From the NCBI GenBank assembly GCA_964464485.1, contig CAYXGH010000001.1, forward strand, positions 1,370 through 38,112: 36,743 nt of DNA. The letters are read 5' to 3'. Source of the DNA: an uncultured Nitrososphaera sp. Its GTDB lineage: Archaea > Thermoproteota > Nitrososphaeria > Nitrososphaerales > Nitrososphaeraceae. The notes under the pieces are model-generated. The model ran no database searches. It was not told the DNA's origin and saw only the letters and a list, made by a program, of their open reading frames with translations. The position numbers and the translations under genes were made by a program. This document shows positions 1-36,743 of this stretch, piece after piece; the stretch's first letter is position 1, and each line of letters begins with the position of its first letter.

Positions 1-671
1 TGAAATGGTTAGAATCTCTTCCTTGGATAGTGAGGTACTCAGACACTTCATATGTGATACGTCCGGATAGACCCATCAACAGACAGGAGAAGGATCATTG
101 TATCTATATTAGGACATGGAATCCAAAAACTAAAAATTTCCCATGAAGGTGTGGATCCGTGTTGGTATGAATATCCCTATCTGTACTCATCACAGAGGCA
201 TCATTCTCCTCCTTCAATAAAGATCTTTTTCGAACACCAGCGACATGATAAGGCATGGGTCTCTCACTGGGCATGCGCATTGGATGGTGGTGTAGTATTT
301 GGTGGAACATTACAAGCATATGTGGAGAACAAAGGAATTCTAGAGATCAATGCCAAAAGAGCCTATGAACTGAACTAAGAAAAAAGGCATTCATCATCTA
401 CAGTTGCAGTTTGGTTTATTACCAAAAGAATTGAAGAAGATTATGACCAGAACTAGGATATTATGTCAGAAGCTGTGTCTCAAATGAGAGTTTTTACTAT
501 TAAGTATGGATTGTAAAGGTTAACATTTTGTCTCAGAGACCTCTTCTAGCTGGTAATGTAATTCTAGTGTTACGTACACCACTTTATCACTTTTCTTAGC
601 TGACCAGCAATGCCCTTATACTGAGTGCGGTTGATAACGTATTGAGGATTACCAAAGTTATTTTGAACAAC

Positions 672-1091
672 TTAGGAGATTTCATCTTTGATCTTTTGTG
701 CTATTTTAACTATGTCTTCCTGAGAGGCAACTCTCCTGGAAGGCCATTTTCCGTCCGGGCTATCATCATGAAACCGGGGGACAATGTGAACGTGTACGTG
801 TGGGACAATCTGGTTTGCAGCTATTCCGTTGTTCTGGCCAACATTGAAGCCATCAGCCTTTACGGCTGATGTTATTGCCTTAGCAATTGTGGGTACCAAA
901 GAATACAATTTGCCTACTTCTGCAGGAGGCATTTGGAGCAATGTATCATAATGCTTTGTCGGCATCACCAGGGCATGGCCCGGGTTGATTGGATATTTGT
1001 CCATAAGGGCTAAAAAGACGCTATCGCGGTGGATCTGCACGCAGGGCTCTTGTCCGGCTATTATGGAGCAGAAGATGCAAGGTTTGCTCAT
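672..1091 (-). CDS. HIT (histidine triad) family nucleotide hydrolase
   Basis: N-terminal CIFC, YPINPGHALV and HVHVHIVPR triad motif; start moved from 1148 to the ATG of MSKPCIFC at 1091. Confidence 0.93.
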   Translation of the reverse strand: MSKPCIFCSIIAGQEPCVQIHRDSVFLALMDKYPINPGHALVMPTKHYDTLLQMPPAEVGKLYSLVPTIAKAITSAVKADGFNVGQNNGIAANQIVPHVHVHIVPRFHDDSPDGKWPSRRVASQEDIVKIAQKIKDEIS

Positions 1092-1186
1092 GCTGTGCGT
1101 ATTAGCTTGTGAGTAGCTTGGTTGTTTATTTTTTGCTATCGGGCACATGAATTTTTAAATAGACCAAGGATCCGAGTTTTACATAG

Positions 1187-1375
1187 ATGGGCGAAACACT
1201 CGAGCTCGATAGCTTTGACATGACTTTCTCTTTCCGCTGCCCCAAGTGTGACTACTTGAATGAAGAGGTGCTTGCTAAGGATCTTTCAAGCGGTAATGCA
1301 GAATGCGGCATGTGCGAGACCGTTTTCAAGGTAGAAGGGATTGATGCTGTCAAGATAACGGCGACTCTTGAGTAA
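1187..1375 (+). CDS. Small zinc-ribbon protein (62 aa)
   Basis: CPKC...CGMC pair; ATG start about 25-30 bp after a TTTTTAAATA TATA-like box; fills the gap between HIT and ilvD. Confidence 0.7.
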   Translation: MGETLELDSFDMTFSFRCPKCDYLNEEVLAKDLSSGNAECGMCETVFKVEGIDAVKITATLE

Positions 1376-1415
1376 GTGAAAAATCTTAAAATATGCACCT
1401 GTATCGATAATTGCA

Positions 1416-3095
1416 ATGAAACTCGAGAGTAGAAAGGTGCTCGAGGGGCCAGAGAGGGCCCCGCATCGGGCAATGTACAAGGCGATGGGGCTGACAGATG
1501 AAGACTTGGACCGGCCCCTGGTAGGAGTATCTTCTACATGTAATGAGGCCACGCCCTGCAACATCCATCTTGGACGACTTGCCCAGAGTGCTAAACGCGG
1601 TGTAAAAGATGCAGGATGCACGCCAAGGGAGTTCACTGCTATTGCAGTTTCTGATGGCATTGCCATGGGCCATGAGGGCATGAAGGCCTCTCTTGTGAGC
1701 CGTGAAATAATCGCAGATTCTATTGAAGTAATGGTCAGAGCCCATCAGTACGACGGCGTAGTGGGTATATCAGGCTGTGACAAGAGCTTACCCGGGACAC
1801 TAATGGGTATGGGCCGGCTGAACCGACCCTCAATATTTGTTTATGGCGGAACTATCATGCCTGGTCTGTGGAATGGTAAGCAGGTAACAGTGCAGGATGT
1901 ATATGAAGCTGTGGGGGCATATGACGCCGGCAAGATGACATTGCAGGAACTCGTCAGCCTTGAAAACGTTGCATGTCCTAGCGCAGGGTCATGTGCTGGC
2001 ATGTATACTGCAAATACAATGGCCTCAATTAGCGAAGCGCTGGGAATGTCAATCCTTGGAAGCGCTTCTGCTCCAGCAGAGAGCGAAAGACGGCTCGAAA
2101 TCTGCTATAACACTGGCAAAGCCATAATGAACCTGGTTGAAAGCAACATCAGACCCCGCGACATCATGACCTTCGAAGCCTTTGAAAATGCAATTATGAT
2201 GGCGAATGCAATAGGCGGTTCGACCAATGCTGTGCTGCACCTCCTCGCAATAGCAAGGGAGGTAGGAGTAAAACTGAGGCTTTCAGACTTTGAAAGGATT
2301 CGCAAGCGCACTCCTCACATCGCAGACCTGAGGCCCGGTGGAATCTATATCATGGCCGACCTGGACAAGGCCGGTGGCGTCCCGGTAATACTCAATAGTC
2401 TGCTTAAGAAGAGTCTCTTAAACGGCAATGTATTGACAGTCAGCGGCAGGACCATGAAGCAAAATTTGGAATCCGTCAAGTTTAGCTTTGATATTGACAA
2501 TAAGGTAATCAGACATCTCGACAACCCAATCAAGCACGAAGGTACACTCAAGGTGCTTAAAGGCTCACTTGCACCCGAAGGCGCGGTAATGAAGCTTGCA
2601 GGAGTACAAAGCAAGAAATTTGTTGGCAGGGCAAGAGTATTTGACACAGAAGAGGACGCATTTGAAGCCGTATCAAAGCGCAAGATAGTAGAAGGTGACA
2701 TAATCGTGATCCGTTATGAGGGACCAAAAGGAGGACCTGGAATGCGTGAAATGCTGGCAGTAACCGCCGCTGTCGTAGGACAAGGGCTAGGAGAAAAAGT
2801 TGCGATGGTCACAGACGGGAGGTTTTCTGGAGCAACTAGGGGATTTATGATAGGTCATATTGCTCCTGAAGCGATGGTGGGTGGCCCAATTGCCTTAGTA
2901 AAGGAATATGATCAAATCATAATTGACATGCAAAAAAGCAGAATAGACCTCATGGTTTCGGAAGGCGAGCTAAGAAAAAGGATAAAGAAATGGAAGCCTA
3001 TCAAACCTAGCTATACTACAGGGGCTCTCGCAAAATACGCTTTGCTAGTCGAGTCTGCATCGGAAGGTGCAGTCATGGCCGCTACCAAGCGATAA
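1416..3095 (+). CDS. ilvD: Dihydroxy-acid dehydratase
   Basis: [46 protein letters not shown] and TDGRFSG motifs. Confidence 0.97.
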
Positions 3096-3153
3096 AGGTT
3101 TAAATTTTATTTTTACTGCAGACTCAATTATAGGTAGGGAAATATGAGCAAGA

Positions 3154-4542
3154 GTGATTGCTTTTGGTCATCTCATAGGTAGTTCAGTCCAGATACAGAA
3201 GCTCACCACTTCTGAAAACCAGTTTCAACTTTTTAGGAAGCTCTACTTCCTTTACCAAAGAGTCTTCATCTTCGAGTCGCTCATTGGGCCCGAAGAGCTA
3301 GCTGAAATGTCTGTCATTGGCTTTGACCCCAAACTGATTGTAAGATGCGACTCTAATAATTTCAAGGTTAAAGATAGGAGCGGAAGAATTCTGCAAAGCT
3401 CGCCGACAAAAGAACCACTATCGAGCCTCCGTGAGTTAATGCCCAAAGTGAATGATGATCGTTTTCGCTACGTTGGTGGCGCAGTAGGATACATCAATTA
3501 CGACGCTATCCGGTTCTGGGAGCATTTGTCAATTAACAACAAAAAAAAAGCTAGCAACTTTCCGCTGCTAGAATTTGGCATCTATGATGACGGCATACTC
3601 TTTGACCACAAAGAAAACCAAGCTTACTATTTTTTCCTTGGAAAATCGCGGCTAGAGCAAATCGAGTACAAGATGGCCCGGGTGAAAAGCCAAGCTGCTA
3701 GGCTCTCATATTCGACGCCAAAGAGAAACATGACCAAAAAAGACTTTGTAAAAATGGTGAGGAAGGCGAAGCGCTACATATATGATGGTCACATTTTCCA
3801 AGTAGTGCTTGCAAAAAGCATGCAGTTTAGGGTCAAGGGCAACCTTATTGGTCTGTACGCTAAGCTTCGAGAAGTAAACCCCTCGCCATACATGTATATG
3901 CTAAAAATGTCTGACAGGTGCATAATAGGCTCAAGCCCTGAAATGCTCATTCGTATCACAAAAGACTATATCGAGACGTTCCCTATCGCAGGCACAAGGC
4001 AGATACTGCGGGATGAAAAGAAGAACGAAGAGTTGCGTCAAGAATTGCTCGAGGACGAAAAGGAGATTGCTGAACATACAATGCTTGTCGATCTAGCAAG
4101 AAATGACATAGGAAGGGTCTGTGAATTTGGCACGGTTAAGGTTAAAGAGTTCATGACTGTCAAGCGGTTCAGTCATGTGCAACATATTGTCTCTCACGTA
4201 GTGGGTAGATTGCACAAAAATTTTGATTCGTACAATTCTGTCAAAGCTGTCTTTCCAGCTGGCACTGTGTCAGGCGCTCCTAAAGTTCGTGCAATGCAAA
4301 TAATAGATGAGCTCGAGCCTTCGCCTAGAGGACCTTATGCTGGCGCCATAGGTTATTTTTCATTTAATGGCTCATGCGACTTTGCAATAACGATAAGGTC
4401 TCTATTTGTGAATGGCAGCAAGGCATATATCGAGTCAGGAGCAGGCATCGTTATTGATTCCGATCCCGATCTTGAATGGGCAGAAACGGAGCATAAGGCA
4501 AATGCCATACTTTCTGCTCTAAAGGGAGCAGCATCCGACTAA
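3154..4542 (+). CDS. trpE: Anthranilate synthase component I (chorismate-binding family)
   Basis: FES, NPSPYM, GSSPE, PIAGT, EHTMLVDLARND, FPAGTVSGAPK and GAGIV motifs; GTG start. Confidence 0.85.
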   Translation: MIAFGHLIGSSVQIQKLTTSENQFQLFRKLYFLYQRVFIFESLIGPEELAEMSVIGFDPKLIVRCDSNNFKVKDRSGRILQSSPTKEPLSSLRELMPKVNDDRFRYVGGAVGYINYDAIRFWEHLSINNKKKASNFPLLEFGIYDDGILFDHKENQAYYFFLGKSRLEQIEYKMARVKSQAARLSYSTPKRNMTKKDFVKMVRKAKRYIYDGHIFQVVLAKSMQFRVKGNLIGLYAKLREVNPSPYMYMLKMSDRCIIGSSPEMLIRITKDYIETFPIAGTRQILRDEKKNEELRQELLEDEKEIAEHTMLVDLARNDIGRVCEFGTVKVKEFMTVKRFSHVQHIVSHVVGRLHKNFDSYNSVKAVFPAGTVSGAPKVRAMQIIDELEPSPRGPYAGAIGYFSFNGSCDFAITIRSLFVNGSKAYIESGAGIVIDSDPDLEWAETEHKANAILSALKGAASD

Positions 4543-4794
4543 CAGGATTTTTGCTCAATCAGTCAAAGCATATCTTGTACTGTTCATTGATTTTGCACTC
4601 TATTGAATTGAAAAAAGAGGATAATTTAGACAGCCATCGATAAGTCTAACTAGAGACTATACATATAGTATCATTTTGAATAAGGAGGTAATAAAGTCCC
4701 AACAATACTATTAATAGTAAATTATCATCTTAATACCATCAATATAGTAATAAAGTCATTGGCATTCTCTTTTTTGATACAAATAGAAAAAGTC

Positions 4795-6135
4795 CTAGTG
4801 GCTTGTCGGTGGCCTTGCAAACATATTGTCTACATTTATATGATATTCTACTGCAAGTGCAGGATCTTTCTGCCTTCCGGTAAGGATGCCAACCACCACA
4901 TCATCCTTCTCCATTAGCTCTTCACTGCGGAGCTTTCTAACACCTGCTGGAACTGCGCCTGATGCCATTTCGCAGTCAAAGCCATTTAAACCAACAATTG
5001 ACATGCCATCGCTCATTTCCTTGTCACTCACTTGTACTACTACACCATTAGTAAAGTCTAGGGCGCGCAGCGCCTTGACAATATTGGCAGGTCTACCTAT
5101 CTGAATCGCAGTTGCATGGGTCTTTGGCCTGATTCCTTTATGGTCTAAGTCAGCATAATAGCGGTCAATGATTGCTAGATCTGGCCTGCCACCGTTCCAT
5201 CTTAGAGGCTTGTCTTCAAAGAATCCATTGTACAGTCTGTATAATGCGTTTGCTCCCTCTGCATTCACTACTACCAGCCGTGGAATTTTCTTGATCCAGC
5301 CCCATTCATAGAGCTCGATCAAGCATTTTCCGCAGCTCGATGTGTTACCTAGAGCTCCACCCGGATACACTATCCAATCCGGGGGGTTCCAGTCAAGGTA
5401 TTCAAGGACCCGGTAAAGGATGGTCTTTTGACCCTCCAAGCGGAATGGATTGACTGAGTTGACTGTGTATCCCCCGGTTTCTTTAGCGTTTCTAAGCGAA
5501 GCAGTAAGAGCGTCATCAAAATTTCCTTGCACTTGTATTACCTGCGCGCCAAACTGGAAGGCTTGTCCGAGCTTGCCAGGAGCAATTTCGGCTCTTGGAA
5601 TGTAGACGTCACATGCCATATTTTCGTTTGCAGCATACATTGCTGCAGAAGCTGAAGTGTTGCCAGTGGAGGCGCAAACTATCCTTTTGACACCAAGTAT
5701 TTTTGCATGTGTCATCGCAGTCGACATGCCGTTATCCTTAAACGAGCCTGATGGATTGTATCCTTCTGGCTGAAGAAATAATGAATTATGGTCCATGCCT
5801 GCATACTCAGCTACCTTGCTCATTTTGTAAGGTTTCGAAAGGCGGCCTTCAGAGCCGTCAAGCGACACTAGCAAGCGCGCGCATTCTTCAAAGTCTTCTG
5901 TGTCTATACCGGCAAAATTGATTAGTTCGCGAAAGCGCCATACTCCGCTTTCGTTGTAAATGTTGCCTTCATGATCCCTACGCTGGTAGAACTTTTCTAT
6001 TAAATCCTGGCTTTGCTTCTCACTATACTTTATGTCGAGAAGCGAGCCACAGGAGCATCTGTAAATATCATTGTTAATCTCATGAGTTAAACCGCAAGAG
6101 GGATTGATGCATTTTTTGACAGCAATTGCATCCAT
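4795..6135 (-). CDS. thrC: Threonine synthase
   Basis: NPSGSFKDNG PLP-lysine motif, CASTGNTSAS, NSVNPFRLEGQKT; N-terminal Cys ribbon. Confidence 0.93.
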   Translation of the reverse strand: MDAIAVKKCINPSCGLTHEINNDIYRCSCGSLLDIKYSEKQSQDLIEKFYQRRDHEGNIYNESGVWRFRELINFAGIDTEDFEECARLLVSLDGSEGRLSKPYKMSKVAEYAGMDHNSLFLQPEGYNPSGSFKDNGMSTAMTHAKILGVKRIVCASTGNTSASAAMYAANENMACDVYIPRAEIAPGKLGQAFQFGAQVIQVQGNFDDALTASLRNAKETGGYTVNSVNPFRLEGQKTILYRVLEYLDWNPPDWIVYPGGALGNTSSCGKCLIELYEWGWIKKIPRLVVVNAEGANALYRLYNGFFEDKPLRWNGGRPDLAIIDRYYADLDHKGIRPKTHATAIQIGRPANIVKALRALDFTNGVVVQVSDKEMSDGMSIVGLNGFDCEMASGAVPAGVRKLRSEELMEKDDVVVGILTGRQKDPALAVEYHINVDNMFARPPTSH

Positions 6136-6182
6136 ATTATTGGAGCCTTCTGATTGTTATTTAGACGTTGTTCTAGATGCTG

Positions 6183-6446
6183 CTACTTTTTGGTGGCTTT
6201 TTCATACATTTTCAGTAGCTGCTGGATGACACCATCCATGTCGTCCTCCCTTACTTCCGGCGAAACTGCATGTTTAAGTAAATTACTTACAGTGTTGGAG
6301 ATCTCAGAACTCACTTCGTCAAAGCTATCCACGTCACTATAGCTCTGTTGATAAAGCCTCCTCAATCGCATTGCATACATGTGTGTCTGTTCATTCATTG
6401 TGACGTCATAGCTGCGATTGTTGACCTTTATCTTCTCCTTTATCAT
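6183..6446 (-). CDS. Hypothetical protein (87 aa)
   Basis: Clean ATG ORF co-oriented with thrC, with a TTTTTAAAG TATA-like box upstream on the minus strand. Confidence 0.75.
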   Translation of the reverse strand: MIKEKIKVNNRSYDVTMNEQTHMYAMRLRRLYQQSYSDVDSFDEVSSEISNTVSNLLKHAVSPEVREDDMDGVIQQLLKMYEKATKK

Positions 6447-6526
6447 GTTCTACACCTAACCAGACTATAGCCTTTAAAAACCTGTCTACCTTATAAGTTC
6501 ACAACAGCGAGACAAGATTATAAGTT

Positions 6527-6560
6527 TTGTAACCATTGATCCCTGTTACCACGGTTACAA
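6527..6560. promoter_or_regulatory. Putative operator, inverted repeat TTGTAACC-N18-GGTTACAA
   Basis: Perfect 8-bp arms plus an internal third half-site TGTTACCA, in the divergent promoter region upstream of the ESCRT-III gene. Confidence 0.45.
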
Positions 6561-6627
6561 GTAGCTGGAATACAATACTACTTTTATGGTGTTAATGCCA
6601 TGATGGCTGGGTGCTATAGTAATAGGA

Positions 6628-7278
6628 ATGCCATTTGATAACAGGTGGATAAAGCCACAAGGAGAAAGCGTTGGTCACAAATTGCTTGAGGGCATCAAGC
6701 CACAAGCACCACTGAAGCCAAGGATAGAAGAAGCACAGAAAAAGTTGCATATGCAGATCGCGAGGCTGGATGCAATAGCCTCAAGGATGCAAGAAAAAGA
6801 TAAGCTAATTTTCAAGCGAGTAGTGCTTGCGATGCAGAGTCACGATTCTTCGCATGCAAAGATCTTATCAGGAGAGCTGTCGCAGATCCGAAAGATGAAC
6901 AAGATGGTCACGTCAGCAAAGCTAGCTTTAGAACAGATACAGCTTAGGCTCAACACAATGACAGAGCTTGGAGACGTAGTGGTAACTCTGAGCCCCGCAA
7001 TGTCAGTCATAAAGGGATTGCAAAGCGGATTATCAGGAATGATGCCGGAAGCAGATCAGTCATTTGGACAAATATCCGAGCTGCTTGGAAACATTATGAC
7101 AGACTCAGGACAGATACCGAACAGCGAAATTGCAAACTTCAACACAATAAACGAAGACACGGCACAGATAATGGAAGAAGCCAGCACGGTAGTAGAAATG
7201 AACATGAAGAACAAGTTCCCAGATTTGCCTTCTCCAAACCTGGCAGCTGCAAAGAACTTAGAGGCAACAAGCTACTAG
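6628..7278 (+). CDS. Snf7/ESCRT-III (CdvB-family) cell division protein
   Basis: Helical coiled coil with KLALEQIQLRLNTMTELGDVVVTLSPAMSVIKG and C-terminal KFPDLP, typical of thaumarchaeal CdvB paralogues; the specific paralogue cannot be assigned. Confidence 0.9.
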   Translation: MPFDNRWIKPQGESVGHKLLEGIKPQAPLKPRIEEAQKKLHMQIARLDAIASRMQEKDKLIFKRVVLAMQSHDSSHAKILSGELSQIRKMNKMVTSAKLALEQIQLRLNTMTELGDVVVTLSPAMSVIKGLQSGLSGMMPEADQSFGQISELLGNIMTDSGQIPNSEIANFNTINEDTAQIMEEASTVVEMNMKNKFPDLPSPNLAAAKNLEATSY

Positions 7279-7288
7279 ATCTAGCCCA

Positions 7289-7636
7289 TTAGCTCTCTCT
7301 ATATTTTTTGCTTGCTATTTTTTGAACTTGTTTTTTTATCCTAGATATTGTGGGGTAGCTATAACCTTTTTCCCTGTAAGTCTTGATCATGGCCTTCCAA
7401 TTATTTAGCCGCCAATTTGCTTGATGCTCTGTGAGCGAGAGCGTTTCTCTTTTCACGAGACTCTTTCGCCCCGGCATCAAATACCCGCCGCTTTCAGCCA
7501 CATAGCGGCTATATGCAAAGCGCAGTCCAAAGAGCAGGTCATTAGGGGGAAGCGATCTAATATACAGCACAATTTCTCTACTTTGCTCTTCTGACAGGTC
7601 TAGCTTGAACATAAATTCCCTTACAGGCATATGCAT
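7289..7636 (-). CDS. Hypothetical protein, basic, possible C-terminal HTH-like segment
   Basis: ORF probably starts at MHMPVREF (7636) or MPVREF (7630) after a TTTTAAAG box; the longer 7729 start overlaps bioF; C-terminal YREKGYSYPTISRIKK. Confidence 0.7.
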   Translation of the reverse strand: MHMPVREFMFKLDLSEEQSREIVLYIRSLPPNDLLFGLRFAYSRYVAESGGYLMPGRKSLVKRETLSLTEHQANWRLNNWKAMIKTYREKGYSYPTISRIKKQVQKIASKKYRES

Positions 7637-7665
7637 CGGCAGTACCCATTCTGTCTTTAAAATGT

Positions 7666-7691
7666 TATTTCTAAACTCGAATTTAGAAATA
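7666..7691. repeat. 26-bp palindrome copy 1 (TATTTCTAAACTCGAATTTAGAAATA)
   Basis: 25/26 identical to copy 2; 3 bp downstream of the bioF stop. Confidence 0.9.
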
Positions 7692-7694
7692 TTT

Positions 7695-8858
7695 CTATAA
7701 GATGCCTGTCTTTTTGCCCGCTCTTTCAAATGCCGCTACCGCAGAATCCAAGTGTTCTTGGCGGTGCATGGCATTCAGTGAAATTCTGAGGCGAGCATGA
7801 CCCTTTTTCACCGTCGGATACCGAATTGCTTGAGCAAAAACGCCCTCCTCTAGCAGCTCTTTAGACAGCTCTAGGGCCTGTACTTCTTTACCTACTATGA
7901 TTGGAATTATCTGGCTTGTAGAGTTTCCAAGTTTAAATCCCAGCCTTTTGATTGTCTCTGAAAAATAGAGGATATTCCATTGAAGCCTCTTTTGCAAATG
8001 TCCACTCTTTGCTATTGGAATAGCGGTAATTGCTGCAGAGCATAGGTGGGCAGGTAGGGCGGAAGTATAGATAAATTGCCTTGATGTATTGATCAACAGT
8101 TCTCTAATGGGGAATGTAGTGGCTACATAGCCTCCAAAGCAACCCAACGCCTTACTCAGACTGCTGACATGGATGTCAAAGTTTACTCCCATTTTAGCTG
8201 GCATGCCTGAAAAGGTGGGGCCAAAGATAAAGTCACCATGTGCATCGTCAATGATGGTTATTGCATCATGATGGTCTGCTATGCTCTGTATTTCTGATAG
8301 GTTTCCCATATCCCCGTCCATGCTAAAGATACCTTCCGTTATCACAATTTTTCTGCCTGGGCTGCGCTGCATTAGTTCTTCTAAATGATCGGTGTCATTA
8401 TGCCGGAAGATGACAATTGTTGCACCACACAGCCGGCATGCATCCACTATGCTAGCATGGTTCAGCTCATCGCTAAATATCGTCGAGTTCTTGTCTGCAA
8501 TTGTCGTTATTACGCCCAAGTTAGCAGTGTAACCTGTAGGATATAGAAGGGCTGATTCTGTCCTACGGTGGTATGCAAGCAGACCTTCAAGCTCGATGGT
8601 TTTTGGATGGTTGCCTGCAATTAACCTTGAGCCACACTGTGATACTTCTTCACTCAGTGCCGTAATAGTTTTCTTGATTACTTGCTTGTTTTGAGAGAGC
8701 CCGAGATAGTCATTGGAGCAAAGATTGATGACCTCCTTGCCGTCGACATTGGCCGTCGGACCCCTAGCAACCACGGTCCTAAGACGACGATATAACCCAC
8801 TCTTTTCAAGAAAATCAAGTTGATCCTTAACGAAGGTGGTCTTATGGCTTGAGCCCAA
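7695..8858 (-). CDS. bioF: 8-amino-7-oxononanoate synthase
   Basis: CSNDYLGL, GSRLIAG, SDELNHASIVD, EGIFSMDGD, DDAH, SLSKALG, AIRYPTV. Confidence 0.95.
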   Translation of the reverse strand: MGSSHKTTFVKDQLDFLEKSGLYRRLRTVVARGPTANVDGKEVINLCSNDYLGLSQNKQVIKKTITALSEEVSQCGSRLIAGNHPKTIELEGLLAYHRRTESALLYPTGYTANLGVITTIADKNSTIFSDELNHASIVDACRLCGATIVIFRHNDTDHLEELMQRSPGRKIVITEGIFSMDGDMGNLSEIQSIADHHDAITIIDDAHGDFIFGPTFSGMPAKMGVNFDIHVSSLSKALGCFGGYVATTFPIRELLINTSRQFIYTSALPAHLCSAAITAIPIAKSGHLQKRLQWNILYFSETIKRLGFKLGNSTSQIIPIIVGKEVQALELSKELLEEGVFAQAIRYPTVKKGHARLRISLNAMHRQEHLDSAVAAFERAGKKTGIL

Positions 8859-9825
8859 TTTGTTTTATCATCGCAATGTCCTTTTTGGCGGTGTTTCCTC
8901 CCGTAGTCAGGTAGCCGCCGGTGATAATACCATTTGCTCCTGCCTTGAGAGCCAGTTTATCATTATGCTTCAGATGCACCTCCCGTCCACCAGCTATCTT
9001 GAGAATAGTTTTTGGCAGTATGAAACGCCACACTGCAATTGTCTTGATTGCCTCAAGAGGATCCATCGGCTTAAGACTCCCAAGTGGAGTCCCTTCTCTA
9101 CCTATCAGAATATTGATGGGAACTTCTTCAGGGTGGAGTGATGCAAGAGAGAAGGCTAGCTCTAGCCTCTGTTTAGGAGTTTCACCCATACCTATGATTC
9201 CCCCAGAGCACAACTGTAATCCTGCCTCCTTGACAATTTTCGCAGTGTTTACTCTGTCAGAGAAGTCATGCGTATTGCAGATATTAGAAAAATAGCTCTC
9301 TGCAGCTTCTAGGTTATGGTTGTAACGCTTGACTCCCAGCTTCTTTAGCTTTCTCGCCCTATCTAATGTTATAAACCCCAAAGAGACATTGACTTCGATA
9401 TCCAATTTGGATCTAATCTCTTCTATCGCTTCACAGATCTGTTGAAAGTCCTTCTCGGGCGGATCTCTGTAAGCACATACTAAGCAAAAACTTGTTGCCC
9501 CCCCTTCCTTGGCCTTTGCTGCCTTCTCGACCAACTCTTCTTTAGGCAATAAAGGATATTTGTTAATTCCAGTATTGTAGAACGAGGATTGTGCACAAAA
9601 TGAGCAGTCCTCTGGACACCTACCGGATTTTGCATTTACCAAGGCTTCGACATCTACCCTATCACCGTTAAACGTTCGAGTAATAGTATTAGCACAGTCA
9701 GCAAGCAGCATGATGTCATCGGTGCCAAGCAGACCCTCTGCTTCTTCAAAGGTGATTGAGACACCGGCGAGTACTTTCTCCGTACAACGCTGAAGGAAGG
9801 CCGAATCCGTCATAACATCAGGCAA
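8842..9825 (-). CDS. bioB: Biotin synthase (radical SAM)
   Basis: CPEDCSFCAQS, YNHNLE, CSGGIIGMGE, VPIN, AGGRE, GGYLTT. Confidence 0.97.
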   Translation of the reverse strand: MPDVMTDSAFLQRCTEKVLAGVSITFEEAEGLLGTDDIMLLADCANTITRTFNGDRVDVEALVNAKSGRCPEDCSFCAQSSFYNTGINKYPLLPKEELVEKAAKAKEGGATSFCLVCAYRDPPEKDFQQICEAIEEIRSKLDIEVNVSLGFITLDRARKLKKLGVKRYNHNLEAAESYFSNICNTHDFSDRVNTAKIVKEAGLQLCSGGIIGMGETPKQRLELAFSLASLHPEEVPINILIGREGTPLGSLKPMDPLEAIKTIAVWRFILPKTILKIAGGREVHLKHNDKLALKAGANGIITGGYLTTGGNTAKKDIAMIKQIGLKP

Positions 9826-9875
9826 GTCAGAGCCGGTAATTAAAATTTCTGTCCGAAAGCCTTATTCTAGGGAGC

Positions 9876-9901
9876 TATTTCTAAATTCGAATTTAGAAAT
9901 A
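9876..9901. repeat. 26-bp perfect palindrome copy 2 (TATTTCTAAATTCGAATTTAGAAATA)
   Basis: Perfect 12+CG+12 dyad, extendable by GAG/CTC after one mismatch; 50 bp upstream of the bioB start. Confidence 0.92.
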
Positions 9902-10312
9902 TCTCGTCACAGTTTGTATGCCGCGTATTCAGACCAAGAATTGAAATACTCTCCAATATGGAATCATGCAATGTCCTCTTAATTGTACAGCCACTGCATC
10001 GAACAATGATTCATTATCACTTCTAGTATCAGTCCAAAGCCTTTGGGCTCGTACACCTAATCAAAATAGGCCATTTTGACTTGCTGCCAGCAGCAGTCTC
10101 TGCTGTGATTCAAAAGATATTCGAGGAAAGAGGATCTTTTTTAAAGAAAAATCCATGTTTTATAAATCTAATAAGTTACATACTTTTTAAAAAACAAGGT
10201 TAAAGGGGGGCTCCGCACAGCCAAAAAGACCCAACGGTTGATAGATCATTTCTTGCTAGGTGTGGAAAGGAGAGATGACGCTTTTCGTTACATAATGGGA
10301 GATTGCAAAACA

Positions 10313-10428
10313 GTTCAAAAATGGAACGCTTTTTATACGGCATAAAAAAGAGTACCTTTTTTTTACTCTTGGTTTGTCCTAGCTAATGATCAAGACGTCC
10401 ATTTATTTGCACTACCCTTTTTGAACAC
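10313..10428. promoter_or_regulatory. Putative res-like recombinase-binding array
   Basis: Three imperfect dyads directly upstream of the serine recombinase: GTTCAAAAA..TTTTTATAC, GCATAAAAAAG-AGTAC-CTTTTTTTTAC and GTCCATTT..TTTTTGAAC. Confidence 0.4.
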
Positions 10429-10476
10429 TTTTCTTGACAAGGAGGTATAATTATATTGGAGCACCTAGAAGGGAAT

Positions 10477-11061
10477 ATGAAATATGCCTTTGCATACCTG
10501 CGTGTAAGCACAGAAGAACAGACTGTCCAGAATCAGAAGCTTGCTCTTGAAAAATGGGCACATGGAAACAATTACTTAATCCTGGACTCTTTTGAAGATC
10601 CTGCTATAAGTGGTAAGGTTCCCGCCACCCAAAGACGCGGATTTCAAGAAATGCTTGAGCTTGTAAAAATGACTGGAGTAGACGCCGTTTTAGTTTATGA
10701 GTTGTCACGCGTTGGAAGAACTTTCTGGGATACGCTAGATGCGATAAAGGCAGTAGAGCACTATGCCTCTTTGATTTCATGCTCACCCCGAGAATCATTT
10801 CTCCAAACCACAGAGTCCAGTATCAGAAAACTTATGATTGGTATCCTGACATGGGCTGCCGAGAGAGAACGTGAGCTTCTAGTCCAGAGGACAAAGGATG
10901 GCATGGACCGGGCCAAAGCTGCAGGAAAAGGCATTGGTCGGCCTCAAAAGATAATTGACAAGGATAATCTCATCACCCTGCTTGCAGAAAATCACTCGAA
11001 AGCAAGAATAGCGAAGAGTCTTGGCATCTCAAAAGCTACGCTGTACAAGAAATTGAGCGAG

Positions 11062-11070
<9 letters not shown>
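10477..11070 (+). CDS. Small serine recombinase (resolvase/invertase, Hin/Pin/Tn3 family)
   Basis: YLRVST catalytic Ser, QTVQNQ, DPAISG, LSRVGR, ERERELLVQRTKDG, GRP and C-terminal HTH SKARIAKSLGISKATLYK; ATG 10477 after a TATAATTATA box (alternative TTG 10456). Confidence 0.95.
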
Positions 11071-13672
<2,602 letters not shown>

Positions 13673-13724
13673 GGATATTGCATAGAAGCTACGTTTATTA
13701 AATCTGTCATAGACTACTGACTAC

Positions 13725-14156
13725 ATGGCTAGAAGGATTGCTATCGGTCTCCTTATTGCCTCTCTGATACTCCTGATAGTCTACGGAGCTGATGTAGCAG
13801 TTGCGGCATCATCCTCTCCCGAGATAGAGGGTTTCTTGCCTTTTGACGAGGCGGTTAGAGGGGGAGCCTTTGGCGGGGGCGCAGTCGTAATGTCAATAAT
13901 TGCATTCGTAATCGCTCGCAAGGAATATGCCCCTGCTGTTTCTGTGCTCTTGTTTGTTAACGGGGGCCTCATCGTTGCGGGAATGGTTGCGCTTGTTGCA
14001 CAGGGCGCACTTGCATCAGAAGATTCCTCAAGCACATTACGCACAATCGGCTCTACAATAGTAATGGGAGGAATCCTAGTAGGGCTGGGAGCATGGAAGC
14101 TTGTAACAGACAGAAAAGTACTCGCTACAAGGAGAAAAGAGCCGGCTCAGAAATGA
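13725..14156 (+). CDS. Membrane protein with about 4 TM segments
   Basis: Four hydrophobic stretches, basic C-terminal tail, TTTATTAA box upstream. Confidence 0.8.
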   Translation: MARRIAIGLLIASLILLIVYGADVAVAASSSPEIEGFLPFDEAVRGGAFGGGAVVMSIIAFVIARKEYAPAVSVLLFVNGGLIVAGMVALVAQGALASEDSSSTLRTIGSTIVMGGILVGLGAWKLVTDRKVLATRRKEPAQK

Positions 14157-14356
14157 AAAAGTGTATCAGTTCCGGACCTTACGCATGATGGACCTTTAAA
14201 GCAAATCCTAATGACTACAAGGTCTGTGAAAGATGGCGTCGGCCTCGATACGGGCATTTCGTCTTTACAATCCATGAAAGAAAAACCATCATGCGCGCGT
14301 GTGCCTGTACCCTAGCGAGTAACATTTTATACAATCTTGGTAAGTTAATTGGTGTC

Positions 14357-15040
14357 ATGAAGGCAGTAATTCTTGCTGGTGGTTTTGGAAAAAGGCTAAA
14401 GCCCCTTACCGACACAAGACCTAAGCCCATGATAGAGGTCTTAAATGTCCCAATTATCGAATGGCAGGTAAGATGGCTTAGGAAATTTGGCATAAAAGAT
14501 TTTGTCGCATGCGTGGGATATATGAAAGAGCAGATAATTGACCATATTGGCAACGGCGCCAGGTTTGATTCCCGAATCGACTATTCATTTGAGGAAAAGG
14601 CCCTCGGAACTGGTGGGGCACTTTTGAATGCGAAGGAGCTTGTATCCAACCAAGATTCATTTTTCGTGCTAAATGGAGATATTCTTACACAGCTTGACCC
14701 AAACAGGTTGAATATTGCAAATTCAAATGTCCTTGCGGTTGTTCCTCTCCGCAGCCAATTTGGAGTGGTTGAACTTGATGTGAATTCAACAGTCCGTGGA
14801 TTTATTGAAAAGCCAGAAATCCCTGACAGGTGGATTAACGCTGGCTTGTATCGCCTTACTCAAGAGGTTTTTAGATATCTGCCCCAAGAAGGCAACATCG
14901 AGGTTACTGCTCTGCCGGCACTAGCAAAAGAAGGAAGGCTCCAAGCTGTGAGATACAAAGATGTTTTCTGGCGCTCAATTGATTCTCACAAGGACATCGA
15001 GGAAGCATCCAAAGAGATGAAGGAAGCAAAACCATTATGA
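14357..15040 (+). CDS. NDP-sugar nucleotidyltransferase (mannose-1-phosphate guanylyltransferase-like)
   Basis: MKAVILAGGFGKRLKPLT..PKPM, LGTGGA, NGD, FIEKP, INAG. Confidence 0.92.
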   Translation: MKAVILAGGFGKRLKPLTDTRPKPMIEVLNVPIIEWQVRWLRKFGIKDFVACVGYMKEQIIDHIGNGARFDSRIDYSFEEKALGTGGALLNAKELVSNQDSFFVLNGDILTQLDPNRLNIANSNVLAVVPLRSQFGVVELDVNSTVRGFIEKPEIPDRWINAGLYRLTQEVFRYLPQEGNIEVTALPALAKEGRLQAVRYKDVFWRSIDSHKDIEEASKEMKEAKPL

Positions 15041-16017
15041 CTGCGGAAAAGCTGGGATACAGTCTCGGTCCCCTACTGTCCATGCATGAGATTCTTCTAT
15101 GCGCCAAGATAGCTGATCAGCAAGAAAATGTTGATTCATTATGGGTTCCGGAATCTTGGGGCCGAGAGTCATTTTCTACTCTTGGTGCCATGTCTCAGAT
15201 CACTAAAAAAGTACGGCTTGGGACGTCGATTGTTAACATTTATTCTAGGACGCCTGCAACTGTTGCCATGGCGGCGACCACCCTTGACATGCTTTCAAAT
15301 AAGAGGACAATTATCGGTCTTGGAGCAAGCACTGCAGCTATTGTTGAAAACTGGCATGGTGTACAGTTCAATAAGCCTGCCAGCCGTATGAAAGAGTACA
15401 TTGATTGCCTCAGGCTCATCAATAGAGGCGAAAAGGTAAAATATAATGGCGAATTTTTCAAAATAAACAATTTCAAGATATTGCACCGTCCCCAAAGAAC
15501 GCATATCCCAATTTTTATGGCCGCTGTCAACAAAAAAATGGTCTCTATCGCATCTGAGCTTGCGGATGGCACATTATTGTATTTGAGGCCGTTTGAAGAA
15601 TTGAAAAGGATCACAAGTGAATTGAAGCAGGCTACAAAAGGAAAAGGCTTTGAAATTGCTTGCTCTTTTATATGCGCGATATCGAATAAAGACCCAGAAA
15701 AAGCCAGAGATCGCGCAGCGACAACTCTTGCGTTTTATGTTGCAGTTGGAAAGTACTATAGCAAGTTTCTTGCAGAGAATGGCTTCAAGACTGAAGTTGA
15801 GGAGATAAATGCAGAGTATAGAAAGGCAGGTGCAAATAGTGCAGCAAAATTTGTTTCTGATAGGATGCTTAGCTCACTTGTAATTTGCGGTAGCAGCGAA
15901 GACTGCAGAGAATCACTTTCAAAATTTCTTTCGACAGGAATTACCCTACCCATTCTCCAGTTTAACCCTGTTGGTGACTCAGAAAGCTCATTTAAGGAGA
16001 TGCTATCAACCTTCTAG
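15037..16017 (+). CDS. LLM-class flavin/F420-dependent oxidoreductase (Mer-like)
   Basis: WVPESWGRE, LGTSIVNIYSRTPA, GLGAS, IPIFMAA, ADG; ATGA overlap with the upstream gene. Confidence 0.9.
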   Translation: MTAEKLGYSLGPLLSMHEILLCAKIADQQENVDSLWVPESWGRESFSTLGAMSQITKKVRLGTSIVNIYSRTPATVAMAATTLDMLSNKRTIIGLGASTAAIVENWHGVQFNKPASRMKEYIDCLRLINRGEKVKYNGEFFKINNFKILHRPQRTHIPIFMAAVNKKMVSIASELADGTLLYLRPFEELKRITSELKQATKGKGFEIACSFICAISNKDPEKARDRAATTLAFYVAVGKYYSKFLAENGFKTEVEEINAEYRKAGANSAAKFVSDRMLSSLVICGSSEDCRESLSKFLSTGITLPILQFNPVGDSESSFKEMLSTF

Positions 16018-16018
16018 A

Positions 16019-17116
16019 ATGCGCAAGGTAGCAGTGTCCTCATGGGCAACCTCAACATTTACCAAAGGCTCAAAGATGTCTTTATTTGAGCTGGCCTGTG
16101 AGCCTTCAGTACAGCTAATAAGGGAGAGCGGCATTTCTGCAAAGGAAATTGATGCTGTCTTGTTTTCTAGCTGTGCGACTGATCAATATAGCTCTGCGAT
16201 AATATCTGAAATGCTTGGTATACATCCAAGGATTTCATATCGCATAGACAATCTCTGCAATTCAGGCACCAATGCTGTGGCTTCTGCTTTTGCAATTATT
16301 GCGTCCGGTTTATGTAATACGGTACTCGTCGTTGGCGCAGAAAAAATAGACAGCCCTGGTAACAAGCTGTTGTGGGACGTCACTCGGGGATCTTTTATGT
16401 TTCCAGTACACTGGGCCGCAATATTTGCGAAAGCCCACATGAGAAAATACGGCACAACTGAAGAACAGATGGCTATGGTTTCTGTTAAGAACCATAAAAA
16501 CGCCACTAAAAATCCTCTCGCCCTTTTTGGAAAGGAAGTTGGCTTACAAGAAGTGATGAATTCAAAAAAGATAGCCTCTCCTATCAAACTACTAGACTGT
16601 TCTGCCCCATGCGAGGGTGCCTCTGCGATACTATTAGTATCTGAAGAAAAAGTACGCAGTCTAGACAACCCTGTCTTTATAAAGGGAATAGGTCAGCAAA
16701 CAACCTCAGCCAGCTTTGCAAAAGCGACAGCTGACCTCACAACAATTGAGGCGGCCAGGCGGGCCGCTCATTCAGCTTTTGAGATGTCGCATATAAAACT
16801 ATCGCAGATAGATGTGGCAGAACTGCATGATGCTTTTACAATTCTTGAAATCTTGGCATATGAAGACCTAGGGTTTGCAAAGAAGGGCGAAGGAGGAAAA
16901 TTCGTCAACCAAGAGCAAATAGTGATAAACCCAAGAGGAGGTATAATTGGATGCGGCCATCCTGTCGGAGCCACTGGCGTGGCGCAAGTTGCCGAAATCA
17001 CATCTCAGCTTGCTGGGAAAGCGGGAAAGAGGCAAGTAAAGAACTGCAAGACCGGGCTTGTTCACAATCTAGCTGCAGCTGGCTCTTCAGCGTCAGTGAT
17101 TGTCATGGGTGTGTGA
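16019..17116 (+). CDS. Thiolase family protein (archaeal/SCP2-type acetyl-CoA acetyltransferase)
   Basis: NLCNSG catalytic Cys, VKNHKNA..NP, ELHDAFT, GHPVGATG, HN. Confidence 0.92.
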   Translation: MRKVAVSSWATSTFTKGSKMSLFELACEPSVQLIRESGISAKEIDAVLFSSCATDQYSSAIISEMLGIHPRISYRIDNLCNSGTNAVASAFAIIASGLCNTVLVVGAEKIDSPGNKLLWDVTRGSFMFPVHWAAIFAKAHMRKYGTTEEQMAMVSVKNHKNATKNPLALFGKEVGLQEVMNSKKIASPIKLLDCSAPCEGASAILLVSEEKVRSLDNPVFIKGIGQQTTSASFAKATADLTTIEAARRAAHSAFEMSHIKLSQIDVAELHDAFTILEILAYEDLGFAKKGEGGKFVNQEQIVINPRGGIIGCGHPVGATGVAQVAEITSQLAGKAGKRQVKNCKTGLVHNLAAAGSSASVIVMGV

Positions 17117-17462
17117 TGATCTCTTGCAGGAGTTCATTGAAAACTTGAATAAAGGTGAATTTCGGCTGCCAGTCTGTACCTCCTGCAAGGCTAAAGTATG
17201 GCCGCCATCTCGTTATTGCCCTCTATGTCTTTCAAAGACATCACTTCAAATTATTGATACTAGCGGAACTTTGGTACATTTCACACAGTCATACCTCAAA
17301 GGCATGGAAGGTTGCTATGGTCTTGTTGAAATGTCAGGAATTAAACTCATTGGATCGTTTGAGACCTTCGAATTGAGAGAGGGCTTAAAGGTGAAAATGG
17401 TCAGGTGCGGGGTGAGGCCAGATGGGATTCCATATTACTTTTTTAAACCAATCACGGGCTGA
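17100..17462 (+). CDS. DUF35-type Zn-ribbon/OB-fold thiolase partner
   Basis: CTSC..WPP..CPLC followed by an OB-fold-like segment; overlaps the thiolase end. Confidence 0.85.
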   Translation: MSWVCDDLLQEFIENLNKGEFRLPVCTSCKAKVWPPSRYCPLCLSKTSLQIIDTSGTLVHFTQSYLKGMEGCYGLVEMSGIKLIGSFETFELREGLKVKMVRCGVRPDGIPYYFFKPITG

Positions 17463-17505
17463 CATTAATATACGCTAGCGAATAACCCTCTAGGATGGAT
17501 ATACC

Positions 17506-17865
17506 ATGAGTTATGACCGGTTCGTTGACGATAGGCTCCTTACAAGCCGTGATGCTCTCAACAGGCTGCAGATTAAAATGAAAGTACTTCAAATTGACGA
17601 AAATGCCCGTGATTTTTCACAGCGCTTTGGGCGCAGGGTGCTTGTCCAAAAGGTACTTTTGACTATCAAATACAATGATACTGAAGAAATCGAAGAGAAG
17701 GAGCTTGACGTAGAGGAGATTGAAAAGAGGATAAGAAAAGAAAGGCTCTTCAGTTCGTCGAATCGCTGGCTTGCTTCAAGTGATATCAAGAATGGTTATG
17801 TGGTTGCAAGCCATCACCTCGATTTGCTTGCTGACGCGATTGCGCTTGATATAATTTCGATATAA
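17506..17865 (+). CDS. Hypothetical protein (119 aa)
   Basis: Clean ATG ORF with TTAATATA upstream; protein-like composition. Confidence 0.75.
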   Translation: MSYDRFVDDRLLTSRDALNRLQIKMKVLQIDENARDFSQRFGRRVLVQKVLLTIKYNDTEEIEEKELDVEEIEKRIRKERLFSSSNRWLASSDIKNGYVVASHHLDLLADAIALDIISI

Positions 17866-17868
17866 GAA

Positions 17869-17894
17869 CATTTCAAAAATCGATTTTTGAAATA
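17869..17894. repeat. 26-bp palindrome copy 3 (CATTTCAAAAATCGATTTTTGAAATA)
   Basis: Perfect 24-bp inner dyad; 21/26 identical to copy 2, with 4 of the 5 differences compensatory; 3 bp after a stop codon. Confidence 0.8.
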
Positions 17895-17985
17895 TTGCGT
17901 TAGGAGCTTGTTCACCTATACCCAGGGGTTTTAGGCTAAAACCTATGATGGACTCCAAAAAGAACAATTATGATTATAATCATAG

Positions 17986-18092
17986 CGCCGCTCGTCAGAC
18001 TCGAACTGACGACCCACTGGTTAACAGCCAGTTAAGCTTCGGAGCACAATACCGCGCAGCGAATTTGCTCTACCATGCTGAGCTAGAGCGGC
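17986..18092 (-). tRNA. tRNA-Asn(GTT) with a 33-nt non-canonical intron (18032..18064)
   Basis: Acceptor GCCGCTC/GAGCGGC+G, D arm GCTC..GAGC, anticodon arm ACTGG-CTGTTAA-CCAGT, T arm GTCAG-TTCGAGT-CTGAC; no encoded CCA. Confidence 0.93.
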
Positions 18093-18138
18093 GCACTATT
18101 ACAGCAAATCCAAGGACAAAATAAATCTTTGGGCTTGA

Positions 18139-18699
18139 TTACTTATCCATACCTTCCTCTTTAGAGTATATGTAAAGCCCGTCGAGGAACACTCGCTGGT
18201 CTTTCCCTTTTGTCTTAGTCGATAGTTCAATGTTAGCGGCCGTCTGGGAAACATCCTCTAGGCTTGGGCCCTGAATGACGACATCCTCTCCGACGACGCT
18301 CACCTTAGTAGCATCTCCTATTATTTGGGAGATCCTTGCCGACCTTTCGCCGTAAAAGTTCTCGACATGTACCTCTTTCCCCTTTACTTTGACAGAAATT
18401 GGAAAGTGTGCAAATATGATCTTAAGCCTATATGTATAGCCCTTCTCCACACCTTTTATCATTCCCGTGATTACGCTGCGCGCGGTATTTGTCACAGCAA
18501 GGTCGCGCTTTCGCGTTCCATAGGGTTTTATTGTTATCTTATTGCCTTCTACTGTCACGGTAGCTGGAAGCTTTGTGAAATCCTTCTTTACTTTGCCAAT
18601 TTTGCCCTTGACCTCTATGAGGTTACCTTCCTTTCTTATCGTGACACTAGCAGGAGCTTCAACTTGTGCTGCTATTTCCTGCTCAGTAGACGTAGCCAA
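18139..18699 (-). CDS. rpl6: 50S ribosomal protein L6 (uL6)
   Basis: IKGVEKGY, AHFPI, ENFYGER, KDQRVFLDGLY; probable TTG start at 18699 after GGAGGAG. Confidence 0.95.
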   Translation of the reverse strand: MATSTEQEIAAQVEAPASVTIRKEGNLIEVKGKIGKVKKDFTKLPATVTVEGNKITIKPYGTRKRDLAVTNTARSVITGMIKGVEKGYTYRLKIIFAHFPISVKVKGKEVHVENFYGERSARISQIIGDATKVSVVGEDVVIQGPSLEDVSQTAANIELSTKTKGKDQRVFLDGLYIYSKEEGMDK

Positions 18700-19075
18700 C
18701 CAAAACTCCTCCGAGGTTCTGTGCCTGTGCTTCATGGTGAGACATAATACCTTTGCTGGTGGATACAAGAAGTATGCCCATCGTGTACGCCGGCAGAAAC
18801 TGTCTTTCCCAACCAAAGTATCCGTTCTTTTTAACTGAAAAGCGTGGCGTAACGATGCCGCACTTGTTTATCTTGGCTAAAAGCTGAATTCTAAACTTGC
18901 CGGCTCTGCCGTCGTCAATCTGCTCAAACTCCCCGATGTAGCGATGTTTCTGCATCACTCGCAGCACTTCGCTCGCAAACTTGGATGCAGGGACTACTAT
19001 GCACTCCCTTTTTCTCCTCGACTCGTTATTGTAAATGGTTGTAAAGAGGTTAGATAGAATATTTAATGCTGGCAT
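18683..19075 (-). CDS. rps8: 30S ribosomal protein S8 (uS8)
   Basis: YIGEFEQIDDGRAGKF, INKCG, STSKGIMSH. Confidence 0.97.
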   Translation of the reverse strand: MPALNILSNLFTTIYNNESRRKRECIVVPASKFASEVLRVMQKHRYIGEFEQIDDGRAGKFRIQLLAKINKCGIVTPRFSVKKNGYFGWERQFLPAYTMGILLVSTSKGIMSHHEAQAQNLGGVLVGYVY

Positions 19076-19091
19076 TTTCTTCTTTCTTCAC

Positions 19092-19271
19092 CTACTCGTA
19101 CTTAGTAAATCCTATGCTATTAGCAACTTCTCTAAAGCACTGCCTGCAAAGCATCAAGTTGTATGTGCGTATCAGTCCATTATATGAACCACACCTTTTG
19201 CACCACCTTCCTCCCTTCCCATGCGTAAGCTTCTTTCTTCCCGTTAGTTCATACTCTCTGGGCTTTGGCAT
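19092..19271 (-). CDS. rps14: 30S ribosomal protein S14 (uS14, Zn type)
   Basis: [18 protein letters not shown]; start probably MPKPRE. Confidence 0.95.
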
Positions 19272-19275
19272 TTGT

Positions 19276-19806
19276 TTATTCAACCTCTACTCCATATTCC
19301 TGTTTAAAGAACTCTACTGCCTCTTCTCTGTTTATCCTGTGTGCCTTGCCTATCTTGGCGCTCCTTCTGCTCTTTGTAGCAATCCTATATCCAGGTCTGT
19401 TAAGCACAATGTTAACGTCCATGCCAAAGATACCGATCTCAGGATTGTACTTTGTACCTGGGATGTCAATGTGCTCATGTATGCCAACAGAGATATTACC
19501 ATAATTATCAAATGATGTCGCTTTGAGCACATTCTTCTTCGCTGCTATTACTCGTTTTAGGAATTCAATTGCCGGCTCTCGCCTGAGGGTCACAACCACC
19601 CCTATGGGCTCACCCTTGTGAATACCGAAGTCCCTCACAGTCTTTTTCGCCCCACGTACAGCTGGCTGTTGATTTGTCAGCTCAAGCAGAGCATTCTTTG
19701 CTTTGTCTATGGGCTCGCCGGACCTCCCGACTCCAATGTTTATCACTACCTTATGGACGTTTATCCTTTTCATGTCATGTTGCTGCCGTATTTGTTGCTG
19801 GCTCAA
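19276..19806 (-). CDS. rpl5: 50S ribosomal protein L5 (uL5)
   Basis: [36 protein letters not shown]. Confidence 0.97.
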
Positions 19807-19807
19807 C

Positions 19808-20521
19808 TTAACTCACCCTAATCACTGGTCTGTCAGTTCCAACAGCTATTACCATTTCAACTGGCAATTCTACAGATTTATCGTCAAAAGAAACAAGTGC
19901 TCGCTTTGGAAGAGAGAATACCCCGTCTTGAATGTCTTCAATCCTGCCTACCACACCAGCATTTTCGCCTGTGATGATAAGCGCTATAGCGCCTTTTTCA
20001 AAAGCAATATGATTGGTGATATCGACCGCCGGCAGACTGACAACACAGCTGTCACCAACCTTCAGATTTTGGTCGCTTATGAGTGTCTTGCTATCATGGA
20101 AGCCGTATTGCATCTTGTTGCCTTTAATACTGGTCTTGCTTGTAATCTTGATCAGTTTCAATCCCTTTTCTGTCTCCTCAATTGCAGTTGGAGACAATGA
20201 GACTCCATTCTTTGGAACCATCCTGTATGCTTGACCCATCGCTAGCTCCACTACGTCCATCAATCCAATAGCAAAATTGGGATCGCGTCTTATCACTCCG
20301 TCCACTTTGATTTTACCGGCCTTCAAAATCCTGTCTACTTCATATCCTGTACTTGCAACCTTGAGCACATCACGCAAGACAATGCCTAGAGGATAGGCCC
20401 TCTTCCCAGGGTGAGGCCCTGGGTTGACTCTCATGACAAACCGACCTTCTTTCCTCTTAATGGCCCAGAAGGTGGGTGCTAACTGTCTTTTTATTCTAGT
20501 ATCACGACCTTTCTTGCCCAT
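19808..20521 (-). CDS. rps4e: 30S ribosomal protein S4e (eS4)
   Basis: KRQLAP, PGPH, LRDVLK, VDGVIRRD, GLMDVV. Confidence 0.96.
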   Translation of the reverse strand: MGKKGRDTRIKRQLAPTFWAIKRKEGRFVMRVNPGPHPGKRAYPLGIVLRDVLKVASTGYEVDRILKAGKIKVDGVIRRDPNFAIGLMDVVELAMGQAYRMVPKNGVSLSPTAIEETEKGLKLIKITSKTSIKGNKMQYGFHDSKTLISDQNLKVGDSCVVSLPAVDITNHIAFEKGAIALIITGENAGVVGRIEDIQDGVFSLPKRALVSFDDKSVELPVEMVIAVGTDRPVIRVS

Positions 20522-20940
20522 TATTCATTACTTTGCTCCTTTTTATTCTCTTTTTCTTCCTTTTTTTCGGAAGAAGCTGCTGACTCTGCCTTAGTTGCTC
20601 CCTGGAGCTTTCTTGATCTATAGTCGTCGTCAAGATTTAGAGATATAACCATCACGTTTGAAGAATGAATTGGGACCTTGACCTGACCTCCGCGGATCTT
20701 TTCTCTCTGGATACCTTCAATATGAAATGTCGCATGCTCAGTGTTTACCTTCTCGACTTTGCCTTCTACACCCTTGTATTCTCCTCGCATTATCCGGACA
20801 GAATCACCCTTGACCACACGTATGTTCTTTCTTCCATACTGTTTGCGCAGCGAGTCTTCTAGTACAGCGCCAACCATCTTATCGCGCTGGTGCTTAGGAA
20901 TATGGATTAGTTTTGGATTAATACCTGCCATAATTTTCAC
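20521..20940 (-). CDS. rpl24: 50S ribosomal protein L24 (uL24)
   Basis: LRKQYG, VKGDSVRIMRG (KOW), PIHSSNV. Confidence 0.96.
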   Translation of the reverse strand: MKIMAGINPKLIHIPKHQRDKMVGAVLEDSLRKQYGRKNIRVVKGDSVRIMRGEYKGVEGKVEKVNTEHATFHIEGIQREKIRGGQVKVPIHSSNVMVISLNLDDDYRSRKLQGATKAESAASSEKKEEKENKKEQSNE

Positions 20941-21381
20941 CTATACTATCATGCCCGCCAAGTTGGCTATTCTTGGCCACTTCTCTGCAGCCTCTGATGC
21001 TACTGGTCCCTTAATGTCTGTTCCTTTGATTTCGCCTTCCTGCGTCACGAGAACTGCTGCATTGTCTTCAAATGCTACACGCACACCGTTAAGTCTCCTT
21101 ATTGGGTACTTCTGCCTGACGATGACTGCACCAAAAATCTGCTTGCGCAGCTCTGCTGGACCTTTCTTGACAGTCACAGTAACGAAATCACCAACTGCTG
21201 CTGCCGGCTGCCTAGAGTGCCTTCCTTTGTACCTTGTCACTTGAGCAACGCGCAATATCTTCGCACCGGTATTGTCAGTGCATACTAGGCTTGCTGTAAC
21301 TGGAATGGCCCTTGTAATATAGGGGCGGAACTCCTCTACTCCCTTTGCAGAAACTGCTCTTGACTTAGATCCTGCCGCCAT
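20941..21381 (-). CDS. rpl14: 50S ribosomal protein L14 (uL14)
   Basis: DNTGAK, VTVKKG, FEDNAAV, KGPVA. Confidence 0.97.
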   Translation of the reverse strand: MAAGSKSRAVSAKGVEEFRPYITRAIPVTASLVCTDNTGAKILRVAQVTRYKGRHSRQPAAAVGDFVTVTVKKGPAELRKQIFGAVIVRQKYPIRRLNGVRVAFEDNAAVLVTQEGEIKGTDIKGPVASEAAEKWPRIANLAGMIV

Positions 21382-21706
21382 CCTTTGTGTTCACCTCAAT
21401 CACCACAAATGAAACTGTCTTAGCAAGTCGTCTGCACTCTGCAATCCTTACCTCCTCTCCCTCTTTGACCTCGAGGCAGGATGGAAGATACGCATGCACT
21501 TTCGATTTGCTTCTCTGAAAACGCTTGTACTTTGCAACCCCTCTAGGGTATTCTCTTGATACTACGACCATCTTAGGTGCCTTTGCACTTGATACGGTGC
21601 CTGCCAACAATTTGCCTCTTACAGGCAGTGTACCGTGGAATGGACAGAACTCGTCTTCACAAGCCTTCCGAGGGGAAGCAACTGAGACACCAATATTTCT
21701 AACCAT
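21365..21706 (-). CDS. rps17: 30S ribosomal protein S17 (uS17)
   Basis: CPFHG, VRG, KYKRF, IAECRRLAKTVSF. Confidence 0.96.
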   Translation of the reverse strand: MVRNIGVSVASPRKACEDEFCPFHGTLPVRGKLLAGTVSSAKAPKMVVVSREYPRGVAKYKRFQRSKSKVHAYLPSCLEVKEGEEVRIAECRRLAKTVSFVVIEVNTKDGGRI

Positions 21707-21717
21707 AATTTATTATA

Positions 21718-21996
21718 TCACCCATTGTTTAACCGTGAAAGACGAGCCTCAGGTCTTCCTATCAATGCAGAACCACTTATAAAGCAAGCGCAAGAAGGTG
21801 TTTGAAGCTGGAGCCTTTTTGCTGCCCTTTTTGCTACCTGCCTTACAATGGAATCTTTCCTTATGAATATTGTATTCTTCGTTTCAAATACAATTGTGCC
21901 GACGATGTCCTGTAAAGTTGAATCCGATGATTCAAGTATTTTTGCTGGAAGGCCCACGATCCCACGCAATAGAACATTTTCACAGTTTCGAGTCAT
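21718..21996 (-). CDS. rnp1: Ribonuclease P protein p29 (POP4/Rpp29)
   Basis: IVGL, GTIVFETKNT, LIGRPEARL; canonical position between L29 and S17. Confidence 0.88.
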   Translation of the reverse strand: MTRNCENVLLRGIVGLPAKILESSDSTLQDIVGTIVFETKNTIFIRKDSIVRQVAKRAAKRLQLQTPSCACFISGSALIGRPEARLSRLNNG

Positions 21997-22199
21997 TTCT
22001 GCTCTTTTCTCTCGTTCATTATTGTCTTCATGCGAGCAATATCTCGTCGGAGCCATCTAATGCTGCCTGTCTGCTTCTTCAGAGTGCCCTTTGACTTTTC
22101 GAGTTGAAGCTTTCCAAGATCAGTTTTGAGCTCAGCAAGCTTGTCACTCAGATCCTGATCGTTCATCTCTCGTAATGTCTTTAGCTTAAGTCTCGGCAT
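21993..22199 (-). CDS. rpl29: 50S ribosomal protein L29 (uL29)
   Basis: LREM..L..KLAELK, IRWLRRDIARMKT. Confidence 0.95.
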   Translation of the reverse strand: MPRLKLKTLREMNDQDLSDKLAELKTDLGKLQLEKSKGTLKKQTGSIRWLRRDIARMKTIMNERKEQK

Positions 22200-22899
22200 T
22201 CTGCTTGTCCCCTTTTTGTTCTTCACCTGCTCCTGACGCCTCTTCATTTTTAGCGGATTCTTCGGTTTGAGGACTTAACTGGGGTGCTGATGCCTGCATG
22301 TCTGTATCTTCATTCTTAAACTCAAATTCTTGCGGTAGTGCTACCTTGGATGCAATTCTCAGCTGGATCCCCATTAGGCCCATCTTGGTTAGCACATGAG
22401 TAATCCCTGTCTTGACTATCTTATCGGAAACCTCGCCGCTCTTTGGTACAATGCCGATTGTATGTTTTTCAAAGTGAGCGCGCTCTGTTCTAAGTTTGCC
22501 AGAAATCACAACCTCAACTCCCAGCGCGCCGGCGCTCATTATTGTATTGAGCGACCACATGGCTGCCCGCCTAAAGGCGGTGCCTCGCTCAATAAGCTGA
22601 GCAATTCTATTGCACATTATCTGCGGATTAAGCTCAGGGTTTGAAATTTCAAGAACTGAAATCTGAGGGTTTTGTAGGCCGAACTTTTGCTCGATCTTGG
22701 TCATGAGGTCCTTGATACCAACGCCTTTCCTGCCAATAGCAAGTCCAGGCCTCGTAACATAGACACTTATCCTTGCTCCCACAGGAGTCTTTTGCACCTC
22801 AATGCCTCCATACCCGGCGTCCTTGAGCTCTTCAGCGAGAAATTCATTGAGCTCCATGTTGCGAAAGTTATTCTTAATTACATTTTTGACTGCACTCAT
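22186..22899 (-). CDS. rps3: 30S ribosomal protein S3 (uL/uS3 KH-domain protein)
   Basis: RPGLAIGRKG KH motif, FRRAA, GVEVVISGKL. Confidence 0.97.
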   Translation of the reverse strand: MSAVKNVIKNNFRNMELNEFLAEELKDAGYGGIEVQKTPVGARISVYVTRPGLAIGRKGVGIKDLMTKIEQKFGLQNPQISVLEISNPELNPQIMCNRIAQLIERGTAFRRAAMWSLNTIMSAGALGVEVVISGKLRTERAHFEKHTIGIVPKSGEVSDKIVKTGITHVLTKMGLMGIQLRIASKVALPQEFEFKNEDTDMQASAPQLSPQTEESAKNEEASGAGEEQKGDKQNAET

Positions 22900-23372
22900 T
22901 CTCTATCGTTTGCCTCCTGTGCAACAAGCTCTACATGAACCAAGATGTCAAACTTTGGACTTGATCTGCCCATTGCTCGTGGCTGGAACCGCTTAAGCTT
23001 TGTGCCCTTATGCACTACTACACTCACGATTCGGAGTCTGTCAAGATCCATACCCTTGTATTCAGCATTAGATTCAAGATTGTCTAAAATTCTGAGGAAT
23101 TCTGTTGCTGCCTTTTTGGGAAATCTGCCAGCAAAAAATCCATCACGGATATTAGACCTGTGTGCCACCTCGTTATTGTAGCGGCGGTATGGGATGGCTT
23201 CTTTGTGGGAAATAACATTCTCAAGTAACTCTCGTGCCTTTTCAATTGACCTGCCTTTAATGGCGACAGCTATCTCCCGGGCATGTTTATGAGATATGTC
23301 TTTTTCGCGTATTGAAGCACGTACATGTTTTGTTTTATCGTAATTTTGAAATGCATAATCAAACTGTGGCAT
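22896..23372 (-). CDS. rpl22: 50S ribosomal protein L22 (uL22)
   Basis: ISHKHAREI, GRFPKKA, NAEYKG, PRAMGR. Confidence 0.96.
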   Translation of the reverse strand: MPQFDYAFQNYDKTKHVRASIREKDISHKHAREIAVAIKGRSIEKARELLENVISHKEAIPYRRYNNEVAHRSNIRDGFFAGRFPKKAATEFLRILDNLESNAEYKGMDLDRLRIVSVVVHKGTKLKRFQPRAMGRSSPKFDILVHVELVAQEANDRE

Positions 23373-23377
23373 ACTTA

Positions 23378-23785
23378 TCACTTTAGCGGAACGTACAGGC
23401 TCGATCTAGACGCGCCTACACCCGGTGTGCCGTGCTGAACACGCTTATTTGTAATCGCATATTCACCAAGGTAATGTCCTATCATTTCTGGCTTCATGTT
23501 AAACTGTACAAAATCCTTGCCGTTATGAACGTAAATTGTCAGACCAACCATGTCAGGAAGAATAATCATGTCGCGAGCATGTGTCCTCAATTTACCCTTG
23601 AGCTTTCCATCTCTCGCAAGCTTGAGCTTCTCTCTAAGTTTTCTCTTTTCGTCATTCATATAAGAACTGACGCGCTTATCAAGCGATCTGCGCTGTCTTG
23701 AATTGAGAAGCGGGAGCAGATTCTCTATTGAAAGCGATTGCAATTGTTCAGGACTGTAACCTTTAAACTTAAACTCACGTACCAA
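23378..23785 (-). CDS. rps19: 30S ribosomal protein S19 (uS19)
   Basis: RTHARDMIILPDMVG, HNGK, MIGHYLGE, SSLYVPLK. Confidence 0.97.
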   Translation of the reverse strand: MVREFKFKGYSPEQLQSLSIENLLPLLNSRQRRSLDKRVSSYMNDEKRKLREKLKLARDGKLKGKLRTHARDMIILPDMVGLTIYVHNGKDFVQFNMKPEMIGHYLGEYAITNKRVQHGTPGVGASRSSLYVPLK

Positions 23786-23847
23786 TTAGATCACTCCATC
23801 TCTGGCTTCCAGGCCACTTTTAAATCTAACGAGAAAAAATAGTCCTA

Positions 23848-24195
23848 CTATACTAAAGCCAACTTTGTTGCAAGATCTCTTGCTCCTTCAGGCGCCTTGA
23901 ACTTTACAAAGGCTTTCTTGCCACGAATTGTCCTCGTAGTGTTAACCTCGTCTATGTCAGTTTCATAGAGGATATTGATGGCATCAATGATCTGCTCCTT
24001 GGTAGCCTTTTCTGCTACAATGAAAGCGAGCTTGTTCTCTTTTTCTATCTGGTTGAATGTCTTCTCTGTAACATACGGCGCGAGTATCATAGTTGCTGCT
24101 TGCTCTGAAGTCATATTGCTCCTTGGTTTAGGCGCAGCTGCTTGTTTCTTTTGTGCTGCAGGTGCTGGCTTGCTCATTGCTCTTTTCTTGCTCAC
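23848..24195 (-). CDS. rpl23: 50S ribosomal protein L23 (uL23)
   Basis: PYVTEK, ENKLAFIV, VNT, KKAFVK; Lys/Ala/Pro-rich N-terminus, exact start uncertain. Confidence 0.93.
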   Translation of the reverse strand: MSKKRAMSKPAPAAQKKQAAAPKPRSNMTSEQAATMILAPYVTEKTFNQIEKENKLAFIVAEKATKEQIIDAINILYETDIDEVNTTRTIRGKKAFVKFKAPEGARDLATKLALV

Positions 24196-25004
24196 TTTCC
24201 GATAACCTCCAATACCTTGTGCATAGGTGCCTGCAGGCTTTTCATGTATTCAATTGCACCCTGAGAGAAGATTGTTAGCCTTATTGGCTTTGAGCCAGGG
24301 ACCAGATCAAGGATACTTATATCTTTGGCATGCTTGATGTCAACGCCGGGTATTGACTGGGAAAGCGAGACAAGTTTAGAGTCATTTCCAACAATAATGA
24401 GGGCACTTGTTCCAGAGCGTGTTGATCTTCCCCTGCGCCTTGGAGTTCCTGATCTTGCCTTTCGCACCAGACTTGCCCGAGCAATGTCATCTCCGAGCCC
24501 AAGACGTATCAGCGCGTTCTTGAGATCTTTGGTTTTTGCTATTGATTCAATGCCGTTTGAAACAACTAGAGGAAGTTTGACCTCATTACCTATCTTGTGG
24601 CCACGTCGTTGTACCAGCTCCCTTTTGGCTGTAACTGCTATTGCAGAGCAAAGGCCTAGCTGTTTTTCTTTATGGTTGATTTTCTTGTAAATGACTTTCC
24701 AAGACTCTGGCGGGTGGGCAACTCGTCCGTGTCTTACGCCAGCAACACCTGCAGCCTGGCCTGCCCTAGGAAAGCCTTCTCCTCGAGCCCTTGCAAGGCG
24801 GGCAATCCCAAGCCCTGTGTTGCGGGACTTAGCACTGACCATCTCGCCAGCTGCTGGATATCGTCCCTGTCTTTGGTACGAATGCGAAAGGACGTTCACG
24901 TATACTTTATGAATCACTTCAGGTCGGTACGGGGTATCAAAAACTGCAGGTAGTTCTATCTCAGCAGATTCTGTGCCATCTAGTCCAATAACTTTGGCTT
25001 TCAT
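24192..25004 (-). CDS. rpl4: 50S ribosomal protein L4 (uL4)
   Basis: LPAVFDTPYRPEVI, GRVAHPP, KKINHKE, IPGVD. Confidence 0.96.
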   Translation of the reverse strand: MKAKVIGLDGTESAEIELPAVFDTPYRPEVIHKVYVNVLSHSYQRQGRYPAAGEMVSAKSRNTGLGIARLARARGEGFPRAGQAAGVAGVRHGRVAHPPESWKVIYKKINHKEKQLGLCSAIAVTAKRELVQRRGHKIGNEVKLPLVVSNGIESIAKTKDLKNALIRLGLGDDIARASLVRKARSGTPRRRGRSTRSGTSALIIVGNDSKLVSLSQSIPGVDIKHAKDISILDLVPGSKPIRLTIFSQGAIEYMKSLQAPMHKVLEVIGK

Positions 25005-25999
25005 CTAACAACTATCTCCAAGACCTTTGGCTCAAGCAGCTTCTTCGACACACCGCGTATTGGCTGCCTCATCTTTATCAACCGCTTTGGAACGCCTGGG
25101 ACTGAACCTCTTACTACAATGTAGTCGCCTCTAACTAGCCCGAAGTGTTTAAAGCCGCCGGGGGGATTTATTGAATTCTGTGCATCCTTGTCCGTGTTTG
25201 ATATTATCAGTATGCGCTTGTTGTATTCAGTTCTCTGATGAAATCCTCTCTGACCCTGCCTAGCAACTGTATACATGACTACCGCTGGTGAGATTGGACC
25301 CAAAGTACCGACAGCGCGGACACTCTTTCTTGATTTGTGTTGTTTTCTCTTAACGCCAAACCTAGTAACGGGACCTTCTATTCCTTTGCCACGGGTTATG
25401 CCAAAAACGTCGATATTCTGTCCAATTTGAAAAACATCAGTTATTTTTATTTCCTTTCCCAGAATGCTCTTTACATAATCATATTGCGACCTAGCGTCCT
25501 TGCCGGAAACTGCCACTTCAAAAACGAAAGGTATTTTTTGTGCAAGCCCAATTGAATTTGGAGATACCGCAACAACCGCCATCACGTCATTTGCACTATT
25601 GAGGAGAGATTCTGCTTTTGAAAATCCATCATCGGCACTCTTTGCGTCAAATTTGCGCGACAGCTCTTTTGGCAGATCCTTCGCATAAACATCAAATATA
25701 GCGTGTTGACCGTAAAGATCGTGTCTGTAGCCGCGAATACCGATAATCCTCATCGGCGGCGTCGCAATTACAGTTGCAGCATTCAATAACTGCTTGCCAA
25801 AATTTGGGGTCTTCTCCCTATCGTCGACTGTCAAGATATGAATGCCGCCAGCTTTGAAACCTGCAAAACCTAATAGAGAGCCCTTTTCTGCTGCAAGCTG
25901 GGTCCAAGTTCTCACCCTCGCCTCCAGACTCTTGGCTCTTGCTCTTGGTCTAAAAGCAATGCTACCCCTTCTTGGGGCACTATACTTACGATGACCCAT
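25001..25999 (-). CDS. rpl3: 50S ribosomal protein L3 (uL3)
   Basis: PRRGSIAFRPR, GFKAG, RTEYNKRI, GGFKHFG, GSVPG. Confidence 0.97.
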   Translation of the reverse strand: MGHRKYSAPRRGSIAFRPRARAKSLEARVRTWTQLAAEKGSLLGFAGFKAGGIHILTVDDREKTPNFGKQLLNAATVIATPPMRIIGIRGYRHDLYGQHAIFDVYAKDLPKELSRKFDAKSADDGFSKAESLLNSANDVMAVVAVSPNSIGLAQKIPFVFEVAVSGKDARSQYDYVKSILGKEIKITDVFQIGQNIDVFGITRGKGIEGPVTRFGVKRKQHKSRKSVRAVGTLGPISPAVVMYTVARQGQRGFHQRTEYNKRILIISNTDKDAQNSINPPGGFKHFGLVRGDYIVVRGSVPGVPKRLIKMRQPIRGVSKKLLEPKVLEIVVR

Positions 26000-26808
26000 A
26001 GATACTGCACCACACCGCCTCTCCCTTTAATAAGTTATTTGACCTGCGTATCTGGCGATTGCGAATAGCTAAAAAAATTGACAAATAAATAGACAGAAGG
26101 TTGACCGAACAAGGGCAAGCAACGAGAACGGCTGAGCTCTCTTAGAGAGGTAGCACTGCTTAGGAAATAAAATAAAATAAAAGTAAAGCCTTGGCGAAGG
26201 CCGTTTGTTCCATGAATGCTTGGTGTAGAACTAACAGCTCAAATCTTCGGCATTATCTATGACCTCTAACGCAGTGCAGCTCAGCGTTATCCGTTCTCTA
26301 ATTTTATCATATGAAACATCTAGAATATCGCTTTCTGTGCTTGGCCTTTTCTGTATCTTTGGGTTATGAGATCCGATTCACTAAAAATGCGAAATATTGA
26401 ATTGGTGTATTTTACACCAATCGGTATCCCATCAATAGGGCTTCTGCATTTACTTAGTATATCAGCAGATAGCACAATTCACGTGTATATGCGAGGTGGG
26501 TCGAAGATTCTTAGACGATTTATTGACATAGTATCTTGGCGAGCTTCGTTGTAGCCATATTGGCTTTCCTCCCGAATGCTAACAGCTTCAGGATGTAGAA
26601 TTTGACTATTGTAGTTTGATTTATCATATTGGTTCGGGTGTGCTACTACACGAAGTATGTCTTTAGGCATGCAGGGTTCAATTGCAGTCTACCACAAGCT
26701 TATGACTGAATCTAGATAGATTCTTCAGGAATCGGAGAAGGTGGCTTCCGGCAACTATTGATTCTAGCATCATGATTCGTCGGTCCGTTGTAGTATTCTG
26801 CGAAGATC

Positions 26809-27669
26809 TTATTTAGGCGGGGTCCAATGTTCGGTTAACTGTAAAGTGCTATTCAATATGGCTAGCGTTCCAAGTACCGCTTCTTCAAGTCTTACAGTTT
26901 CAGTGCCTTGATTTGGGAACATGTTTACAACATATTCGTAGGGCCTGATGCTGGCACCTTCCTTAGCAAGGATCTCATGAAGGCCGTGCTTGGGCGCTCC
27001 AAATGTAACTAGAATATTCTGAACATTTTTGGCGTGTTCATCAAGCCCGGCCTCAACGTTTTTGAAGTAGCGGCCCTTTCTCGATGTAATGATTATGACG
27101 GTTTTTTCAACGCTTGCAAGAAGCTTCGAAATTGAAGGAACCTCTTTTACTTCATAGCCCCAATAATCAAGAATGTCTTGCTCTGTTGCTTGGATAGCCT
27201 TGAGATTTGGATATGATGAGATGAACCGGACATTCACTTTCTTACCTTCAAGACCCTCACCTATAAAGGGCACAAGTGATCCTAGGCCTACTTCAACAAA
27301 TAGCTGGCCCTTAACCTTGACGATAACACCTGTGCGGACGTCGCCTGCTTTCACTCTCTTGATATCTTCAAGTACCCTATGGTGGGGCGCCTTTATCGGG
27401 TGTAGTATGCCTGCGTATTGGAGCTGATGCATCATCGGAAATAGCATCTTTCGGAGGTACTGGGGCGTGTCAAGATAGCGGAGTATTGTCTTGAGCAAAT
27501 GGGGGTCATCTTTTTCGAAGTGAGAGAGAGAATCATGATAGATGTATACCCTCTTGACTCTAAAAATTGAGCAGGCACGAGCAAATTGTGCTATTTTTAT
27601 GCTTTTGTCGCGCTTTGTCTGCTCATCTGAAAGTGACGAGTCTGGTATTGTGATCCAAAGATCAGGCAT
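26809..27669 (-). CDS. SPOUT-family RNA methyltransferase (DUF171/MTH1-like)
   Basis: IPDS, ARACSIFRV, YLDTPQYLRK, FGAP, PNQGTETVRLEEAV. Confidence 0.9.
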   Translation of the reverse strand: MPDLWITIPDSSLSDEQTKRDKSIKIAQFARACSIFRVKRVYIYHDSLSHFEKDDPHLLKTILRYLDTPQYLRKMLFPMMHQLQYAGILHPIKAPHHRVLEDIKRVKAGDVRTGVIVKVKGQLFVEVGLGSLVPFIGEGLEGKKVNVRFISSYPNLKAIQATEQDILDYWGYEVKEVPSISKLLASVEKTVIIITSRKGRYFKNVEAGLDEHAKNVQNILVTFGAPKHGLHEILAKEGASIRPYEYVVNMFPNQGTETVRLEEAVLGTLAILNSTLQLTEHWTPPK

Positions 27670-27671
27670 TA

Positions 27672-28334
27672 CTACGCCCTTATCAGCTCTTCAACTGTAC
27701 CTTCCAAAAAGCCATTTGATCCAAAGTAAGTTTGCCTTAATACTCCTTTTCTGTCGACAAGTATGGCGGACGGGGTGCCGCGTAAAGCATATTCATCAAA
27801 AGTCTTGGCCGAATACTCCTTTGATTTTAGGTATTGTTTTACGCGCTCAATCAATACCTGTCTATCTTTTTCACCATATGACCGAAAGCTAGGGATGTTG
27901 GCTTCGATAAAGTCCATGACCTTGCTGTGAGTGAGTGGGCCGGAATGCTTGACTAGCATGTCCATAGCAACAGGAAAAGGTATTTTGTAGGGTAGCTTGT
28001 TGCCATCCCTTACCTGGCCAATGTTACTGAATGCACGATATGTCTCTCCTATGACTTCGCCCGTACTGACTAACTTTTGAAGGTTCTCAAGATTGTTCTT
28101 ATCGAAATCCTCAAAGGCAGTTGCAAGACCCACAACGGTGAGACCCTTATCTCTATATCTTCTGTAAATCTCAATTACTTCAGGCATGCTGTAAAGGAAG
28201 CAGCCAGGGCAATTGACCTGAAATACTTCAACTAGCACGACGTTGCCTCTCTCCTTATCTATGTTTGTTGGTTTTCCCTGTACCCAGGTCGAAACCTCTA
28301 GGTTTGGAGCTTTCGTGCCTATTGTCGTTACCAT
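27672..28334 (-). CDS. Thioredoxin-like redoxin (TlpA/AhpC-TSA fold)
   Basis: FQVNCPGC CxxC motif and cis-Pro loop GTPS..LVDRKG. Confidence 0.85.
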   Translation of the reverse strand: MVTTIGTKAPNLEVSTWVQGKPTNIDKERGNVVLVEVFQVNCPGCFLYSMPEVIEIYRRYRDKGLTVVGLATAFEDFDKNNLENLQKLVSTGEVIGETYRAFSNIGQVRDGNKLPYKIPFPVAMDMLVKHSGPLTHSKVMDFIEANIPSFRSYGEKDRQVLIERVKQYLKSKEYSAKTFDEYALRGTPSAILVDRKGVLRQTYFGSNGFLEGTVEELIRA

Positions 28335-28374
28335 TGTTAATCCAGTTTAACGAGATCTGTATAAATTGGTTTTA

Positions 28375-29112
28375 TCATGCCCCGCGCTTTGAGGCCCTAT
28401 CTCTAGCCGTTGCTGCATATCTTTGAATTTCCTCCTCTTCTGCCTTTCGCATTGTCTTGGCCTTGGTATCGATTATCGCCATCTTCAAGTGCCGGGTGCC
28501 TGTTTTTTCCTCACTAACCAAATATATCGACTCAATGGCAAGAGCGGCGCCTTCGTCAAGACTAATGTCCGGTTTGTAGCTTTTTTCCAGGAATTCAGTC
28601 ACTTGATCGCTCCCTGCACCGATCGCGACGGCGTCATAGCCGATATATGTGCCACTTGGATCTGTCAGATAAAGGCCAGAACCATTCTTGTCTACACCTG
28701 CAAGTATCAGAGCAACACCAAACGGTCTGACACCTGCATACTGTGTAAATTGCTGACACATGTCTGCGATGTTCTTAGCAACACCTTCAACATCTACCGC
28801 CTCATCGTATATCAGCCTGTTGCTCTGTGCAAAGAACCTTGCATGGTCGATCTGAGTGCGCGCGTCAGGAATATATCCCGCCGCAGCGACACCTATGTGA
28901 TCGTCGACTTGAAAGATTTTTTGGGTAACATTCGATATCTGGAGCTTTCTTGTTTTTTCCTCTACTGCAAGGATTACTCCGTCCATACTTTTAACGCCTA
29001 TTGCAAGCGTTCCGCGTCTGACTGTTTCAATTGCATATTCTACCTGGTAAAGTCTTCCATCTGGAGAAAATACTGTAATGGCTCGGTCATAGCCCGCTGC
29101 TGCTGGTAACAA
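28375..29112 (-). CDS. psmA: Proteasome alpha subunit
   Basis: YDRAITVFSPDGRLYQVEYA, RPFGVALI, TDPSG, AIGAG. Confidence 0.97.
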   Translation of the reverse strand: MLPAAAGYDRAITVFSPDGRLYQVEYAIETVRRGTLAIGVKSMDGVILAVEEKTRKLQISNVTQKIFQVDDHIGVAAAGYIPDARTQIDHARFFAQSNRLIYDEAVDVEGVAKNIADMCQQFTQYAGVRPFGVALILAGVDKNGSGLYLTDPSGTYIGYDAVAIGAGSDQVTEFLEKSYKPDISLDEGAALAIESIYLVSEEKTGTRHLKMAIIDTKAKTMRKAEEEEIQRYAATARDRASKRGA

Positions 29113-29220
29113 TTCGATCTAATTTTTTGCAATGTTCCATTTAAGCCTACCTATGAGGGAACAGTCTAAAGCAAATGCAATCTTGCATGATTTTAATAAC
29201 GTATAGTTGCAGGAACTGCG

Positions 29221-29640
29221 ATGGTTCAGGATGAGGTGACGTTTTACGGCCACCCTAATATTCGATCGCTTCATGCCAAGACTATTGAAATAACCAAGGA
29301 TGAGCACCTGACACCTAGGGGTGACTGCATAATAGGGGTAAAAGCCAACAAGGCTTGCGCTGATTTGGACGAATCTTTCAAGCACAGGCTAAAATCAAAT
29401 TCATCAAGCGTCAGAATAGAGATAATGGTTGGAGATGAATCATTCCTTATATCAGGCATGGGTGATGAGCGGCTTAGTATGTTAAATGCACATGATATAG
29501 TGATACGCAAGACAAATTTTGTATGCCCGCGAACTATGTCTGTTCTATGCGACAAGGCATCTTCAGACTTGCCAAGGAAAGTGGTAAACATGCTGCAGGA
29601 CCAAGAGACAAAAGGGATATTCAGAATCACACTTGAATGA
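29221..29640 (+). CDS. DUF371 family protein
   Basis: GHPNIRSLHAKTIEITKD..LTPRGDCIIGV, VIRKT..RT. Confidence 0.88.
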   Translation: MVQDEVTFYGHPNIRSLHAKTIEITKDEHLTPRGDCIIGVKANKACADLDESFKHRLKSNSSSVRIEIMVGDESFLISGMGDERLSMLNAHDIVIRKTNFVCPRTMSVLCDKASSDLPRKVVNMLQDQETKGIFRITLE

Positions 29641-29642
29641 TC

Positions 29643-30203
29643 TCACTTTTTGACCTGCTTTTTTCCTCCGATCATTATTGCATATTCTTTACTTCGGAGT
29701 GTCTTAGCCAAAGCAGTGTTTAGTATCTCAAATGCAACGTATTCCTTGAAGTGGTCACCTTTACAAAGATTGCAGGTGTCCTTTCCATTAATCTCTGTAG
29801 CAAATTTTTCGTCTTCAAATATACTCTTTAGAACTTTCAGTAACCTTGAACTGGTGTATTCTATGAGCTTGGATTGTTTTTCAAGGTTTGGGACATTATA
29901 ACTGAAGGCACGTAGAGTCGGCATGTAATACTTTCTGACAGCACCCCGCACTTCTACCATCTTGGTGACTTCGATCAAGCCGGCACTCTTAAGAGTGTCA
30001 AGATGATGTCTGATAGTAGTCGTAGCCTTTTTATGACCAGCGCGTCGAAGTATCTTCGAGATCTCTTCTGCAGTCATTTGCTTATGACTTAAGATCTCTA
30101 GGATCTTTATCCTAACAGGGTCATTTAGCGCACGAGCTGATTGATATCCTAGTGTAGTCACTCCTTTCACCCTGACTTCATTCTCAAAAAGCGTTCCAAC
30201 CAT
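29643..30203 (-). CDS. ArsR-like winged-helix transcriptional regulator
   Basis: ARALNDPVRIKILEIL..MTAEEI..TTIRHHLDTLKSAGLI..KYY. Confidence 0.88.
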   Translation of the reverse strand: MVGTLFENEVRVKGVTTLGYQSARALNDPVRIKILEILSHKQMTAEEISKILRRAGHKKATTTIRHHLDTLKSAGLIEVTKMVEVRGAVRKYYMPTLRAFSYNVPNLEKQSKLIEYTSSRLLKVLKSIFEDEKFATEINGKDTCNLCKGDHFKEYVAFEILNTALAKTLRSKEYAIMIGGKKQVKK

Positions 30204-30502
30204 GGCGACGACAAGAAAAGAGTAGACAACGTAGTAAAAAGACTGTTATCAGTTCCTTTTGCCTGAGTTGTTAAATGTTTTAACTATGCTAAGTTTATTA
30301 TACTTGATATGGGGCCAACATCTATTTCATACAAAAATTATCATTAAAATAATAATGTTATCAATACTATGATAACAATCTAACAAATATCAAAATGATA
30401 TGCATATAAAATCTGATGCTAACTGACTAACTTTAGCTAGATAAGCATGCTTTCAACCTTACATACCATCAAAAAACGGTTATAACCAGTCCTAAAATAG
30501 AG

Positions 30503-31336
30503 CTATAGCCTACGGCCGCTTATTAGCTCATAGGCAAAGATGTAGCGCCTGCTCAGGTCATTAACTACCGACGAGCTGATTTGAGGGGATTCCGGTTTTC
30601 TGCCTTCCTTGGCAAGCCTCTCTATTGTGTCCTTAAATCCAATTTCTATAAGCCAATCACGCAACAACTGTTTGTCGTAGCTTTCCTGAATTTTGCCTGG
30701 TTGGTAGGCAGCTTTGAGCCATAGTCGGTATTCATCGGGTCCAAGCGAGTCTCCAAGGAGTATATTGCCCTTTTCATCTAGGCCAAATTCGAACTTGACG
30801 TCTGCTATGATAAATCCCGCCCTATCGACAATCGTGCTCATTTTCTTGTAAAGAGATATTGATGTCCTTTCAAGGAAATCATAATCGTTGTCAGACAAAA
30901 TGCCTAAAGAAATTACTCTCTGACGATTGATAGGCCTATCATGCTCCTCAGATTTTGTGGTAGGATCGAATATTGGCTCAGGCAGTTTCGATCCCAAAAC
31001 TGGCCTGAAACCTGAAGGAAGTTCCTTTCCCAAGCGTTCGTTGTACCGTTCGACAAAGCTGCCGTAAAAGTATCCCCTTACCACACATTCGAGAGGTATC
31101 ATTTGTAATTTTTTGACCTCCATTTTATCCTTGGCCACTACTTTCAGCATGTGGTGAGGAGTTTCAAGTGTATCAAACCAGAACTCTGCGAATTTGCATA
31201 GAACCTCCCCCTTTTTTGGAATCGGCGTTGCCATCTTGACATCAAAAGCAGAGATGCGATCTGAGAAATGGAACAGAATATTCCCATTGTCAAGCTCGTA
31301 TATGTCCTTGACCTTTCCGCTGCGTGTCAGCCTCAT
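30503..31336 (-). CDS. purC: SAICAR synthetase
   Basis: SGKVKDIY, SDRISAFDV, ECVVRGY, PTTK, DVKFEFG, DKQLLRDWL. Confidence 0.96.
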   Translation of the reverse strand: MRLTRSGKVKDIYELDNGNILFHFSDRISAFDVKMATPIPKKGEVLCKFAEFWFDTLETPHHMLKVVAKDKMEVKKLQMIPLECVVRGYFYGSFVERYNERLGKELPSGFRPVLGSKLPEPIFDPTTKSEEHDRPINRQRVISLGILSDNDYDFLERTSISLYKKMSTIVDRAGFIIADVKFEFGLDEKGNILLGDSLGPDEYRLWLKAAYQPGKIQESYDKQLLRDWLIEIGFKDTIERLAKEGRKPESPQISSSVVNDLSRRYIFAYELISGRRL

Positions 31337-31430
31337 GGTTGCATTGGCTAGATTTGGATGCAATAAAAAATCTATCTGTCATGATTGAAAGACATTTAAC
31401 GGTGCTACTAATCATCTTATCCAGCCAGAT

Positions 31431-32621
31431 ATGGTGAACAGCGACCTTCTTGTCATAGAAAGACCAATACGTGTTGGCATTATAGGGGGAGGTCAGCTTG
31501 GAAAGATGATTGCCCATGAAGCGAGGCGGATGTCACTTAAGGTTATTGTTCTAGACCCGACGGAAGGATGTCCGGCTTCAAGCATTGCAGACGAGCAGAT
31601 AGTGGCTGATTTCAAAGATGAGGACGCAATAATGCGATTAGCAGAAAAATGCGATGTTCTAACCTATGAGATAGAGCTTGCAAATTCTATGGCCCTAAAG
31701 GATCTGGAAGCAAGAATTTACCCAGTCCGGCCGGCACCAGAAACACTTCATATTGTCCAGAATAAGTTAAGACAAAAGGCCTTCCTGAGGCAGCATGAAA
31801 TTGATGTCGCAGATTTTGAGCGCGTTAGATCAGAGGATCATCTGTATCAATTGTGTGATAACTTTGGCTTTCCTGTGATGCTTAAGGCATGTGAGAACTC
31901 GTACGATGGCCGTGGCAATTTTCTAATAACCTCACGCGAACAAGTACGTCGGGCCTTCAACTATTTATCTGAAAATGAGCTAATGGTCGAAAAGTTTGTC
32001 CCTTTTACAAAAGAGATTTCAATAATGGTCGCCCGTAACCCTAGCGGAGAGGTAGCGTCGTTTCCCGTTGCAGAAAACATTCACAAAAACGGCATCTTGG
32101 ACACTTCGATAGTGCCAGCAGGGATCAATCAAGAGGTCGAGTTAAAGGCGAAAAGGATGGTGGAGATGACCATGGAGGTATTAAAAGGGGTAGGAATATT
32201 TGGAATAGAGATGTTTGTTACAAAAAAGGGGGATGTCTTGATAAATGAAATTGCCCCCAGGCCGCATAATTCCGGGCACTATACTAATGAAGCTTGCTCG
32301 GTGTCGCAATTTGAGCAGCACCTGAGGGCTGTGCTTGACCTGCCATTGAGCAAGCCTGAATTACTTTGTCCAGCCGTCATGGTTAACATACTTGGAAATG
32401 AACATTCAAGTGGACCCTATGCGATCAAGGGCCTCAGACGGCTCTTAAGTGTTCCAGGTGTTAAACTTTATGTGTACGGCAAGAAAACATCTAAGCCTGG
32501 ACGCAAGCTGGGTCATATTACTGCAACGGGCAGGACAGTAGAGGAAGCGCTTATGCGGGCTGCAAATGCTAGAACTAGATTTGAACTAACTGTCAAAATG
32601 ACCAAGGAAATACAGGAATGA
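31431..32621 (+). CDS. purK: N5-CAIR synthetase
   Basis: [42 protein letters not shown]. Confidence 0.96.
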
Positions 32622-33136
32622 ATAGTCCTCTAGTTGGTATCATAATGGGAAGCGATTCTGATCTTCCCGTAATGAATGAAGCAAAGGAAATCTTGGATTC
32701 ATTTGGAGTGGCTAACGAGATCACAATCGTATCTGCACACAGGACAACAAAGAGGATGGTTCGCTACGCCGCAACTGCCAAGAAAAGAGGCATCAAAATA
32801 ATCATCGCAGGTGCAGGAGGAGCAGCTCATCTACCAGGCATGGTAGCTTCACTAACCGCTGTACCCGTAATTGGTGTTCCTATCAAGACAAAGAGCCTTG
32901 ATGGCCTTGACTCACTTCTTTCAATTGCCCAGATGCCTCCAGGCGTGCCTGTAGCCACTGTGGCCATAAACGGAGCTAGGAATGCTGGCATACTTGCCTG
33001 CCAAATCCTAGGAACAAAATATTCAGATATTGCAATATGTGTAGAAAAATACAAGCGCGAGCTAGAGAGCAATGTGTTCAAAAAAGCAAGAAAGCTTGAG
33101 AAATCAGGTGTAGTACGCTATATGGGAAGGGCATAG
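32618..33136 (+). CDS. purE: N5-CAIR mutase
   Basis: [31 protein letters not shown]. Confidence 0.97.
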
Positions 33137-33165
33137 AGTAAATTTATTTGTGGCTTCGAAACTGT

Positions 33166-33468
33166 ATGCGCTTTGTGGAGCACAAAACTACTCATTTTGC
33201 TCAGGCTAGATCAGACAAAGAAGAACATGACCATGCAGATATCGATCCCATCATAGCAAACAAACTGTCTGCACACGAGAAGATGGCAGAGGAAATGAAG
33301 CAAAGCCAGATCGACTGTGAAGCACTTCCGCTTGGCTCGCACTCTATCGAACGCAAACAGTATTACAGCCAGACCTTCTCAATGTCGCCTAAATTCGTGA
33401 CGAACAAGGGTTTGGTGAAGATCAAAGGCAAAAATATTGACTTTGTCCACTTATTGCAGAGGAATTAG
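33166..33468 (+). CDS. Hypothetical protein (about 100 aa)
   Basis: ATG start MRFVEHK after a TAAATTTATT box; co-oriented with the next ORF. Confidence 0.65.
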   Translation: MRFVEHKTTHFAQARSDKEEHDHADIDPIIANKLSAHEKMAEEMKQSQIDCEALPLGSHSIERKQYYSQTFSMSPKFVTNKGLVKIKGKNIDFVHLLQRN

Positions 33469-33472
33469 GAGC

Positions 33473-33868
33473 ATGCCGAATATAGATCCAATTCCGTTGC
33501 CATACGGTCCTCTGCAATATTATCACGTCCACTATATACTGCAGATAAAAAGCAACGATAACGACAAATTTTTAGCAAGGTGTAAACCGATAACAAGAGG
33601 ATATTTCCATAGCAAGCGGATAATCGATGTCAAGTGGACAGGAGATGATAATTTCGTGCAGGTTTTACAGGCAGACGCTGCTCTCACAGGGATGCTCAAA
33701 GAAGTCATGCCTAAAGTACGCGAAATAACAATTGACCCGCAAGACGACCATATTAGGATCTACGGCAGGTGGATTCATGAGGAGAATCTTGCATTCGATC
33801 CGGCTATGCTTGAAATTGCAGACAAGATAGCCTTACACATTAAGGACATAGGTCAGAAAAAAGACTAA
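33473..33868 (+). CDS. Hypothetical protein (about 131 aa)
   Basis: ATG MPNIDP 4 bp after the upstream stop, preceded by AGGAG. Confidence 0.7.
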   Translation: MPNIDPIPLPYGPLQYYHVHYILQIKSNDNDKFLARCKPITRGYFHSKRIIDVKWTGDDNFVQVLQADAALTGMLKEVMPKVREITIDPQDDHIRIYGRWIHEENLAFDPAMLEIADKIALHIKDIGQKKD

Positions 33869-33955
33869 ACCCCGTTCCTGTTTTCGGTACAGGTTTTCAT
33901 AACCTTCTGCGATAGAGCAAGTTAACTTTAATAATCATAGCTCATTGGCAATCTT

Positions 33956-35776
33956 GTGGAAAAGCAAATATCTTCCAAGTCTCGCTTAAAATTTAAAGAT
34001 AAAACCGTAGTTATCACCGGCAGCGGAACCGGTATCGGACAGGCAATAGCCAGAAAGTTTGCCGAGAACGGTGCCAATATTGTCATCATGGGCAGGAGGA
34101 AGGAACCGCTTGACCTGACTGCAGGCATGTTAGAGGAGATAATTGCTTCTTCGGGTTCTTCTGGCAGGTTGGGCATTTTTTCAGGTGTAGACGTTGCCGA
34201 TGAGGCAGGGATTAATTCTATGTTTGAAGGTATCCGAAAGCAGTTTGGAGGAGTCGATATAATAGTAAACAACGCTGGTGTCTCAGGGCCTGTCAAGACA
34301 TTTACCAATGCTAGCGTAAAGGATTTCCGAGAGACAGTAGCCATCCATCTTACTGGCACATTCTGGACATCTGTGAGCGGCCTGAGTGCGATGAAAAGAG
34401 GCTCCAAGATAATCACAATTGCAACGTTTTTCACAGAGGAAAACCGCTATGAGCAGAGGCCATATAGATTTAGGACACCATATACGGCTGCACAGGGTGC
34501 CAAGAACCGCCTTGCGGAAGCACTAGCGTGGGAGCTTGTAGAACGTGATATACGATCGATTGCAACAAACCCAGGGCCTGTCCACTCTGATAGGATTTAC
34601 AAGACAGTATACCCAAAGGCTGCAGCAGAGTTTCTACGCATTGGAGGCTATCCCGGGCTGACCTCTGTAGAGATCGAGAAGGTTACTGCTGGCGCACTTC
34701 CGCTACTAGGTGAACCTGCAGATGTAGTAGCAAAAGGCATTTCACAAGTTGCCGCTGACATCTCTCTATCGCGTGGTCAAACGTCAACAGAGGAAAATGT
34801 CAAGGAATTGTCAGAAACTGTCGCGGGCGCTCTTGCCAAGATGCAAGAGATTGCCGAAAAGATACAAAGCAATACCAGCAAGATGATAGTAGATGGAGAA
34901 TTCCTGAAGCAGGAAGAGGTAGCAGACATGGTCATGAATTTATGCGATGACAATATTAGCAGGCTAATAAACGGCAGAGTCATTCCAAATGACCGGGTAT
35001 TCTATCCTGTCAAACCAATAGTTGGCACGGCAGTTGATGGCTTAGCACAGCCCGATATCAAAGGAAAAGTTATAGTTATCACAATCAGCTCGTCGGCAAA
35101 GAAGGACATTGAAAGAGTTAAGGAGCTTGCAAGACTCGCACATGAAGCTGGGGCGGAGGATGTAATCGTGCTTGCACATAACCATCAGGACATGACCGAA
35201 TATAGTGAATATCACAACCATACGATCGACATGCTGGATGAAGAAAGTGTTCATCGCATCTTTAATGCTGCGAAGAAAAGGTCGAGCAGGATTGATTCAA
35301 TCGTTCACTTCACAGGGGACTATGACTATAATATACCTTTAAGCTCTCTTTCTAGGAAACAATGGGATGCATTGGTTGATAACTTCATTTACATTCCGGG
35401 ACTGATAATAAAAGAAGGTGTGAATGCTATGGTCCCAGAGAGCTCAATTCAAGACCCTGCAAAATTCAGAGATTCTAAAGGTTATATTGTCTTAGTAGGC
35501 CCTGATGCACCTGTTGGTAAAAAGATATCCGGTTTATTGAGGGCAAGGGCAGATGTTTTCCGCGGAGCGCTGCGGCCATACACTGCAACTGTAAACCAAG
35601 AGCTCAGCGATGTTCTTGGCTCGAGTATGAGGCTTTATTTAGTGCTTGCAGGGAATAGCGAAGGTTTAGAACCTGACAATGGCAAACTTTGCAACGCCGC
35701 ACTAAATCTTGCGGCAGGTGCTGCTGCTCTTAAGAGAAATGAGGCGATTTTCTATATCGACGAAGCAAGGAAATAG
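33956..35776 (+). CDS. Two-domain SDR oxidoreductase (606 aa), resembling the N-terminal half of Chloroflexus-type malonyl-CoA reductase
   Basis: TGSGTGIG, NNAG, NPGPVHSDRI; second degenerate Rossmann domain from KGKVIVIT; MCR resemblance is from recall. Confidence 0.8.
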   Translation: MEKQISSKSRLKFKDKTVVITGSGTGIGQAIARKFAENGANIVIMGRRKEPLDLTAGMLEEIIASSGSSGRLGIFSGVDVADEAGINSMFEGIRKQFGGVDIIVNNAGVSGPVKTFTNASVKDFRETVAIHLTGTFWTSVSGLSAMKRGSKIITIATFFTEENRYEQRPYRFRTPYTAAQGAKNRLAEALAWELVERDIRSIATNPGPVHSDRIYKTVYPKAAAEFLRIGGYPGLTSVEIEKVTAGALPLLGEPADVVAKGISQVAADISLSRGQTSTEENVKELSETVAGALAKMQEIAEKIQSNTSKMIVDGEFLKQEEVADMVMNLCDDNISRLINGRVIPNDRVFYPVKPIVGTAVDGLAQPDIKGKVIVITISSSAKKDIERVKELARLAHEAGAEDVIVLAHNHQDMTEYSEYHNHTIDMLDEESVHRIFNAAKKRSSRIDSIVHFTGDYDYNIPLSSLSRKQWDALVDNFIYIPGLIIKEGVNAMVPESSIQDPAKFRDSKGYIVLVGPDAPVGKKISGLLRARADVFRGALRPYTATVNQELSDVLGSSMRLYLVLAGNSEGLEPDNGKLCNAALNLAAGAAALKRNEAIFYIDEARK

Positions 35777-35861
35777 CTAGCTTTTAAGCAAAATCTAAAC
35801 AAGATTCTCCATCCACTTGAGAGAGGGCACTTATTGCCAAACAGCTGTATATGGCAATTGC

Positions 35862-36725
35862 CTAATCATACCTCAAACTAAGCCCATCCAAAATGAACGT
35901 GACAGCTACTGCCATTAGTATAATTGCCAATAACCGTTGCAGTAGCAGGTCTTTTGTCATGCGTGATAACCTTGCTCCTATCTGAGCGCCAACAAATGCG
36001 CCTGCTGATAATGCAACTGCATGAAGGTAATCAGGGTGTCCCAAAACTGAATGTGTGAAGACACCCGCAATAGCTGTCATCATCAGCGTAAATTGTGACG
36101 TCGGCGCTGTTCTATGCATTGTCAAGCCAAGGACAAGCAGCATAGCTGGTACAAATACTATCCCGCCTCCCACACCAAACAGACTTGATATCACCCCCGC
36201 GCCAAATGAAGCAGCAAACACTGCAAGCTGTAAAGGCAGCGAACGCCTTTTAGCTCGATGATCTTTTAGCACTGAGTTTTTATATAAAATGTAAAGCCCG
36301 GTGAGTATTAGCAATATGCCAAAGTACAGTTTGAATGAATCTTCTTGCAGGTATCCAGACAGTATAGCGCCAAGCACACCGCCGGGTATTGCGGAGGCAG
36401 CCATCTCTAGGCCAAGGGCATAGTCAATCCTCTTTTGCCTGGAATACTCGATAGTAGAGGATACACTTGTTGACATGACTGCAATAAGGCTTGTGCTCGC
36501 AGCCTGTGTCGGTGGCAGGTTCAAGAATGTAAGAGCTGGCACCATTATTATACCGCCCCCCACCCCAAGCATGGAACCCAAGGTTCCAGCGCTAAGTCCG
36601 ACAACGATCAGAAGTGCTAGTGTAGTAATAATATTGTCTAACAATGGTGTTGTATTCCTTTTTGTATGCTTAACAAGAGCTGGCAGGATAAAAATCGTTT
36701 GGGAAGCTGTTCTTGCTGTGCGCAA
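35862..36725 (-). CDS. TauE/SafE (TSUP) sulfite exporter family membrane protein
   Basis: Two repeated G(V)GGG..VP motifs, AASTSL/APTS, about 8 TM segments; true start probably near 36644. Confidence 0.9.
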   Translation of the reverse strand: MRTARTASQTIFILPALVKHTKRNTTPLLDNIITTLALLIVVGLSAGTLGSMLGVGGGIIMVPALTFLNLPPTQAASTSLIAVMSTSVSSTIEYSRQKRIDYALGLEMAASAIPGGVLGAILSGYLQEDSFKLYFGILLILTGLYILYKNSVLKDHRAKRRSLPLQLAVFAASFGAGVISSLFGVGGGIVFVPAMLLVLGLTMHRTAPTSQFTLMMTAIAGVFTHSVLGHPDYLHAVALSAGAFVGAQIGARLSRMTKDLLLQRLLAIILMAVAVTFILDGLSLRYD

Positions 36726-36743
36726 TATATAAACGAGTCATTC

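Follow-up and report, generated by a model that had tools for sequence, protein, structure and literature searches.

The window, a stretch of 36,743 nucleotides from an uncultured Nitrososphaera sp., contains three copies of a palindrome, which lie among the following features:

6628–7278, plus strand: CdvB/ESCRT-III paralogue (CdvB1/B2 is its best NCBIfam match, under the curated cut-off)
7289–7630, minus strand: orphan basic protein, the candidate binder; convergent with cdvB, single copy, restricted to ammonia-oxidising archaea (AOA)
7665–7692, no strand: palindrome copy 1 (28-bp unit), core CTCGAA
7695–9825, minus strand: bioF-bioB, bracketed by copies 1 and 2
9875–9902, no strand: palindrome copy 2, core TTCGAA, between the divergent bioB and resolvase locus
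10277–10430, plus strand: res-like array, made up of A-tract inverted repeats, immediately upstream of the resolvase
10477–11070, plus strand: small serine resolvase (Resolvase + HTH_7)
17868–17895, no strand: palindrome copy 3, core ATCGAT, in the gap between the convergent ORF 17506–17865 (plus strand) and the end of a ribosomal-protein operon

The original prediction described three intergenic 26-bp palindromes at 7666–7691, 9876–9901 and 17869–17894. All three sequences are present there, although the conserved unit is 28 bp rather than 26 bp. As described, copy 2 is perfectly palindromic; copies 1 and 3 each lie 3 bp past a stop codon. Copy 1 overlaps a mechanically extended ORF (7289–7729, with a TTG start), but homologues start near 7630–7612, so once the start is corrected copy 1 is intergenic like the others. 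The orphan gene probably starts 36 bp downstream of the edge of this copy, and the TATA-like TTTTAAAG abuts the copy (7662–7655, minus strand). The end of the operon next to copy 3 is rpl6-like, by its sequence. The consensus of the 28-bp element is ATRTTTCWDAA-YTCGAR-TTHWGAAAYAT, with 11-bp arms around a 6-bp spacer, an 11-6-11 layout read from a matrix of 144 distinct 42-mers, one of them a chance match. The TCGA centre is its most conserved part.

The three copies are the sole matches at ≤6 mismatches in the 1,406,062-bp assembly, and five block shuffles yielded no match at that threshold; the copies are therefore not chance occurrences. With the 41-bit matrix the three copies score 32–43 bits and nothing else exceeds 8 bits. 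No copy was found outside the cluster in the two genomes that were scanned whole, and Rfam and tRNA scans of the window gave no match. The prediction knew of no described element with such a consensus, and a search by motif strings through the main text of open-access papers found none either, though an earlier description may exist elsewhere.

The element is restricted to four AOA families. It was found in 162 of 166 genomes of these families and in none of 134 genomes from 16 sister families (a reversed-pattern control matched in 2 of 301 genomes), which makes the motif a sharp marker of the AOA clade. Genomes carry one to five clustered copies, and all 25 complete or near-complete chromosomes have two to five; the clusters span 0.08–12.3 kb. 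The genes flanking the sites vary between families, and share no function, and no one neighbour recurs at every locus. Of 143 sites, 73 lie in tandem, 27 in divergent and 19 in convergent gaps. Even related genomes have sites in different gaps, convergent ones included. The distance from site to start is conserved for some genes (64–68 bp at bioB). In most family-2 loci bioF-bioB is unlinked to the sites, and the differing neighbours uphold the view that this is not a biotin-only operator. In four soil runs there are loose ends at copy 1, which look as if they come from other AOA that share the 26-mer.

Between copies 2 and 3, positions 1, 7, 11, 16 and 20 differ; as had been noted, four of the five form symmetric pairs (7/20 and 11/16). 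The further step, that such compensatory changes indicate selection on pairing, did not hold up: one-sided changes are as common as paired ones, and after half-sites were permuted within genus the excess of pairing was not significant (at position 7, for example, 93 against an expected 94.6; at position 3, 92 against 84.6, p=0.06). The two arms vary independently, like those of a protein-bound site.

The cluster has a consistent chromosomal address. Each of the 25 complete or near-complete chromosomes has one cluster, at 0.396–0.492 of the circle from cdc6, or 143–177 degrees from the cdc6 origin. The ORB origin box consists of TCCAGTGGAAA plus a G-string and lies beside cdc6. Such ORB-like boxes were found at cdc6 in 8 of 10 loci, and the strand skew of genome G220 switches there, so the origin was placed at cdc6; a single origin is stated in PMC4010727. 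The standard deviation of position is 0.022 for the sites and 0.074–0.078 for EF-2, IleRS and ValRS, making the sites about three times tighter than these controls, which are three genes only and come from related, non-independent genomes. Taken as 16 genus means, the values are 0.018 for the sites and 0.070–0.083 for the control genes (Levene p≤0.004). The cluster falls 14–310 kb short of the antipode. Where the ribosomal operon has moved 225–398 kb away, the sites stayed nearer the antipode (0.491 vs 0.311 in G321; 0.456 vs 0.388 in G295); in 4 of 6 genomes with operon and sites apart, rpl6 is slightly nearer the antipode than the sites. Two other readings of the position were rejected. The palindrome differs from the ORB-like boxes and lies away from cdc6, so it is not an origin box. 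Nor does it fit a Ter/Tus-type fork trap, judged from one genome: the skew of G220 switches at cdc6 and near 613–620 kb, about 36–40 kb beyond the sites, and no change of replichore shows in the skew of the genes from 579 to 613 kb, which means that forks pass the sites.

The gene beside copy 1 may encode the binder, for which it is the best candidate, an assignment held at somewhat below even confidence. The orphan protein has 107–113 amino acids, a pI of 10, an all-helical make-up and near-invariant GRKS and YRxxGYSYPTISRIK motifs, and its gene usually adjoins the cdvB paralogue. It occurs in 161 of 166 AOA genomes and 0 of 134 sister-family genomes, a co-distribution that is weak evidence because any AOA signature gene would show the same. 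In families 1, 3 and 5 a site lies 31–41 bp upstream of the gene, while in most family-2 genomes the gene has no adjacent site and in some is 60–430 kb off. In three lineages the S of the PTISRI helix is changed to Y, H or M, and this goes with loss of the 'TA' half-site ('TA' in 1/28, 0/30 and 1/4); the covariation comprises three changes and has exceptions (family 5, which keeps S with 0/10 'TA', and genome G064). The protein has no match among Pfam, NCBIfam, PHROG or PDB sequences, and Foldseek and VIA-align searches with two models returned nothing significant. The top Foldseek rows include a Tn1549 integrase at E≥1.7, and the best Z, 6.2 (rmsd 2.2, 58 aligned; model pLDDT 88), is to an unrelated helical domain. 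The ESM Atlas gave one match at 0.75, below lead level, and a representative library gave 45 relatives, with a few weak long matches. A homodimer prediction of 0.21 was not counted as evidence.

The serine resolvase is present in all 18 family-1 genomes examined and lies inside the cluster in this family, and the palindrome might be its crossover site. We consider this hardly credible. The resolvase was not found in the other three site-bearing AOA families (0/131, 0/6 and 0/3 genomes, 0/140 together), which retain the sites, and a PF00239 family search found nothing in five genomes from those families. The resolvase also has its own conserved array right upstream, with a motif unlike the palindrome. 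This res-like pattern occurs in 23 of 25 family-1 upstream regions and 16 of 300 random windows; it was derived from those same regions, some of which are the same genome twice, and their automatic alignment is informative in the last 200 bp only.

Many circular virus-like elements of about 4.3 kb carry one copy of the palindrome, where it takes the place of another promoter palindrome. In a census of 77 circles, 32 have the site, 38 the other promoter palindrome, none both and 7 neither; more than half thus lack the site. In all 32 scored copies the site is 30–32 bp from both start codons, and TATA-like boxes abut it. In four circles the site lies where genes converge, next to the other promoter type, and in circle L360 a segment is inverted between two sites. 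The circles have no recognisable Rep or integrase, and their proteins have no match in Pfam or PHROG at E≤0.001. ORB-like words in the circles were dismissed as scattered one-mismatch matches. IMEX elements and dif-integrating small phages likewise form small circles that have a single host-like site and lack a recognisable integrase. The circles described here differ from them in that no integrated copy was found (0 of 401 genomes, with a one-protein query and no positive control; none among 80 metagenome contigs), and in that the site is optional and usually lies in a divergent promoter.

These observations must be set against several explanations. In line with the recombination sites that the prediction named as an alternative, the palindrome may be a dif-like recombination or unlinking site, at which an AOA enzyme would cut the 6-bp core and resolve chromosome dimers or catenanes near the terminus, and which would be the attachment site of the circles; we regard this as a real but rather unlikely possibility. 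The 11-6-11 layout is as in dif (PMC8371274), and Thaumarchaea are described as lacking xerA in PMC2958812, which places the dif of Thermococcales at 122–142 degrees from oriC, so a position off the antipode is allowed. Two family-3 genera (one complete genome vs two assemblies) have the stretch bounded by the outer sites in opposite orientations, and the switch in homology falls within the sites; the inversion in L360 is also bounded by two sites. Such inversions would likewise be expected from ordinary recombination or template switching between repeats. Breakage was somewhat more frequent at site junctions than in site-free gaps of at least 60 bp (0.33 vs 0.28, 0.43 vs 0.27, 0.60 vs 0 and 0 vs 0, in non-independent pairs). 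In soil runs X3 and X12, but not in X1 and X2, copy 1 has its core flipped in situ (7676 C>T and 7681 A>G), and the 41 bits of information are by estimate about twice the need for finding a few sites. However, dif is single-copy (PMC8371274) and the sites here are not, and because the copies often have identical self-complementary cores, recombination would risk deletions. PF00589 exceeded its cut-off in none of five site-bearing genomes, a search in which a divergent tyrosine recombinase could be missed (PF00589 occurs in 23 of 26 genomes, in scattered places); the PF00239 search likewise gave no shared recombinase, and family 1 already has a resolvase and res-like array in the cluster. Contigs from eight soil runs contain no site-to-site joints, and the optional site of the circles and the lack of integrated copies in the genomes and contigs searched also count against an attachment site. 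For the inversions that end inside sites and for the 11-6-11 layout, recombination is at least as good a reading as docking of a protein.

The geometry of the circle promoters fits a plain operator. An AOA-wide regulator with a very small regulon, which would lie in the late-replicated region by chance and would let the circles time their structural genes, is nevertheless quite improbable. It is favoured by the TATA-like boxes beside the site in circles and at the orphan gene, and by conserved distances such as that at bioB. It sits poorly with flanking genes that differ between families without a common function, with the sites in convergent gaps and at the convergent junctions of four circles, and with the confinement of copies to the cluster in the two wholly scanned genomes; a TATA-like word at the best offset was found in 23 of 555 chromosomal flanks, with no start-codon peak. 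An RNA hairpin or terminator, a REP-like repeat or a replication fork barrier is very improbable and largely refuted. RNA folding is possible (−5.8 to −7.0 kcal/mol), two copies come after stop codons, and the ribosomal operon is directed towards the site, but covariation is gone after lineage control, the TCGA that would form the loop is conserved most strongly, Rfam gave no match, and forks pass the sites in G220. The REP-like family or 3'-end hairpin that had been suggested is also at odds with only one to five copies, in one cluster, in all gap orientations.

The pattern resembles several known systems in part. Like matS, bound by MatP in the E. coli Ter macrodomain (PMC3330122), it is a terminus-confined palindrome with a presumed dimeric binder; the 13-bp matS has 23 copies spread across 800 kb, compared with 28 bp and one to five copies within at most 12.3 kb here. 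It shares with archaeal dif/XerA (PMC2958812, PMC8371274) the 11-6-11 inverted repeat and a late-replicated position kept despite rearrangement, but it is multi-copy, its core is self-complementary and near-invariant, and no shared tyrosine recombinase was found. At the AspA/SegB centromere-like sites of Sulfolobales (PMC5120986), the gene of a small DNA-binding protein has a palindrome immediately upstream (23 bp for AspA), an arrangement that the candidate binder would share in families 1, 3 and 5 but not in most of family 2. Unlike AspA/SegB, the system here is chromosomal and terminus-side, there is no ParA/SegA gene among the conserved neighbours, and the modelled candidate protein has no significant match among solved folds; the AspA/SegB binders are winged-helix or RHH proteins. 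As with parS/ParB, a few palindromes cluster at one chromosomal address, although parS is mostly origin-proximal (PMC7333895) and the palindrome lies opposite the origin. ParB_N was found in 3 of 4 site-bearing genomes, with none in G220, and also in site-free G285, and SMC occurs in site-bearing and site-free genomes alike.

We favour, with slightly less than even confidence, the reading that the palindrome is a terminus-organising docking site for a dimeric, sequence-specific protein. Binding is suggested by the symmetric half-site pattern, and to this extent the original prediction is supported in proposing a dimeric DNA-binding protein that acts at chromosome level through these sites. The dimer would serve segregation and division by marking or tethering the late-replicated region, much like matS/MatP or a terminus-side parS. 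In three of the four families the orphan protein would, in addition, act on its own promoter, repressing or tuning it. The circles would borrow the host protein, either as a switch for two divergent gene blocks or as a partition handle.

Terminus organisation and segregation in archaea are described as a largely open question (PMC5120986). It is conceivable, if more doubtful than not, that AOA have a terminus system in which the orphan protein beside cdvB binds the 28-bp cluster and couples the last-replicated DNA to ESCRT-based division or unlinks sisters, and that abundant 4.3-kb circular viruses captured the site to read or ride the host cell cycle. The shared site suggests an AOA host for this family of tiny marine virus-like circles. 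A defined 28-bp sequence to work with, a candidate binder and a known map position make the terminus question directly testable in culturable AOA.

The three palindromes stand at the positions, and with the sequences, given in the original prediction. A scan of the source assembly (1,406,062 bp, 84% complete) returned these 26-mers as the sole matches within six mismatches, with none in shuffles, and a matrix scan of this assembly and of 1.215 Mb of the 1.232-Mb genome G220 found no weaker copies. The names of homologues suggest that the window comes from a Nitrososphaera-like ammonia-oxidising archaeon. Besides the features listed here by window position, the window encodes cdvB, bioF/B/A/D and the tail of the large ribosomal-protein operon.

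6183-6446: conserved orphan protein, no Pfam match
7289-7630, minus strand: small basic orphan protein, likely start 7630
7665-7692: palindrome copy 1
9875-9902: palindrome copy 2
10277-11070: chromosomal serine resolvase and conserved res-like array
13136-13672: conserved orphan protein, no Pfam match
17506-17865: conserved orphan protein, no Pfam match
17868-17895: palindrome copy 3

Likely homologues of the three orphans without Pfam match, recognised by eye, lie 18–27 kb from the sites in G220.

Comparison of 143 distinct sites gives a 28-bp unit, ATR TTTC WD AA - YTCGAR - TT HW GAAA YAT, an 11-6-11 layout with ca. 41 bits of information, in which TTTC, AA and the TCGA at the centre hardly vary and one-sided changes are frequent at the variable positions. 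Paired changes, originally read as compensatory, exceeded chance in the pooled sites, but the excess was not significant when half-sites were permuted within genus (lowest p 0.05–0.06); lineage preference thus accounts for most of the apparent compensation, and template switching in palindromes could be the source of any remainder. The sites lie between tandem (73), divergent (27) or convergent (19) genes, in mechanically called ORFs (17) or at an edge (7). Site pairs 59–82 bp apart recur directly beyond the ribosomal operon in family 2 (L067:12482-12563 and similar loci).

The palindrome is found in 139 of 151 genomes of the family sample (which takes in the unpublished G077 and G099), at 1–5 copies per genome. 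A class-wide sample shows it in 157 of the 158 genomes that represent four ammonia-oxidising archaeal (AOA) families, 0 of 1 in a fifth family of the same order, and 2 of 41 in other orders, both lone one-mismatch matches within ORFs. An order-wide sample gave 70/73, 73/73, 10/11 and 9/9 across the four families and 0/134 in 16 others. An exact scan of GTDB found at least 156 stretches with the motif; among the 80 titles listed, 77 are AOA or thaumarchaeal lineages and three are unspecified archaea.

In all 24 single-contig genomes and the main contig of G283, each taken as a circle, the sites form a single cluster, 0.08–12.3 kb wide, at 0.396–0.492 of the circle from cdc6. ORB-like boxes, recognised by what we take to be the ORB motif, stand next to the main cdc6 at eight of ten loci, and the contig start cuts the remaining two. 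The standard deviation of cluster position is 0.022, versus 0.051 for the orphan gene and 0.074–0.078 for EF-2, IleRS and ValRS (by genus means, 0.018 versus 0.070–0.083 for the latter three). The antipode of cdc6 is never attained, the cluster stopping 14–310 kb short. Usually the cluster lies beyond the ribosomal-operon end. In two genomes 225 and 398 kb separate the operon from the cluster, and there the sites have remained closer to the antipode than the operon; in four genomes with separations of 14–65 kb, the operon is slightly closer.

Strand skew in G220 switches at cdc6 and at ca. 613–620 kb. The sites lie at 577–578 kb, and the replichore signature does not change across the genes in between; in this one genome, therefore, the sites are neither a fork-meeting point nor a fork barrier. 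A lagging-strand signature marks the large ribosomal-protein operon together with the genes that follow it (G220:C1:579000-613000) – near the terminus, these genes face the fork head-on.

An exact scan of IMG/VR found the motif in 57 stretches. Fifty-five belong to one family of 4.0–4.75-kb contigs (some counted twice), many with terminal direct repeats and thus circular; the other two records, one phage-like and one plant-virus-like, look like chance matches. Among elements found by protein (at least 3.9 kb), 32 of 77 from IMG/VR and 15 of 45 from metagenomes bear a site, usually between two divergent gene blocks, 30–32 bp from each start, with TATA-like words on both flanks. In four elements it is at a convergent junction instead, and a different palindrome takes its place in most site-free circles. 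On a quick tree (42/70 rows), site presence is patchy, with 14 changes versus 22 when shuffled. None of 11 representative proteins has a Pfam or PHROG match at E<=0.001; neither a Rep nor an integrase was therefore recognised among them, and no integrated copy was found among the genomes and metagenome contigs searched. Motif and promoter geometry suggest an AOA host. The family of virus-like circles (L358-L568) is abundant and ca. 4.3 kb in size; its genes lie on both strands, its promoter comes in two exchangeable alleles, and our literature searches found no paper on it. Five of the 32 IMG/VR circles with a site (L510, L536, L549, L553, L568) have the palindrome within the terminal assembly overlap, either an assembly effect or a real end.

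The serine resolvase is present in 18 of 18 family-1 (Nitrososphaera family) genomes versus 0 of 140 in the other three AOA families, where a search for its protein family also found none in five genomes. Because of this absence, and because it has its own res-like array upstream, it was rejected as the sites' general partner. It is a candidate chromosome-dimer resolvase in place of XerA. Two complete genomes of other orders have homologues, at 49.7–49.8% of the circle from cdc6:

G156:C1:793835-794407: resolvase homologue
G169:C1:736929-737510: resolvase homologue

Judged from its sequence, the palindrome is very likely protein-bound. The small basic orphan protein, helical and single-copy, is a candidate binder, short of an assignment. 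It occurs in 161 of 166 genomes of the four AOA families versus 0 of 134 of other families. In families 1, 3 and 5 a site overlaps the promoter region of its gene, which is not so for most of family 2; no gene flanks the sites at every locus compared. Its C-terminal GYSYPTISRIK is similar to the turn and recognition helix of a helix-turn-helix, a likeness that database and fold searches did not confirm; in three lineages, with some exceptions, the half-site type shifts along with a substitution in this helix. Some family-2 genomes have, right beside a site, the gene of a small histone-H1-like protein rich in Lys, Arg and Ala:

L044:1599-1970: histone-H1-like gene
L046:1572-1955: histone-H1-like gene

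That the palindrome is a plain operator seems improbable. The main rival, recombination at a dif-like site, is more probable, though still less likely than not. The palindrome shares the geometry of dif and departs from dif in a defining feature (PMC2958812, PMC8371274). Comparison of two genera of family 3 shows an inversion of the DNA between the outer sites, and homology switches within the sites themselves; in one circle a segment is likewise inverted, on a single contig that may be misassembled. Two of eight soil sequencing runs, X3 and X12, contain close strains in which the 6-bp core of copy 1 (window 7676, 7681) is reversed in place; in X1 and X2 it is not. Site junctions are broken more often than comparable gaps, though by a modest margin, and no site-to-site joint was among the matches listed from the eight runs, whose contigs drop rare variants.

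Our best reading, held tentatively at somewhat less than an even chance, is a terminus-organising docking site. Such a site would work like matS (PMC3330122) or a terminus-side parS (PMC7333895), and the palindrome departs from each in a defining feature. In these four families of ammonia-oxidising archaea it may serve as such a docking site.
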